This document shows, in pieces, positions 1 through 64,000 of a stretch of 64,000 bases of DNA. Within the stretch, counting starts at the first letter, position 1; every line of letters starts with the position of its first letter. Source of the stretch: a virus (lineage: Duplodnaviria; Caudoviricetes). Location: IMG/VR virus record IMGVR_UViG_3300013713_000001, positions 165,110 to 229,109 of that record, one strand, 5' to 3'. Under the pieces are notes generated by a model. It was not told the origin of the DNA. It saw only the letters and a program-made list of their open reading frames with translations, and did not search any database. A program made the position numbers and the translations under genes.

Positions 1-511
1 GAAGCAATCGCTGGCTGAAGGCTGGGATCCGCAGTACCTCTCGGCTTACATCAATACCGCTGTGGCAGGCTCGTACAGCCGTTCCATGGCGACGGGTGAA
101 GGTGGTTCTCAGGTTAAGGAAACCCTGCGTCTGATCGGTCGTGCAGTTGTCTCGATGACCACCCCTGATTGCGGTTCTCCTTCGACTGAAACTGTACTGA
201 TCGCGAAGTCCAATAAGAAGTACTGGATTGGCGTCTACGCGGTGATTGGCAAGAAGGTTACCCTTATCACCAAGGACAACGTGGATAGTCTTGTAGGGAA
301 GCCTACGGAGGTTAGAACGAGTAATCGTTGCGTCCTTCCAGACGGCGAGTACTGCCAGACCTGTTGTGGTATTGGTCTCGGTGCTTATGGGGAACGACTG
401 AGCTCTGAGATTGTGTTGATCCCGACTCGCATGATGCTGGCCCGTATGAAAGCGGCTCACGTTGCGGGATCTAAGACTTCCGTGCTTGATCTCGATATCG
501 CTCTCAAATAA
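1..511 (+). CDS. Virion RNA polymerase beta'-like subunit, C-terminal part (phiKZ gp80-like); 5' truncated by window edge
   Basis: Frame is open from position 2 (KQSLAEGW...). Bridge-helix-like ATGEGGSQVK, DCGS and zinc-binding RC...CQTCCG motifs of beta' C-terminal region; position next to the helicase/nvRNAP block fits phiKZ-like synteny. Confidence 0.8.
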   Translation, partial: KQSLAEGWDPQYLSAYINTAVAGSYSRSMATGEGGSQVKETLRLIGRAVVSMTTPDCGSPSTETVLIAKSNKKYWIGVYAVIGKKVTLITKDNVDSLVGKPTEVRTSNRCVLPDGEYCQTCCGIGLGAYGERLSSEIVLIPTRMMLARMKAAHVAGSKTSVLDLDIALK

Positions 512-529
512 AAAAAAAACAGTCAACAG

Positions 530-555
530 CCCTCCCTACCGTCTGGTAGGGAGGG
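530..555. terminator. Hairpin between convergent genes (bidirectional terminator candidate)
   Basis: CCCTCCCTACC-gtct-GGTAGGGAGGG, 11-bp perfect stem; A10 tract at 510-519 gives a U tract on the minus strand. Confidence 0.75.
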
Positions 556-561
556 TTAGTC

Positions 562-1536
562 TTATGACTCGGTCTCTAGTAACTCATACTTCCAGGTGTG
601 ACCCTTATGACTAGCGGTTCTTCCGGCGATCATGTTCCCGATAGCTTCTGGATTGAATCCTAGCTCCTTGCACTTCTTCTTCCCAATGAAGGTAACTGTT
701 TCTCCTGTAAGGATATTAGTTCCAACAGTTCGATATTTAGCGATAGGGCAAGTTTCTTGGATATCCTTAAGAATATCATCAGGAATCGTCTTTGGAAGGA
801 CAGACTGTTCTTCTTCTGTCGCAAACGACCACTTACAGTTCCCATGTGACTTGAGAATGCCGTTAGCCGCGTTACTAGTTGCTGCCTGATCAAACCCATA
901 AAGCTCTAAGTGATAACCTCCAAAAACTACAAATTCGTAACCAATGTAGTCCCCTCTAATAATCCTGCCCTTTAGAGGTTTAGTCTTAGGGTGGTTCTTA
1001 CCAGAAACTTTTAACCCGGTTCTATAGGCATGTACTTCGTTTTCTGATTTGGTAGACCACTCTAAATCCAAGTAATTGTTTTTGCTCTTATCTCCCTTGG
1101 TATGGTTTACCTCCAAATCCTTTGGGTGCAGCCCCATTCGATCGTGATGCTCCTTTAGGGGAATGAAAGCACAGGCTACCATGCGATGGACAACCATATT
1201 CTTTTGCTCCCCATCCATTCCAACAACGATCTGAAGATAGCCGCTTTGGTTGAGCGTGGGGGTTACAAGCTTACCTATCCTTTTTGAGTAAATGTTGCCC
1301 TTGTTAGATATGAACCATCCGAAGGGCTGGATCGCGGCTTGACCGAGCTTATTTTTGGTCCGGAGTTCATGTTGGTAGTAAACTACGGGGAGGAATACTT
1401 CGTACTCGGGGTCTAACTTCAATCGTTCATCGAGACGTTGTTTAACCAACCCTAGGTTAAAGGGGAAGGAAGTCAGCCTATAGGCTTCCAATGACTCAGG
1501 GGTGTTGAACAAATCGTCAATGAAAAGCAGGTTCAT
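562..1536 (-). CDS. Free-standing HNH homing endonuclease
   Basis: VHRMVACAFIP...EVNHTKGDKSKNNYLDLEWSTKSENEVHAY is an HNH_3 signature, preceded by NUMOD4-like FISNKGNIYS...GY. Two C-terminal DNA-binding-like repeats. Visibly more AT-rich than core genes. Confidence 0.9.
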   Translation of the reverse strand: MNLLFIDDLFNTPESLEAYRLTSFPFNLGLVKQRLDERLKLDPEYEVFLPVVYYQHELRTKNKLGQAAIQPFGWFISNKGNIYSKRIGKLVTPTLNQSGYLQIVVGMDGEQKNMVVHRMVACAFIPLKEHHDRMGLHPKDLEVNHTKGDKSKNNYLDLEWSTKSENEVHAYRTGLKVSGKNHPKTKPLKGRIIRGDYIGYEFVVFGGYHLELYGFDQAATSNAANGILKSHGNCKWSFATEEEQSVLPKTIPDDILKDIQETCPIAKYRTVGTNILTGETVTFIGKKKCKELGFNPEAIGNMIAGRTASHKGHTWKYELLETES

Positions 1537-1554
1537 AAGCTAACTCTTGCTGGG

Positions 1555-1812
1555 TTACCGGTTTTTAGGACAATAGGGAAATACGGATTTAACCACGTCA
1601 CAGACCAGCTCAGTGTCATGTTCCTTTCCCAGTACGGCAGAGACGGGGAATTCTCCCAGTAGGGTTACCAGTGGATTAGCCGTCTTAGTAGCGGTGTGCT
1701 CGACGCGTTCTCTCCGTTCTTTGATCAGACTATCTCTTCTCTTCTGTTCACGCTCACGAAGGACAATAGCCCCCTTAGGACTAACACCGTGCTTAGATTT
1801 CTTCTTCTTCAT
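1555..1812 (-). CDS. Small basic hypothetical protein
   Basis: 85-aa ORF with GGAG RBS upstream; fills the gap between a hairpin and the HNH gene. Confidence 0.55.
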   Translation of the reverse strand: MKKKKSKHGVSPKGAIVLREREQKRRDSLIKERRERVEHTATKTANPLVTLLGEFPVSAVLGKEHDTELVCDVVKSVFPYCPKNR

Positions 1813-1835
1813 AAAACTCCAATAGAGACCTATTA

Positions 1836-1865
1836 CCCTCCTAGCCCTTGACGGGGCTAGGAGGG
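1836..1865 (-). terminator. Intergenic hairpin
   Basis: CCCTCCTAGCCC-ttgacg-GGGCTAGGAGGG, 12-bp stem, just after the 1885 stop. Confidence 0.65.
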
Positions 1866-1884
1866 CATTAAGAAGGACAACGGG

Positions 1885-2547
1885 TTACTTGACCGGCCAG
1901 GCGTTGCGAACGTTTTGCTGGAGCCGTTCGACGTAGGCTTCGCGCGACAGAGGATCGAGGTGCTTGAGGTACGCTTGGTGGGCTTGTACTTCGCTCGCTT
2001 CTTCGTCCGACATCGGTGGAACTTCTTCAGCGATGATGTTGCGCGCCGACTCGATGAGGCGGTTGGCACTGTCTTGCTCGACCAGGGGACTGAGGCTGAG
2101 GGTAGCCACGTTGCCGAGGTGGTTGCCCTTGACATTGACGCCGGTAGAGAACTTCGGATCAGTCACGAGCTTGTGGAACAGCAGGACTTCACCGACTTTG
2201 TTCGCGAAGGTGATCGACGACAGGGCGAGGACGAGCTTGTCGGAGATGAACTGGTACTTGTCTTCGACGTCGTAGTCTTCGGCAGTCGTGTCCACGCCGG
2301 CTTCTTTGTCGACCTGTTCCATGACATCGAGAACGCTACGGATAGCGCTATCCATGTCCAGTTCGGGGTCGTTCATGTGGTAGTAGTCGTCGCCACTTGC
2401 TTCGATCATGGCGTCCGGGTTGTTGATCATCTCCTTGCCCGCCAGGGTAATGGCTTCGAGAAGAATGAAGTCCACCAGATGGGGGTTGATGTCCGCGTAC
2501 AGTTCTTCGCGGGTATCCGGGTCCAGCTTAACGATAATGAACTCCAC
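1885..2547 (-). CDS. Acidic hypothetical protein
   Basis: 220-aa ORF with strong C/G3 codon bias and GAGG RBS; tightly packed behind the upstream gene. Confidence 0.75.
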   Translation of the reverse strand: MEFIIVKLDPDTREELYADINPHLVDFILLEAITLAGKEMINNPDAMIEASGDDYYHMNDPELDMDSAIRSVLDVMEQVDKEAGVDTTAEDYDVEDKYQFISDKLVLALSSITFANKVGEVLLFHKLVTDPKFSTGVNVKGNHLGNVATLSLSPLVEQDSANRLIESARNIIAEEVPPMSDEEASEVQAHQAYLKHLDPLSREAYVERLQQNVRNAWPVK

Positions 2548-2548
2548 T

Positions 2549-2950
2549 TTAAACCTCGACAGTCAGCATGATGGCATGTTCAGTGGCGGAACGCAGTTCC
2601 CACTTATGGCCTTGGTAGGGTTTGAGAGCAAAGAAATCTTCTTTGAACAAAGGATCCAGCTCAATACGATCGTAGAGGCTGTTCAGCTCCATCGCCTCGG
2701 ACTCGAAGTAATCGCGCTGCAACACCTCGGTATCGTAGAAAGGTGGTACCTTAATATGCTTCTGGAGTAACTCGGTCCGCATCTGCTTGAAGTCGAGGTT
2801 GTCCATGAAGGCACGGATCTTTTCAACCACCATGATCCTGAGGATAAAGGTCTTATCTGAGTTTTCCGTTGGCGAACCTGGAAGTCGGATGATAAGGACC
2901 TTTACATTGGTTTTCGTTTCGGGGTCATAACGTTGAGTACCCATCAGCAT
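2549..2950 (-). CDS. Hypothetical protein
   Basis: 133-aa ORF in a tightly packed operon with AGGAG RBS. Confidence 0.7.
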   Translation of the reverse strand: MLMGTQRYDPETKTNVKVLIIRLPGSPTENSDKTFILRIMVVEKIRAFMDNLDFKQMRTELLQKHIKVPPFYDTEVLQRDYFESEAMELNSLYDRIELDPLFKEDFFALKPYQGHKWELRSATEHAIMLTVEV

Positions 2951-3396
2951 TTAACTCCTTTGATAGAAAGCACCATGAAACCAGGGAGGTTACGCACTAC
3001 ATCCCACCGCTCAATGCTGTAATTAGTGGCGATATTGTCCAGCACTGTTCGGTTGGCCTCCATGATCCCCTCGATCGATTCGAAGATTTCAAGCTCGTAG
3101 CCGAGGCGTGAGTCACCTGGGTTGGCTAACACGGCCCAGTACTCGTCTTCGCTTGAGGTAATGGCCGGCAACCCGTTCTTGTCGAACAGGTGGTCTTCCA
3201 CAAAAGCTTCAACAAACTCTGGCTCGTGCCACTGCAATTCCTCAGTGCCCAAAGTAAAGGCACTTTTCTCGGACTTGCTAAAGCGAAAGAAATCATCCAA
3301 ACATTTAATCACGCCAATCTCACCGAGTGCACTGTTCGTGCCATTGCACTCGGTTCTTAACACTACCAGGAATTCACTGGTCAAATTAGGTAGCAT
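2944..3396 (-). CDS. Hypothetical protein
   Basis: 150-aa ORF overlapping the next gene by 7 nt. Confidence 0.7.
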   Translation of the reverse strand: MLPNLTSEFLVVLRTECNGTNSALGEIGVIKCLDDFFRFSKSEKSAFTLGTEELQWHEPEFVEAFVEDHLFDKNGLPAITSSEDEYWAVLANPGDSRLGYELEIFESIEGIMEANRTVLDNIATNYSIERWDVVRNLPGFMVLSIKGVKC

Positions 3397-3431
3397 GTTA
3401 GATCACCCACAAAAAGAGGAAACGCTCCAGA

Positions 3432-4958
3432 TTACTCCAGAGCGCAGTCCAGGTTCATCCGCTTGAACGACTTGGACTTGGCCGCAAAAGCAGTTTTACG
3501 TTTGTCCATACACGCCAGGTGTTTATCAATGTCTACGCAGACCCCAAAGATGAAGGCAGGAGTAATCCTCCCATCAAACAGCTTGAGCAGTTCACGCAGA
3601 CGACCGATCATCTGACGGTTGGTTTGTGTTGAAAACACCGTATGGCTACAGAATACACGTACCAGTCCCGGAATGTCTTTACCGGTACCGCAGCTACCCT
3701 GCGTCGTGAAGAGTATTTCGTGCTTCTTGTACTTCTCCTTGTCCTTCTCTTCACTGGCCAGGAACGTTTCCATATCCCATCCTGGATATTTCTTAAGGAA
3801 ACGTTTTTGCATCTCTTTGCACATCTGCTTACGAGAGAAGAAGAACAGGGCTTTCGTTCCCTCCTCCCGGATTGGGACGTACCACTCTTCAAACGCCTTG
3901 TACCAGAGTTCAAAGAAGAAATCAGTCAATTCCTTCGAGGCGAGAATGCTTTCCTCAAAGACCTTGTCATCATAGGCCCCATAACGCTCCCACTTGACCT
4001 TGTGCTTGCGCAGGTTGATCTTGTAGAGGTAGGCTATGGTGTCGATGTAATGTTGCGCATTCGCTTCCCTGAGGCGTGTAGCGACTGGATACAGCCACTC
4101 GTAGACCCGGTTAACAAAGGCATCATCTGATCTCAGTGTGGCAGACAAGACGTAGGTCATCTTCAGGTTGCCGTACATCAGTGAAGAGAACACTTGGTGG
4201 ATAGCCTCGTGACCTTCTTCAATAATGCGGGTACCTGGTCGAATCGCTCTAAAGACGTCATCCAAGTCCAGTGGCTCTGGGATCTCCTTCTTCCGGAGGA
4301 AGGGTTCAATCCGAGACATGGGCAGGATCACGATCTTTGGGTTCACCGTGCCGTTGTTAAAGGCATCGACCAACTTTGGCAAGGGGTGTTCCCACACTAA
4401 CAAATCACCAGGTTCCAGCTTAAGGAACTTGTTGAGCTCCCCTCGCCAGATGGGGATGTACCGCGGGGCCATGGTGATCACGGTACGATAGCCACGTTTA
4501 GCCATCGCATAGATCGACATGTAACCCTTACCACCCCCTGTGTTATCGTTGTTGATCTTCAGGTAGCCATCAGTCAACATGTAATCTGTCCACTCAACCT
4601 GGTTAGGCCGGGGGACATCGAAACCGTCCTGGAAGGTAAAGTCTACCTTAACAGGTTCAATGATGGGTTCTTCAACAATGGTCATACGACCACGGTCATA
4701 ACCTCGGTAAACAGCAAACTCCAAGAACTGGTTCAACAGACTTGAAGAGAAACGGTACTCGGTCTTGTCGTGGTTAGAACGGGCAAAGACATGATCAATG
4801 ACACGTTCCATCTGACGGGTCTGGCCGTTAGGACGCATTCCCATCTGGTACATGTGAATCCGGCAAAACGGTTTTATAACGTTTGTAACAAATTCCGGAT
4901 GGTAATCAAAGATCCTTAGGTAGTGATACCCTTTACTAATCGTGACTGTCTTACGCAT
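3432..4958 (-). CDS. Superfamily 2 helicase (phiKZ gp75-like)
   Basis: Walker A-like TGGGKG, Walker B-like IIEEGHE, motif III LSAT, motif V GTGKDIPGL, motif VI QMIGRLR. Directly follows nvRNAP beta'-C as in phiKZ-like phages. Confidence 0.85.
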   Translation of the reverse strand: MRKTVTISKGYHYLRIFDYHPEFVTNVIKPFCRIHMYQMGMRPNGQTRQMERVIDHVFARSNHDKTEYRFSSSLLNQFLEFAVYRGYDRGRMTIVEEPIIEPVKVDFTFQDGFDVPRPNQVEWTDYMLTDGYLKINNDNTGGGKGYMSIYAMAKRGYRTVITMAPRYIPIWRGELNKFLKLEPGDLLVWEHPLPKLVDAFNNGTVNPKIVILPMSRIEPFLRKKEIPEPLDLDDVFRAIRPGTRIIEEGHEAIHQVFSSLMYGNLKMTYVLSATLRSDDAFVNRVYEWLYPVATRLREANAQHYIDTIAYLYKINLRKHKVKWERYGAYDDKVFEESILASKELTDFFFELWYKAFEEWYVPIREEGTKALFFFSRKQMCKEMQKRFLKKYPGWDMETFLASEEKDKEKYKKHEILFTTQGSCGTGKDIPGLVRVFCSHTVFSTQTNRQMIGRLRELLKLFDGRITPAFIFGVCVDIDKHLACMDKRKTAFAAKSKSFKRMNLDCALE

Positions 4959-5034
4959 AACGACCTCTTAAGTCGGTGGGAGGAGCCCCCTTTCGAGAGC
5001 TCCATCCGGTTTAAGCAGCCGCTAAACTGAAAGG

Positions 5035-7050
5035 TTATCCAACACCTAGACTAAAGAAACTTTCCAACGGGCTACCTTGACGGTTGACCATACGGAAGGT
5101 TTTCATCTTGTTCAGCACGTTCTGCTGTCGCTCGTAGATCATCAGGTGACCAATACCACGGCCCACTACGCACTCCTCAAAGCTCGAGAAGTACTTGGGT
5201 ACATCGCCGGGTGGAATGGAAGCGTCGATACCGCCTGGAGTTGCTGTCAAACAGCAGTACAACATGACCTCCGGGTGCACGATGTTGATCCCCTTGATCT
5301 CTTGCGCGATAAGTGACCAGTACTCGGTCAGTACCTCGCCAAAGACCTTTGGTGTAACCACCTGATTTTTCCACGTGGAGTTACGCTTGCTAAAGGTGAT
5401 GAAACTCTCTACACGAGCACGGTGAGCATCCAAGTCTTCGCGGATGAACGGAAGGCTAAACACAGGCTCCAGTACATTCCAGTGACTCAGGTCGATCTTG
5501 ATATGCTTCTTCCCAAGGGTATCCCAGCCGTGTTCCAACACATACCGGAGGAATTCCAAAGAGAACCGTGCTTTACGAGAGGAGATCGATGTATGGGCAG
5601 CGTGTTGCTGGATCGTTTTACCGCCCATCATGATATCTTCAACCGCATAACGGAAGGTCACTTCAGCAAAGTAAGGCAGCTTCTCCAGACTCACGGCGCT
5701 CAGATCACCCAAGGAACGGATGTCCGATAGGACGTTAACAATGTCTGCTCCCAAGACCATGTCACAACCAGGTTCGATGACCTCGGGATTCAAGAAGATC
5801 TCATCGCCATTACTGGAGATGATATTCGTGTCCCGCTTGTGCGGAACGAACTGCCGTGTGATCGCATTCCTGATGAAGTGTTTAGTGGAGAGCATCCCCT
5901 GACCCATTGGGTTACAGATAGAGGTAGCCGACCACATACCCACGTTAGCAATCTTGTCCATCATCTGGTTAAACGGGATCGACGTTGCCATCATCCCGTA
6001 ACATGTTCCACAAGGAACCCCGCTATCACGAGAGTTACAGAACGCAATCGAACGAACGTAGACCGTTTCCCCTACCTTGATATCCCAGACATTCTCGTTG
6101 TCAATGAGCTCGAGGTTACCTGCTGGCATCTCACGCCATTTACCTCTGAGGCCCATGGCCACGTTCATGTTGGCGATCTTGATAGGAACACAGATCCTTG
6201 TTCCACAATCCCAACCGAATTGCATGCCACGCACAACTGCGGTCAAGATATGGGTCTTGCGGTGGAATAACTCTGAATCCTTCAACGCTTTACCGTTGTT
6301 GGTCAGGGCTTTACCCGAGGCGTTTTTCTCACCCAGGGAGTCCGCCAGGTTGGTGATGCCGTGTGCATAAGGTACCGACACAGCGTTAGGGTGAATCGTG
6401 TTGTTCAAGCTAAACACGCCACCCCGCATCACAGACAACTGATACGCCTGGTTGACACTCACGCCACCGGTCCTGGCAAGCATCGCCATGACGTTATGGT
6501 CAAGACTCTCGGCCGACTTGATGTGGGCGTTAAACTTCTCTTCGCCTTCATCAATCGAGATCTTCTTGTTGAGGATCTCGTCACGGATCTCCATGACCCC
6601 TTCATCCGCCATGAGGTCACCGACGGATTCAGCCGAGGCCGACAACGAGGAACCTTCGCCCATTACTACAGACTGGTTATGTAACTTATTTTGCCAGATG
6701 TGAATCAGACGCTTGATGTCATCGATCTCCTTGAGGTTCCTAATCCCAGGGAGCAGCTTCGCCAGCATGTAGTTGATAGGGATCGCCTGGACGTCATCGT
6801 CGTAGGTAATCATCTTGCCTTTGTTGGCTTCTACCTTATTCGACGGGATCAGCTCCTTGACCGAATAAGGGATGTGGTCATAGTGACGGTGAATGATCAA
6901 CCCCAACCAGGTCAACATCAGGACGTAGGTGTCAGAATCAACACTTACGCCCTCATCGTCGGTCACCGTTACCGGGCAGCGGTAGCCTCGCCAACGCAGC
7001 ATCACTTCTTCAGGCAGATTGGCCCATTCGCGAAGACTGACCTGCATCAT
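5035..7050 (-). CDS. Non-virion RNA polymerase beta'-like subunit, C-terminal part (phiKZ gp74-like)
   Basis: DCGT, RSIAFC...PCGTCYG zinc site, trigger-loop-like GQGMLSTKH. ATGA-coupled to the beta-C gene. Confidence 0.88.
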   Translation of the reverse strand: MMQVSLREWANLPEEVMLRWRGYRCPVTVTDDEGVSVDSDTYVLMLTWLGLIIHRHYDHIPYSVKELIPSNKVEANKGKMITYDDDVQAIPINYMLAKLLPGIRNLKEIDDIKRLIHIWQNKLHNQSVVMGEGSSLSASAESVGDLMADEGVMEIRDEILNKKISIDEGEEKFNAHIKSAESLDHNVMAMLARTGGVSVNQAYQLSVMRGGVFSLNNTIHPNAVSVPYAHGITNLADSLGEKNASGKALTNNGKALKDSELFHRKTHILTAVVRGMQFGWDCGTRICVPIKIANMNVAMGLRGKWREMPAGNLELIDNENVWDIKVGETVYVRSIAFCNSRDSGVPCGTCYGMMATSIPFNQMMDKIANVGMWSATSICNPMGQGMLSTKHFIRNAITRQFVPHKRDTNIISSNGDEIFLNPEVIEPGCDMVLGADIVNVLSDIRSLGDLSAVSLEKLPYFAEVTFRYAVEDIMMGGKTIQQHAAHTSISSRKARFSLEFLRYVLEHGWDTLGKKHIKIDLSHWNVLEPVFSLPFIREDLDAHRARVESFITFSKRNSTWKNQVVTPKVFGEVLTEYWSLIAQEIKGINIVHPEVMLYCCLTATPGGIDASIPPGDVPKYFSSFEECVVGRGIGHLMIYERQQNVLNKMKTFRMVNRQGSPLESFFSLGVG

Positions 7051-9302
7051 GAAGGAGTGTCCTCAGGTTGATTCTTTTTAAGTTCGGCTTCCTTGGCACT
7101 CAGCTCAGACAGGAGACCACCCAATCGGCTCTCATTGTAGCCTTGGAGATGTTCGTAGCTGACACGGTCACTCGGTCGTTCATGCCGCAACGATAGCCCC
7201 GAGTCTTTCATCATGCTGACGGACATGTTCAATGCGCGGTTATTCACATATTCCTCCGGCTTAATAATCTGAGGGATATTCAATGGGTCGTTAGCCCTTA
7301 CCCAGCGTCGAACTGCACTGATGCGGTTCTCAGGCGAATACGCAAGCGACAACAGTTTCACCACCTCTTGACCACCCGACTGACTGGTTACCCAGCGACC
7401 CTCGGTCTCGGCGGTGTTCTTGTTGTTCTTGTCGTTCATCGGCAACCCATAACGGTCCGAGTCACTCATCTTCGCCGCCATACCAAAGAGGTTAGACTTT
7501 GGCATGCACTGCGCACTCATGTCGCTACCGAACTTATCCAAGAGGATGAGGTCCTGCACGCTGATCATGATGGGGTTGGCTGTCTCTTGCAGTTCACCCA
7601 AGGAGTTGACCCAGGTTGCTTTCTGGGGCTGGTACTTGTAACGCTCGCGTAGCTTGTTAATAAGGTTGACGCCAAACAACTTCGAGTTACTGAGAACGTG
7701 GATGGAAATGTTCTTCTTGCTGACGTTGTCAATGTACTCGATCATGTCCTCTTCTTCCTCAGTCGCCAATTTAAACATCTCGGCGAACTCAGGGAAGCCC
7801 TGATCAAAGTACTCCATCAACTTCCGGTGTGCCGTGCGATAGTCGCCTTGCTTGCGCAGGTGCTGCACTTCACGGTGGATGTGCATGGTCAGGAAGTTGA
7901 TACTCAACTCCAGCAACAATGCGTAGATCTGACGACGGAAGGCCGGAATGTTGTTAAGGATCACCTCGGCAGTTGTTCCATCCGCATAACGCGGTGCGTG
8001 GCTATCCGGAATGATCTGAATGACCACACCCTTGTCACCGTTCAACCCTGACAGTTTCCACTTGACCCGACCGGTCATGCGCTGCTTGAGTTCAATGGTG
8101 ACGTTCCAGTCCTTGTACTTCTCCCGCTTGATCGAACGATACAGTGGGTTGGTGCGACCGGAGCGATTGGTGTAGTTACCGTAGGCTTCACGGATAAAGG
8201 TGTTGAGCTTGTGGGTCATGGCAATCTTGCCGTCACGACTCAAGCGAACCTTACCTTCGTACCACTGCAGGACCGCGTTCCACATCTCGTTACGCCGACG
8301 CTCGTAACGGTCCAGCATCTGGTTGTGACGCTGGGGGATGTAGGTGGTGTTGCGGTTGTTGGCTTTGTTCTTGCTCCGATCCGAGTCCACATGAACCGCT
8401 TTAACTTCACAGTCCCGTGGCGCATAGAGCAAGTGATCGTAGGTGGGGTCAGGTTCACGCAAGGCCTTCTTGGTAAGACTGACCAGTGCGTTCTCCTTGA
8501 TCCGTTTCCGGAAGCCCATCACGATACCGTCTGAACGAATCGGTTCACCTGGTGCTGGGAAGGGGGATGGGTTCTCATCGGTGCCGTACAGCATCAATGG
8601 AATGTACTCGTCTTCGTTCCAGTTGAAGGCGCGGGTGTGTTTAAACATGCACGCACATCGCTCAGCAAACGACTCGGTGATAACGATGCCGTCCTCTTCC
8701 GTCCGGTGGTCGGAATAAGCGGCTACCCGTGTCGGCATGGAGAAGCGCCAGATGCCGTCTTCGTCGATCCGTGGGCTCTGGGCAAAGATAGTGCCTTTCG
8801 GCAACCAAGCGCCTTGCTTAAGCTTGCGCAGGACGTCTTTGTCATAGACGTACTCCCAGCCCACGCTTGTGTTCTGGGTGTGGTAGGTGGGAAGTTCGAG
8901 AAGGTCGTACGCGTTCTTCTCATCGTTCTTGTAAATGATGTAGGTCGGTTGCCAATCGTCGCTGTTCTTTTCCGAATCCAAGCTCTGGATGTAGAAGAGT
9001 TCCTCAACGATCATGTTGCTGGGAGCGACCACCTTGCGTGATGTCTTGCCGTACTTCCGTTCGTTACCACTCATGAGCCAACGAACATCCGCACCTTCGG
9101 TCGGTACAGACTTGGGAATCATGTTACCGGCCATGTACATACGACCAGCCGAGCTGCACATGGGGAAAACAATCAAGTTACTACTAACACCAATCAGCGC
9201 TGGGTGCAGTTGGTTCTCACCGCATTCGTACTTGTAACGAACACCATCTGCAATACCCGTTAAGTTAAATTCGAACTCATTCATTAAAGACCTCTTAGAC
9301 AT
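7047..9302 (-). CDS. Non-virion RNA polymerase beta-like subunit, C-terminal part (phiKZ gp71-73-like, uninterrupted)
   Basis: SSAGRMYM, TEEDGIVI and KLSGLNGDKGVV (beta GDK...GxKG motif); synteny with gp74-like gene. Confidence 0.88.
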   Translation of the reverse strand: MSKRSLMNEFEFNLTGIADGVRYKYECGENQLHPALIGVSSNLIVFPMCSSAGRMYMAGNMIPKSVPTEGADVRWLMSGNERKYGKTSRKVVAPSNMIVEELFYIQSLDSEKNSDDWQPTYIIYKNDEKNAYDLLELPTYHTQNTSVGWEYVYDKDVLRKLKQGAWLPKGTIFAQSPRIDEDGIWRFSMPTRVAAYSDHRTEEDGIVITESFAERCACMFKHTRAFNWNEDEYIPLMLYGTDENPSPFPAPGEPIRSDGIVMGFRKRIKENALVSLTKKALREPDPTYDHLLYAPRDCEVKAVHVDSDRSKNKANNRNTTYIPQRHNQMLDRYERRRNEMWNAVLQWYEGKVRLSRDGKIAMTHKLNTFIREAYGNYTNRSGRTNPLYRSIKREKYKDWNVTIELKQRMTGRVKWKLSGLNGDKGVVIQIIPDSHAPRYADGTTAEVILNNIPAFRRQIYALLLELSINFLTMHIHREVQHLRKQGDYRTAHRKLMEYFDQGFPEFAEMFKLATEEEEDMIEYIDNVSKKNISIHVLSNSKLFGVNLINKLRERYKYQPQKATWVNSLGELQETANPIMISVQDLILLDKFGSDMSAQCMPKSNLFGMAAKMSDSDRYGLPMNDKNNKNTAETEGRWVTSQSGGQEVVKLLSLAYSPENRISAVRRWVRANDPLNIPQIIKPEEYVNNRALNMSVSMMKDSGLSLRHERPSDRVSYEHLQGYNESRLGGLLSELSAKEAELKKNQPEDTPS

Positions 9303-9320
9303 CAGGGTATAGGTTCAGAA

Positions 9321-9340
9321 AGATAATATAGGTTTAAATT
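9321..9340 (-). promoter_or_regulatory. phiKZ-type early promoter
   Basis: Minus strand reads AAACCTATATTATC; one of 8 copies of the ACCTATATTAC motif, upstream of nvRNAP beta-C. Confidence 0.6.
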
Positions 9341-9366
9341 ATCTTGACCCTACTGAAAGGTTACTT

Positions 9367-9696
9367 ATGCCCATTGCCAACAATGACTTTAGCAACGGTA
9401 AGGACGTCTTCTATACCGAACGATACAAAACACTGGTTCGTTCGGAGCTGGAGTTGATTCGCAAGGAGGCTTCGTATTTTCCCAACGTGATTCCCGCTGT
9501 ACAGCAAGCGTACAAGAATGACTTCTATCGCTTGTTGCGTTCGTTGGGGGTTCCTTCCTATCTGTGGTGGACAACCGCCTACATCAATGGAATTACTGAT
9601 CCCTTTGAAGACATCAGTGGCTTGACCCTGATCTACCAGGTAAGCGAAGATGCATTAAACGCGCGCATTGCACGTAATAATACATCCAGAGCATAA
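9367..9696 (+). CDS. Small protein, possibly LysM/baseplate-wedge-like
   Basis: 109-aa ORF with AAGG RBS. DFYRLLRSLGVPSYLWWTTAYINGITDP resembles the LysM-like LWW..A..N.I.DP pattern; fold call is tentative. Confidence 0.6.
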   Translation: MPIANNDFSNGKDVFYTERYKTLVRSELELIRKEASYFPNVIPAVQQAYKNDFYRLLRSLGVPSYLWWTTAYINGITDPFEDISGLTLIYQVSEDALNARIARNNTSRA

Positions 9697-9720
9697 AAAT
9701 AGTGGGAAAGGACAAAAAAT

Positions 9721-9753
9721 AATAACCAGCAGGGTCGCCCCCTGCTGGTTATT
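9721..9753. terminator. Hairpin between convergent genes
   Basis: AATAACCAGCAGGG-tcgcc-CCCTGCTGGTTATT, 14-bp stem. Confidence 0.75.
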
Positions 9754-9764
9754 AATGCTACCTG

Positions 9765-11285
9765 TTAACCCCAGGAAGGGCTGTTACCAAAACCGCTGTT
9801 GCCACCGTTGTCCAAGTTCGTCACGCTTGGGGTCCCGGTTGGCATGACCGGAGTTGGCATCATCTGCTGGAGCTGGGACGGATGGATGATCTGGCCGTTA
9901 GGCAGCTGGATCAGTCCGTTAGGCAGCTGGATCGGCTGACCGCCCATGCCCATCATCCCGTTCATGCCACCCATGCCGGCCATGTTCCCCATGCCGCCAA
10001 AGCCCATGTTCATGCCACCGTACATGGCTGCACCGGCGTTCGGGTTAGGGGTTTGACGTTCGAGGAACGAACCCTGGCGAGTACAGATGTACATGACCGG
10101 CAGGTTCGTGAGGGTATCGATCCCGTAGTGAGTGACGCGGCCCTGGTGGAAGTTGCACTCGTAACGGGTCAGGCGGTCCGTATGGAGTACTTGTGGTGGT
10201 GGGGTGATAACAAAGCCGGTGTTCGGATCGATGTTCTGACCCGACGGCTGAGTCGACGACCCCGGTGCGGCGTGCGACGGCGCCTGATGGACGTTGCTGC
10301 TCACCGACATCAACCCAGCGAAGTCCTGACGACCAGCCGCCTGGTGGATCGTTTCGTCGTGGGTGTTGTGGGTGTTGTAGTCCATCTTTGGAACCTGCTT
10401 GTACCACTCGGGCAGGTTTTCCAGATCTTCGGTCCAGTTCAGGTTGACCGGGTAGATGCCCGCTTTCGCGAACTCGCTCCGGAAGGTGCTCTGGATCTTG
10501 TTGATCTGCTCGGCCACGTCGGCGTAGCAGTTGAGGTACGAGATCAGACGTGCAGCGATCGGACTGTTCGCTTCATGCACATGGTCGTCAGGTGACAGCA
10601 CGGCTGGGACGATGTACTGGAACAGGTGGATAGCCAACTTGACCGCGGCGCGGGAGACGCTGTGGTTGTTGATCTCGATCTGCTGGTTGTCGGTCTTGCC
10701 TTCGGTACGGGCGATACGGCGAACCAGTTCGTTATAGAACGGGAACTCCGGCTTCGTCGTGTAGTAGACCTTGTCGCCCGAGGTCTTCGACAGCTTGCCG
10801 CTGGACTTGTTCGTCTTGAAGTGCACGAAGCGGTTGTCCAGGCCGTTCTCTTCGACTTCCACATGCAGCCGACCGAAGAGGTCTTGGACTTCGCGAATGA
10901 CCGGACCCTTGGCGCCCTTGAGGGGTTCCAGTAGATCCAGAACGCGCTGGCTCCAGGAGTTCTTTGGCTTGTTGCCGGCGACTGGAAAGAGGACCGGTGG
11001 GATCGAACGGAAGGCGTTCAGCAGGCGCAGGGAGGTTACCTTGCGGACCACTTTGAACACTTCGGTTTCTTTCGAGGTGATGTCTTCGCACGCAGGGTGG
11101 AAGAAGACCTTGCCGACTGCCACTTCGTCGAGCACGTCAGTCGTTGGCAGGTAGAGGTTCATCCCGTCGATGGTGATCGGGTATTCTTTCCCGTCGAGGT
11201 CCAGCAGGATCTTGCCGTCCGTCTTGACGACCGTGTTCCAGGACATGAGCATGTCCTTGTACAGCTTGTTCAGTTCATTCATCAC
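9765..11285 (-). CDS. Conserved-block protein downstream of PicA-like gene (phiKZ gp70 position) with G/M/Q/P low-complexity C-terminal tail
   Basis: 506-aa ORF with strong codon bias. C-terminal ~90 aa include GGMNMGFGGMGNMAGMGGMNGMMGMGG and two IQLPNG copies; ends GFGNSPSWG. Confidence 0.8.
   Translation of the reverse strand: MMNELNKLYKDMLMSWNTVVKTDGKILLDLDGKEYPITIDGMNLYLPTTDVLDEVAVGKVFFHPACEDITSKETEVFKVVRKVTSLRLLNAFRSIPPVLFPVAGNKPKNSWSQRVLDLLEPLKGAKGPVIREVQDLFGRLHVEVEENGLDNRFVHFKTNKSSGKLSKTSGDKVYYTTKPEFPFYNELVRRIARTEGKTDNQQIEINNHSVSRAAVKLAIHLFQYIVPAVLSPDDHVHEANSPIAARLISYLNCYADVAEQINKIQSTFRSEFAKAGIYPVNLNWTEDLENLPEWYKQVPKMDYNTHNTHDETIHQAAGRQDFAGLMSVSSNVHQAPSHAAPGSSTQPSGQNIDPNTGFVITPPPQVLHTDRLTRYECNFHQGRVTHYGIDTLTNLPVMYICTRQGSFLERQTPNPNAGAAMYGGMNMGFGGMGNMAGMGGMNGMMGMGGQPIQLPNGLIQLPNGQIIHPSQLQQMMPTPVMPTGTPSVTNLDNGGNSGFGNSPSWG
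9895..9933. repeat. Tandem 18-nt direct repeat, period 21, encoding IQLPNG twice
   Basis: CCGTTAGGCAGCTGGATC at 9895-9912 and 9916-9933. Confidence 0.9.
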
Positions 11286-11293
11286 TGATCACC

Positions 11294-12742
11294 TTAGAAG
11301 TATTCTTTGATGTTACTCAGGTAGTTCTTCGATTCCGACAGACCGATTTCAGTCCCGGAGATCAGAGAACTCGAGTGGTTGATGTAGTAGGTGGCGTTGC
11401 TAAAGGTTTTGCTGTTGTTGTAATCCGTGCCGAACGAGATCGTGACACGGGTTTCACCAAACATGTGGCATTCCATATGCAGGTTGATAAGGGTACGCAG
11501 GTGAGCGTAGGGACCGGTGTACTTGGCGAAGAATGCATCGGTGAACTGGCGGTTAAAGGTTTCTACCCGCCCGTGCAGGTTGAGGTCGTTGTCCAGCACC
11601 GACATGGACTGTGCCGGAGAGAACGCTACACCACCACCGCCTTCATCGCCGCTGACGCCGTCGAAGTCAGTAGGGTTGTTGGTGCAGCTGAAGTTGTACG
11701 ACATCAAGCCGCAGGAGAGCAGCAGGTGGACACACATCATCGCTGCTTCGGAGGCAATGATCTCGTGCTGGTTAACACGGCCATAGTCCTGGGTCAGCAG
11801 CTGGGTATCGTCAGCCGCAAACTTGCTGACATCCATGTTGTCCAGGTTCAGGACGTCGATGAAGTTTGGCCAGACTTCCACCATCTCGTCAACCGACCAC
11901 CCACGGAATGTGCCAAGGCTATGAACGCTCAGTACACTCATCATTGTCTGCATGAAGGGGTTGTCGTGAGGAGAGATCTCGTTAAGGGTGGCGGTGGTCA
12001 TGTACTCACCAATCGCCCACGCCAGATTGCCATCGTTCCCAGAGGCATGATCAGCGGTTGTTACAGCCAACTTCAGCAGCTCTTTCGAGTAGTGCGTTGG
12101 GTTCAGGTTCTGGGTCTTCGACATGAGCAACTGATTGGTCAAGTCGGAGTTCGCCACCCCACAATAGTTTTGTGAAGTCCCGTCACCGTCAGTTACCGCG
12201 TAACCCAGTGCAGCACTCGCTACGTCATAAGGACGCACTGCGGCCATGTCCTTCTTACCGAAGGGGTCACCCAGGAGGAACTGATGGGTACTGTCAACGA
12301 CTTGCTTGGTCGTTGGGTAACCCTGGCCGTCATGCGACTGCGTCGTGAGCGTGCTCCAGCAGCGTACCGGTTGCAATCGCGTGGCACCGTCAAGGCCGTT
12401 CTCAGCGTTGCTATTACCGCCCACGAGGAAGCACACCACCGACATGTCTGAGCTCTCAGTGGCGTTCGAGTGGACCTGGAACTTCAGCAGGCAGATCCCT
12501 CGGCGCATGTTCATCCCTTCTTCGACGGAGACGAACCCTTGAGGCTGAGCGCAGAGCTGACCGGAACCCATGGCAACGTCGTGCAGGGTCTTCGGAAGGA
12601 TCCCGCCGGATTCTTGCTCATGACGGAGTCGGTCGATCTCCAGGTTGTCCAGGCTCAGTGTGGTGTGGCGGTGAACGTGGTGGTGCTGACTCGTGCCAAT
12701 ACCAAAGAAAGCCTGTTGCAGTACAGTTGTGATCTCAGCCAT
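11294..12742 (-). CDS. picA: Phage nuclear import factor PicA/Imp1 (phiKZ gp69-like)
   Basis: 482-aa ORF immediately downstream of the gp68-like gene and upstream of gp70/gp71-like genes. Call rests on synteny and size, not a diagnostic motif. Confidence 0.65.
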   Translation of the reverse strand: MAEITTVLQQAFFGIGTSQHHHVHRHTTLSLDNLEIDRLRHEQESGGILPKTLHDVAMGSGQLCAQPQGFVSVEEGMNMRRGICLLKFQVHSNATESSDMSVVCFLVGGNSNAENGLDGATRLQPVRCWSTLTTQSHDGQGYPTTKQVVDSTHQFLLGDPFGKKDMAAVRPYDVASAALGYAVTDGDGTSQNYCGVANSDLTNQLLMSKTQNLNPTHYSKELLKLAVTTADHASGNDGNLAWAIGEYMTTATLNEISPHDNPFMQTMMSVLSVHSLGTFRGWSVDEMVEVWPNFIDVLNLDNMDVSKFAADDTQLLTQDYGRVNQHEIIASEAAMMCVHLLLSCGLMSYNFSCTNNPTDFDGVSGDEGGGGVAFSPAQSMSVLDNDLNLHGRVETFNRQFTDAFFAKYTGPYAHLRTLINLHMECHMFGETRVTISFGTDYNNSKTFSNATYYINHSSSLISGTEIGLSESKNYLSNIKEYF

Positions 12743-12772
12743 TGTTACTCTCCATCATCTATCAAAAATAGT

Positions 12773-14332
12773 TTATTCGCTGATTTGCCTAACCAAGCGC
12801 ATAAACTCGTCACGTATTTTGGGTTCAATCTCAAGTTCAAACAAGGCACCACGTTCTACACGATCGTAGATCTCACGCTCGTTCAGAACACCGTATTCCA
12901 GGTTGGACTTCCACTGACCCGCTGCCAAACCTTCGAGGAAATCAGTAGCGTCTTCAATAGCCTCGTTAAAGGAACGACCTTCATCGTTTCTACTTTGGAC
13001 GTCACAGATGCTTTCCAGGTAATCTTTGTCAACCGAGGTCAACTTCAAAACATCCGCAATCGAGCGCATGCCATTAGGGTCGTGAATTGCACCCACCAGC
13101 GAAGGGAGGTATTCGTAACCCCATTCCGCCAACCGAACCTGTGCCAATGCAATAGCTGCCATCAGCTGAGTATAATTGGCTGCCCAGTAAATCATGATTG
13201 AGATGTCACCCTTAAAGACCATTTGCAGGAGCTTAAGGTTGTGGGGTGCCAGCTCGAATTCCCAGTTAGGGGGAATGTTATCAAAGATCTTTTCAACCAG
13301 TTCAGGCTGCTTGATACCAAGTGCCATGCAAGGAACCGTGAATCGATCAGTGTGTCGCTCCCGATCCATTTCATCCATCAGTCCCATCGAGAAGAACTCA
13401 GCTTCAACTTCTTCGTCAGTGGACTTAACCGCTTCCTTTGCCTGGTAACGTTCGTACAGCGAGCGCTTCTCTTCCTCGCCTTCGTAACCATCGTCCTTCT
13501 TGCGCCACTTGCTGCCGCTGGACTCGTGTTGGCGTACCGCCGCGTTGATCGCAGTGGCGAGGTTCTTGCCTTCCTCCGTTTCCGGAATGATGGCACAGCA
13601 GAGACGACTGAAGACCATGTTGTACAACACATGTTCTACAAAGTACTCCATGCTGCCCACGCCGTCTACTTTAAGCGGCTCACCACGCTTCTTAAAGGAG
13701 AAGTCCACGTAAAGCAGCAGCTTGCGCCAGCCGTCGGTATTGACAATGTGCGGATTGTTCTTGATCAGGTCCCCACAGACGAACTCTGCAAAGTTCATGC
13801 TCATGAACCCGGCGTAGCGGTAGGTCAGAGAGAAGATGATCGGGTAGATGGTTCGGATCAGCAAGGTCATCTTCACAATGCTGACGTAGTGGTCTTCGGT
13901 AATGGTGGTCTGCTCAGGGTAATACCCTTTGCTCGCCGCCTGGTTCAGTTCAGGTGGGATCACCAGGTGCCGGGAGTTATGGATAAAGTCCATGAACCGA
14001 GCCGGCTGGATATAGTCAAGGATTGCATCAGTGATCGGTTTGACCTCTGGCAACTCTTTCTTATAATCCCGGTAGGTGGGGTTCTCGCAGATACGGTGTG
14101 CACGCTCGTACAGCTTGAACAACTCCAAACGTTCCTCGGAGGTGTAGTACCGCTCAACGTAGTCGTTGAACGCATCGAACAATTTGCCCTCTTGCGCTTT
14201 GATATTGCCCTTGTTTGACTTCTCCAGCTTGATGGAGTTGTCGCCAGTGAACCGTAGGGAGTGATCGTTGAGGGCTACAACGATAGCCTTCATCCCTTTC
14301 ATGGATTTTCGAATAACTTCAATCGTTAACAT
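12773..14332 (-). CDS. Non-virion RNA polymerase promoter-specificity subunit (phiKZ gp68-like)
   Basis: About 520 aa, in the gp68 position of the core block. Start placed at ATG 14332 from GGAG RBS spacing (ORF track starts at 14338). Early promoter upstream. Confidence 0.75.
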   Translation of the reverse strand: MLTIEVIRKSMKGMKAIVVALNDHSLRFTGDNSIKLEKSNKGNIKAQEGKLFDAFNDYVERYYTSEERLELFKLYERAHRICENPTYRDYKKELPEVKPITDAILDYIQPARFMDFIHNSRHLVIPPELNQAASKGYYPEQTTITEDHYVSIVKMTLLIRTIYPIIFSLTYRYAGFMSMNFAEFVCGDLIKNNPHIVNTDGWRKLLLYVDFSFKKRGEPLKVDGVGSMEYFVEHVLYNMVFSRLCCAIIPETEEGKNLATAINAAVRQHESSGSKWRKKDDGYEGEEEKRSLYERYQAKEAVKSTDEEVEAEFFSMGLMDEMDRERHTDRFTVPCMALGIKQPELVEKIFDNIPPNWEFELAPHNLKLLQMVFKGDISIMIYWAANYTQLMAAIALAQVRLAEWGYEYLPSLVGAIHDPNGMRSIADVLKLTSVDKDYLESICDVQSRNDEGRSFNEAIEDATDFLEGLAAGQWKSNLEYGVLNEREIYDRVERGALFELEIEPKIRDEFMRLVRQISE

Positions 14333-14360
14333 CAGCAACTCCAGGGATTACCTAACACAC

Positions 14361-14380
14361 TGGTAATATAGGTTTGAGAA
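14361..14380 (-). promoter_or_regulatory. phiKZ-type early promoter
   Basis: Minus strand reads TTCTCAAACCTATATTACCA, containing an exact TATATTAC. Confidence 0.75.
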
Positions 14381-14403
14381 AATCTACCAAATGCAAAAAG
14401 AGG

Positions 14404-14427
14404 GGGAGGGAGGTCGCCCTCCCTCCC
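14404..14427 (-). terminator. Intrinsic terminator
   Basis: GGGAGGGAGG-tcgc-CCTCCCTCCC stem; A tract on the left gives a U tract on the minus strand. Confidence 0.7.
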
Positions 14428-14445
14428 TTTATCTTTTCTCGAGGC

Positions 14446-15135
14446 TTAGAAGTCAGCGTCGTCGTCGTACGAGGAGTCGAAGTCGCTGTTGCTGTTGTTG
14501 CTACGGCCCGGAGACTTCTGAGCGAAAGCGCCTTCTTTCGGAGCAGGCGGCTCGTACATGTCGCGCTCCATGGTGTTCACCGGCTCTTGGTGCCACTTGA
14601 CCCAGGCGCGAGCGGCCCAGCGGGACAGGGTACCGTGGTCTTCGACCTTTTGACCTTCGGCGTTCTTCATGTACAGCACGGTGTCGTTTGCGCCGCGGAA
14701 GACGATCTTCGCCGAGTACTCGCCCTTGCGGTAGGTCACGCTGATCACGCCGTCTTTCGAACGGTCGATGGTGAACATCGCTTTGACGATCGGGTTGTCG
14801 GAGATCTTGCTCTGACCGCCGGACTTGATGAAGTCCTTTTTGCGGATGACCATCTGGCGGCTTTCGAAGCCAGCGTCCATGCACGCTTCGAGGATGCCTT
14901 CCATCAGTGCGTTACGGTCGGACCAGTTCATCTCGACTTCACGATGGTTCGACTTCGAGTTCGGGTCGTAGATGCCATCGTTGATTTTCATCACGATCTT
15001 GCCGTTCGACTTCTGCTGGATGATCCAGGTCGCCGGGTACTTCCCGCCTTGGACCGGATCAATGGTCGAGGCTTGTGGTTGTTTCCAGTCATCGAAAATG
15101 GTCTTGCGGCGGGCGTTGCTGTTCGGCTGGGACAT
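14446..15135 (-). CDS. Core protein (phiKZ gp67 position) with SSB-like acidic C-terminal tail
   Basis: 229 aa, strong codon bias, beta-rich body, flexible linker, ends DFDSSYDDDADF. Confidence 0.7.
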   Translation of the reverse strand: MSQPNSNARRKTIFDDWKQPQASTIDPVQGGKYPATWIIQQKSNGKIVMKINDGIYDPNSKSNHREVEMNWSDRNALMEGILEACMDAGFESRQMVIRKKDFIKSGGQSKISDNPIVKAMFTIDRSKDGVISVTYRKGEYSAKIVFRGANDTVLYMKNAEGQKVEDHGTLSRWAARAWVKWHQEPVNTMERDMYEPPAPKEGAFAQKSPGRSNNSNSDFDSSYDDDADF

Positions 15136-15181
15136 GGGGATTTCCTTAATTCGTTACATGAAGATGGGATCAGTAGTATTA

Positions 15182-15976
15182 TTAAAGCATTTTCAGTAAG
15201 GCTGCTTTATCAATACCATCTGGGAGCATGTTGATGTTCAATCGGCAACGACTCGCCGTGGTAGCAGGTGTCCAGTTAGAATCTTTAGCCAGCTTCTTAA
15301 CGAGCTCCTTAATCCCTTTCGATGAAGACATGAAGTCAGTCGACTTATCCCCAAAGACCTGAATGGTAAGCTTGTTAAAGGGCAGGAAGTACAACTCTTT
15401 TCCGCCCGTGAGTTTGGTGTACCACTGGGTATACGGTTTAAGCTTCCCTGTGTAGGATTCCATCAGCGTAAGGCGGGCCACATGGTCATGGACGGCTAAG
15501 TCTACAACGCGGTGGGTCATCGCCACGCCTCGTCCCTTAAAGGACGGCATCCCTACATCGGTACGCTCAATAAGCTTCTGGTACTTATCATAGATAAGAT
15601 CAGCCGCCTTGCTTGAAATCTTGTCGTAACTCTTTTGCAGTTCGGTCTCGGGAACTTTTAGATCAGCCAGCGGAAACTTAAACTTTAACGAAAAGTACGA
15701 CGGAAAATAAACAATCAACTTTAACGGCTTGGTCTTACGAACTTCTTCCAACCACCGACTCATCATTTTCAAGTCAGCAATGGTATCGTCCATAAGTTGC
15801 TGAGCGGTCAGTGCAGTACGTTCTTCTTTTGTCTCGTACGCGTCATGGGCATTACGAATAAGCGTCAGCAGATTGAAAAGAATCACGTCTGACGCTCGGA
15901 TCTGTGCTGCCGCTTCGGGTTGTTCGATGGCGAGGGACGTGCCAATGCTCATCCCCAATGCACCTAGGTTTCTCAT
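15182..15976 (-). CDS. Conserved core protein (phiKZ gp66 position), possible PIN/FEN-like nuclease fold
   Basis: 264 aa, ATGA-type overlap with the SbcD-like gene. ILFNLLTLIRN and THRVVDL motifs; fold is tentative. Confidence 0.6.
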   Translation of the reverse strand: MRNLGALGMSIGTSLAIEQPEAAAQIRASDVILFNLLTLIRNAHDAYETKEERTALTAQQLMDDTIADLKMMSRWLEEVRKTKPLKLIVYFPSYFSLKFKFPLADLKVPETELQKSYDKISSKAADLIYDKYQKLIERTDVGMPSFKGRGVAMTHRVVDLAVHDHVARLTLMESYTGKLKPYTQWYTKLTGGKELYFLPFNKLTIQVFGDKSTDFMSSSKGIKELVKKLAKDSNWTPATTASRCRLNINMLPDGIDKAALLKML

Positions 15977-17091
15977 TTAATAAACTCTCCAAGAACCGCC
16001 AATGCATCAGCCATGTCAATTCCTTTATCTGCGAAATCGCTGGCTGCTTCTTTAGCGAGTAAGGTGGAGATGTTATCTTTGGTAATCGATACTCCACAGT
16101 ACGTGCTTTCTGAATACACCTCTTCTTCTACCAACTCTTCTTCGGCCTTGATGTTCTTGGCCTTGAAGCCGTACTGGGTAAACTCCTTTTCAAAGATCTT
16201 GATCACCGGAGTGACAATATCAGCAGGACCACCCTTGACTCGGATCTGCGAGAATGGGGGAAGTTTCTTGCTGTTGATAAACTCACGCAGTTGCTTAACA
16301 AGGGCTTCCGTTGAAATGTCCTCAGTCACCGTCAGGGTCACATAAGGAAGGGCTCGCTTGTTTTCCCAAAAGGTGACATTGTACGTTTCCTTCTTCTTAT
16401 CAAGGTCAATGATGTAGGCACCCTTTGGATGTTCCTCGCCATGACTGATCCGGTCAAACGACCCCATGCAGTGACGTTTGCCAACAATGCCGGGGGTGTG
16501 GATGTGACCGGAAAGAATAATGTACGTACAGATGGATTCCCACCGCGACTGATCGTGTGTGGTGTGTCGCATCTTTGTCGGTAACTGATCATGAAAGGCT
16601 TGGTGGAACAGTACAATGTCCACCTTGTCAAGCTTGTTGGCCTTTAACACATCCAGCGCCGCTTCCCAGATATCATTCGGCGTCATGGCCTTCAGGTTAT
16701 CTGGAATGCAAAGAATCGTTAAGTCATCCAGCTCAGGATAACGTTGGACTTGAATCGTGTCGACGTAACGGAAGTCAAACCCGGTTGGAGCAACGGTGAC
16801 CAGGTGACGTGGTTGCCCCCATTCATGGTAAAAGGTCCCTTCCAAATAGAGCACCGCAGTGTTACGTGCGTTGCAATAATCAGTAAACTCCTTAAACCAC
16901 TCCTTGACCTTAAACAGGTCAGGGTTAGGGGACTCAACCAGCTTATCCATCAAGTCTCCGCCAAAGAGTACGAGATCAACATTTGCGAGGTCGTTATCTT
17001 TGTAGAAGAATTGTGACAAATTGCCCAACACATGGTGAGTCGGAGTTGTCTGGTGCAACGTGTGATGGTCAGAACTTGCCAGAATACGCAT
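15973..17091 (-). CDS. sbcD: SbcD/Mre11-like metallophosphoesterase nuclease (phiKZ gp65-like)
   Basis: Calcineurin-like motifs SDHH, GGDLMD, EGTFYHE, FHQ, SGHIH and GSFDRISHGEE. Confidence 0.85.
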   Translation of the reverse strand: MRILASSDHHTLHQTTPTHHVLGNLSQFFYKDNDLANVDLVLFGGDLMDKLVESPNPDLFKVKEWFKEFTDYCNARNTAVLYLEGTFYHEWGQPRHLVTVAPTGFDFRYVDTIQVQRYPELDDLTILCIPDNLKAMTPNDIWEAALDVLKANKLDKVDIVLFHQAFHDQLPTKMRHTTHDQSRWESICTYIILSGHIHTPGIVGKRHCMGSFDRISHGEEHPKGAYIIDLDKKKETYNVTFWENKRALPYVTLTVTEDISTEALVKQLREFINSKKLPPFSQIRVKGGPADIVTPVIKIFEKEFTQYGFKAKNIKAEEELVEEEVYSESTYCGVSITKDNISTLLAKEAASDFADKGIDMADALAVLGEFIK

Positions 17092-17115
17092 CGGTAATCC
17101 CCTATCCCTAATTGC

Positions 17116-17958
17116 TTAACACTCGAAAGGTGAATCCGGAGCAGTTGGTGCCTTAGATTGTACCTGCTGTGTTTCTTTATTGATCGCGGTCGCCGAGGTC
17201 TCACCGCCGTCGGTGATAACGTCGACACCTTCCTTGCCTTCCATGTTGAAGTTGCCCAGGCTCAGTTCGGAGAGGAACTTGTACTCGTCCTTTGTAACCT
17301 GCCGACCCTTGTGGTCACGGGAGAGGATCATTCGGGCACGGTTGAGGTCTTCGATCTCGGTCTTTTGACCACGACGAAGGACGTCACGGATGTAGTAGAC
17401 GCCGCGCTCTACTTCAGGCTCGATGTCATACTTGGCAAAGAACTCTGGCTTAACCAGATCGCTCATGCTCATCGGTTTGGCTTCAAGGCCGATGCGCTCG
17501 TCCATCAGCGTGTTGGCAATGGACAGGTTGGCGTTGATATCGTTTTTCTTCGACGCATCTTCGCTGTTGGCGTGCATCATCCCTGCCACCAGACGAAGTT
17601 TCTCACGGTCTTCTTTCGTGAGGTTAACGGTGGTCAGCGGAGGGATCACCATGACAGGATCGTAGGCGCCAGTTTCCTCGTTCTTTGCAACGATGAGGAC
17701 TGCGCGTGTACCGCCGTAGGAGAAGCTGAACCACTCGCCCTGGTTGAAGTAGTTCACACCCAGGCCGTTACCCACCGCAAAGGCGAGCATCCATTTACGG
17801 ACGAACTCCTCTTCCTTCATGACGTGGGCGATGTTGTAGGGGAGGTTCTCGTCACCTTTGTTCCCCATCATCAGTCGACCGTCGTAGTCAGTGACCGTGA
17901 TGTCACGTGCCCAGCCCAGGTCGTTTTCGATGATCTGGTCGCGTTCCCGTTTGTTCAT
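17116..17958 (-). CDS. Conserved core-block hypothetical protein
   Basis: 280-aa ORF, ATGA-coupled to the upstream gene. Confidence 0.75.
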   Translation of the reverse strand: MNKRERDQIIENDLGWARDITVTDYDGRLMMGNKGDENLPYNIAHVMKEEEFVRKWMLAFAVGNGLGVNYFNQGEWFSFSYGGTRAVLIVAKNEETGAYDPVMVIPPLTTVNLTKEDREKLRLVAGMMHANSEDASKKNDINANLSIANTLMDERIGLEAKPMSMSDLVKPEFFAKYDIEPEVERGVYYIRDVLRRGQKTEIEDLNRARMILSRDHKGRQVTKDEYKFLSELSLGNFNMEGKEGVDVITDGGETSATAINKETQQVQSKAPTAPDSPFEC

Positions 17959-18362
17959 CGTTTCAGTCTCTCGTTGGTAAGTACTTTGTATTGCTCGCCA
18001 GTCACCAGAATGGTTTCTGCCAAGTCGTAATCAGAGCCATCGACCACAACCTTACCGGTCAAAATTAGCCTGTAATTGTTTGCCTGCCCAGTGATATTTT
18101 GCTTGATCACCTCGATCAGGACTTCGTCAAACTGTTCCTTCATGTACTCAAGAAACTGGGTCTTAAGGTTTTCCCTCAACCGCTCAGGTGTCTCACCGTA
18201 CTTCTGCCAGAGGCCGTAGAAGTTCGGGACATTGCTGATGAGCTTGTCCTGGTTTTCACGTGCTGCAAAGAAGTAGGTAGTATGGAGAGCGATTGCGTTT
18301 AACGGTGACTCTGTTTCCCAGCCATAGCGGGTGTCCATCGTGCCAATGCAGAACCGACCCAT
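17955..18362 (-). CDS. Conserved core-block hypothetical protein
   Basis: 135-aa ORF with GAGGA RBS. Confidence 0.75.
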   Translation of the reverse strand: MGRFCIGTMDTRYGWETESPLNAIALHTTYFFAARENQDKLISNVPNFYGLWQKYGETPERLRENLKTQFLEYMKEQFDEVLIEVIKQNITGQANNYRLILTGKVVVDGSDYDLAETILVTGEQYKVLTNERLKR

Positions 18363-18421
18363 TATCTTGTCCTCAATAAAAAAGAAACCCTCTATAAGAA
18401 AGTAAAAAAAAAAAGAAGTGA

Positions 18422-18449
18422 ACGGGTGAGGGGTCTCCCCCTCACCTGT
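18422..18449 (-). terminator. Intrinsic terminator
   Basis: ACGGGTGAGGGG-tctc-CCCCTCACCTGT stem followed on the minus strand by a long U tract (A run at 18404-18414). Confidence 0.75.
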
Positions 18450-18460
18450 CCTTTCAAAGG

Positions 18461-19085
18461 TTACTCTTCTGTTTTGTCACGGAACTGCAGACGGCGCTCA
18501 CCTGCACTCGACGTGATGTCGAACTCAGTGGTCGCGATGTGGTGGTTACTGGCAGCGTGGGTCTTGTGCGCATAGACCTTGTCACGGTAGCTGTACTTGC
18601 CAGCTACCGAGTCACTGTAAGACGTCCGTCGGAGGTGGTTAACCTCGTCTTCACGGGTAAGGTTGACAACGCCGTCAAACATGCGTCGCCAGATCAAGTT
18701 GTCTTCACCGATCCCCTTACAGAAGTGACTGAACTCACCACCATAGCCTTCGATCTCCCCGTCCAGGTACAGCTGCTGGACGAGTGGGTTGGCCATGATG
18801 ATATCACGCATGTAGCCTTCAGCTTGTTGCTGTGCATTCAGACTACCCAGGTACCCTATCGAATAACGGCTAACGTACTCACCATCTTCTTTGTTCAGGA
18901 GTCGCTTACCCATTTCCCACGCACGGGAGTTGAGGAAGTTGTCAAATGACTCCATGTTCTTTGCAGCTTGATCACCCAACCAACCACCAAACCGACCCAA
19001 GGCCTGGTTAGCACGGTTCAGGTAATCGGCGTAGCGGTTAATGGAATTCTCGGTATGACTGCCCGAGATTGAAAAGCTAAACGCG

Positions 19086-19099
<14 letters not shown>
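18461..19099 (-). CDS. Conserved core protein (phiKZ gp59/Imp3-like by position and recalled motif)
   Basis: TTG start with GGAGG RBS, overlapping the beta'-N gene. MRDIIMANP..QLY..G.IEGY..IGED..WRR..DG pattern is recalled from this family; name tentative. Confidence 0.5.
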
Positions 19100-20741
<1,642 letters not shown>

Positions 20742-20775
20742 AAAGCTAACTCCTGAAATTTAAAAAGAAGAATAG

Positions 20776-20803
20776 GGGTTAGGGGACCGAAGCCCCCTAA
20801 CCC
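20776..20803 (-). terminator. Chimallin terminator
   Basis: Minus strand GGGTTAGGGGGC-UUCG-GTCCCCTAACCC followed by a U-rich tract. Confidence 0.8.
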
Positions 20804-20825
20804 ACTAATCAATTACTGCTACCGC

Positions 20826-22811
20826 TTAGCCCCAGATGCCGCCGTTGCCGAAGCCACCCAGCAGGTTCATGCCATTGGAGGTGCCCACCGAGGTAACGGT
20901 TTGCAGACCAGCCATCGGCATGAATGCCATGTTGTTCGGACGCATCGACGCGTAGGTGTTGGCCACGGTCAGAGTACCCATCTCCGACAGTGCCTTGCCG
21001 ATGACGGCCATCAGGTGCGGATCCCAGACGCAGGAGAAGCCGAAGTTGTTGACGTGCAGATGACCATCGAACAGACTGGTGCTCATCTCGATCTTCAGCT
21101 TCTGGCAGCGCGAACGCACTTCCTCGTTGGTGGTGCCGTAGAGGATGCTCAGGTAGTTCATGGACTGCTGGAGACCAGCCTTGCCCTTGTGCGTACCCAG
21201 GTACATCTCGTCGACTTCCAGGGTGTTCAGCTCGCGACCTTGTGGGTTCTTCGCGAGACCGTTCACCGCGATCATCTTCGTGCGGTGCAGCGCGACGTCG
21301 CCTGGTTTCCAGCCCTTGCCGCTGGCCACGTTCTCGGCAACGATCTCCGAGAAACGGCCGTTGGACATGGAGTCCATTACCGCGATCATGGCTTGTACCG
21401 CCGACTGACGGTTGGCCAGAACAGGATCCGACAGAACTTCCAGGTGTTTGTTCACCGGGGAGTCGAGGCCGCCGAGGATCACGTTGCTGCGGAACAGAGC
21501 ATTCGGCGAGATGTTCTGGTGCATCCACTTGTTGACGGCTTCGGTGTCCAGGATGGTCTTGTCGTCCATCTGAGGACGGGCACCGGAGTAGACCTGGGCG
21601 ATCAGCTGCTCGATGCGAGGTTCGAACGCGCTCAGGTTACCACGCGAACCGACGTTGGCACGACGCAGGGGTTCTGCGAAGATGTAGTCGGTGTTGGTGC
21701 ACATCAGAGCGAACAGCGAGTAGTAGTACGGGTGCAGGCCGTTGTTGAAGTTCATCATCTCTTCGGCGATTGCCGAGTCGAGGGTGATGACCGGATGCAG
21801 CGGACGGTAGCCGTTCGCGTACATGCCGCCGTTGATACCCAGGAAGGCCTGGATGGCATCGGCTTGACCGCCGGCTTGCGAGATGGCTGCGATGTTCTGC
21901 ATGTGCATCTGGTAGCTGATGGCCGACAGTTGCACGGTCGCCAGCGCCCGCACGATCCCTTTCGAGTTCGGGTTGTTGTTGTTGCCGTTGTTGTTGTTCG
22001 GGTTGTTGGTGGTCGAGATCACCAGTTCCATGTTCGACGCCATGAGGGTGCCGGCCTTGGAGACCTTGTTCTCGACAGCGGTAACCCGAGCTTCGGCCCA
22101 GCCGTCTTTGCCGTACGGCGCGCTTGGATCCTTGAACGCGGAAGGCAGACGAGCTTTGCGCTTCGGCATCTCGGAGCAGATCTTGACGAACACCGCAGTT
22201 TCCCACTGCCCTTTCAGGTAGTTGGCGATGCGCTGCGGACGCTCTTTCAGATCGCCGGCCTGGGAGTGTTGCAGCATTTCCAGGTCTTCGGTCATCAGGT
22301 TGATGATTTCCGGCTCGCCCTTCATGCCGTTCTGCTCGAGCAGCTGCTTGAAGTGCTTGCGCAGGTTGTCGACCAGCTCGTTGGTGAAGTAGTTGGTCGG
22401 GGTCAGCAGGACCGAGGTCTTGTGCGGCATGCCCATCGGTTGCAGGACCTGGACGGTCTCGGTGGCGATGGCGTTGTCCTTGTTCGAGAACAGGACGAGC
22501 ATGACCCAGACGCTGTCACCGACGAAACGGTGCAGAACCAGGCCGGGCAGGGTGGAGCTGATGACCGGCGAAACTTTGTCGACGGTTGGGATGATCGCGC
22601 GCTGGGCCGGCTGGATGGTCGACTCGCCCATGGCGGTATAGCCCTTCTTGAGCAGCTCCAGGACTTCGTCGACTTCGGGGAGCTGACGGTTGTCGGAGGA
22701 CATCGAAGGGGTGTGGAAGAGGTCGTTGAGCAGGTTCAGTTCCAGAGCGTGCCCATCGTTGTTGTCCCAACCACCAGCGTTGTTGCCTTTGCGGTTACTT
22801 TGAACGGCCAT
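20826..22811 (-). CDS. chmA: Chimallin, major phage nuclear shell protein (phiKZ gp54-like)
   Basis: About 660 aa with extreme high-expression codon bias, own early promoter and terminator, and the diagnostic position directly upstream of nvRNAP beta'-N. Gly-rich extended C-terminus. Start at ATG 22811 by GGAG RBS spacing. Confidence 0.85.
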   Translation of the reverse strand: MAVQSNRKGNNAGGWDNNDGHALELNLLNDLFHTPSMSSDNRQLPEVDEVLELLKKGYTAMGESTIQPAQRAIIPTVDKVSPVISSTLPGLVLHRFVGDSVWVMLVLFSNKDNAIATETVQVLQPMGMPHKTSVLLTPTNYFTNELVDNLRKHFKQLLEQNGMKGEPEIINLMTEDLEMLQHSQAGDLKERPQRIANYLKGQWETAVFVKICSEMPKRKARLPSAFKDPSAPYGKDGWAEARVTAVENKVSKAGTLMASNMELVISTTNNPNNNNGNNNNPNSKGIVRALATVQLSAISYQMHMQNIAAISQAGGQADAIQAFLGINGGMYANGYRPLHPVITLDSAIAEEMMNFNNGLHPYYYSLFALMCTNTDYIFAEPLRRANVGSRGNLSAFEPRIEQLIAQVYSGARPQMDDKTILDTEAVNKWMHQNISPNALFRSNVILGGLDSPVNKHLEVLSDPVLANRQSAVQAMIAVMDSMSNGRFSEIVAENVASGKGWKPGDVALHRTKMIAVNGLAKNPQGRELNTLEVDEMYLGTHKGKAGLQQSMNYLSILYGTTNEEVRSRCQKLKIEMSTSLFDGHLHVNNFGFSCVWDPHLMAVIGKALSEMGTLTVANTYASMRPNNMAFMPMAGLQTVTSVGTSNGMNLLGGFGNGGIWG

Positions 22812-22902
22812 AATGTAGAACTCCATCTTTTCTTAAGAAAGGTTATTTCGCTAGCGGAATCGCCAAGTGTATGCCTACACACATTTCTATCCACGATTCA
22901 GA

Positions 22903-22923
22903 CTAGTAATATAGACCTGAAAT
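22903..22923 (-). promoter_or_regulatory. phiKZ-type early promoter (chimallin)
   Basis: Minus strand reads TTTCAGGTCTATATTACTAG. Confidence 0.75.
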
Positions 22924-23082
22924 TATTTAGATACTTTAACTTTCCCTTACAAACCGGCTGGAATGCTATAGCAGCTTTGAATCTCAAGCCCAAATTTACT
23001 AAACGCACTCTGGACTCTCCAGGATTTCGCCCGGAATAATAGTGTGTGTATAGAATAGAACGACACATGGAAATAACCAGTT

Positions 23083-24189
23083 ATGAGAACCTTATCGTTT
23101 CCTGTATCCCACGCTATCTACCCACTACTCCGCTTTCCTGAAATAGGAAACATGCGTCGTCAAACCGACTTCAATCGGGACGCCTTTCTCAAGTGGACCG
23201 CCAATCAACCGTTTAACGTTGAGAACGATCACATCCTGGTAGGGCTCCTTCACCAGCTCAGTATCGACAAAGACTGGGACTTGAAGTACGTGGTCGAGTA
23301 CACACGGCTACGCGCATACTCATTATGCACTCAGTTCAAGATTACCTCCATCAACCGAGTGGGTCAGGCCATCAGTGACGGGTTCTACCGAGATAATACC
23401 CGAGAGCACTGGTGCCTTATCGAAAACACCAAGGACTACGTCGAAAGCGACTTGAACTTGGACAAGCTAAGACCACTGGTTCCCTTGTGCTCCACGATCA
23501 CCAAACACGGCTACCTGCACAACGTCTCCAAGCCGGTCAACTACATCCGGTCCTCGATTGGCGACCTGGCAGTGATTGGTGTAGATCTCGTAGAGTTGGC
23601 AGTAGGATGGTGGGCTTATCAAAAACTTAATCGTGAACGCGACACAGGCCCTGGAGCGTACGTTGCTCAGTACCCCATGGTACATGCCCAATTGATGCAT
23701 AATCAGCTGAGCATCATTAACGTGTTGTATGAGCACGTTATTAATGGTGTCCCCTGTGAAGAATTAGTGGAAACTGAAAACGTAGTGTTTACGACCGCTA
23801 ACGACCGTCGTTTCTACGTGGAGCTTGTTCAGCACCTGGTCTCCTTTTATGGGAACCGTCGGCTGGTTAACTTCGAACACTTCCTAAAGGCCATTGTCAG
23901 CATTTACTCGGAACCCTACTTCAACTACGTCAGGGCAGGAAACAACGCGGTCTTTGTTCAGACCATGTGGGCGTGGGAACCGGCTATCCTGAAACTCCTG
24001 GCGATCTACCTGACCTTTTGCAACAAAGGTGGTTATAAGGCAGGGGATGTCAACACCATGATTGCCTTGACTCACCGCCAGCGCGTACAGAACATTGGTC
24101 GGGTTCCTGAAGCCTACTTCAAGGGTTGGTTCTTTGAATTGGCTGAATTGGTCTTTGAACTGAACAAAGAAAACCTTGGCAAAAAATAA
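23083..24189 (+). CDS. Conserved protein divergent from chimallin (phiKZ gp52-like position, probable virion protein)
   Basis: 368-aa ORF on the opposite strand between chimallin and DNA polymerase; call by synteny. Confidence 0.65.
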   Translation: MRTLSFPVSHAIYPLLRFPEIGNMRRQTDFNRDAFLKWTANQPFNVENDHILVGLLHQLSIDKDWDLKYVVEYTRLRAYSLCTQFKITSINRVGQAISDGFYRDNTREHWCLIENTKDYVESDLNLDKLRPLVPLCSTITKHGYLHNVSKPVNYIRSSIGDLAVIGVDLVELAVGWWAYQKLNRERDTGPGAYVAQYPMVHAQLMHNQLSIINVLYEHVINGVPCEELVETENVVFTTANDRRFYVELVQHLVSFYGNRRLVNFEHFLKAIVSIYSEPYFNYVRAGNNAVFVQTMWAWEPAILKLLAIYLTFCNKGGYKAGDVNTMIALTHRQRVQNIGRVPEAYFKGWFFELAELVFELNKENLGKK

Positions 24190-24202
24190 AGTGCATAAAT
24201 AG

Positions 24203-24228
24203 GGAGAGTGGGCGCGAGCCCACTCTCC
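24203..24228. terminator. Hairpin between convergent genes
   Basis: GGAGAGTGGGC-gcga-GCCCACTCTCC, 11-bp stem with GNRA loop. Confidence 0.75.
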
Positions 24229-24234
24229 TGTAAG

Positions 24235-24561
24235 TTAGTTAAAGGTTTCTTCTAGCCACGCCCATTTCTCTTTCATGGCGTCTCGCAACGCCTTGGCTTC
24301 CAAGAGAAGTGCTTCCCGTTGGTTCAGATTGACTTGGACCGCCACTTTTGCGCGGTTCCGTTCCTCTGAGCCAAGGTAAGCCAAGCCCATCGACATAGCG
24401 GTTTCATGATCGGCCCGGGTGAGTTCTTCAAACAACCGGCTGAGGTTATCCACCTCTTCGATGATTTCACCATGCCGCACCTTAAGATCCTTACCGTCCA
24501 TTGCAATCTGTTCGATAAAGTGGGAACGAACGTCAGGACGAATAAAAGCAACTTTAGCCAT
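24235..24561 (-). CDS. Hypothetical helical protein
   Basis: ATG at 24561 with GGAGG RBS, directly downstream of an early promoter. Confidence 0.7.
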   Translation of the reverse strand: MAKVAFIRPDVRSHFIEQIAMDGKDLKVRHGEIIEEVDNLSRLFEELTRADHETAMSMGLAYLGSEERNRAKVAVQVNLNQREALLLEAKALRDAMKEKWAWLEETFN

Positions 24562-24602
24562 AACAACCTCCAAGGGTAACAAGATAGTGAGTCTTAGCTA
24601 CC

Positions 24603-24623
24603 CTGGTGATATAGGTCTAAAAA
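24603..24623 (-). promoter_or_regulatory. phiKZ-type early promoter
   Basis: Minus strand reads TTTTTAGACCTATATCACCAG. Confidence 0.65.
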
Positions 24624-24626
24624 GGA

Positions 24627-24974
24627 TTACAGATCAACGAGGGCTGCTTCGATGAAGTCCGCGGACACCGCAACCTTTACCGAGGTCGCATCGGTCTCCT
24701 CAAGGAGTTCTTTCAGGCGCATGATGTCATCGATATCCTCGACCCAGTACGACGTCGTCTCACCGTCGAACCAGACTTCCACCCAGACGTGTTTGAGGAT
24801 GTTCATCTCCGGCCGAGTACGCAGCTGGATCCAGGGACCGTCAAGGAGGTCTTTGTCTTCTTCAAGACCCACCACAAGCCCCGTAGGGCGGTGGATGTAG
24901 ATCGCACCAATACCGTCACGCTGGCAGGCGCCGTTGAACACAGTGACGGTTTCGCGTTTGTTAAACTCACTCAT
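24627..24974 (-). CDS. Hypothetical protein, paralog of 24967-25302
   Basis: Shares YxHxPTGL and KHxWVE motifs with its neighbour; GAGG RBS. Confidence 0.7.
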   Translation of the reverse strand: MSEFNKRETVTVFNGACQRDGIGAIYIHRPTGLVVGLEEDKDLLDGPWIQLRTRPEMNILKHVWVEVWFDGETTSYWVEDIDDIMRLKELLEETDATSVKVAVSADFIEAALVDL

Positions 24975-25302
24975 TGCCTTTCACCTCAAATATCGACTTG
25001 CTCAGTTCTTTGGAAATCATGGTCGAGCCGTTACCCGTGATCTCACTAACCAGTTCCAGTAACTTAGGAATGTCTTCCAATCGTTCGGTGTGGTAGTTAG
25101 CGGGTAGTCCGTTGGTGTAAGCTTCTACCCATGCGTGCTTGGCTACCATCAGTCGAGCCCCGAGAGGGTGACGAGTGAAAACGCTCTCATCAGCTCCTCC
25201 CAGGTCGTCACTGTTGGTAAACTTCAGCCCGGTCGGCACATGAGTGTACACTGTGCAAGGCCCAGAGTCCTGGGTTTCATTGCGGCTGAATCCAGTCATC
25301 AA
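24967..25302 (-). CDS. Hypothetical protein, paralog of 24627-24974
   Basis: Coupled to the DNA polymerase stop; same motifs as its neighbour. Confidence 0.7.
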   Translation of the reverse strand: MMTGFSRNETQDSGPCTVYTHVPTGLKFTNSDDLGGADESVFTRHPLGARLMVAKHAWVEAYTNGLPANYHTERLEDIPKLLELVSEITGNGSTMISKELSKSIFEVKGNE

Positions 25303-27404
25303 TGCTCGTCCGATACCAAACGGGTGGTTTTGGAGTTCAGGATAAAGAGCCCGAACGATTCAAGGATAGCATACACCGATTTCAAGTTCTGTTGGATCAC
25401 CTGCCGAATGTCTACAAACGGCAAAAACTCTTTCGGGATACCGCCGATCGCTTCAATCATGTCAGTTGGAACATAGAGCGAGGTCAAGCTGTCACGGTCT
25501 TGGAAGAAAGAAGTCGCCATTGCCTTGAAGTTTTCGTCTTCCAGGCTGTCAATGAAAGCAGCCATCTTCTTCTTGCCGTCCAGCTGGAGGTTGACCTTGT
25601 ACGCCTTGTAAGGAAGCTGAGGCGGTTCACCGTATTTCGGTGCCAAGAGGTCGCTCCACATTTTGTGGTAGTAGTAGATGCTCGATTCCGGACTGGTGTA
25701 CACCGATTCGTGCTTGATGTTGTCCTTCCGCAACCACAGCCAACCACCACTGCTGATATTGTCGATCAATGCTCGTTCAATGTCAGCCACCTCTTTCAGC
25801 AGGTGCGCTGCAGACAGCTTCTGCTTGTTGTACAGCGTATCCAATGCCTGACGCATGACCTTCTTCGTAAAGTTACGGACCAGCTCCGCAATCTTCACGC
25901 CTTTCAAGTGAACCCCTTTCATTTCCAACTTAGCTGCATCGTGCATCACCCCTTCACACATCAGCTCAAGCATGAAGTAGTGCTTCGACATGTTGGTCGT
26001 GAAGTACGAAGTATACAGGAACTCGTTCTTCATGTGGAGACGGTGCTGGAACTTTGTCGCCACGTTCATGTTGATACTAAGCTTAGCGTGCTGATCCACT
26101 GCAATGCAACGGATGAAGTAGGTCAACACACCGTTGAACTTAATCTCGGTGTCTTCATCCTTCGCGAACTTGTCAATGATCATGTCGACACTGTAGATCA
26201 CCGAGTCGGTGTCCGAGGTCATCACACTTTCACGAACAATCTCTTTGACGTCGTAGATCCCAGTCGGCGGAATCCGAGAACGGAAGAATGCCTTAATGAA
26301 CTTCGACCATTTGGTTTCCAGACCTACATGGTATTCGTTCAGGTGGTTCATTGCCAGCTTGCTAGGGTTCTTACCGAGCTTGGTCAAGCAGAGGATCTTG
26401 TAGTCTCCGTTGCTTGGCTTAAGGAAATCGTCCTCGTTGGCCCCTTCCGGGATCTCTGGAACCGCACACCACTCGTTAAAGAACTGCGTCATGAGTTTTG
26501 GGTTCGTGGTGTAGAGACCGCGAATGTCCATTACACACAACAGAATGGTCCGCTCAAGGCCACTCAACAGCGACACAAAGTCGTGGATCTTTTGCAGCTT
26601 GGTCTTGCTGCTGAAGTAGTAGTTAGCGCAACGACGAACCATATCCATCACTTGCTCAACACTGGCGTACTTCATGTTGTTCTCTTTGATCACTTCCTCG
26701 ATAAGGGCGTGGTCAGAGAACTGCAACTGGGCCAGGAAACCTTCAATGGTCTTGTTGTAACTCAACAGCAACCGGTTACCGGTGATCAGACGTTCGTTGA
26801 TCAGGTTGGCGGTCGACGTCAAGGAGCGGCAGATGCTCGTCAGGGTAGTGTGTCCTGAGTGGTTAAACAGCGGAGTACCCGAAGACGACATGGCGCCCGA
26901 CTGGGCGTTGTTAAAGATCTTGAGGGCGTTCTGGATCTCATGGAACGCCTTCTTTGCCTCGTCGTCACCAATGGCTTCGGCTTCGCTTTTCTTACCTTTG
27001 TAGAAACGACGGAAATCAATAAAGGTTTCAGTAGCGATCGAGTTGACCGCTTGTTCCTCGTCAGTGTGGGTATAAGCGACCAGCGACGGGGAGAGGTGGT
27101 AATTCTTTTGTCGAACAAGGTTGAAGAATTCACGGGTATAGATGACCTCAGGAACCCGGTCGCCGTGCTTGTTCTTTTTGAAGATCTTAAACTTGACTTC
27201 TTTGAAGCCGTTCTCGTTTGGTACAAAGACTTCTCGCATGATATCGAGAAGGTGGTCGTAATCGTAGTTGTAAACGATCGAAAGGAAGTTTGCAGCTTGG
27301 TAATGATAAGGCTTCAGGAAATTACGGTTGGTCTTGTAATTCTTGTCAAGGAAGGGCGATACAGCAACGGTAACACCGTTGTCTACTTTAGCCGGTACAC
27401 CCAT
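25299..27404 (-). CDS. Family B DNA polymerase, polymerase-domain subunit (phiKZ gp50-like)
   Basis: Motif B QNALKIFNNAQSG, motif C SDTDSVIY, KxY (SKHY) and KGVHLK. Confidence 0.9.
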   Translation of the reverse strand: MGVPAKVDNGVTVAVSPFLDKNYKTNRNFLKPYHYQAANFLSIVYNYDYDHLLDIMREVFVPNENGFKEVKFKIFKKNKHGDRVPEVIYTREFFNLVRQKNYHLSPSLVAYTHTDEEQAVNSIATETFIDFRRFYKGKKSEAEAIGDDEAKKAFHEIQNALKIFNNAQSGAMSSSGTPLFNHSGHTTLTSICRSLTSTANLINERLITGNRLLLSYNKTIEGFLAQLQFSDHALIEEVIKENNMKYASVEQVMDMVRRCANYYFSSKTKLQKIHDFVSLLSGLERTILLCVMDIRGLYTTNPKLMTQFFNEWCAVPEIPEGANEDDFLKPSNGDYKILCLTKLGKNPSKLAMNHLNEYHVGLETKWSKFIKAFFRSRIPPTGIYDVKEIVRESVMTSDTDSVIYSVDMIIDKFAKDEDTEIKFNGVLTYFIRCIAVDQHAKLSINMNVATKFQHRLHMKNEFLYTSYFTTNMSKHYFMLELMCEGVMHDAAKLEMKGVHLKGVKIAELVRNFTKKVMRQALDTLYNKQKLSAAHLLKEVADIERALIDNISSGGWLWLRKDNIKHESVYTSPESSIYYYHKMWSDLLAPKYGEPPQLPYKAYKVNLQLDGKKKMAAFIDSLEDENFKAMATSFFQDRDSLTSLYVPTDMIEAIGGIPKEFLPFVDIRQVIQQNLKSVYAILESFGLFILNSKTTRLVSDEH

Positions 27405-27469
27405 AATCCGTTACTCTCGTGCGTGGTAGTCGTTAAAAAAAAAAAACATGGAAACAAATAAAAAGTCAT

Positions 27470-27499
27470 CCACACCCCCTAACTAAATAGGAGGTGTGG
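27470..27499 (-). terminator. Imperfect hairpin terminator
   Basis: CCACACC...GGTGTGG stem with A tracts on the left. Confidence 0.5.
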
Positions 27500-27513
27500 T
27501 TTTGGAAAACTCG

Positions 27514-27933
27514 TTACTTTTTGTCCACGTCGTTAAACGTGTAGGTCGCCCCCAGGTCATTGAGAAGCTTGGCAATGGGACCGGCCATCTTCTCGTTGAA
27601 GTTGCTGAGGTTGTAGATCCGGGTCCGACCAAGGATGGCCTTGAAGGTGTCTTCGTTTACCCAGGGGTAACCGATCACCTCGATGCTGTCGTTCGGACGA
27701 CGGATCATGAAATAACTGTACGCACCAGGGTCGTTATTCTGGTTAACCTTGCTTGCAAAATAGGGGAACAGTGAAGCGTGCTTTACAACAATCTCAGGGG
27801 ACAATGCACGAGCGCCCTGGAAGGTCAGTTCCGGAGCAATGATCGTGCACCCCCGTTCTTCGTCACCGATGATTCCCGCCTGGACGTACTTGAAATCAAC
27901 GATGTCATTCAACAATGGTTTAATGGTAGCCAT
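27514..27933 (-). CDS. Conserved core hypothetical protein (phiKZ gp49 position)
   Basis: 139 aa with GAGGA RBS and IGYPWVNEDT motif; directly upstream of the polymerase. Confidence 0.7.
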   Translation of the reverse strand: MATIKPLLNDIVDFKYVQAGIIGDEERGCTIIAPELTFQGARALSPEIVVKHASLFPYFASKVNQNNDPGAYSYFMIRRPNDSIEVIGYPWVNEDTFKAILGRTRIYNLSNFNEKMAGPIAKLLNDLGATYTFNDVDKK

Positions 27934-27943
27934 TCCTCACCCC

Positions 27944-28309
27944 TTAGCTTACTTTAATGATCACCAGGGGCATTATGACTGGGTTCTCTTTGTACCACGC
28001 CACTACCCCTGGCAGATTACTGATAGCGACATCTTCGAAAGTGTCCTTGCCCAGATCTGCAAACAGAATCTCGGTAAGAGCCTTTCCTTCATCAACCGGA
28101 CCTGGTTCTGGCTGTTCAGTAAGATGCTGCTTCTCAAAGGGGAAATGGAGGGCCTGTTCGTAGTGATCGAGTAGCCTGTGAAGGATTCCATGAACACACT
28201 CAAACGTGAGTTGGTGAGGGGGTGTGTCTGGATCCTGCGCAAGCTCAAGGCGTTCACCCAGATGGGCCGCTACTTGTGTGTAGTTTATCTTTAGGATCCG
28301 TTGTGTCAT
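27944..28309 (-). CDS. Hypothetical protein
   Basis: 121-aa ORF in a compact operon. Confidence 0.65.
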   Translation of the reverse strand: MTQRILKINYTQVAAHLGERLELAQDPDTPPHQLTFECVHGILHRLLDHYEQALHFPFEKQHLTEQPEPGPVDEGKALTEILFADLGKDTFEDVAISNLPGVVAWYKENPVIMPLVIIKVS

Positions 28310-28320
28310 GGAAGTGGACC

Positions 28321-28632
28321 TTAGTGAGGTTCGTGATACCCAATCATGAAGTGCAGGTTTCCGCCATTGATTTTGGCACTGACCACATGGACATTTACCT
28401 TGCCAATGGTTATCTGTTTAAGGGTTTGCATGTCTCTAAAGAATGCTGAGTTGATACGGGCGGCCTCTTCCTCGATCGGGTGAGCAGGACCAGCCGCCGG
28501 TACCGTCACAATATTGTTCGGGATCTGCAGCGCGGTAAACAATGCCGCGTACGAGTTCAGAACAAACTGGGTATCCGCCAACGCACCCAGTACCACCAAG
28601 AGGTTAACCATTTTAACTGGTTTTGTGTCCAT
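28321..28632 (-). CDS. Hypothetical protein
   Basis: Start placed at ATG 28632 (MDTKPV) by GGAG RBS. Confidence 0.6.
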   Translation of the reverse strand: MDTKPVKMVNLLVVLGALADTQFVLNSYAALFTALQIPNNIVTVPAAGPAHPIEEEAARINSAFFRDMQTLKQITIGKVNVHVVSAKINGGNLHFMIGYHEPH

Positions 28633-28945
28633 CTTCATACTCCAGCATAATCGCAAAGGGAACAACTGACCAACGCACAATAAGGTGCTGCAGGGAAAGC
28701 GCTCTGACTCGCTCGCCCACTTCCACTAAGTCAATGCCCACGTTGTTCCAGAGAAAGGCAGCGTTAAGGTCGTCTTCCTCCAGCTCAGACATCACGGCTT
28801 CTCGCGTAATGTCTGGGATATGTTCATTGCAGCGCCAGATCGAAACCAGGCCTGTGAGGATGCAACAGAGCTCCTCGTTCGTATAGCCGCTATCGTTGAA
28901 GCGCCGGTGGACAGTAGCGGTGTCGATGGTGATTACTTTACTCAT
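28613..28945 (-). CDS. Hypothetical protein
   Basis: Start placed at ATG 28945, giving an ATGA overlap with the upstream stop. Confidence 0.65.
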   Translation of the reverse strand: MSKVITIDTATVHRRFNDSGYTNEELCCILTGLVSIWRCNEHIPDITREAVMSELEEDDLNAAFLWNNVGIDLVEVGERVRALSLQHLIVRWSVVPFAIMLEYEDGHKTS

Positions 28946-29358
28946 CTTAAATCCCGCGTGTTGATTGCCACCACTAGGTGACAATTAGGAAACAACCAAT
29001 ACAAGAAGGGACGGCTAAACTGGGTCACTTCCGTTAGTCCGTAAACACTTTTGCTAATGTCGCTACAACCTTCTGTTACAAGGTCGGTGAGGTCATCACC
29101 TCGGAGATGGAAACGGGCTTTGTCAACCGAGAACCCGAAGTCCCCCTGTTCTACCCCTTTGTTGTGGAGTGCGAACTTATCAAGGGCCAATTGGAAAGTC
29201 CCCTGGGCGACTTCGTTATACGCCCCAGTTCCCTGTATCTTTCCGATGCACAGTCCGCCAACCTCGTTTCTCAGGAGACTGTATATTGACCCCAGATCGA
29301 CCTGATAGTACCTGTAGATTCCGAGCGGTCTGGTTTTCAGTGGTTTTCGTAAGTTCAT
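28942..29358 (-). CDS. Hypothetical protein
   Basis: 138-aa ORF; its start lies inside the upstream ORF. Confidence 0.6.
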   Translation of the reverse strand: MNLRKPLKTRPLGIYRYYQVDLGSIYSLLRNEVGGLCIGKIQGTGAYNEVAQGTFQLALDKFALHNKGVEQGDFGFSVDKARFHLRGDDLTDLVTEGCSDISKSVYGLTEVTQFSRPFLYWLFPNCHLVVAINTRDLR

Positions 29359-29788
29359 TGATCATGTCCGGCCCAGGGTTATCTGAAACAACTTCTGCTA
29401 CAGAATCAATAACCGGAGCACCGAGACCCTCGTACAGCTTTGCCATTGTTTCGTCCAGGTCCATAATCACCCTGGCCATGAGAAATGATCGACCGTCGCC
29501 CTGGTACTCTGCCTTTGCCAAGCAACGGGGGTCCCATCCAGACCGTTTGGTATCCCGCTGGATGGTTTTAATCAGTCCGCTCATGACCCTTTCGATATTC
29601 ATCACCCCGTAGGAGTGCTCCCACTCCTCGAGCAGTTCGCAGATGCGGCTGTTCTTGCAACCGGGGTAATTGAAAATCTCTACGGCTGAATCAACCAGGT
29701 CCTTAGCCAGTACCATGCGCACTGGTATATCCACCTTTTCTTCGAAGAAAAGGTTTTTGGCCAAATCAAACACGTTAAAAAGAATCAT
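29216..29788 (-). CDS. Hypothetical protein
   Basis: 190-aa ORF; 3' end overlaps the next gene by 143 nt. Confidence 0.6.
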   Translation of the reverse strand: MILFNVFDLAKNLFFEEKVDIPVRMVLAKDLVDSAVEIFNYPGCKNSRICELLEEWEHSYGVMNIERVMSGLIKTIQRDTKRSGWDPRCLAKAEYQGDGRSFLMARVIMDLDETMAKLYEGLGAPVIDSVAEVVSDNPGPDMINELTKTTENQTARNLQVLSGRSGVNIQSPEKRGWRTVHRKDTGNWGV

Positions 29789-29798
29789 TGCTTATGTC

Positions 29799-30092
29799 TC
29801 AATAGGTGAACTTGAGGTAGAAGAAGTTCCCTTCATTACCCACTTGGTTAACTTCTACTGCTGCACACGTCGGAACGCCCAACGTTTGACGGATCAAGGC
29901 GTTCTCGAAATCAGGGATAGTTCCGAACCGATTATTGCCAAACGAGATCTCGTTGATGCGGGTGTAGCCGAGACCCTCCAGACAGTTGATAAGGTCTGAA
30001 CGATCAATGGGGCCTCTGAGAACGTTTCCGTCCTTCCCCATGGTCCGAGTCAGCTTGTAATGGTTAAGATCAATACAGAAGCTTTTAGACAT
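29799..30092 (-). CDS. Hypothetical protein
   Basis: 97-aa ORF with GAGG RBS; first gene after the PhuZ hairpin. Confidence 0.65.
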   Translation of the reverse strand: MSKSFCIDLNHYKLTRTMGKDGNVLRGPIDRSDLINCLEGLGYTRINEISFGNNRFGTIPDFENALIRQTLGVPTCAAVEVNQVGNEGNFFYLKFTY

Positions 30093-30170
30093 GTTCTAGA
30101 CCCTCTATAGGAATGTTTGGCCCACTATAAGAATGGAAGGCCAGTAAAAATACAGTATTGCATAATAGAC

Positions 30171-30202
30171 CCTTAGTTAGGAGCTCGCGCTCCTAACTAA
30201 GG
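30171..30202 (-). terminator. Hairpin downstream of phuZ
   Basis: CCTTAGTTAGGAGC-tcgc-GCTCCTAACTAAGG, 14-bp perfect stem. Confidence 0.75.
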
Positions 30203-30219
30203 TTATCACTGACGGCCTA

Positions 30220-31185
30220 TTAGCAGAAGCCGTCGTCGGCCGCGCCTTGGCTCATGTCTTTCGCACGAACGAAGCGTGCAGCCAGTTGAGCTTTGTCGTC
30301 GGCCAGCGCATTGATCTCTTCTTCCAACGCCGCTTGAGCTTCGCCGTGGTCGAGCGTCAGGTGCAGTTCTTTCAGGCCGCCTGGCGGGTTGTTCTTCTTG
30401 CTCAGGATACCGGTAGTACGGTAGACCGTGCCCGGGAACACCTGGCGGACCGAAGCGTTGTCGATGAACAGGCTGCCCACAGCCACCGGGGTCTGGCCTT
30501 TGTATTCTTTCGACGTGACGTCATCGTAGAACTGGATGCGGCTGAGCGCCGGTGGAACCTTGTTGTCGTAGGAGTAGTTGAACAGGTTGCCCAGGTCCGA
30601 CACTTCCATTTCGGTCTTGTGCTTGCTGAGGAACACCGAGGCCAGGCTGATGCCGTGGATGATGTCGGCATTGACCTCGCCGCGGGTACGGGATGGATCT
30701 TCGTTGAACTCCATGAAGCAGATCGGACGACCGACCTGGTTGACGACGTTGTTGAACGCCGTGCGTTGTTTGATCGAGTTTTCTTTCTCGGCGACAGAGC
30801 TGAAGTCGGAGATGAGCGCCAGGATGACGACCGCTTCTTTCTGCAGCAGTTCCCGCACGAGGCAGAAGGCCATAGCACGACCAGTACCGCCGGAGATGTT
30901 GACGACGACGATGTTGTGCTCGCCGGGTTTCTCGCTGGCCACGATCGACTTCACGAACGGACGCACTTTGTCCATGATCTTGCTGGCATCTTTACCAGCG
31001 CCCTGCAGGCCTTCGATGCGGTGGATCTGGAAGAGGTCCGAGCCATCGTTGGCGTCGGAGCTGTCCAGACCGATGACGACGGCGTCTTTGATTGCTTGGG
31101 TGAGCGGGTCAGCTTTGGCTTCAGCCGAAACGTTGATACCAGTACCACCACAAGCCCAGATTTTCAGATCGACAGATTCAGCCAT
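30220..31185 (-). CDS. phuZ: PhuZ phage tubulin
   Basis: ACGGTGIN, GLDSS, GAGKD, tubulin signature-like SGGTG and acidic C-terminal tail DDGFC; 321 aa; own early promoter. Confidence 0.93.
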   Translation of the reverse strand: MAESVDLKIWACGGTGINVSAEAKADPLTQAIKDAVVIGLDSSDANDGSDLFQIHRIEGLQGAGKDASKIMDKVRPFVKSIVASEKPGEHNIVVVNISGGTGRAMAFCLVRELLQKEAVVILALISDFSSVAEKENSIKQRTAFNNVVNQVGRPICFMEFNEDPSRTRGEVNADIIHGISLASVFLSKHKTEMEVSDLGNLFNYSYDNKVPPALSRIQFYDDVTSKEYKGQTPVAVGSLFIDNASVRQVFPGTVYRTTGILSKKNNPPGGLKELHLTLDHGEAQAALEEEINALADDKAQLAARFVRAKDMSQGAADDGFC

Positions 31186-31251
31186 TATTAATCACTCGCT
31201 TAGTTAACGTTACAAAATAGACTATAAAGCTTTCTCTATCTGCTTTACATC

Positions 31252-31272
31252 CTAGTAATATAGATCCAAAAG
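31252..31272 (-). promoter_or_regulatory. phiKZ-type early promoter (phuZ)
   Basis: Minus strand reads TTTTGGATCTATATTACTAG. Confidence 0.7.
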
Positions 31273-31289
31273 TTTTTAGACCGTTTTGC

Positions 31290-31426
31290 AAAAAAAAAGA
31301 ACCTGGTAACGAACTACGCCACATAGGACGCTACCAGGCCTCCAACTGGAGTGTGGGGAGATCAAACAACGATCCCGGCATTCTGACGAGAGCCATGAGT
31401 TGAACTAATCAGTACACGGGGACATA
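31290..31426 (-). ncRNA. Candidate small structured RNA of about 135 nt
   Basis: Lies between two terminators with no credible ORF. Starts at a TATG and has successive hairpins ending in stem 31302-31338 plus a U tract. Confidence 0.3.
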
Positions 31427-31460
31427 GTATCTAACCGCAGTAACTAAAAAATAAATATAA

Positions 31461-31500
31461 CCCCCTAACCCCCACTCCCGAAGGAGCAGGGGAGAGGGGG
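31461..31500 (-). terminator. Terminator of the Ntn-hydrolase operon
   Basis: Minus-strand long stem with C(UUCG)G loop and G-U pairs, followed by a U-rich tract. Confidence 0.75.
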
Positions 31501-31614
31501 GAGGTTTTTTAGGCAACCCTCACCGGCCAGATAGAGAATAACCGGTAAACGAGGGGGTGTGGTGTCTAACCTCCCATAACCCACCACGGACAACGATGGA
31601 GAACGATGGCTCAA

Positions 31615-32199
31615 TCAACCGCCTGGGGCGCATAAGATAGCGCCGCCGTTCTCGATGTGCTTTTGAGCGTCTGCCTCAAGGATGGGGTTAGGGTCGACCC
31701 GGTGAAGCTTTGTAGGGTCATCAAACGACCACACGTCAATGTAACCGCCTGAGTGAACGTCCACTTTCATGGCGGCTCGAACACCATCAATAGCGCTACC
31801 CTTGATAGCCATGACCGCCAGGCCATAGATACCACCGCTACCAATGGAGAAGTTACCGCTGGTTACGAACAGGTCATTTACCTGCTCATTCTGAGCGGTC
31901 AACCCAACCGTCCAGTTGTAGACCTCCCGGTTCTCAGTGACCATGAGAATGTTGAACGAAGTGTCCTTGTTGTCGATCACTGTTTCAGCCGTGATACCGG
32001 CCTCCAGCAGTGCTTTGATTTTCTGGATGATCCCAATCCCACCCGAAAACCCAAACGCTACAACCTTCCTACCTTCTACGCTCCACGGCTTAGTCGTGGG
32101 GAAATGGATCTTTTCGTAGTGACCCTGCATCTTGCGGCTACCCGCAACATACAAGGTGTCCGCTGCAAGGGTGTTACCGTCCCAACATACGCACGTCAT
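31615..32199 (-). CDS. Proteasome-beta/HslV-like Ntn hydrolase, paralog A
   Basis: Start at 32199 (ATGA overlap with the upstream stop) gives M-T-C-V-C-W-D-G...AAD...EKI, SIGSGG and DVHSGG, i.e. Thr1/Asp/Lys, GSG and D..SGG motifs. Confidence 0.8.
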   Translation of the reverse strand: MTCVCWDGNTLAADTLYVAGSRKMQGHYEKIHFPTTKPWSVEGRKVVAFGFSGGIGIIQKIKALLEAGITAETVIDNKDTSFNILMVTENREVYNWTVGLTAQNEQVNDLFVTSGNFSIGSGGIYGLAVMAIKGSAIDGVRAAMKVDVHSGGYIDVWSFDDPTKLHRVDPNPILEADAQKHIENGGAILCAPGG

Positions 32200-32729
32200 A
32201 CCTTCTCCCAAGTTTCCTTGCTAACTGTTGAAATAATGTGGGGTTCATCAACTGACCAGACCCGGAGGTCGCCACCGGTGTGTGGGTCGATGTTACTCGC
32301 TGCTCGAACAGCCATGACCGCATCCAGGTCGATGCTCATTACTGCGTTGGCCAGAGTTCCCCCTGAACCGATCGACCCCTTGTGGTCCATTGGTGAAATC
32401 TGAATACCTGGACCTTCTTCGCCTTTGGGGCTGTAGCTAAAGCGGTACGCGCGGTTCTTGCCCGTGACGATGATTGCACTGAAGCTACCGATGCCCCGTG
32501 GCGTGGGGGTCCGGTGGCTCAGGTCTTCGACAAGCATGTCTGCAAAGAGGTAGCGCGCCATCGAGTTACCGGCAATGCCCACTGCCAGTACTGGTTCGCC
32601 ACGTACTTTCCAGGTTGAGCCTACACCTGGGAGCATGATCTTTTCAGCTGCACTAAGGGTATTCATCTTCCCAATAGTGCTGCGGGTATCCGCTACCAGT
32701 TGCTTGCCATCAAACGCAATCGTTGTCAT
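32196..32729 (-). CDS. Proteasome-beta/HslV-like Ntn hydrolase, paralog B
   Basis: MTTIAFDGKQLVADTR...EKI, SIGSGG and DPHTGG. Confidence 0.82.
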   Translation of the reverse strand: MTTIAFDGKQLVADTRSTIGKMNTLSAAEKIMLPGVGSTWKVRGEPVLAVGIAGNSMARYLFADMLVEDLSHRTPTPRGIGSFSAIIVTGKNRAYRFSYSPKGEEGPGIQISPMDHKGSIGSGGTLANAVMSIDLDAVMAVRAASNIDPHTGGDLRVWSVDEPHIISTVSKETWEKV

Positions 32730-32973
32730 TTAAAGGTTTCCTATGGTGTCTGGCCAAGGCCGCTCGAATGGTAGCTATCAGGTGGTGTTCGTTTTCTTCG
32801 GTGTATTCGAACTGGGTAAAGTCAATGAGCATACGGCCCGGCTCGTCGTTAAGTAGCAGGTCGTAGAGTCCTCGGGGGTACTCTGGAGGACGTTTGCTCT
32901 CGATCGACTCAATCGTGTCGTGCCGACCACGAGGAAGTAAGACCGTTACCATTTGGTCAGGATCTTTACTCAT
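32710..32973 (-). CDS. Small hypothetical protein in the Ntn operon
   Basis: 87 aa; ATGA-coupled upstream, 20-nt overlap downstream. Confidence 0.65.
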   Translation of the reverse strand: MSKDPDQMVTVLLPRGRHDTIESIESKRPPEYPRGLYDLLLNDEPGRMLIDFTQFEYTEENEHHLIATIRAALARHHRKPLNDNDCV

Positions 32974-33233
32974 TCAGTACGGTCCAGTTCCTTCAGTCGG
33001 ACGGGGTCCCACTGGATGCGACCTTCCAACATCAGCTCGAGTTCGCTAAGGTCTTTCAGAGGTTTACGACCCTCAGCTTTACGCCAGGCGTCATCCAGTG
33101 TTTTCATGTGATCGTCGAGGGTTTTAACTTTAACCCCGTCGGTTCGTTGTTTGGGAGGGTTCTGGTAGAGTTCCCATGCCTCGGTCCCCTCCATGATCTT
33201 TACCCCATCCCTGTGGCGGTAGAATTTAGCCAT
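32970..33233 (-). CDS. Small hypothetical protein in the Ntn operon
   Basis: 87 aa; TGATG-coupled to paralog C, AGGAG RBS. Confidence 0.7.
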   Translation of the reverse strand: MAKFYRHRDGVKIMEGTEAWELYQNPPKQRTDGVKVKTLDDHMKTLDDAWRKAEGRKPLKDLSELELMLEGRIQWDPVRLKELDRTE

Positions 33234-33910
33234 CAGGCTTTCTCCTTAGTGGGTTGGGTAGCTTTCCTGGTAAGTTCTTGAACCAGTTCGCCCACCACTT
33301 CTTTCAACTGGCCTACGCTAAAGTCTTTGATCGGCTTGTCGTCATCCTGATTCAGGATTTCGCTAACCGTCAGGAACGGTCGCTTACTGGGTACTTCCGG
33401 TACGGGAGGCAGTGTCCAAGTAAATACCTCACCCCCGCAGTAAGGACTCATGCGGATAGCAGCTTCTACGCCTTTCTCCGCCTGGTTCTTTTCCTTCGGA
33501 CCCATCACCGCCAACGCAAAGACACTACCGCAACCCACAGCCGCCGGCGGGGTGATCGGGTGCACCAGCAGATTGTGGTGCCCAGGTTCCTTATCCCGAT
33601 CTTTAAACGCGTTGAGCACATAGCAGTCACCCGTCTCGAGAATACAGAGTACCTCGAAGTACAGGTCGTGTTCCGGCTTAATAACGGAGCGGTAACTGAT
33701 CCCCTGCTGCAACAATTCCCGTACGTAGGGAACAGCTGCTAGCATCCCGCTAAATCCAAACGCCAGTACCTTGACCCCATTGATCTCCCAATACTCATCC
33801 GTCTCAGGTTCGATAATCTTCTTGATAGCCCCTGGCATCTTGATTTCCTCATGCATGGTAGCGAGGCTATCGGCAATCATCTTTTTCCCGTCGTACACAA
33901 CAATCGTCAT
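33233..33910 (-). CDS. Proteasome-beta/HslV-like Ntn hydrolase, paralog C (variant active-site loops, C-terminal extension)
   Basis: MTIVVYDGKKMIADS...KKI, AVGCGS and SPYCGG; about 55-aa C-terminal extension. Confidence 0.78.
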   Translation of the reverse strand: MTIVVYDGKKMIADSLATMHEEIKMPGAIKKIIEPETDEYWEINGVKVLAFGFSGMLAAVPYVRELLQQGISYRSVIKPEHDLYFEVLCILETGDCYVLNAFKDRDKEPGHHNLLVHPITPPAAVGCGSVFALAVMGPKEKNQAEKGVEAAIRMSPYCGGEVFTWTLPPVPEVPSKRPFLTVSEILNQDDDKPIKDFSVGQLKEVVGELVQELTRKATQPTKEKA

Positions 33911-33991
33911 AATGTCTAACTTCCTACTCTGGAGGATGGAAAAGGGAGGGTTAAGGGTAGCTTATAATTGATCTACGGGTGTTTATTCACT

Positions 33992-34012
33992 CTAGTAATG
34001 TAGGTTTAAGAT
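33992..34012 (-). promoter_or_regulatory. phiKZ-type early promoter (Ntn operon)
   Basis: Minus strand reads TCTTAAACCTACATTACTAG; shares the downstream GTGAATAAA extension with the 52855 copy. Confidence 0.65.
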
Positions 34013-34362
34013 TAATTTGCATAATGACCCCCTACCCCCACTCCCTTGACAGGAATGGGTAATTAAAACAGATTTAAAGTGTTATATAATACTTTCAGTT
34101 GTAAAACAATTGTGTAATAGGGCCTTCGGCCCTAGGTAGATCAAGAGCAAGAGCGTAGCAGAAGACAGTCTAGTCAATCCACCCCCGAGTAATCCTTATT
34201 CCGTTCCGTATCCCGTAGGGCTACTCCACTACATAAGTATTACTCTTACCCCCTCCTTAGAAAAAACTAAAAAGAATTGGTAAGACATACAATGAATCTC
34301 ATCTGACAAAACAACAAGAAGAAATGTTATGTTTAGCCCCACCCAACCATAGGACGTAGATT

Positions 34363-35211
34363 ATGGGCAATCCTGTTGATTACGCTATCTCCAGAGTCCT
34401 GAACTCTGATATCAGTGAATACCTTTTTGAACTGGCCTTTGCTAACCCCAACGCTAACGTCATGGGGAACTGGTACAACATGGTCAACGAGACCACCGTT
34501 GAACAAGGCATCCGTGAAAAGGTCATTCACCAACTTGTTTTGAAAGACTGTAACGTAGCCGGTGGTAAGACAGAGAACATCGACTTGGGTGGTTCCGAGA
34601 TGCGCAGCATTGGTAACGGCTGCGTTGAGTTCAAAGTCCCTGAAGCAGCTACCCGTGGTGCCAAGATCATTTCCGTTACTGAAGCCTACCTGGGTTCCAT
34701 GAACTCGGGTGTCGGGGCGCTGGGCCTTGGCCTGGGTAACACCGCCGACTGCGGCATTGGGTCCGTCGGTGAAATGATGGGCAACATGATCAACAACATG
34801 GCCGGTAACCGGCAGATGCCCCAGACCTACACCGACTGTCACATGACCGGTAACAACGTCTTTGTTATCTACGGTTTGAACATGGGCACGTTCAACATGA
34901 GCGCAAAGGTGATTATGGAGTACGATGAGGGGTTGAGCAGCATTCACTCCCGTCACTACCCCCAGTTTGCTGAGCTGGTGGAGTACGCCGTTAAAGCCCA
35001 CCTCTACCGTAAGCTCAAAGGCCCGGTCAATGAGGCCGCAGTTCGTGCCGGTGTAGCCTTGCAGGATATCCGTGATGATATCGCCGAGTACAAAGACGCC
35101 TGGACCAATTACAAGGAATACTTCCAGAAGGTCTGGACCCCTTGCATGACCTGGAGCGACAAGAAGAACGTACACGATGCCCAACGCATGGGCGTTGCCC
35201 GTCGGATGTAA
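34363..35211 (+). CDS. Conserved phiKZ-like protein, probably virion-associated
   Basis: 282 aa with AGGA RBS; TATG at 34328 may be a late start site. Confidence 0.7.
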   Translation: MGNPVDYAISRVLNSDISEYLFELAFANPNANVMGNWYNMVNETTVEQGIREKVIHQLVLKDCNVAGGKTENIDLGGSEMRSIGNGCVEFKVPEAATRGAKIISVTEAYLGSMNSGVGALGLGLGNTADCGIGSVGEMMGNMINNMAGNRQMPQTYTDCHMTGNNVFVIYGLNMGTFNMSAKVIMEYDEGLSSIHSRHYPQFAELVEYAVKAHLYRKLKGPVNEAAVRAGVALQDIRDDIAEYKDAWTNYKEYFQKVWTPCMTWSDKKNVHDAQRMGVARRM

Positions 35212-35221
35212 GGAGCATCTC

Positions 35222-36679
35222 ATGTCTCAATTTGATTTCAGTAATGTCCCTGCTCAGTATAACCCCAGTGACCTGAGCAGTGATCACGGTGCAGAAGGCA
35301 GTGAGCTCGAATACCAGGAACGCCTGAGAAACCTGTTCGAACCTACCTTCAATTTCTTTGATGGATTGGACGACCATACCTACCTATCGATCGAAGAAGC
35401 AGGCTTTGATGACGTGGGGGGTCTTGAAGCACTCCTCAAGGGCGTTAACTTCGAAAGCAGCAATGCAATCCTTCAAGTGTTCGAACGGATGGGCGAGTAC
35501 CTTGACATCACCCCGAAGTGGGCATTGACCCTGAAGAAGTACGTCTACAACTTCATCACCCGCAAAGTTGGGATGCATGACCACATGGCGTTCTTTGGTG
35601 CACCGTACCTTGGCTTGGAAAAGATCACCTTTACCACCGCGGACCGCAACGAGTGGTTTAACGAGATCTTTGACACGGACGAGGATGAGCTGCGCGAGAA
35701 CCTGCACGCTTGCAGCGCCATTAAGAGCGAATGGGCGGTAGTGGGTGATGCGTTCAACATGACCATCCCCTACCTACTCTACCGCATCAACAAGAGCTCC
35801 CTACGGCCTGACGACAAACACCAGGCCATGATCGACGTGGTCTCGATGTACCACTACAAGTGCTTGACGAGTATTGTCCACAACGACTACCCGTTCCAGG
35901 CACGAAAGGAAGTGGTGTACGAGACCTACAACCGCCTGAGCCTGAAGTACGACATCAAGCGTTACGGTAGCTGGAAGGCACTTATCGAGGCACGGGCTGA
36001 GTACATCATCAACCCGAAGACCGGTATCCACTACGACGCCTGGTCGAAAATGGATAACGATAAGAAGATCGTGTACATGGTCGGGGATATTCAGAATCGC
36101 CTGCGTCGCGCGATCAACGATATCAACAAGGTCTTCCACGATGTCAAGAACAAGACGAACATCGTCAAGGTCGAATCGGCTAAGGTCCAGCTGAAGGATG
36201 AGCTGAGCATCAAGAGTGTAGCAAAAGAGGTGAACCAACACCTCCTCTACCTCGACCGGATCTTGACCGAGGAGAGTTCGTTCTACAAAGAGGAGTTGAT
36301 GGAATACGCTGCCGGTGTCTTGGACAACGTACGAATGGAAATGCTGCAGTTTACCATCCAGGAGTATGCCAAGCGCTACAACAATCCTAAGTACCCCGAG
36401 TACAAACTCTTTGCTGAAACCGTGGTTTTGCATATGTTTGAATACTTGCACGCCAATGGTATTAAGCGGAGTAATGTGTACGATGTCCTCGTGAAGATGC
36501 GAGGAGCGTACGGTGCTTCCCGAAGCAACAATGATCAGGTAAAGATCATTCGGGAACTGGGGGACAAGATTGTGATCGGGATTACTGGTCGCAAAACCCC
36601 CCAGTGGGTGTTGACTACCCGGACAGCGTTCTCCCTCTACATGGTAATCAGGGTGATTACCAAAGAACTCTTTGAATAG
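35222..36679 (+). CDS. Virion/head protein (phiKZ gp32-like)
   Basis: Start at ATG 35222 with AGGAG RBS. HMAFFG..LG, LSLKYDIKRYGSW and DIQNRLR motifs recalled from this family; acidic N-terminus with S/A/G-x-E sites. Confidence 0.65.
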   Translation: MSQFDFSNVPAQYNPSDLSSDHGAEGSELEYQERLRNLFEPTFNFFDGLDDHTYLSIEEAGFDDVGGLEALLKGVNFESSNAILQVFERMGEYLDITPKWALTLKKYVYNFITRKVGMHDHMAFFGAPYLGLEKITFTTADRNEWFNEIFDTDEDELRENLHACSAIKSEWAVVGDAFNMTIPYLLYRINKSSLRPDDKHQAMIDVVSMYHYKCLTSIVHNDYPFQARKEVVYETYNRLSLKYDIKRYGSWKALIEARAEYIINPKTGIHYDAWSKMDNDKKIVYMVGDIQNRLRRAINDINKVFHDVKNKTNIVKVESAKVQLKDELSIKSVAKEVNQHLLYLDRILTEESSFYKEELMEYAAGVLDNVRMEMLQFTIQEYAKRYNNPKYPEYKLFAETVVLHMFEYLHANGIKRSNVYDVLVKMRGAYGASRSNNDQVKIIRELGDKIVIGITGRKTPQWVLTTRTAFSLYMVIRVITKELFE

Positions 36680-36688
36680 GTATTAATC

Positions 36689-37399
36689 ATGGCCCCAGCA
36701 TTTCCAGTCTACCATCCCCAGTACCTACAGTTCTACGCTCCCTCTGAACTGATCCCGCCAGCGGTGGTGGATTACAACGAGAACGACCCCTACAAGCGGG
36801 ATTCTCACCAGACCCAATTCCTGGCTGTCCCGGTAGACGTTCCTAACTACCTAGGACTGTGCAAAGTCGAGGGTCAGAAGTGCTGGGGGCCTAACGACGA
36901 AATCTTTCCCCATTCCTTGCAACTCTGCCAGATTGCGATCGCTATCCCTTTCATGGGACGGGATATTGTGGCGGTCGTTTACCCGGGTGGCCACCACCTG
37001 AATAAATTCTTTCCAACGCCAGATGGGTCGGGTGATCTAAAACTTGAAATGTCGTTTCCCGCGCTATCGGCTAGTAGTTCGTTCATGACCCTTACCGGAG
37101 AGGTTATGGGAGGCGCATTGTCCTCTACCTTCCGATCCGTCGGGTACGATCTCCAGTTCAGCCTGGCGATCGAAGCGCGGTTTAACCGTCAGATGGGTAG
37201 CCTAAAGGTAGCCGAAGCCGGTATCGCGATCACCTCCCTGAAAAACCTGATCTCGGGCGCCACTGTGGTTCCCCGAAGGTTGACTCCAGAAGTGGCAAGC
37301 CTGCTGGATCTGGTGGGGGAGCCTAAAGTTATTGGCGTTCGATTCTACACCGAGGTAATCCAGCATGCTTCATCCCCGCTGTCCCCACGAAGCGTTTGA
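36689..37399 (+). CDS. Protein resembling an internal domain of the phiKZ-type major capsid protein
   Basis: Pattern NYLGL...DEI...L.QIAI...F...G...L.MSF...GYDLQFSLAIEARFN..G...KVIGV resembles recalled phiKZ-type MCP central region; too short to be the MCP. Confidence 0.5.
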   Translation: MAPAFPVYHPQYLQFYAPSELIPPAVVDYNENDPYKRDSHQTQFLAVPVDVPNYLGLCKVEGQKCWGPNDEIFPHSLQLCQIAIAIPFMGRDIVAVVYPGGHHLNKFFPTPDGSGDLKLEMSFPALSASSSFMTLTGEVMGGALSSTFRSVGYDLQFSLAIEARFNRQMGSLKVAEAGIAITSLKNLISGATVVPRRLTPEVASLLDLVGEPKVIGVRFYTEVIQHASSPLSPRSV

Positions 37400-37865
37400 T
37401 CTCGAGTGGAATGTCCCGCTAGCTTTAGCGGGCAATCCCTGGGTTCACCTGCAAGAGGACTGGTGTCTTGACTTCAAACGCTACCTGTTGGCTGTAGCGA
37501 CGTACAAGACACCTCACCCTGAGGCGAACCCCAAGCGTTATCAGGCGTTTGTTCTCACCCCGGCTGAACACATGTCGGTAACGTATCCTGTCGCATCACT
37601 CGATAGCGTATCCGTTAATCGCAGTGAGGACGAACGCTACTTCACTTCGATGCAAAGCATGATTGCGTGTTGCCTGGAGTCAGAACGCCGTGACGTTCTG
37701 ATTTCTGAAATCGCAGCAGAATTTGATGGTCGTACTGCGCAAGAAATGATTGATTATTTTAAGCCTTTCGATGTTGAACCTCGTAACTGTTTTCCGGCCT
37801 TTCCCTCCGACGTCAGGGCCGAGATAATTCCTATGTACCCCATTTATCCAATCGACACGGAATAA
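37365..37865 (+). CDS. Hypothetical protein
   Basis: 166 aa with GAGGT RBS; overlaps the upstream gene. Confidence 0.65.
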   Translation: MLHPRCPHEAFDLEWNVPLALAGNPWVHLQEDWCLDFKRYLLAVATYKTPHPEANPKRYQAFVLTPAEHMSVTYPVASLDSVSVNRSEDERYFTSMQSMIACCLESERRDVLISEIAAEFDGRTAQEMIDYFKPFDVEPRNCFPAFPSDVRAEIIPMYPIYPIDTE

Positions 37866-37875
37866 GGACAGAATC

Positions 37876-38676
37876 ATGAACATGGGCCAACGCACCTCCT
37901 CCGCTGCTGAACTCGCCGCCGGTCGCAGCAAAGAAAACGACCAAGTCTTCATCGACGCCCTGCGCGAGCACCCCCTGAACCAAGACCTGGAGTTCTCCCC
38001 GGCCTCGGAACCTTCGGCAGGCGTGATGTACTTCAAGAACGGTGAACGAACCGAACACGGCAATTTCGTGATTCTCGATGGCTTTTACATCGACAGCGAC
38101 GGCGCTCGTAAGACCTTTGCCGCCCTGGTCAGCAAGGACATGGTCACCGGGAGCTACGCCGAAGACAAACGGGTACCTTCGGTGCTCACTCGTAGTGGTG
38201 GCGAAGTCTACTTCGTTACCCGTGAGATGGCCGAGTACTGTGTGAAGAAGATCCAGACCACGGACTGCACCCACCAGCATGCGATCCTCGTCTGCCATGC
38301 ACGCAACCACAACAGCATGGTCGACTTCTTCGAAGATGCCGAAAGCGCCGGTCATTTCGAAGACGGCAAGGTCCTGGTCCTGAACGTCGACCGCTCTGAT
38401 AGCGGTTCTACCTTCATCCGTGGTCTGACCGAAGTCCTGGCAAACAAGAAGCTCCACCTGGTCCACGTCGTCGGTGAAGTGGATACCGCGCATCACGCCA
38501 TTCAGCCGCTGAAGCTCCTCGAGCCAAGTGATCTGAAGAAACCAGGTTACTACACCTCCGAAATGGTGGCGGGTTACGGCTTCCAGGACCGTATGGCCGG
38601 CCGCAAGTCGCTCGACAACCTCTCGGGCCGTACCTACGACGCCATCGCCCAGCATCTCGCTCGTAGTTCCAAGTAG
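37876..38676 (+). CDS. Hypothetical protein
   Basis: 266 aa with AAGGA RBS and strong codon bias. Confidence 0.75.
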   Translation: MNMGQRTSSAAELAAGRSKENDQVFIDALREHPLNQDLEFSPASEPSAGVMYFKNGERTEHGNFVILDGFYIDSDGARKTFAALVSKDMVTGSYAEDKRVPSVLTRSGGEVYFVTREMAEYCVKKIQTTDCTHQHAILVCHARNHNSMVDFFEDAESAGHFEDGKVLVLNVDRSDSGSTFIRGLTEVLANKKLHLVHVVGEVDTAHHAIQPLKLLEPSDLKKPGYYTSEMVAGYGFQDRMAGRKSLDNLSGRTYDAIAQHLARSSK

Positions 38677-38693
38677 CACGTAGAAGACCTATA

Positions 38694-38723
38694 CCTCCAG
38701 AGCCCTTGACGGGGCTCTGGAGG
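38694..38723. terminator. Hairpin between convergent genes
   Basis: CCTCCAGAGCCC-ttgacg-GGGCTCTGGAGG, 12-bp stem with the same loop as 1836-1865. Confidence 0.75.
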
Positions 38724-38734
38724 ATAAGGGTTAT

Positions 38735-41700
38735 TTATGCAACTCGACGTTGATCCATAATGCGTTTGTTGCGGTCCAGTCGAGCATCGTCGATGACTTT
38801 GTCGATCGTCATAGAACGTGCTTGATCTGGTGGGAGGTAACGGGTCAGCTTACGAATCTCTGCTTCCAGACGCAAAGCCAGCAGGTTATCGTTTGTTGTC
38901 AACAGCTCATCCGTAAGGTTGTTGATCTTGCTCCGTACCTTTTGCAGCAGGTGGATGATGTGCGGTTCAGTTTCAGGCGTCTTCACTCCAGCAGCTTCGT
39001 TCATCAGGTTACGGGTTTCGGTCAAGGCCAACCCAGGAGGAATCCCGTACAGCGATTTGTTCATCCCCAACTTAATGAACCAGTAGCTTAGCAGCCACGA
39101 GATAACCAAGTCATCGTGTTGCTTTGAATCGTGGTCGATCCGGTCTGCTTTCAGGCGCAGGTTAATGAGTTCATCCGCCAACTTACCGTACGCCAAGCCA
39201 TACCCAGTGTTTCCCACCGCTTCAATGATCAAGCCGTAAAGTGTCTTACGGGACGACCCGGTGGTCAAGAACCCAAAGTGCTGCTTAAACTTCAGGTAGA
39301 AGTTCTTACTGCGGGTAGCAAAGCCCGTGCGTTTAACCTCCTCGTATTCTTTCTCGTTGTTAACGGTGTCCTGGTAGACCGTGTTGTAGATCCGAGTGAA
39401 GGGGTCCATGCCTTTAGCCGGAAGGGTAATCAGCAGGGTATCGATCATGTGGTGAGCGTAGTTGCGCTCAGGGATCAGCAGGCTGTTGCTGATACACTCC
39501 AGCAGGTCCACAAGAATACTTGCCACGTGGTCCAGGTACGTCAGGGCGTAACGACCCACCCCAACAACCTTCCCGGTCTTCATGCTGCGGATAACAATGG
39601 TGCAGGCGTCCTTGTTGATAGCCGACGAGGTGTCACAGCCGATGAGGAAGAAGTCGTTGTATTCCTTCTTGCACATCTCACCCAGTTCCGCTTGGGTCAC
39701 AAAGAAGTCCATGTAGAGGTTGAAGTCTTTGTACTCCTTGCTCCACACCACATCACGCTTCATGTTGTTGATGGCTTCACGGGTCTGGTCATCAAACAGC
39801 CGGTTTTCACCGTCCTCAACCCACATCAACAGCAAGTCGATTTTGGCCTTGGCTTTACTCAAGTTCAAGTCGTCAATAACCCACTTCACCCAGTCCTTGT
39901 CTTTACCCAACTGCATGTAGTTGTACACCATGGCCAGTTTCGGCGAGGTGGTCTCTACTGGCGAGGCTTTGATCAGCTTGTCGTAGAGATCGCTCTCACT
40001 GTAGCAGTCAAAGAACTTCTCACGCCATTCGGTCGAATCCATCAACCGCTTGAACATGAACTCCCCGCTCGGGTGCAGTGTGGTGTTCGGGGTTGTGATA
40101 TGACTGATCCCGTGTGGGATCCCTTTAGACCGGCACACCGCCATCTCCGTCAACATCGAAGGACCGGAGCCGTCAATGATCAGGTCGATGTACTTGATGT
40201 ACGCAGACTCGTCGTACCAACCAGACCCTACCGTGAGACCCCGTGCCAAGTCGCCTGCTGCGTCAGCGCCCTGTTGCGGAACGTTGATGTAGAGGGTATT
40301 GACTCGATCGTCACCAAAGGCCTTGTAGGTTAACGAGGTCCCCGCATCCTTGTCCTTGTACGTCGAGTTAACGAGGAACTTGGGAATGCTACTTCGGATC
40401 GTCTTAATGGCGTTGACAAACTGAGCCCGGTTATCACTCTTCAGGGTGATGAGGTGAGACGTGTACCCTCGACCCATGATGTAGGTTAACCAGAAGTTGA
40501 TGACCTGAACCGACACCGTGTTGTGCGTTACCATGAAATCATCAGTCACGTACAGGTGCTCAGACGAATCGATCTCGATGCAGGTGGCATCCTCTTCCCA
40601 CAAGTACTTGATCGAACGAACAAACAACGCGTTCACTTCATTTACCGGACGTTCCTGTTCCCGTGTCTTGAAGTAAGGGATGGACTCCGGAAGGGTAATC
40701 TCGATTCCGTTGCCCTTGCTGGCCGCTGTACCGCCCAACCCACGCACCAGGTATTTCAGCTGGGTTCCAATAGCGCGATTTGTAGCGATGTAGACCTTGC
40801 TGTCGCCTACGATACCCCTGCTATCACAAAACGCTTGTAAGAGGCTTATGCGATCTTCCAAGGCACCTTCCAGATAGGTCGCGGGGAGACCCACTTCCTT
40901 ATCGAAGGTAATGGCTTGACCGCCGTCGCGTTTAAAGGTCCACTGCTCCCTGTTCCGATCAACCGTTGTCTGCATGGGCAGGTGATCTTCGATGTAACGA
41001 GCCTGGGCGTCGTTCAAGACATCGAACTGCAGACCGCCAGGTACGTTGCGGGCCGTGGCCATAATCCCCATGACATAGGGGTCAATGAGGTGGTTCTGTT
41101 TTACCCCTTCCTCAGGTTCGATCAAGGGGAATTGCAACACGGCCTTTTGTTTCAGCAGCTGGATCAAATCCGCCGTGGTGTATTCACTCCACAGGTTACG
41201 CTCGTTGATCGTGTCAAGGGAGTTCTTCATTGTCCACAGGTGCTGAGGACCAGCATCGGTGCAACGACCATCGCTCCCGGTGACCCGATAAATCCGCATG
41301 GGACCTTGAGGGTGAACCCCGATCACGCTGGCTTCTTGACCCTGTTGGTCAATGACCTTATCCCCGACGTTCAGATCTCCAATCCGTTTCCAGTGATCCT
41401 TGGGCCGGGTCATCTTGCCCGGTGTCTCTTTAGGGAGCACTCGGACCATACTGCGGTTCGGCTGCGGCTTGCCCTGCTGACGCGGCATGATCATGTGCGT
41501 AGTCACGTGGTTCAGGTAGGACCACATGAAACTGATGTTGCCACGGTTGGCAAGAAACGGCAGACCACTCTTGATCCGACAGACTTCACGCAGGAAGTAC
41601 CAGAAGTTTTCCCGGGACTCTTTGGCGATCATTGTCTTTTGCAGATCGGTCAGGTCTGGGGCATGGGGGTCCACACCCTTCAGCAGGGGGTTGTTCAGCT

Positions 41701-42028
41701 GCAGAATGAAGTAGTAGTTCTTGATCCCCTGGAGGCGGAAGACCTCAGCCGTTCGAAGAAAGGACTCGTTTTTCGTGTCCATATCTGGGGCGGCTTTGTA
41801 CAGGTGGAAGTCTTTCAGAAAACGTGCAGTCCTGATCCCCCACAAGCTATCTTCCTTGTAGTGGGCCATGAGGGTTTCTTCTTCAGTACGTTTCTCAGAG
41901 TCAATCCGGAGACGCTTGTCATCCTGAAGCTTTTTGGTCAGGTTTGTGACACCTAAGTATTTCTTTAACTTTTCAGCAAATTCCAGCGTACGCGCGTAGT
42001 CTTCTACGGTATCAGTAGCGGTTGACAT
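38735..42028 (-). CDS. terL: Terminase large subunit (phiKZ gp25-like), intein-containing precursor
   Basis: ENFWYFLRE, Walker A PRQQGK|T split by the intein, RGLT, Walker B WYDESAY, ITTP, nuclease IGCDTS, IPERN and HDDLVISWLL. 781 aa after splicing. Confidence 0.92.
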   Translation of the reverse strand: MSTATDTVEDYARTLEFAEKLKKYLGVTNLTKKLQDDKRLRIDSEKRTEEETLMAHYKEDSLWGIRTARFLKDFHLYKAAPDMDTKNESFLRTAEVFRLQGIKNYYFILQLNNPLLKGVDPHAPDLTDLQKTMIAKESRENFWYFLREVCRIKSGLPFLANRGNISFMWSYLNHVTTHMIMPRQQGKPQPNRSMVRVLPKETPGKMTRPKDHWKRIGDLNVGDKVIDQQGQEASVIGVHPQGPMRIYRVTGSDGRCTDAGPQHLWTMKNSLDTINERNLWSEYTTADLIQLLKQKAVLQFPLIEPEEGVKQNHLIDPYVMGIMATARNVPGGLQFDVLNDAQARYIEDHLPMQTTVDRNREQWTFKRDGGQAITFDKEVGLPATYLEGALEDRISLLQAFCDSRGIVGDSKVYIATNRAIGTQLKYLVRGLGGTAASKGNGIEITLPESIPYFKTREQERPVNEVNALFVRSIKYLWEEDATCIEIDSSEHLYVTDDFMVTHNTVSVQVINFWLTYIMGRGYTSHLITLKSDNRAQFVNAIKTIRSSIPKFLVNSTYKDKDAGTSLTYKAFGDDRVNTLYINVPQQGADAAGDLARGLTVGSGWYDESAYIKYIDLIIDGSGPSMLTEMAVCRSKGIPHGISHITTPNTTLHPSGEFMFKRLMDSTEWREKFFDCYSESDLYDKLIKASPVETTSPKLAMVYNYMQLGKDKDWVKWVIDDLNLSKAKAKIDLLLMWVEDGENRLFDDQTREAINNMKRDVVWSKEYKDFNLYMDFFVTQAELGEMCKKEYNDFFLIGCDTSSAINKDACTIVIRSMKTGKVVGVGRYALTYLDHVASILVDLLECISNSLLIPERNYAHHMIDTLLITLPAKGMDPFTRIYNTVYQDTVNNEKEYEEVKRTGFATRSKNFYLKFKQHFGFLTTGSSRKTLYGLIIEAVGNTGYGLAYGKLADELINLRLKADRIDHDSKQHDDLVISWLLSYWFIKLGMNKSLYGIPPGLALTETRNLMNEAAGVKTPETEPHIIHLLQKVRSKINNLTDELLTTNDNLLALRLEAEIRKLTRYLPPDQARSMTIDKVIDDARLDRNKRIMDQRRVA
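40520..41467 (-). mobile_element. Class 3 intein (316 aa, Pro1) with degenerate LAGLIDADG domain
   Basis: Begins PQPNRSMV after GK and ends LYVTDDFMVTHN before Thr+1. Block B HLW, block F ATCIEID and block G VTHN form the WCT triplet. Removal restores PRQQGKTVS. Confidence 0.88.
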
Positions 42029-42053
42029 AATCTGAATCCCTCTAAAAGGTATC

Positions 42054-42084
42054 CTAACCCTCTGCCCTTAGGGCAGAGGGTTAG
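42054..42084 (-). terminator. Intergenic hairpin
   Basis: CTAACCCTCTGCCC-tta-GGGCAGAGGGTTAG, 14-bp stem. Confidence 0.7.
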
Positions 42085-42102
42085 TTTGACATAAAATTCA
42101 CA

Positions 42103-43830
42103 TCACGCTGCGTTGATCGTTACTGCCGAGCAAGCCAGCTGCAGTTCAACGCCCGCTGCGTTACGGCTCACCCACTGTACCAGCCAGGTTTGACCGTGTT
42201 GCAGTTCGATACCGATGCCGTTGGTCTGGTTCCACTGATCCACCGAGAACAACCATTTGCGACCGTCGGTTGGGTGGGTCATGTAGAAGTGCGTTGGGTC
42301 TGGGGCCTTGTCCTCGTCGAAGCGGTTGTAACTTGGGGAGACCCCGCGGTACATCCCTTCCAGCCACGCCGCCTTGTTGGCAAAGCCGTTCGTCAGGTTG
42401 AACTTGGTATTGATACCCGCGTTCGTTACCTGGGCAAACTTGTCGCCAAACATCGGAGCGTTTTGAGTAAAGGACACTTCCCAGCGCTTGCCACTGCCCG
42501 TGATCGGTGCCCTGAGCACAATCGAGGTGTACTGCTTGAACGTAATCGACGCGTTCAAGACAGAGACGTCCCGCAGGTTCAGGTTGAAGATCAGCATCTG
42601 GGAGATCCCATACGCTGTGGGACGCCAAGGCTGGCTTTGCTGGTTGAACGTCACGAACTCTGTAACGTCAATGGCGTAGCGACGGTCCAGGTCATAGAGC
42701 CAATGCTTCAGGCTATAACCACTGATGACAGGATCCCAGACCGGGAAACTGTACAGTTTTGGCGACCAAGCCCCTTTAACCGGTCCTGCTTCGATCCGGT
42801 AGGTCCGTTTCTTGAAGTTGGGGTTACCGGCTTCAGCAATGGAGTGCTGTTCGTTTGCACCGAGAGCGCGGGTCAGAATGATCTCGCCCGATTGACCTGG
42901 CCAGGTAGGACGGTATTCCGACAGACCAATGAGGTTGAACGGCGGAGCGTTAACCGGCATGGCTTCAGAGGAGCTACCATCCGAGTAGTGCGCAATGGCA
43001 CGAAGTTCCACCGCGGGGATCACCACGTTGATCGGAACTACCAACAGTTCAGGATCAGTGGTGTTCGTGAACCATGGGGTGACGAGTTCGATGTCATCGA
43101 TCATCTTCACGCCGAGCTGGTGGTCCTTCATGTAGGACGAATGCTGCACCCGCAGCAGTTGCGCCGGAGGAATGAAGTTATCACCCTCGTCAAAGAAGAC
43201 CAGGTAGCAACGGGAACCATTCGGCAGGGCTTCTTCGTTTTCAGTCACCGAGAAGGAACCCGTCGTCATGATGCTGACGTTTGTACGGTCCACGATCTCT
43301 GCCAGCTTACACGGAACCGTCTTGCTGGTAATGACCATCTGCGGGTTGTACTGAACGCTGATCAGCTCACTTTCTTCAGCCCGGTTACCTTTGTAGACTT
43401 TGGCGTACGCCGCACCGGGACGCATGATGGTGCTGTCAACTTTGGCAACATTGGGACGCTGGGTGTAGTCGATCGAGAGCAGGGCTTCACCCAACATCGG
43501 ACCACCCTTCAGACCAAAGATCCAATCCTGCTCAGTGGTCTGGGAGGCATCGCCGTTGATCATGTTCCAGGGGACAAGCGTGGACTTGTTCGTGGCTTCA
43601 ATATCAACGTGGGCTACCCGCAGGATCACCCCGTTGGGAACGTCGTGCACGAGCCAGTTCTCTTTCGGGACGACGTAACGTTTGATATCTTCGACCGGGT
43701 GAATGTCAGGATCGTAGATGTCCTGGATGTGGAGCATAAACGGTTGGAAGCGTTCACCGACGTTGGCCAGGGCGAGGTCAGTCGCCCCCACGGCACGTTC
43801 GGCAGAAGTACTGGGAGAATCACCGTACAT
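42103..43830 (-). CDS. Virion structural protein (phiKZ gp26-like)
   Basis: 575 aa, beta-rich; position next to the terminase matches the gp25-gp30 block. Confidence 0.7.
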   Translation of the reverse strand: MYGDSPSTSAERAVGATDLALANVGERFQPFMLHIQDIYDPDIHPVEDIKRYVVPKENWLVHDVPNGVILRVAHVDIEATNKSTLVPWNMINGDASQTTEQDWIFGLKGGPMLGEALLSIDYTQRPNVAKVDSTIMRPGAAYAKVYKGNRAEESELISVQYNPQMVITSKTVPCKLAEIVDRTNVSIMTTGSFSVTENEEALPNGSRCYLVFFDEGDNFIPPAQLLRVQHSSYMKDHQLGVKMIDDIELVTPWFTNTTDPELLVVPINVVIPAVELRAIAHYSDGSSSEAMPVNAPPFNLIGLSEYRPTWPGQSGEIILTRALGANEQHSIAEAGNPNFKKRTYRIEAGPVKGAWSPKLYSFPVWDPVISGYSLKHWLYDLDRRYAIDVTEFVTFNQQSQPWRPTAYGISQMLIFNLNLRDVSVLNASITFKQYTSIVLRAPITGSGKRWEVSFTQNAPMFGDKFAQVTNAGINTKFNLTNGFANKAAWLEGMYRGVSPSYNRFDEDKAPDPTHFYMTHPTDGRKWLFSVDQWNQTNGIGIELQHGQTWLVQWVSRNAAGVELQLACSAVTINAA

Positions 43831-43853
43831 AATGTTTTCCTCAGATAACGCCG

Positions 43854-46469
43854 TTAGCGGATGTTATCGTTCACTTGGAAGTGACCTTCAATATGACACA
43901 CGGAATCCAGGAACAATCGGTTGACCTGACGGATAAAGACCAGTTCATCAGACGTCACGGTTTGGATCCCGTAGTTGGCGTAAGGCAAGACAGCAAAGTA
44001 ACGCAAATCAAACTTGCGGGGAATCGGGTCGTACTTCAGCCACCAGAGGTAGGCTTTGATTTGCTCCCTGACGTACTGGTCACTGTACCCTTCTTCCAAC
44101 GTTTTCAGTTTCGGGATAATGAGCAACCGGTTAAGGATGGCGTTAACAACCACACTCAAGAACGGACTAAAGAGTCGGTACTTGTCCTGCTGGTTTGGAA
44201 CGACCGCATTCTTGTTTGGCTTGGTAGCGTACAAGGTCATGTAATCGCCGATGCGCTTGTCACTTACCTGAGCATCATCGTAACCTGCAAAGTTGTCGTA
44301 ACCCTCTGCATACCATACAGGGGTGTAGGTGTGCTTCACCATGTACGGCAAGCCGTTCAAGGTATCGAACAGATTGCTTGGAGAGGTCTTTTCCGCACAT
44401 GGCACATCACTGGTCAGGAACAGTCGCCCACCAATAACCGTACGGGTCACGCGATCATCCCGCAGGTTGTACCGTTCGAAACGCCCGATAACACCACCGT
44501 CAACAAAGCCCAGCTCGGTCTTACGTACCGGAAGCTTCTGGTCAGGACCAAACTGATCGGCACGGAAGGTGATCTGCTGAGCACCCTCTTTGATGAACTG
44601 TTTGTTGATGATGTAGAAATAACCATCCTCAAAGAACCAGTCCACATTGTCGATCAACGGATGACCGTTCAACCACAGCGAATAGTTGGCAAAGGCCGTT
44701 GGGAAGATGAGACCACCGCCGTCGTAGATGTGCGTCTGGGCAAAGCTCAAGCTGTGGTCGATGTGATCCAGCTCAAACGTGTAACCCAAACACTTGGTGT
44801 TGAACAGCAACACCCCACGCTGGTTAACCGCATCCAGTTTCTTCCAGAGCAGTGTGCCGTTCTCAATGGTGTACACCGAACTGTCACCGGTCACGTCCAC
44901 CATCTCACCCGCAAGTGCCTGGTTAACAATGCTCCAATTGGACACATAGACCCGAACATTTACCAATGGATCGACGGGGGTAGACCCGTTCACCACTTTG
45001 TAGTCGACGTTCCGTCCAGCGGTCCCAAGGGTAAACTCGACCATCTTGCACTTCGCGTACTTTGGAACAAAGTACAAGCGATTGGTCATGTTCCACCAGC
45101 CCAGTAGCTTGCCGTCAGCGTCGTACTCCCACGCACTGCATGCGGTCCGATAGGAGACAGGGATTTCAATGCCCAAGGTACCCGGCACGTAATCCACCTT
45201 TACAGGGGTGTTACTCACCACCAACGCCGAAGCGTTGTACCCCAGGGCTTTCGTTGCCTTCTCCCGGTCGAGTCCACGGAACTGTTCCCGAGTAAAGGTC
45301 ATGGCTGACCCTTGTTCAAGGTTTGAAGCTGCCCATTCAGGAACCGTTGCCCGAGCACCGGTCATGGCGCGGAGGATATCCGCATCAGGCAAGCGGTACA
45401 GGTAACGAACCCGGTTGGCTTCCCACGGCCACTGGTACGCCCAGTCGGTTTTACGCACCAGGACAAGGATCCGGTCATTGGCCAAGGTTTTCAGGTCAGG
45501 GTGTTGTCCGCTGGCAATCTGAAGATCGTAGTCCGAGATCGCCACGTCCGCATGGGTCAACTGACGGATCGACCGTTCACTGTTCCGATGGAAATACAAC
45601 CCGAAGTTCTTTGGACCCAAGACAAAATAGTCGTTGTCGTCAAAGTAACGGAACGAGAAGTCATCAGCCACTTTTGGCGGATGGATGATGAGCTTGCGGA
45701 CGTTATCCAACTCACTGTAGTAACCAGGGAGTTGGTTGTAGCGGTACAGCTCCGTTCGGATCACCGTTGGATCGTGAGCGATCTCCACCACGTCACCAAG
45801 CACGAGCCCAGGAATCTGGTTAGGAGCCCCGTGGAAGTAGACCCCGTTGTGGTAGACAAAAGTAAAGCCGGGCTGCTTCTTGTAGGCGTTGTAACGTGCC
45901 GTAAAGGTTGACAGCTCATTAGGGAACTCGTACAGCATGCTCTCGTAAGCGAACGGGTTGTTGGCCGGCACCAGGGCTTCTTCATTGCGGGACACAGGAA
46001 CTGTTGGGGTGTAGACCCGAAAGAACATCTCCATCTCGATGGGAACTGGAAACGTCTTCAACTTTTCAAGTGCAATAAAGGTCAACCCGTCATAAGTGCA
46101 CATGACCCAGGCATGAGCCGTGCTGTAGGAATAACCAAAGGTGTTGTGCACCTTAACCATCACACCCCGAAGGGCACAGAGGTCGGCCAGGTTTACCCAA
46201 CGGTCCAGCGGGTTACGACGGATGCGGTTGGTCTTGAAGTTCCAGAAGCCTGGGTCAAGACCACCTAGGGTAAAGACGTGGAACAGTTTGCCTTTCTTTG
46301 GCAAATCCCGCCACGCCTCCATATAACCAAAGTTGTCAACGTTACCGTAGTAGTCAGACAGTCGAGCCATCTTGACCTGGTGTTGGCGGTTCTCTTCGGG
46401 ATTCCCCCACAGATTCTTGAGGGCGAAGTCCAACAACGGATTGTTGGAGTCAAACGCAACAATGCTCAT
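43854..46469 (-). CDS. Virion structural protein (phiKZ gp27-like)
   Basis: 871 aa; N-terminal ALKNLWGNPEENRQH and RQLTHAD motifs; synteny. Confidence 0.72.
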   Translation of the reverse strand: MSIVAFDSNNPLLDFALKNLWGNPEENRQHQVKMARLSDYYGNVDNFGYMEAWRDLPKKGKLFHVFTLGGLDPGFWNFKTNRIRRNPLDRWVNLADLCALRGVMVKVHNTFGYSYSTAHAWVMCTYDGLTFIALEKLKTFPVPIEMEMFFRVYTPTVPVSRNEEALVPANNPFAYESMLYEFPNELSTFTARYNAYKKQPGFTFVYHNGVYFHGAPNQIPGLVLGDVVEIAHDPTVIRTELYRYNQLPGYYSELDNVRKLIIHPPKVADDFSFRYFDDNDYFVLGPKNFGLYFHRNSERSIRQLTHADVAISDYDLQIASGQHPDLKTLANDRILVLVRKTDWAYQWPWEANRVRYLYRLPDADILRAMTGARATVPEWAASNLEQGSAMTFTREQFRGLDREKATKALGYNASALVVSNTPVKVDYVPGTLGIEIPVSYRTACSAWEYDADGKLLGWWNMTNRLYFVPKYAKCKMVEFTLGTAGRNVDYKVVNGSTPVDPLVNVRVYVSNWSIVNQALAGEMVDVTGDSSVYTIENGTLLWKKLDAVNQRGVLLFNTKCLGYTFELDHIDHSLSFAQTHIYDGGGLIFPTAFANYSLWLNGHPLIDNVDWFFEDGYFYIINKQFIKEGAQQITFRADQFGPDQKLPVRKTELGFVDGGVIGRFERYNLRDDRVTRTVIGGRLFLTSDVPCAEKTSPSNLFDTLNGLPYMVKHTYTPVWYAEGYDNFAGYDDAQVSDKRIGDYMTLYATKPNKNAVVPNQQDKYRLFSPFLSVVVNAILNRLLIIPKLKTLEEGYSDQYVREQIKAYLWWLKYDPIPRKFDLRYFAVLPYANYGIQTVTSDELVFIRQVNRLFLDSVCHIEGHFQVNDNIR

Positions 46470-46475
46470 AGGCGG

Positions 46476-47357
46476 TTACCGGTTCAGGTCATAGGTGTAA
46501 TCAATGTTCCTCCAGTACGCTTCCAGAGCAGCTTGGCCTGCGTACTTGGGATCGAACGCCATACCCATAGGGGTTTTGTTCAGCAACTTGAAACGAGACG
46601 CGCCGTACGCAAAAGCCGACAGCAGGCAAGGGGCTTCAACCGCTGCACCAACTACTGGACCTTTCAACGCGGTAAAGACAATCGACGAGGCCAGGGCCAT
46701 AAAGTCTTTCAGGTCTACCCCTTTCAGCTTGTAGAGAACAGGGTTCTTCTGCACCGCTTTCAGCAGGTCTTCCAGGTTCCGCAGGTGACCGACGTCTTCG
46801 ATAACCCCGAGGGTAAAGTCAGCTTGCCAGTTGTAGACGGTACGAACGACGTTTTGCCCTACGAGCGTGAGGTCAGTGCCTTCTTGTTCCATAAGGCAAA
46901 CCACGTAGTAGACCAGCAAGACCTTTAAGACTTTGGTCTCGTCAGTGTTGAGTGTAGCCCGACTGCTGATACGGGAAGCGAAGCCCTCGGCAAACCCACG
47001 AGCGGTCATCGGACGCATGGTCTTCAAGGTACTAAGCTTCATGTTTGCCGCGTCCTGCTGGAGGAACGCGCAAAGCTTCATGATCTGGATGTCGTTCGTG
47101 TTTGTCGGACGGTTTTGGGTGTCGCGGTAGGGGCGCTCGTCGTAAACCGTGATGGTTTCCCGGGTGTGGGTCTGCAGGGTGATGGGAAACGCCAACGCCG
47201 AGAAAGGAACGTTGTTAGCAAAGGTCAGAACGAAAACATCTTTCTTGCTGGTAGGGGTCAAGTTCTGCTTCATGTGCAAAAGCTTGATCGTCTCGTCTAC
47301 CCGATGCAGCGATCGAAGCACTCGACCAGCGGTGGAATCATAGGCATTGATGAGCAT
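46476..47357 (-). CDS. Virion-associated protein (phiKZ gp28-like)
   Basis: Start placed at ATG 47357 (MLINAYD) by AAGGA RBS; divergent from the sheath gene. Confidence 0.7.
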   Translation of the reverse strand: MLINAYDSTAGRVLRSLHRVDETIKLLHMKQNLTPTSKKDVFVLTFANNVPFSALAFPITLQTHTRETITVYDERPYRDTQNRPTNTNDIQIMKLCAFLQQDAANMKLSTLKTMRPMTARGFAEGFASRISSRATLNTDETKVLKVLLVYYVVCLMEQEGTDLTLVGQNVVRTVYNWQADFTLGVIEDVGHLRNLEDLLKAVQKNPVLYKLKGVDLKDFMALASSIVFTALKGPVVGAAVEAPCLLSAFAYGASRFKLLNKTPMGMAFDPKYAGQAALEAYWRNIDYTYDLNR

Positions 47358-47475
47358 GGGCGGTAATTCCTTAAATAACATGTTATGTGTTAAGTGCAAA
47401 TGACACAGTAAGAGCCTAAAAATTGGGTGCATACGATTGCTTCACCCACCAATTTCATCACGAGGCTGACTCGAT

Positions 47476-49638
47476 ATGAGTATTTTCAACCAGATCGTCC
47501 CTGGGCAGGTGATCAACAACGGGATGAATGATGTCTCCGTCCCGGAGTATGACGTCACCATCGCCAAGGCACCGTTGCATCTTCCCGTTATTTGCGGTAT
47601 GTCTCCTATCGGAGGTTTGGCCTCGGAAGTGGGTACCCAGTGGGTTCCACTGAAAGACTTCGCCAAGACCTTCGGCAACATCCTCGATCCTGAAACTCCG
47701 TACTACGGCCCCATCGGTCGTCTGATCTCCGCACTCGCTGCCGGCGGTCAGGGTACCATCGGTTTCCGTCGCATGGCGGCGAACAACGTCAAAGCCCGTG
47801 CGGCGGTGGCAGCCTTCGTCTCCAAGGTTGACCAGCAGCAGTACACCCGTGACGCCTCCGGTCGTTTCAAGTACGACGCCCAAGGCGCGCGTATTCCAGT
47901 GGTGGGTGAAAAGATCCCGGGTCTGAACATCCAGATCAAGCTGGAAGACATCACCGGCAAGAAACCCGGTGAGCTGGAAGTTCGTACCATCGCTGCAGCG
48001 GGCGACACCCCAGAGACCGTGGTTTACCCACTGTTCGAGGCCATGGCCGGTGTGGGTGACGAGTACAACCGCAACGGTTTCCAGTTCGGCGTGCAGAACA
48101 CCAACAACTCCTGGCGTTCGGTGTCTGACTTCGTTCGCAAGACCGGTGTGTTCCCGTTCCAGCTGAAAGAGTTCACCGACTCCAAGACTGGTACCCGTAC
48201 CTTCTCGAAGGCGCCTGCCACGAGCAACGAAGTGGTTCCGGCCACCCTGTTCGACGTGACCCATAACAAGGTCAAGTACGGCCTGGACACCGCGTTCCGT
48301 ACCTTCACCGGTACGAACATCAACCGTCCTCAGCGCGCGATCCCGGCGCCGATCAACGGCACCATCGTCTACCAGGACAACATCACCGCGCTCTGCCAGC
48401 TGATGTACTTCATCGAAAAGCCCGTCAACGACAACCTCGTTGAGTCCGGCAAGCCGGGCGAGCAGTACAAGCAGATGAACCCGTTCACCTGCCTGGACCA
48501 CACCGGTGCTCCGTACTACGCGATCTCCAGCTCGGGCGTAATGAAGTGGGACCTCACCGGTTCCGTCAAAGTGTCGGGTGGGATCTCGCCGTTCTACACC
48601 GCCGAAGGCAAGCTGCCGGAAGGCACCATCGCCGAGAACATTCCGGATCCGTTCGGTCTGTTGAAAGACATCGAGCTGCCGATCACCGTCAAGCAGGGCT
48701 GGGACATCACCAACCGGCTCATGGTTTCCGACCTGACCACCTACGTGGAAAGCTCGGCGCAGAAAGACGTGACGCGTAACCGTCAGTCGATCTGGTGGGA
48801 CGTTGGCTTCTACCAGGAAGTCAAAGAAGTGGCCGATCGTTACCTCGGTGCCCGTAAGGACATCTTTGTCCAGCAGGACGCGACCATCTGGACCCCAGGT
48901 GCTGCGAACCCACTGGAAGAAGTCTACGGCCGCGCGGACATGTGCAGTACCAACCTGCAAATGACGCCTGAGTCGGAGAAGTGGGGTACCCCGGCGTGCC
49001 GTGCGGCGGTGAACAAGGCTGAGATCCGTCTCACCGGTGAACCGACTGGCTGGTACTTCTCGGCGAACATCGACAAGGCGCACAAGTACGCTGGCTACGC
49101 CGGTGCTGACGGTGGTGTGCTGAACGTGTCGAAAGCCCCTGATACCGGTAACAACCGCAAGGTGACCATCGGTTACGACTCGACCATCGTGTTCGAGACG
49201 CCTGAAATCCAGGCAGACGGTTTCGCCAAGGGCCACACCACGCTCATCCCGTGGGACTGGAACGACCAGGTCTACCGCCCAGGTCTCCCGACCGTTCACA
49301 CCAGCCCTGACTCTGTCCTCAAGGACGAGATCAACGTCTTCAACTGCATCTGCATCGAGAAGATCTCGGCTGACCAGTGGAAACGCGTAGTGGGTGACCG
49401 CAGCCTGGACCAAGGTTCGTACGAAGCCATCATGAAGGATTCCATCGAGGAAGAGTGCCGTACGTCGCTCGGTGGTGCCGTGGCAGGTATCGTGGCGGAA
49501 ACGTCCTACGACACCGGTCAGGAAGGTGACCTCGCCATCTTGAATGTGGTCGTTCACGGCTACTTCAACAAGGCGAAGTACATGATGGAATTCGACCTCT
49601 ACGCCCACAACAGCAACGAACTGAACAGTTCGAACTGA
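47476..49638 (+). CDS. Contractile tail sheath protein (phiKZ gp29-like)
   Basis: 720 aa with very strong codon bias; PLHLP, SIWWDVGF, PESEKWGTPACRA and PTVHTSPDSVL motifs; followed by the tube gene. Confidence 0.88.
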   Translation: MSIFNQIVPGQVINNGMNDVSVPEYDVTIAKAPLHLPVICGMSPIGGLASEVGTQWVPLKDFAKTFGNILDPETPYYGPIGRLISALAAGGQGTIGFRRMAANNVKARAAVAAFVSKVDQQQYTRDASGRFKYDAQGARIPVVGEKIPGLNIQIKLEDITGKKPGELEVRTIAAAGDTPETVVYPLFEAMAGVGDEYNRNGFQFGVQNTNNSWRSVSDFVRKTGVFPFQLKEFTDSKTGTRTFSKAPATSNEVVPATLFDVTHNKVKYGLDTAFRTFTGTNINRPQRAIPAPINGTIVYQDNITALCQLMYFIEKPVNDNLVESGKPGEQYKQMNPFTCLDHTGAPYYAISSSGVMKWDLTGSVKVSGGISPFYTAEGKLPEGTIAENIPDPFGLLKDIELPITVKQGWDITNRLMVSDLTTYVESSAQKDVTRNRQSIWWDVGFYQEVKEVADRYLGARKDIFVQQDATIWTPGAANPLEEVYGRADMCSTNLQMTPESEKWGTPACRAAVNKAEIRLTGEPTGWYFSANIDKAHKYAGYAGADGGVLNVSKAPDTGNNRKVTIGYDSTIVFETPEIQADGFAKGHTTLIPWDWNDQVYRPGLPTVHTSPDSVLKDEINVFNCICIEKISADQWKRVVGDRSLDQGSYEAIMKDSIEEECRTSLGGAVAGIVAETSYDTGQEGDLAILNVVVHGYFNKAKYMMEFDLYAHNSNELNSSN

Positions 49639-49648
49639 GGACTGATAA

Positions 49649-50596
49649 ATGGCGAACACAACCAACTATCCGCATCGTAATGCGGACACGCTGTACTCGG
49701 CGAGTGACGAGTTTGTCACAGCGCTGGGTCTGGAGAACCGCCCGGTTATCAAGGGCGAACTCCACGGTGTTTACGGCTGGGCAGGCTTGGTCTTCGACTA
49801 CCTGAACCAGCAACCCCACCTGGAACAGATGGGCTGGTGCTTCCAACTGACCGGTCCCGCTGCCTTCGCTCGTCTGCCCGCCGGTAAGACCTTCGCATCG
49901 CTCTGCAAAGCGTTCTTCGAGAACCGCTCGCAGAGCTTCGACGGTCTGCGCCTGCAGGTCGACTTCAGCTTCCAGTCGGTGGAGTGGACGGGTCACATCA
50001 TGTCCATTCCGTCCGGGGCTACCCGTAGCCAGGGTTCTGTAACCCACACCGCGATCGATGTCGAGGGCGAAGTCTTCACCAAGCTGTTCGATGTCTGGGG
50101 TCGCTGGCTGATCATGGATCCTGAGCTGCAAAACGCCAAGATCATCATTCTCGATGATCCAGGTCCCCTGCTGCTGGATGACCAGTCCTGCACGAACATC
50201 TACTTCACTCCGACTCGGAACCTGCGCGACGTTGCTCACGCGGCTCTGAACATCGGAATGATGCCGAAGTCCTTGGTCCCGATCGAGATCAAGCGCGACA
50301 AGACGTCCGAGCGGGAGATGCGTACCATTCAGATGGAGTTCACCGGCCTGCTCGAGTGGGACACCTTGGCGGTGAAACAAATCGCCCGTGGCTTCCTCAA
50401 GCGTCTGCCGTTGTACAACCCGGATGCCGTGGCAGCACCTAGCGCTTTCCTCAACCCGACTGCAACGGTCGATGGGGCAGCGGGCGGTACCCTCAAGCAG
50501 ATGGACTCCGAGAAGATCAAAGTCTCCAAGGAACCGGCCAGCACGGCGGACTACCCTGGCGCGATCTCCGCGGACGAAGTCGGCTACCTCGGCTAA
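49649..50596 (+). CDS. Tail tube protein (phiKZ gp30-like)
   Basis: 315 aa directly after the sheath gene; WLIMDPE, MMPK and IKRDKT...EFTG motifs. Confidence 0.82.
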   Translation: MANTTNYPHRNADTLYSASDEFVTALGLENRPVIKGELHGVYGWAGLVFDYLNQQPHLEQMGWCFQLTGPAAFARLPAGKTFASLCKAFFENRSQSFDGLRLQVDFSFQSVEWTGHIMSIPSGATRSQGSVTHTAIDVEGEVFTKLFDVWGRWLIMDPELQNAKIIILDDPGPLLLDDQSCTNIYFTPTRNLRDVAHAALNIGMMPKSLVPIEIKRDKTSEREMRTIQMEFTGLLEWDTLAVKQIARGFLKRLPLYNPDAVAAPSAFLNPTATVDGAAGGTLKQMDSEKIKVSKEPASTADYPGAISADEVGYLG

Positions 50597-50612
50597 GTAA
50601 TAACCGCAGGTC

Positions 50613-50647
50613 TAACCCCCTCCAGCCCACAAGGCTGGAGGGGGTTA
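50613..50647. terminator. Hairpin between convergent genes
   Basis: TAACCCCCTCCAGCC-cacaa-GGCTGGAGGGGGTTA, 15-bp stem. Confidence 0.78.
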
Positions 50648-50655
50648 TGTATGCC

Positions 50656-51072
50656 TCACGGCCAGTTGCAGATTTTGCCCGCCGAGCAATACAGTTTCTC
50701 GTTCCGCTTGATCACCACTTCCCGATAGACGTCGAGGTCCCTGCTGTGCGACGCTTTGCGGCTTCCCGGTGGATCATTGCGCATGATGAACTCGTTTATC
50801 TGTCCGTCGGTATAGAACGAAGGAAAGATAATGTCCCAGCCTTCCAAGCGTTTAACAAAGTAGGGGGCTGGGCAGTTCTTTTGTCTTTTCAGCCGGAGCT
50901 TTCCTGCAAAGATACCTAGCCGAAAGCTAAAGACGTAGCCACTACACACCTTTACAAGTTCGTAGTTCATCTCCCTCGAGACGAGAAACCTGTAAAAGAG
51001 TACGAAACCTAGGGTGGCGTACACGACTAAAAAGATAAGGTTCATGGCGATGTCAATTAAACTCTCGTACAT
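50656..51072 (-). CDS. Hypothetical membrane-anchored protein
   Basis: 138 aa with N-terminal hydrophobic segment LIFLVVYATLGFVLFY; AGGAG RBS. Confidence 0.6.
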   Translation of the reverse strand: MYESLIDIAMNLIFLVVYATLGFVLFYRFLVSREMNYELVKVCSGYVFSFRLGIFAGKLRLKRQKNCPAPYFVKRLEGWDIIFPSFYTDGQINEFIMRNDPPGSRKASHSRDLDVYREVVIKRNEKLYCSAGKICNWP

Positions 51073-51083
51073 GAGTCTTTCTC

Positions 51084-51755
51084 CTAGCGGTTACGGGTTA
51101 CAGCAGTTGTTACTTCACGTTTGAATTTAGCCACTTCATAACTGAACGTCCTTTTCGCAGATCCTGAAATAGCCGGCCACAGATTACCTTGCGGTCCGTA
51201 GTAATCTAAAAACTCCTGAAGATCTTTATCAGCTCTCTCTTTTTGTTGTACACCTCCTCTGAAGATATCGTACAGTTCTTGATACTTAAAATTAACAACG
51301 TTCGTTAGTAGCCGAGTGTTGTGCACAAGCAATTGCAACCTAACCTGAGGGGAAGGTCGTAACGACTGGGGCATCAATGGCTTACAGGACCGGCTAATAA
51401 AACACAGCTCATCATGACTAAACATCTCGGGAGCGTATATCTTTAGGAACAGCCATGAGATCCCAGGGGAGAGCTCATAAGGCTTTTCGGTGGTAAAGGG
51501 TCTGCCCGTTTCAGTCAAGCTCATGATCGCATAGAGCAGTTTACAATCGGTTTTTTCAAGGCCGCTGGTCTGATCGATTAATCGGTCAAGTACCTTTAGA
51601 CTGTTCCTCAAATATTCATGGTCAAAGCTGTTGTAGGGATTCTCCCGCATGTGGTCATACACAACCGCAATGAACCGCTCCGGAAAATAAGCGGACAAGA
51701 TGTTGTGAATATCCTGATAGACCTTGATGTCCTTTAGCGTTCGAGGTCTACTCAT
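51084..51755 (-). CDS. Hypothetical protein, possibly degenerate HD-domain fold
   Basis: Start placed at ATG 51755 by GGAG RBS, because the longer ORF runs through a terminator. Confidence 0.6.
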   Translation of the reverse strand: MSRPRTLKDIKVYQDIHNILSAYFPERFIAVVYDHMRENPYNSFDHEYLRNSLKVLDRLIDQTSGLEKTDCKLLYAIMSLTETGRPFTTEKPYELSPGISWLFLKIYAPEMFSHDELCFISRSCKPLMPQSLRPSPQVRLQLLVHNTRLLTNVVNFKYQELYDIFRGGVQQKERADKDLQEFLDYYGPQGNLWPAISGSAKRTFSYEVAKFKREVTTAVTRNR

Positions 51756-51785
51756 TACCAAAACTCCGAAAAAAAATAAGAGGGT

Positions 51786-51809
51786 TAGGGAGTGATTACT
51801 CACTCCCTA
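51786..51809 (-). terminator. Intrinsic terminator
   Basis: TAGGGAGTGA-ttac-TCACTCCCTA with a U tract on the minus strand. Confidence 0.75.
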
Positions 51810-51815
51810 CTTCGC

Positions 51816-52259
51816 TCAGTCAACGTGAGTGAGATTTTCCGACCGTAACGCTTTGTGGTTGATGTAGAAACGCATTCCGTTCGGCACACATTCCCTATAG
51901 TTTGTTTCTTTACCATGGTCTAGCTCTTTAATGTGACCGCTGAGTTCCCACCCCTTCTTGCTAGCAGTGACTGCTAACATGCCTTTAGCGCGCGGGAAGT
52001 ACAGTTCGATCGATGCATCATTAGGGTCTACACCACTCACTGCGATGCCTACATCAACAGCGGGGTGAGATTCTTTCTTTGGGTCGATGTCCGAAAGTTC
52101 TTGAACTGTCCAGAGATCAGTATCAGGATCATTCATAAGGACAAGTACAGTGTCCCCAGGAACATTCAACCGGCAGAATAAAACCACTTCGTCTTCGGCG
52201 TATGCAGCAGGCATGATAGCTGCAAAAGCCAGGATTGCAGCCAATACCAGTGTTTTCAT
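51816..52259 (-). CDS. Secreted/periplasmic protein with Sec signal peptide
   Basis: MKTLVLAAILAFAAIMPAAYA|EDE: basic N-region, hydrophobic core and A-x-A cleavage site; two Cys in the mature part. Confidence 0.75.
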   Translation of the reverse strand: MKTLVLAAILAFAAIMPAAYAEDEVVLFCRLNVPGDTVLVLMNDPDTDLWTVQELSDIDPKKESHPAVDVGIAVSGVDPNDASIELYFPRAKGMLAVTASKKGWELSGHIKELDHGKETNYRECVPNGMRFYINHKALRSENLTHVD

Positions 52260-52342
52260 TGCTAACTCCTGTAGGGGGTGCGTATCCGTTGTTTATCGTC
52301 CCCAGGCAAACAGCTTATCCAGCAAGCTAGTTTCCTGGGGTT

Positions 52343-52810
52343 TCACTTTGGGATAACGTTGAGTTCCCGAACGTTATCCTTTTGACCGTGACGGATCCGG
52401 CTGCGACCAATACGGTTGTAGAGGTCGGCCAGACTCGTCCCGATGTTTTCTTTGATGTCGAAGTCAGTGATGACCAGGCTGAATTGAGCGATCGACAAGT
52501 AGCTACCGCCCAGCAGAAACTTCAGCGCGGCATTAGCGTTGTAGCAGAGCGAGAAGCTCGAACCGGTTACCCGCTCATAAACTACTACGGTATCCAGGTC
52601 GGTACCGATGAGCAGGATACGAACACCTGTGTCGAGGTCTTTCGTTTTGGCCACTTCACCAACCTTCAGGTCGAGGTTTACTGCGCCGTCATAACCGGGA
52701 CCTACCGAACTTCTCCAGGACTCCTGGAAAGCCACCGAACGGGTTACGGTAGCCAGTACGTTTTCGAAACGCTTGGCTAGCTCTACGCTTTCGTCAAGAA
52801 CTTTAAGCAT
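52343..52810 (-). CDS. Hypothetical protein
   Basis: 155 aa with AGGAG RBS, directly behind an early promoter. Confidence 0.75.
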   Translation of the reverse strand: MLKVLDESVELAKRFENVLATVTRSVAFQESWRSSVGPGYDGAVNLDLKVGEVAKTKDLDTGVRILLIGTDLDTVVVYERVTGSSFSLCYNANAALKFLLGGSYLSIAQFSLVITDFDIKENIGTSLADLYNRIGRSRIRHGQKDNVRELNVIPK

Positions 52811-52854
52811 GTTAAATCTCCTAGTGGTAAATAGAGCAGAGTGCTTTATTCACC

Positions 52855-52875
52855 CTAGTGATATAGGTTTGAGAA
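52855..52875 (-). promoter_or_regulatory. phiKZ-type early promoter
   Basis: Minus strand reads TTCTCAAACCTATATCACTAG. Confidence 0.7.
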
Positions 52876-52913
52876 CATCCTTAAGTGAAAAATAAAGAGA
52901 AGCAGACATAACC

Positions 52914-52942
52914 CCAGTACCTGCCCTAAGGGCAGGTACTGG
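52914..52942 (-). terminator. Hairpin downstream of tmk
   Basis: CCAGTACCTGCCC-taa-GGGCAGGTACTGG, 13-bp stem. Confidence 0.72.
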
Positions 52943-52957
52943 TAGTTACGAGGTTAC

Positions 52958-53614
52958 TCAACTGAAGTGATCGCTACCTTTCCACAGGGTAATGGAATCA
53001 CGCAGGTGCGAGATGACTTGCTCTGCAATGGCATCCTTGTCCTGAGTTGCGTCGATGATCACGTAGCGCCCAGGATGACGACGCGCCACAGTCAGATAGG
53101 CTTGACGCATTTGTTCCTGCTTCTCAACCCCTGCGCGATCGAACTGATCACGACGCTTCTCTTCTTCGGAGACCCGTGCGGTAGCGATCTCCCCTGGGCA
53201 GTCCAGAAGGTAGGTCCACTGAGGATAGATGCCGATAACGTCATCGTGGAGCTTTACAAGGGTATCCAAGGGAATACCGTTGAATACACTCTGATAGGCA
53301 AAGGTCGTGTCGCAGTACCGATCGGTCACTACCAACTTGCCAGCAGCCAACGCGGGTCGGATAACCTTATTCGTCAGGTCTGACCGGCAGGCGTTGAACA
53401 ACAACGCGTAGCTCATGGGATCCAGAGCAGGCGCATCGTTCAGCCCAGGAAACCCTTCGTTAACCAGGCGACGAATGTACTCGGCATGAGGCGTCCCGCC
53501 GGGTTCACGAACACCCACCCACTCGATAAGGTCCTGGCCTCGTAACCATGAGTCTACCTTGCCGGCTACAGAAGACTTACCACTACCCCCAATACCTTCA
53601 AATGCTACAAACAT
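52958..53614 (-). CDS. tmk: Thymidylate (dTMP) kinase
   Basis: FVAFEGIGGSGKSS P-loop, REPGGT, LLFNACR and DRYCDTTFAYQ motifs. Confidence 0.95.
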   Translation of the reverse strand: MFVAFEGIGGSGKSSVAGKVDSWLRGQDLIEWVGVREPGGTPHAEYIRRLVNEGFPGLNDAPALDPMSYALLFNACRSDLTNKVIRPALAAGKLVVTDRYCDTTFAYQSVFNGIPLDTLVKLHDDVIGIYPQWTYLLDCPGEIATARVSEEEKRRDQFDRAGVEKQEQMRQAYLTVARRHPGRYVIIDATQDKDAIAEQVISHLRDSITLWKGSDHFS

Positions 53615-53617
53615 AGC

Positions 53618-53800
53618 TTAGTCCTTTTTCGGCAGGTCGAGTTCCATGCCGAAATCAAAATGCCGGGGGGCTTCATTCGCCCGTTGAATAGAGAACGGTT
53701 TCGGATTGCGCGGGTTATATGGAATCGGTTCTTCAGGAAACCCTTGCTGTACAGTACCCAGACTCTTGAGCAATTCGGGATCGATCTTTACATCACCCAT
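53618..53800 (-). CDS. Small hypothetical protein
   Basis: 60 aa with GAGGA RBS; fills the operon gap. Confidence 0.6.
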   Translation of the reverse strand: MGDVKIDPELLKSLGTVQQGFPEEPIPYNPRNPKPFSIQRANEAPRHFDFGMELDLPKKD

Positions 53801-53815
53801 GGATGTGTCCTCGTG

Positions 53816-54178
53816 TTAAACCTGAGCAACAGGCTTGCTCTTAACTTGTTCCAACAGTACCTTCAACTTGTCTTGAACATCTGTTTCAGAAATAGTGTAG
53901 CGGGTACTCGAGTGACCAATGCCGTACGTAAGCATTTCCATACGTTCACCCTTGTGGGTAATGCGCGCTACCGGCAGCTCGTAGTGATCGAACCGGTAGA
54001 AGAGAAGGTCGTGGTGCTGGGTGACAGGACGGTGTACGGTTGCGACCGTCAGTCCCAGAGAGTTATCGGGATAGACGTGCGGCAGCTCCTGTGTATTGGC
54101 CAGCAGCATGAGCTCATCGTAGAGGTCATACGTGGTTTCGTTAGGAGTTTTGGCACGGCTGTTCAGTTCCTTCAACAT
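53816..54178 (-). CDS. Hypothetical protein
   Basis: Start likely 54178 or 54193, because the longer ORF crosses a terminator. Confidence 0.6.
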   Translation of the reverse strand: MLKELNSRAKTPNETTYDLYDELMLLANTQELPHVYPDNSLGLTVATVHRPVTQHHDLLFYRFDHYELPVARITHKGERMEMLTYGIGHSSTRYTISETDVQDKLKVLLEQVKSKPVAQV

Positions 54179-54212
54179 TTTTCCTTTCCCCATTGCTACA
54201 AAAAAAAATAAG

Positions 54213-54236
54213 TGTGGTGAACCGAAGTCCACCACA
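54213..54236 (-). terminator. Intrinsic terminator
   Basis: Minus strand TGTGGTGGAC-UUCG-GTTCACCACA followed by a U tract. Confidence 0.78.
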
Positions 54237-54245
54237 GTATTGCAA

Positions 54246-55040
54246 TCAGGCCGCTTCTTTGAGCGTGCTCACGAGTTCTTCGATCTTGGCGATCATCAGT
54301 TGAGACCAGGGTTCGAAGTTGACCTGCTGGTCGTTACGGACGAATTCAGTCGCGCCAGTGGCGATCGAACGGAGCTCGTCTGCAGTGAACCAGCCTTCAG
54401 CTTTGTTGTGGACTTCTTTCATCGCCGGCTCGTACGCTGGGGCAATGACCTGAACACCTGCCAGTACACCGAAGTGAATGTTGCCGACGTAACCCGTCGC
54501 TGGCTGACTGTCCATCACGAAACCGTGCAGCGACGCTTCACCGTAAGGGGTGATGTCGTGGTCGTCGCCGTCGATCTCTTCTTCGCGCTCGCGCTCGTAG
54601 TTTTCCTTGCAGGTAGCCGCGAGGTCGATGATCGAGGTCACCGTACGGCCGTCTTCATTTTCGTGGACGAAGACGTCCGCGATTTCGAAGTGGCCGCCGG
54701 CACCCAGGCTCAGGCGTTGGGCCAGTTGACCCTCGTTGTTTTGCTTGGTGCGACGGTAGACGAAGAACTGAATACCGAAGACCGGGTGTTCACGCCAGAG
54801 GAAGCTGTACATGATGGCTTGGCGTAGCAGGCCGTACGTCTCGTTCAGGGAACGGACCGAACCCATGACCGCTTTCTCCAGGGCGAAAATCACCTTCTCG
54901 GTGTGCTCTTGGGAGAAGATCGTAGCCTGGTTGTCAGGAACCAGCTTGGCCAGCTCACCGGCGTGAACACCAAAGGTGAACTCGGCGTTCTTTTCGGCGA
55001 TACGTTCCAGGACTTGTTCGAAAGGGATGTGTTTGAACAT
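54246..55040 (-). CDS. NUDIX-family phosphoesterase-like protein
   Basis: YRR...E..L....SLGAGGH, REREEEI, VGNIHFG and FEPWSQ match the predicted NUDIX phosphoesterase (COG4112-type) pattern. Confidence 0.78.
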   Translation of the reverse strand: MFKHIPFEQVLERIAEKNAEFTFGVHAGELAKLVPDNQATIFSQEHTEKVIFALEKAVMGSVRSLNETYGLLRQAIMYSFLWREHPVFGIQFFVYRRTKQNNEGQLAQRLSLGAGGHFEIADVFVHENEDGRTVTSIIDLAATCKENYEREREEEIDGDDHDITPYGEASLHGFVMDSQPATGYVGNIHFGVLAGVQVIAPAYEPAMKEVHNKAEGWFTADELRSIATGATEFVRNDQQVNFEPWSQLMIAKIEELVSTLKEAA

Positions 55041-55067
55041 TGTGACTTCCTCAGGGGTTAACGTGGA

Positions 55068-55382
55068 TTAAGAAACTTTGTCGATCACGCCGTTGCCATG
55101 CATGATCGAGAACATCTTGGAACCAATGATCCCAATTGCACGCTGGCAGTCGGCCTGACTGAACTCGGTGCGATCAGCAAGAATGAAGCGGGTACCCGAA
55201 GCATCTTGCTCGACGCTCATCTGGGTAATCCCAACACCTTTCTCAACAACGATGAAGACGGGACGCTTGCCCTTTGCAATGGCTTTCTTGGAGATCTTCA
55301 GAGAAAGCGCTTTGTACTCCCAGGTACGTTCCTTTTCAGGTGCGTTATCCAGGGCCATGTTGAATTCGATAACTCGAGACAT
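55068..55382 (-). CDS. Hypothetical protein
   Basis: About 104 aa with GAGGA RBS. Confidence 0.65.
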   Translation of the reverse strand: MSRVIEFNMALDNAPEKERTWEYKALSLKISKKAIAKGKRPVFIVVEKGVGITQMSVEQDASGTRFILADRTEFSQADCQRAIGIIGSKMFSIMHGNGVIDKVS

Positions 55383-55436
55383 AACCATTCCTCATCTACT
55401 GACGGGTAGATGCTAAAAATTAAATGCAGCATAGGG

Positions 55437-55460
55437 GGTAGTCAGGTCACCCTGACTACC
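55437..55460 (-). terminator. Intergenic hairpin
   Basis: GGTAGTCAGG-tcac-CCTGACTACC, 10-bp stem. Confidence 0.7.
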
Positions 55461-55474
55461 GGACGCTTCGGTGC

Positions 55475-55930
55475 TTAGCTAAACAGCTTCGCCGCCAGAT
55501 CTTGATCAGCAGCGCGGTTCTCGCTCAGCCAGTCGGCCTGCAGCTGGCTGTGGTGGAAGTCCACCGCGGTGGTCTGACCGCCGTAGATGTATTCTTCGCC
55601 GACTTGCTGGCGCAGGTGGTGGGTGGAGTTGATGTCCAGGGCGGTGCCGAGCTTCAGGGTGCTGTCGAGGGTGCTGATGTTTTTGTCTTCGCCGTAGACT
55701 TTGCGACCGATCTGGCTCGTGGCCGCTTCTGCTTGCAGAGCGAGGGTGTTGATGTAGTCGCTGTGCGTGGCGATGGAGTCGAGGGTGATGCCTTCGGGCA
55801 TGCTCAGCTTGCTGGCGTCGAACTCGATGTGGTTCGTGGCCTTGTGGTACTTGTGGTTGTCCACGAGGTTCTGGATGCCTTGCTGCATGCTCTCGCCGAA
55901 TTCTTTGTTCAGGTTTTTCTTGGACGACAT
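55475..55930 (-). CDS. Probably highly expressed early hypothetical protein
   Basis: 151 aa with extreme codon bias like chimallin and PhuZ; own promoter, structured leader and terminator. Confidence 0.78.
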   Translation of the reverse strand: MSSKKNLNKEFGESMQQGIQNLVDNHKYHKATNHIEFDASKLSMPEGITLDSIATHSDYINTLALQAEAATSQIGRKVYGEDKNISTLDSTLKLGTALDINSTHHLRQQVGEEYIYGGQTTAVDFHHSQLQADWLSENRAADQDLAAKLFS

Positions 55931-55955
55931 TGTGAATCTCCATAAAGTAAAGGCA

Positions 55956-56053
55956 ACGGTTATTCTTCTTTGAGAATTCCGTTCAGTGAATTGTGAACCC
56001 TAGGATGACCTAAGCAAGGGATTGGTGTATTCCCTTGTCGGATTGGGTTCCGA
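55956..56053 (-). promoter_or_regulatory. Structured 5' leader with five abutting hairpins
   Basis: Minus-strand stems TCGGA/TCCGA, CAAGGGA/TCCCTTG, CTTAGG/CCTAGG, GTTCA/TGAAC and CGG-ATTCT/AGAAT-CCG. Confidence 0.5.
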
Positions 56054-56064
56054 TCTTGGTCACC

Positions 56065-56085
56065 CTAGTTATATAGGTCTGAAAA
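56065..56085 (-). promoter_or_regulatory. phiKZ-type early promoter
   Basis: Minus strand reads TTTTCAGACCTATATAACTAG. Confidence 0.65.
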
Positions 56086-56088
56086 TAT

Positions 56089-56778
56089 TTAGCCTTGCTC
56101 GGCGATCCGATCATCACCGTAAGACTTTGCCGCGAACAGCTGGTCGACCAACAGATCAACGATGTCGATCGCGTCACTGATGGAATCAGGGTGTTCAGCG
56201 TAGTACACATCACCCGCTTGCAGGAGTTCGGTAAAGAATTTGTCGTTCAGGTTATCGGAGCGACCGAGGCGGATGATGTAATCGCTCAGGACCTTCATGG
56301 AGTCTTCGCTGAACTCTTCGCCCAGCGCAGCCACCAGGTAGGTCACCAGATGTGAGTAACGAACCTCGTCAGTGGTGATACCTGCTTTGATCAGACCTGA
56401 GTCGATGCCCAGCAGGCGCGTGGCGGTCTGCATGAACATCTCTTCGTTGGTCTTGATTTCCATCCCGCCCAAGCGACGCATGATCGCGACCGTGATGGCA
56501 TTGTCGCTTGCCAGGGTTTCTTTCGACAGGGTCCCTGGCAGTGCACCGCTGGCCTTCATGTACACCGCTGCGAGAGTCGTGGTGTAGTTGATGATGGCGT
56601 CTGCCTTACGACCGTCTTGGTGGTAATCAGCGATGTAGTGCGAATCGTCATCCGGGCTGATGCAACGCAGCCACTCCTTCTTCGACACGTCGTACAGTGC
56701 AGCTACCGTGTTCAACGCGTGAAAGGCAGTGCGCAGACGCATGACAGCCGAAATGAAGTTGAGCTTCTTGTTGATCAT
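56089..56778 (-). CDS. Hypothetical protein
   Basis: Start placed at ATG 56778 (MINKKL) by AAGGA RBS. Confidence 0.7.
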   Translation of the reverse strand: MINKKLNFISAVMRLRTAFHALNTVAALYDVSKKEWLRCISPDDDSHYIADYHQDGRKADAIINYTTTLAAVYMKASGALPGTLSKETLASDNAITVAIMRRLGGMEIKTNEEMFMQTATRLLGIDSGLIKAGITTDEVRYSHLVTYLVAALGEEFSEDSMKVLSDYIIRLGRSDNLNDKFFTELLQAGDVYYAEHPDSISDAIDIVDLLVDQLFAAKSYGDDRIAEQG

Positions 56779-56844
56779 GAAAAGTGTCCTTAGAAAAGTA
56801 GTTATTCGCAATATAATGAATTTACAGCAAAAGAACACTTAGCC

Positions 56845-56870
56845 CCTAGAGCCGGGCAACCGGCTCTAGG
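56845..56870 (-). terminator. Hairpin downstream of the protease gene
   Basis: CCTAGAGCCGG-gcaa-CCGGCTCTAGG, 11-bp stem. Confidence 0.72.
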
Positions 56871-56886
56871 AGGCGAGTGCAGTAAC

Positions 56887-57744
56887 TTAGCGGAAAGCAC
56901 CAAGGCTGTTGGTCTGAACGAGCACAGCGGGCGCCTTATTGCGTCCTACGGTGTTCTTGAAATGCTCCACCATCTTCACGACCTGGGTGAACGATTCCTG
57001 ACCGGCGTACTGCTCCTTTACCGCCGGGTTGTTTATCTTCTTCTCACAGACGTAGATCAACTCGTCAACCGTGGTCTCGTAAGCATCCTGGGTCGGGTCG
57101 TGAGGGCGGAAGGTGCTGAGGAAGCTCTCCATGCCCGCACTGAGGTGTTTGCAGGCACGCAGTACACCTTGCTCAGGAACAACGTCAACCGTGCTCCAGT
57201 ACTCGACCTCGCGTGTCGTATCACCCATCTTCAGCGGGGCAGTAACGGTACGAACGCTGAGTGCCGTGTTGATGTCTGGATTCGGCAGGCTTTCTTCGAG
57301 GAACCACTTCTTGTCACCGAACGGGCAGATCTCCACGTCCCACAGAACAGGACCACTTTCACCGCGTTCCAGGTTCCAGATGATCTTGCGGATGTGACCG
57401 GCGATGTTGTCCATGTCGATCATCTTCAAGCGGTTCACCCACTCCCACAGTTCGGTGATCTCTTTACGGACGATTTGCCCGTTGATGACCAACTTGTAGT
57501 AGGGCTGGGGGTGATCCAGCTCGGAGTACATCTGACCTTCGGAAATACGACGATCGAAGTCACTGCCACCGCGACGACACTCTTTCAAGTAATCGTTGTA
57601 GGTGTAGGTGATGCCGTGCCGGTTAGGGATATTGAAGCCACCCCCTGGCATACGCCAGTAACCAGAACCGTCATCGATGGGCTTGATCATCCCACGTTTA
57701 CCACCACTCAGAATCGTGTTGCCTACCGTAATGATCTTGCTCAT
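56887..57744 (-). CDS. Prohead (head maturation) protease (phiKZ gp175-like)
   Basis: SELDHP (catalytic His), ALSVRT (catalytic Ser) and STVDVVPEQG motifs; C-terminal AGME and AGQE possible autocleavage sites; synteny with gp176-178-like genes. Confidence 0.85.
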   Translation of the reverse strand: MSKIITVGNTILSGGKRGMIKPIDDGSGYWRMPGGGFNIPNRHGITYTYNDYLKECRRGGSDFDRRISEGQMYSELDHPQPYYKLVINGQIVRKEITELWEWVNRLKMIDMDNIAGHIRKIIWNLERGESGPVLWDVEICPFGDKKWFLEESLPNPDINTALSVRTVTAPLKMGDTTREVEYWSTVDVVPEQGVLRACKHLSAGMESFLSTFRPHDPTQDAYETTVDELIYVCEKKINNPAVKEQYAGQESFTQVVKMVEHFKNTVGRNKAPAVLVQTNSLGAFR

Positions 57745-58466
57745 CCCGGAACTCCTTTGAGAATCTTCTCGAGGTCAGTGACTTTGGTGTCCGGATTAAC
57801 AATCGCCGCAATGGTGTTGTCTTGCAGATAACCACCGGTCAGTTTAGGAATAGTACCGTCAATCAACATGGCACCGTTGTTAAGCCCTACAATAACCGCA
57901 GGGCGTCCTTCCAGCATGGCTTTACTGTTACGGTATTGCCGATCCTGGTTGTCAGGGTCTCGCATCTGCAGCGACGCGTAAACACGCATGTGCTCAGGAG
58001 ACCCACCCATCTCTGCTCCGGACTGTTGAGCAGCATGGTCATAAAGGGACGTAAAGTCGTCGTCGTTCATATACCAGGGGAGCTTAGCGTAGAAGTTAAA
58101 CTCCATGAAGTAAGCGTAGTTCTTGTTCGGATCCTGAATGTAGTGCAGGGTCTCAAACAACACATCACCTTCTTCAAACTCCAGGATGACGTAAGGCACG
58201 CCATTGATGATGACATCACGAAGTCCCGACGGCGCCATGATCAGATCAGCCAAAGCGATCATTGGGGTATAACACTCCCCTGGAATCACCAACCCCAATA
58301 CCACCGTTGTTGAAACGTGGTTATCAAGGGTGGTAAATCCGTTTTCGACGAAACGTCGGGGGATATGCACCTCAAGGGTACGGTTCACAATAACACTACC
58401 GTCATCCTGAACCGTATACGCTTTCTTGATCTTGGCCCTGTCTCGCTTTAGAGAGCCAACGTCCAT
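57741..58466 (-). CDS. Conserved core protein (phiKZ gp176-like)
   Basis: 241 aa, ATGA-coupled to the protease; KLPWYM, RDPDN and KLTGGY motifs. Confidence 0.68.
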   Translation of the reverse strand: MDVGSLKRDRAKIKKAYTVQDDGSVIVNRTLEVHIPRRFVENGFTTLDNHVSTTVVLGLVIPGECYTPMIALADLIMAPSGLRDVIINGVPYVILEFEEGDVLFETLHYIQDPNKNYAYFMEFNFYAKLPWYMNDDDFTSLYDHAAQQSGAEMGGSPEHMRVYASLQMRDPDNQDRQYRNSKAMLEGRPAVIVGLNNGAMLIDGTIPKLTGGYLQDNTIAAIVNPDTKVTDLEKILKGVPG

Positions 58467-58469
58467 ACC

Positions 58470-60047
58470 TTACTCCAGGGAGATACCGGCCAGCACCTTG
58501 ATCAGCGCGCAGTGCAGTTGCTTACGCTCGTCCACCGCGGTAAAGGCCGCTTCCTGGGTAACGTAGGTGGCTGCGATGATTGCCGCTGCCATGTTGCAAC
58601 CCAGCAGGTTCAGGAACACCGGAACGATGTCGGTCGAAAGAATGATGTTCAGGCACTCTTTCTTACGCTCGCTGATGTTGGATACACTGTCACCCGAACC
58701 TTCCAGCGCGAGCTCGTCGTCACCGGAGGTAGCGCGCTTGCTGTAGATGCTGTACAGACGCTCGATCGTTGCCCGCATCTGTTCACGGACAATGGTCCCC
58801 GTCAAGGAGCCGGTTTGACCATGGATCTGAGCCAGCGCTTCACGGGCTGCTTGGTTCGAGTCGATGAACTTGACGATGGCCATCGTAGCGCTTTCGGTGA
58901 AGACTTCCTGCGCGCGGGTGTGGATGACGTGGGAGACTTCGCCGACGTACTGGGTCATCAGCTCAGCAACACGCAGCTTGCTGTTCGCCAGGTCCTTCAG
59001 CGCAAAGCTTTGGCCCTTCACCCGAGAGAACAGGTACGCCACCACCACATCGCTGATCGAGGTTTGGCTTTCGGTGATGGCCCGCATGATTGCCGCGGTG
59101 TAGAAGACGAGGACCTTGCCTTCGACCACGTTGACCTTGACACCCAGGGCCTCGTTAGGAGTGATCTCCTTGTAACGCACTGGGGAGACGTCGGTCACCA
59201 CGATTTCACGGGGACGGTACATGACCGCGAAGTGCTTCAGGGCCATGAGGTAGCTCGAGAGACCGTTCCACATGAGACCCACGAATTCACGGTAGTCTTC
59301 CAGCGAACCATCTGCCAGCCACGGCGCAGGCTTGTCGACCATGAACATCTTCGACGCGATGACAAACATCTTCATCAGCAACGGAAGATCGACGCTTTTC
59401 ACAACGGTGAAGTTGATACCGCCGTTCCCGTTGGAGGAGAAGGTTTCACGGATCGAGTCCATGTTCGTCAACGCGTACAGTGCGGTGTAGACACTCGAGG
59501 ACTTGTCGTCGAGGACACCGACGATTTCAGGGTGCTTGCTGCCGACCCAGTCGATCACTTCGCTTTCGCTACCGATGTTGAACTTCAGGCGATTGAGCAC
59601 GTCGAGGTTGATCGAATCGAACGACAGTACCTTGTTCGAAACCTGGGCAGGGTAGATACCGAAGCTGAACATCGGGTCATCGATGTTGATGTACTTGATG
59701 TCCAGCTGCGAACGTACCGTGCGCAATACCGAGTCCATCGAGTACAGGCAACTTACCCCTTCAACAACCGCGAGTGCCATCGGGATGCCGTAGGTCTTTA
59801 CCATGTCGAACGCACCACGAACAGCTTTCGCCATTTCAGTGGTTGCGAGCTCCATGACTTCAGAGTGCGGGGTCAGGTTGGAGGTGACCTCAACCGCCTG
59901 CTCCACGAAGCCCTGGGCGGAGTAAGGGGTCACAGCATGGCTGACTTCGTTGAGACCCGCAATGATGCCGGAGGCGTTCAGCTCGACATCTTCGGGCAGG
60001 CCCTGGGCAATGAGTCTGGCCAGGATCAGATCGTCTTTACTGAGCAT
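58470..60047 (-). CDS. Conserved core protein (phiKZ gp177-like)
   Basis: 525 aa between the vRNAP beta/endolysin genes and the gp176-like gene. Confidence 0.65.
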   Translation of the reverse strand: MLSKDDLILARLIAQGLPEDVELNASGIIAGLNEVSHAVTPYSAQGFVEQAVEVTSNLTPHSEVMELATTEMAKAVRGAFDMVKTYGIPMALAVVEGVSCLYSMDSVLRTVRSQLDIKYINIDDPMFSFGIYPAQVSNKVLSFDSINLDVLNRLKFNIGSESEVIDWVGSKHPEIVGVLDDKSSSVYTALYALTNMDSIRETFSSNGNGGINFTVVKSVDLPLLMKMFVIASKMFMVDKPAPWLADGSLEDYREFVGLMWNGLSSYLMALKHFAVMYRPREIVVTDVSPVRYKEITPNEALGVKVNVVEGKVLVFYTAAIMRAITESQTSISDVVVAYLFSRVKGQSFALKDLANSKLRVAELMTQYVGEVSHVIHTRAQEVFTESATMAIVKFIDSNQAAREALAQIHGQTGSLTGTIVREQMRATIERLYSIYSKRATSGDDELALEGSGDSVSNISERKKECLNIILSTDIVPVFLNLLGCNMAAAIIAATYVTQEAAFTAVDERKQLHCALIKVLAGISLE

Positions 60048-60229
60048 TATTGTGGGTCCTTAATCAGGGAGGATTGGGCCTTGTGGTTCAACGCTTTGCT
60101 GATCTGCTCGGACTGTTCGGATTCCGGCAGCGGAGCGATGTACTCGAGACCGACCTTTTCGATGGTCTTGCGAATGAAACGGATGGCGTTCGCCAGGGTG
60201 ATGACATTGTTCGCTTGGCTAGGGGTCAT
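60047..60229 (-). CDS. Small hypothetical protein
   Basis: 60 aa with AAGGA RBS and TAATG coupling to the next gene. Confidence 0.65.
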   Translation of the reverse strand: MTPSQANNVITLANAIRFIRKTIEKVGLEYIAPLPESEQSEQISKALNHKAQSSLIKDPQ

Positions 60230-60240
60230 GGGAGACGTCC

Positions 60241-61176
60241 TTATTGGTTAAGAAGCAGGCGATTGGCGGGATCCATGCCTTTGTAATAGGTGTTGTAAAT
60301 AGTGGTGCAGATCTCACCAACGGTGATGACACCATCTTTGTCGGCATCAAAGCCCCGGTTCTGGACATAGGCTTTGGCTTCAAAGTCACCCACCAGTGCT
60401 TTGTTCTGTTCGGTGCGGTTACGGAACATGACCTGGTCCGCTTTCTTGCCTACAGCAGCCGGGTAGAAGATCGTCAGGTAGAAGTCTTCCAGTTGGGTGT
60501 ACTTCTTCCCACGGCGACCCCACATCTCGAAATACTTGAAGACCCAGTCGAGCTGCTCGAGCTGCGACATCTTCTTCAATTTCTCAAGGGTGATGTCCGT
60601 CTTGTAGAACTGCGCGAGGTCGGCTGCCGCTGCCGTCCCGAACTGGATCAACCCAAAGAAGTTAGAACCGCCGTTGTTCTGCTTGCTTGGGCTAAACGTC
60701 CCGCCCGACTCGAAGTGCATGCAGGCCATGAGCCAGCTGGCAACGATCGGTTCAAAGCCCTGACGTTTGCACCAGTCCATGATCTTCGTTCGGAACTCTT
60801 TGGAAACGTTCCGACTCCACGCCATGTCAAAGGCGGCCAACTGGTTGGCGGCTCGGTAGTGGGCTGCCATCAACTGAATCCCGGACAAGGACCCTTTACC
60901 CCACAGGCCGTCTACCGACGTCAGGTAAACACCCATGTCTTTCATGTAGAGCTGGAGCTGCTCAACGATGTTGCGACCGTCGGCTGTTGCCCTTTCTGGC
61001 ATGCTGGCCGCGGTGAAAAAACCACGACCAATGAATGTAGCGTACGCGCGCATGAGCCCGACAACACCGGAGGCCGACCCGCGGCCCCAGATGCCATCGA
61101 TATCACCGCCGTAGAGTTTCAGTTCCTTAAGGACAACTTGAATGTCCTTGAAACCGTTCTTCGTACGGAAGTCCAT
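60241..61176 (-). CDS. Modular endolysin: two peptidoglycan-binding repeats plus lysozyme-like/transglycosylase domain
   Basis: DIDGIWGRGS and SVDGLWGKGS PG_binding_1 motifs; catalytic LMACMHFES...FGLIQF. Start at ATG 61176 with GGAG RBS. Position after vRNAP beta recalls EL188. Confidence 0.88.
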   Translation of the reverse strand: MDFRTKNGFKDIQVVLKELKLYGGDIDGIWGRGSASGVVGLMRAYATFIGRGFFTAASMPERATADGRNIVEQLQLYMKDMGVYLTSVDGLWGKGSLSGIQLMAAHYRAANQLAAFDMAWSRNVSKEFRTKIMDWCKRQGFEPIVASWLMACMHFESGGTFSPSKQNNGGSNFFGLIQFGTAAAADLAQFYKTDITLEKLKKMSQLEQLDWVFKYFEMWGRRGKKYTQLEDFYLTIFYPAAVGKKADQVMFRNRTEQNKALVGDFEAKAYVQNRGFDADKDGVITVGEICTTIYNTYYKGMDPANRLLLNQ

Positions 61177-61181
61177 AACTG

Positions 61182-64000
61182 TTAACTCCAGTAAGCAGCA
61201 ATCGCTTGCTTCGTGAATTGGAAAGACCACTCGTTTACTATCAGCCGGTTGCGGAAGGAAATAACCATTCGGTTGAAGGGAGCTTTAAAGCTTGTCTTGG
61301 CATCAATCTCTTGACGGTCCTCGGTATACATCTTCTTGGTCATGACACGACCTACCGTGGCCTTCAGCTGGTTACCAAACACAAACTTGTCAGCACGGGT
61401 ACGCCCGTCTTGGGACATCACGAAGAAAATAACCAAGAGGGTATCGGGCTGTATCGTCGGACGGTTCACGTTAAAGATTCCAGACACGGCATTGGTTTCA
61501 ACATCACTGCCAATGATCTGGTTCTTACGCTTGGTCAACTTGTTCGTTTTCGTAACAAACTGACGGACCGACTCCGACATGTTTTCCAGAGCACCGTTGT
61601 ACTGGACCCGGATATCCACAACTTTACCGTGGTGAGTCGACTTTACCTGCTTAATACCCAGCTTGTTGACTTCAGCAACAAACGAGGCGTCATGGCTCCC
61701 CTCCACGAGATGCGGTTCTTCAATATCGCATAAAATCGAGTCTTGCTCGACGTCATCCCCGACCTTAACCTTCAGAATCAGATTGTCCGACGTCTTCATC
61801 GTGAAAGGACTAGGCTTGATGTACGGGATAAGGGTTTCCCCTGCCAGACGACTGCTGATGGCAATGGAGTCCTCATAGGTATCCTGGTCTTCAAACAGCC
61901 CGACCCGGACCATGATCCCGCCCTTCAACCCAACTTGTCCTGGGCAGAAGAGATCACGCATAAACCAGTTGCTGTTCCAACCCACCACGTCACCTTTACG
62001 GAACGGGTCACCCACCTTCATATCGGTCACCCGGTTGTGCTGGTGGTATTCACCACTGGCTTCACCGATGTACAGACCAAGTGGATAGCGATCAACGCTG
62101 CCATCCTCGTAGGTAATGACCAGTTCGTCAGGCTTCACTTCAGTGACTGTACCATTAGCTTTCGCCACCTTGCTGTACAGTTCAGAAGTCCGGTGTGGGA
62201 GTACGTTCTCGTACCCGGTCCGGAGAGACACAATGCCATAATTACTGGCACTGATCGCCTGGCTCCACTGTGTGGACGTAAACACGGCCCGCTTAGCATC
62301 ATCGTGACGACCGCCGTACATCAGGTTCATCGTGACCGAACCATCACCACAAGGCGTCCGTGGCTTGTTCAGGTCGATGTTCCCGCGGTAGTCGAGGATA
62401 GCAGGGTCAGAGCTAGTGTAGGTTACAAAGCCAACCTTGCCGCTGTCTTTGTTTGCCTCACTGATCTTGCCCATGTAGCTGTCGAGCTGGGTACGCGCAC
62501 GCTTAACAACAGTGATCTCGTTACGACCGCCTGTACCACCAAAGGTGACTTCCTCCTGGTCTTTGACCTGATGAACCGGACCCACTTCTTCAACCTGTTG
62601 CCCCGAGGTGTCTTCACCAATCGCGATGATGACCGCATCTGGGTTAAAGTCGAGTTTGTGACGACGAGACAAGCCCTTGTTCTTGAACTGCCGGTTGGCC
62701 TTACACAGCTCCCGGTAGAACAAGCCCGCGAAGCGTTCGTAGCCGACAAGGCGCTGTTCCTCGATCTCCACCTCGTGACGGGTGTAGTCAGTTTCCAAGG
62801 CCTTGGCTGCTTCGATCAACAGGTAGTGGAACGACTCAGGAAGCCCGTCCTTCTTCAACTGTTCCCGAGAGATGGGGTCGATGAACAGGTCGTACAAGTT
62901 CTTCATCTCGCCGAACTGCGCAGGTCGTACCCGAGGGTCGCCCATCAACGCGGTCCAGATGGAGTTGTTGTTCAAGTCCGACATGCTGAAGTTGCTGATG
63001 TTAGTCAGCTTTGGCATCCCACCAAAGATCATTGTGGTCAGCTTCTCGCGACGGCTCAGGATCAGGTACTGATCGTTGAACTTGATCGCGAACTCATCCG
63101 CCTCCAACTTAGGACGGGTTCCGATCGGAACGGTTCGAACAGTGGCCTTGATAACCTTCAGCAACTCGTCAATACCAAAGTAGTAACACAGCACCACACC
63201 GAGCGGGAACTGGTAACCACTGATGTTGATGAGGGCATGTTCCAACGGTGCCTTTGTCAGGTCAATACCCAACAGTGCTTCAACGGTCCCTTTCTCAGTG
63301 TCCCCTTGGTAGAGGTTACCATAGTCGTCGATGGTCAGGGGTTCGTCACCCGCCACCCCGATCAGGAAGCGATCCTGCTTGGTGTACTTCTTGAACGAAG
63401 GGTGCTTCTCCAACAAGCCAGCCAGGTTAAAGTCTAGGACAACCCCGTCAACCGTGATGTTCTTGTACTGCTTAGCAAGCATCGAGTAGATCCGTGGTGC
63501 CTTGTAGCTGCGGTCGAAGGTTCCTCCTTTAACAAAGGTATACTTCTTGACTTTGCTTTGCAGCGCGATCTGCTTGACCATGAACTTCTCAAGATCATCC
63601 ACCACCTTGCGGCTACGGGTAATCATGAGCTTGCGATCGTAGTACGTGGTCAGCGCAACTTCCCAAGACGAAATCTTGCGGAACACCTTTTCACGGCGTT
63701 GCAGTTGGAAGTGTTGTTTAACACTGTCGATAACAAAGTTACCGTCCTTGTCAACTTCAGGGAAGCGAGGGTGGATGGTAACCTGGTCACCGTTGACATG
63801 GTGGAACTGGATGCTGTGAACGTTGTAGGTGCCCTCAATGCTGCTGTGGGACTCGATCCGGTAGTCGTTCATGGCAAAGCCAGCGTTCTGCATGCCAAGT
63901 GCCATGGACGCAATGTCTTTGGCAAGGAACTTCTGAGCGTAACCGGTCTTCAGCGCAGTGGCCCGGCTGTTAAGCATGGACTCATCGATAACCGTGGTCA
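61182..64000 (-). CDS. Virion RNA polymerase beta-like subunit (phiKZ gp178-like); 5' truncated by window edge
   Basis: Frame is open to the window edge. GGTGGR, SEANKDSGKVG, HDDAKRAVFTSTQ, LRTGYE, TYEDSIAIS and ADKFVFGNQLKATV are beta-subunit motifs. Confidence 0.9.
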   Translation of the reverse strand, partial: TTVIDESMLNSRATALKTGYAQKFLAKDIASMALGMQNAGFAMNDYRIESHSSIEGTYNVHSIQFHHVNGDQVTIHPRFPEVDKDGNFVIDSVKQHFQLQRREKVFRKISSWEVALTTYYDRKLMITRSRKVVDDLEKFMVKQIALQSKVKKYTFVKGGTFDRSYKAPRIYSMLAKQYKNITVDGVVLDFNLAGLLEKHPSFKKYTKQDRFLIGVAGDEPLTIDDYGNLYQGDTEKGTVEALLGIDLTKAPLEHALINISGYQFPLGVVLCYYFGIDELLKVIKATVRTVPIGTRPKLEADEFAIKFNDQYLILSRREKLTTMIFGGMPKLTNISNFSMSDLNNNSIWTALMGDPRVRPAQFGEMKNLYDLFIDPISREQLKKDGLPESFHYLLIEAAKALETDYTRHEVEIEEQRLVGYERFAGLFYRELCKANRQFKNKGLSRRHKLDFNPDAVIIAIGEDTSGQQVEEVGPVHQVKDQEEVTFGGTGGRNEITVVKRARTQLDSYMGKISEANKDSGKVGFVTYTSSDPAILDYRGNIDLNKPRTPCGDGSVTMNLMYGGRHDDAKRAVFTSTQWSQAISASNYGIVSLRTGYENVLPHRTSELYSKVAKANGTVTEVKPDELVITYEDGSVDRYPLGLYIGEASGEYHQHNRVTDMKVGDPFRKGDVVGWNSNWFMRDLFCPGQVGLKGGIMVRVGLFEDQDTYEDSIAISSRLAGETLIPYIKPSPFTMKTSDNLILKVKVGDDVEQDSILCDIEEPHLVEGSHDASFVAEVNKLGIKQVKSTHHGKVVDIRVQYNGALENMSESVRQFVTKTNKLTKRKNQIIGSDVETNAVSGIFNVNRPTIQPDTLLVIFFVMSQDGRTRADKFVFGNQLKATVGRVMTKKMYTEDRQEIDAKTSFKAPFNRMVISFRNRLIVNEWSFQFTKQAIAAYWS

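Follow-up and report, generated by a model that had tools for sequence, protein, structure and literature searches.

A chimallin CTS2-like C-terminal tip on a gp70-family protein of a chimallivirus

Chimallin (ChmA), the major nuclear shell protein, and a protein of the gp70 family are encoded close to each other in a phage genome and end in much the same motif. Why should a protein that is not chimallin carry such an end, and could the end serve to attach it to the shell? We addressed this question in a stretch of 64,000 nucleotides (the window; bases 165110-229109 of a 229,109-bp genome) and in related genomes. A search of the literature found no paper stating a likeness between the tails of the gp70 family and of chimallin.

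Identity and setting of the gp70-like gene

The following features were assigned to the gp70-like gene.

9765..11285, minus strand: gene for the gp70/gp64-family protein (P0001), from phrog_3520 (E = 1.1e-91), BLASTP and synteny
9765..9797, minus strand: last ten codons and stop of this gene (SGFGNSPSWG-stop), a CTS2-like tip, from the translation
9768..9863, minus strand: disordered C-terminal tail, residues 475-506, with AlphaFold2 pLDDT <50
9888..9933, minus strand: 21-nt tandem repeat of 2.2 copies, detected with TRF, which codes for the LPNG motif that is duplicated in the tail
9720..9754, minus strand: terminator-like hairpin and T-run, directly 3' of the stop codon

A GTG codon at 11285 opens the reading frame of 506 codons. 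The true start is probably the ATG at 11282, one codon further in, and the resulting version of 505 residues agrees with database cluster P0005. Residues 2-457 matched the phrog_3520 profile (E = 1.1e-91), which was also matched by gp70 of PhiKZ (E = 4.1e-122) and gp64 of PhiPA3 (E = 1.8e-133). Residues 27-304 were aligned by BLASTP with residues 4-260 of PhiKZ gp70 (E = 5e-11), and 140 homologs were found. The gp70-like protein is the ortholog, in this phage, of PhiKZ gp70 and PhiPA3 gp64, a core chimallivirus protein.

The neighbouring genes were identified as follows.

7047..9302, minus strand: nvRNAP beta subunit (gp71-73-like), downstream neighbour of the gp70-like gene; phrog_3295, E = 6.5e-218
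11294..12742, minus strand: gene of the Imp1/PicA family (P0003), next upstream of the gp70-like gene; phrog_3141, E = 7.1e-64
12773..14338, minus strand: protein at the gp68 position (an nvRNAP subunit in PhiKZ); phrog_3209, E = 2.9e-114, and conserved position
14446..15135, minus strand: ChmC/Imp6-family protein whose acidic tip has a terminal Phe; phrog_3284, E = 5.3e-46, shared with PhiKZ gp67

PhiKZ gp69 also matched phrog_3141 (E = 2.7e-179). Direct BLASTP comparison of the Imp1-like protein with PhiKZ gp69, and of the ChmC-like protein with gp67, was not significant in either case, and the identities of these two proteins therefore rest on shared PHROGs and synteny. The gene order ChmA, nvRNAP gp55-like, SbcD-like, gp66-, gp67-, gp68-, gp69- and gp70-like, nvRNAP beta was conserved in 18 of the 18 isolate genomes examined. 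Like PhiPA3 gp64, PhiKZ gp70 and 201phi2-1 gp126, all of phrog_3520, the gp70-like protein is encoded between Imp1/PicA and nvRNAP beta. A search of the phage collection with the locus by Megablast gave no near relative; among named phages, Pseudomonas phage EL is the closest, with 52% identity in gp70 and 48% in ChmA.

PhiPA3 gp64 has been localised to the nuclear shell by microscopy and was recovered in ChmB pull-downs (Enustun et al., PMC10643120), and PhiKZ gp70 is among the nuclear proteins of that phage (Kokontis et al., bioRxiv 10.1101/2024.03.27.586873). The initial annotation had proposed that the gp70-like protein is a candidate missing component of the import site and, as in the PhiKZ Imp1-Imp6/PicA system, its gene does lie in a conserved block with those of Imp1 and Imp6. 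Unlike the PhiKZ import factors, however, gp70 was not recovered in import selections in PhiKZ, and it did not co-purify with Imp1 in a pull-down that contained gp67/Imp6 (bioRxiv 10.1101/2024.03.27.586873). The proposal was therefore not supported and is a speculation from gene adjacency.

An AlphaFold2 model of the protein (m8af1213cacd4, from an alignment of 60 sequences) predicted an N-terminal domain at residues 1-300, where pLDDT was mostly >90, followed by a disordered linker, a small four-stranded beta domain (residues 356-415) and disorder up to the C-terminus. Comparison of the model with the PDB using Foldseek gave no match at E <= 0.001. The best Z in a VIA wide fold search was 5.7, with hits mostly to the small beta domain and chimallin absent from them, and the matches in BFVD were uncharacterised members of the family only. 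Searching the PDB by sequence with profile A1 also gave no match. The disordered tail comprises about 90 residues and is rich in Gly, Met, Asn, Gln and Pro. LPNGQ is nearly invariant in the tails of the family, and those of the closer homologs carry LPNGQ-hydrophobic-x-P, V-Y-x-D and the terminal tip. A folded N-terminal domain followed by a disordered, low-complexity tail with a hydrophobic end is also the arrangement in PhiPA3 gp64, PhiKZ gp70 and 201phi2-1 gp126.

The ends of the gp70-like protein and chimallin

Two further features of the window concern chimallin itself.

20826..22826, minus strand: chimallin (ChmA), major nuclear shell protein (P0002), 666 residues; phrog_4795, PF25677 on homologs, and a profile match to 8fne
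20826..20858, minus strand: ChmA CTS2 decapeptide GGFGNGGIWG and stop, from alignment to the CTS2 of 201phi2-1

P0002 matched phrog_4795, 'nuclear shell protein' (E = 2.4e-96), and PF25677 was precomputed on 27 of its 27 listed homologs. Profile A2 (ChmA) matched the PhiPA3 shell protein in PDB entry 8fne (E = 0.0038), and a search of the PDB with the single P0002 sequence gave no match. As a means of finding chimallin, the Pfam model PF25677 was rejected. It gave 0 matches in five IMG/VR records, complete Vibrio-type phages included, and since the model was too narrow, tblastn coordinates were used to locate ChmA.

In the 631-residue chimallin of 201phi2-1, CTS2 consists of residues 622-631. 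It extends around the corner of the lattice to a third protomer, on which it docks; the maps of both 201phi2-1 and Goslar resolve it in a defined site, and chimallin without CTS2 no longer self-assembles in vitro (Laughlin et al. 2022, PMC9365700). By alignment with 201phi2-1 gp105, the core of the window ChmA ends near residue 622 and is followed by CTS1 (approximately 631-653) and CTS2 (657-666); the CTS1 motif is conserved across 23 ChmA homologs. The residues aligned with CTS2 of 201phi2-1 are exactly the decapeptide shared with the gp70-like tail, in agreement with the initial annotation, which had described the chimallin tail as a C-terminal segment that links the lattice.

The same annotation had reported that the two tails share six of nine residues with the same spacing to the stop, and that their codons differ. 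Both translations reproduced the match. SGFGNSPSWG-stop and GGFGNGGIWG-stop are identical at six of the nine positions of GFGNxxxWG and at seven of the last ten, and the motif lies at an identical distance from the stop in the two proteins. At the DNA level, 21 of the 33 terminal bases match. Synonymous codons differ for five of the six shared residues (Asn is AAC in both genes, and Trp has one codon), and the match is thus not the product of a recent duplication. A scan for further termini of this kind gave none: among 1305 stop-to-stop ORFs of at least 60 aa in the whole 229,109-bp genome, these two were the only ones with a GFGNxxxWG end, or with GFGN in the last 30 residues.

Two disordered tails share some composition for trivial reasons. 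Among 430 ORFs, the best non-self match to the ChmA tail was the gp70-like tail, with an anchored BLOSUM62 score of 37 as compared to 19 for the runner-up (z = 6.0), and it ranked first by ChmA-like composition among the approximately 210 non-overlapping genes of this genome. When the C-terminal 60 residues of both proteins were aligned locally, the alignment extended over about 30 columns and gave z = 3.4 and p ~0.007 against 300 composition-preserving shuffles. Since the alignment beats the shuffles, the likeness in the window exceeds shared composition.

Comparison of the gp70 and ChmA tail alignments as profiles paired the last ten columns in register and nothing else, with a weak score (E = 0.024). 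Mimicry of CTS1 by the gp70 tail (LPNGQ-V-x-P against RPN-x-x-V-F-x-P) was accordingly rejected. The tail is also not an FG-repeat barrier of the nucleoporin type, the protein containing two GFG motifs only. When a complex of residues 50-625 of ChmA (the core) and residues 465-506 of the gp70-like protein (the tail) was predicted from alignments A2 and A1, respectively, the score was 0.01, a value obtained without controls that weighs neither way on binding.

Tail likeness across chimalliviruses

Pairs of gp70 and ChmA were compared in 46 genomes, comprising 28 IMG/VR contigs and 18 isolate genomes. Over the last ten residues, the anchored score averaged 0.62 for own-genome pairs and -5.78 for cross-genome pairs (permutation p ~5e-5 in 32 dereplicated genomes, uncorrected for phylogeny). 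Covariation of the two tails across chimalliviruses, which the initial annotation had raised, was therefore borne out in part. Likeness within the same genome extends beyond this phage, whereas the exact motif occurs in the window clade only, and PhiKZ-like and Vibrio phages show no echo of it. Overall, RSL2, PCH45 and the window clade showed a strong likeness of the gp70 tip to the cognate CTS2, Goslar and the OBP-like phages a moderate one, and Vibrio phages and the PhiKZ clade none.

The strict motif, GF[GS]N-x3-WG in both proteins, was present in four paired genomes of the window clade and in a fifth member, contig 68551 (P0007 with P0128; 75% gp70 identity), and was limited to these five genomes, all with gp70 identity of at least 75%. 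In the sister clade, gp70 ends in G-G-L-N-D-x-Q-x-W-G and ChmA in A-F-G-G-G-x-x-F-G, and the two have a hydrophobic residue at -8, an aromatic residue at -2 and Gly at -1 in common. Compared with the sister-clade pairs, both proteins have converged on the window branch, with Trp at -2 and Asn at -6 being new in ChmA, and Phe at -8, Gly at -7 and Asn at -6 being new in gp70. The terminal Gly varies within one clade only.

One explanation for this pattern is that, in an ancestor common to the window clade, micro gene conversion long ago carried a short piece of the 3' end of chmA into the gp70-like gene, a transfer that would be functionless and by now blurred at synonymous sites. Such an event would agree with a likeness that is restricted to one clade and spans about 30 aligned residues. 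We consider it highly improbable, given the codon differences at five of six residues and the DNA identity of 21/33. Moreover, all five members of the clade keep the motif at 75-87% protein identity, which implies purifying selection, and the register at -8, -2 and -1 is already present in the sister clade, a stepwise pattern.

Tails that match within a genome were also found further afield. Both proteins of another clade (IMG/VR contig 3300028676_000005) end in F-x-N-P-x-Y-stop, and OBP-like phages have a terminal Tyr on both gp70 and ChmA. In RSL2, PCH45 and Moabite, the two tails have jointly switched to a sequence rich in Arg, Asp and Tyr; as these phages belong to one unresolved clade, the switch counts as one or two events. 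A tail of this type is present only on gp70 and ChmA among the 13 genes that span gp70 to ChmA in RSL2, where, genome-wide, both tails rank above those of all other ORFs (491 in total) for Arg/Asp/Tyr content, and gp70 has the most ChmA-like tail of 457 ORFs. No echo was detected in the clade of PhiKZ, 201phi2-1 and PhiPA3, in which gp70 ends in aliphatic pairs and ChmA in aromatic pairs, or in Vibrio phages, in which the two tails are unlike. In both of these groups the whole-genome rank of gp70 for likeness to ChmA was unremarkable on at least one measure. It also ranked low in USC-1, at 58 and 154 of 203, as it did by the anchored score in Moabite and PhiKZ.

The joint changes may indicate that both tails bind a common third partner, or that they stick to each other, like with like, through low-complexity sequence (aromatic/Gly-rich in most clades and Arg/Asp/Tyr-patterned in others), so that their chemistry would be kept in step without a strict motif and without use of the CTS2 pocket. 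The covariation is indeed mainly one of composition and terminal anchor, and not of residue order, and a joint switch to charged tails is easier to picture in a common chemical environment than in one rigid pocket. ChmC, an adjacent shell protein, condenses through its disordered tail (bioRxiv 10.1101/2023.09.22.559000). However, the match in the window clade is position-specific and anchored at the C-terminus, as a defined site predicts, and CTS2 does occupy such a site in the 201phi2-1 and Goslar maps (PMC9365700). No third partner is known, and we regard this explanation as distinctly unlikely.

The most robust feature common to the gp70 and ChmA tails is the terminal aromatic anchor. At least one of the final two residues is aromatic in 116 of 120 gp70 homologs and in 26 of 27 ChmA sequences, as compared to 36 of 210 genes of this genome (17%). 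The combination of a hydrophobic residue at -8, an aromatic residue at -2 and a small residue at -1 was found in 19 of 27 ChmA sequences and in 19 of 120 gp70 homologs, of which 17 belong to the 50 closest. The ChmC and Imp1 families likewise tend toward aromatic ends, and the terminal anchor alone is thus not specific to the pair. Similarity of gp70 and ChmA that is specific to residue order, beyond composition, was significant in the window only and marginal in three other genomes, with a mean z of 0.28.

The likeness could also be a coincidence, or a convergence that reflects no common function, each hydrophobic-anchored tail serving a partner of its own and the identity in the window having arisen by chance in Gly/Asn-rich sequence. 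This would be consistent with the aromatic ends of ChmC and Imp1, with an order-specific z that averages near zero, with the several major clades that show no echo, and with the motifs that the gp70 tail has of its own. On the other hand, chance does not sit easily with gp70 ranking first among the approximately 210 genes of the window genome and among the 457 ORFs of RSL2, with the p value of ~5e-5 for own- against cross-genome pairs, or with a window branch on which both proteins changed towards one another. We therefore consider coincidence somewhat unlikely.

A possible docking of the tip in the chimallin lattice

The reading that we prefer, tentatively and with a little less than even confidence, is that the gp70-like tail plugs into the ChmA lattice by mimicry of CTS2 and at the same site as CTS2. 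It is drawn from sequence comparison, in which a CTS2-like tip on a protein other than chimallin suggests the same insertion into the lattice as that of chimallin. The disordered tail would act as a flexible tether, and the tip would occupy the CTS2 receptor site on a ChmA protomer, if the binding site is indeed the same. Receptor sites could be free at lattice edges, at vacancies, or in places where ChmA subunits give way to an accessory complex, and docking of the tip would hold the N-terminal domain at the shell.

Docking of this kind agrees with the localisation of PhiPA3 gp64 to the shell and with the part that CTS2 plays in the chimallin structure. Clades that show no echo are left unexplained by it, unless their pocket accepts any hydrophobic C-terminus. 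The gp70-tail motifs LPNGQ and VY-x-D have no counterpart in ChmA, an observation that counts against docking. That the family is found at the shell was already known; what is new is a CTS2-like tip on a non-chimallin protein, suggestive of a variant of chimallin tail docking.

As in the CTS2 of 201phi2-1 gp105 and Goslar ChmA, the tip consists of about ten C-terminal residues that follow a flexible linker and end in an aromatic residue. CTS2, however, belongs to the lattice protein and links like protomers, whereas the tip described here is on a non-homologous protein, for which no similarity to the chimallin fold was found. The protein also differs from those of the Pseudomonas model phages, which have aliphatic-pair ends and no likeness to CTS2, in that it bears a near copy of the CTS2 of its own ChmA.

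In bacterial SSB, a disordered linker rich in Gly, Gln and Pro leads to a C-terminal tip with Phe as its last residue, and this tip docks in partner proteins. The gp70-like protein resembles SSB in having a folded domain, then a low-complexity linker and, at the end, a conserved short tip whose terminus is aromatic. Unlike that of SSB, its tip is not acidic and its N-terminal domain shows no OB fold; an SSB-like acidic tip is found instead on the neighbouring ChmC/Imp6-family protein.

The tip bears on the question, in phage-nucleus biology, of how the closed chimallin lattice holds accessory proteins such as import factors, mRNA handlers and capsid-docking factors. Six PhiPA3 proteins are found at the shell, five of them without predicted function. 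It is conceivable, and in our judgement very unlikely, that the tails of ChmA and gp70, perhaps together with other aromatic-ended shell proteins, form a cohesive low-complexity layer at the shell. In such a layer the chemistry would be matched within each phage, being aromatic/Gly-rich or Arg/Asp/Tyr-patterned according to lineage, and the layer would aid selective passage or help to recruit accessory complexes, as a counterpart, in a protein shell, of the permeability barrier of the nuclear pore. The joint switch to Arg, Asp and Tyr in RSL2-like phages is a natural specificity-swap experiment. If the preferred reading of docking at the CTS2 site is true, a copy of the CTS2 hook on a non-chimallin protein would provide a simple, testable rule for insertion into the lattice, and a peptide-sized handle for its perturbation by deletion, swap or competition.

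Sequence around the gp70-like and chimallin genes

A strong hairpin terminator lies directly 3' of the gp70-like stop codon, as confirmed by a scan, and by-eye reading of the sequence places another directly 3' of the chmA stop. Within the gp70-like tail, a 21-nt tandem repeat doubles the conserved LPNG motif.

Window 9720-9754 (-), terminator of the gp70-like gene
Window about 20775-20810, terminator of chmA
Window 9888-9933, tandem repeat (2.2 copies, 92% match)

In three phages, an HNH endonuclease was found after the chmA-adjacent nvRNAP gp55-like gene, and in Goslar a group I intron is annotated at this insertion. The window phage is without an HNH insertion after that gene.

Goslar locus (L101) 14270-14646, HNH insertion
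PhiKZ locus (L099) gp56, HNH insertion
PS1 locus (L105) 4998-5789, HNH insertion

The Pfam chimallin model, PF25677, gave no match in complete Vibrio-type chimalliviruses (IMG/VR records behind loci L034, L036, L037, L039 and L040), and chimallin encoded in these phages was detected using tblastn. The model appears to be too narrow for the whole chimallin family.

Tails resembling those of chimallin or shell proteins

After the gp70-like protein, the genome's next-best match to the chimallin tail (score 19) was a virion structural protein of 170 aa, encoded outside the window and ending F-G-G-G-S-Y-Y-G-stop, a tail similar to the CTS2 consensus of the sister clade. In RSL2, the Tyr/Arg/Pro-rich C-terminal tail of a 207-aa ORF ranked third in Arg/Asp/Tyr content, behind gp70 and ChmA, and its product may be another shell-associated protein.

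Genome C1:144897-145409 (L112:1398-1910) (-), virion structural protein (phrog_14066, E 1.1e-39)
RSL2 AP014693.1 140864-141487 (-), 207-aa ORF

Acidic and aromatic C-termini

At its C-terminus the ChmC/Imp6-family protein has a linker rich in Gly and Asn and, after it, an acidic tip whose last residue is aromatic, D-D-D-A-D-F in the window and D-E-D-I-P-F, D-N-D-I-P-W or F-D-D-I-D-F in other phages.

Window 14446-15135 (-), ChmC/Imp6-family gene (phrog_3284)
Other phages, same family: L111:5552-6316; L108:15455-16258; L110:16208-16993; L098:9186-9974; L094:6046-6762
Window 11294-12742 (-), Imp1/PicA-family protein

This C-terminus is very like that of bacterial SSB, which also ends in a docking tip. 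The available text of the ChmC paper terms the tail region an electronegative cluster and does not draw the SSB comparison for it (bioRxiv 10.1101/2023.09.22.559000). The Imp1/PicA-family protein ends K-E-Y-F-stop. Several phages have Imp1 homologs with an aromatic residue likewise at or close to the C-terminus, so ending in an aromatic residue may be a feature that shell-associated proteins share.
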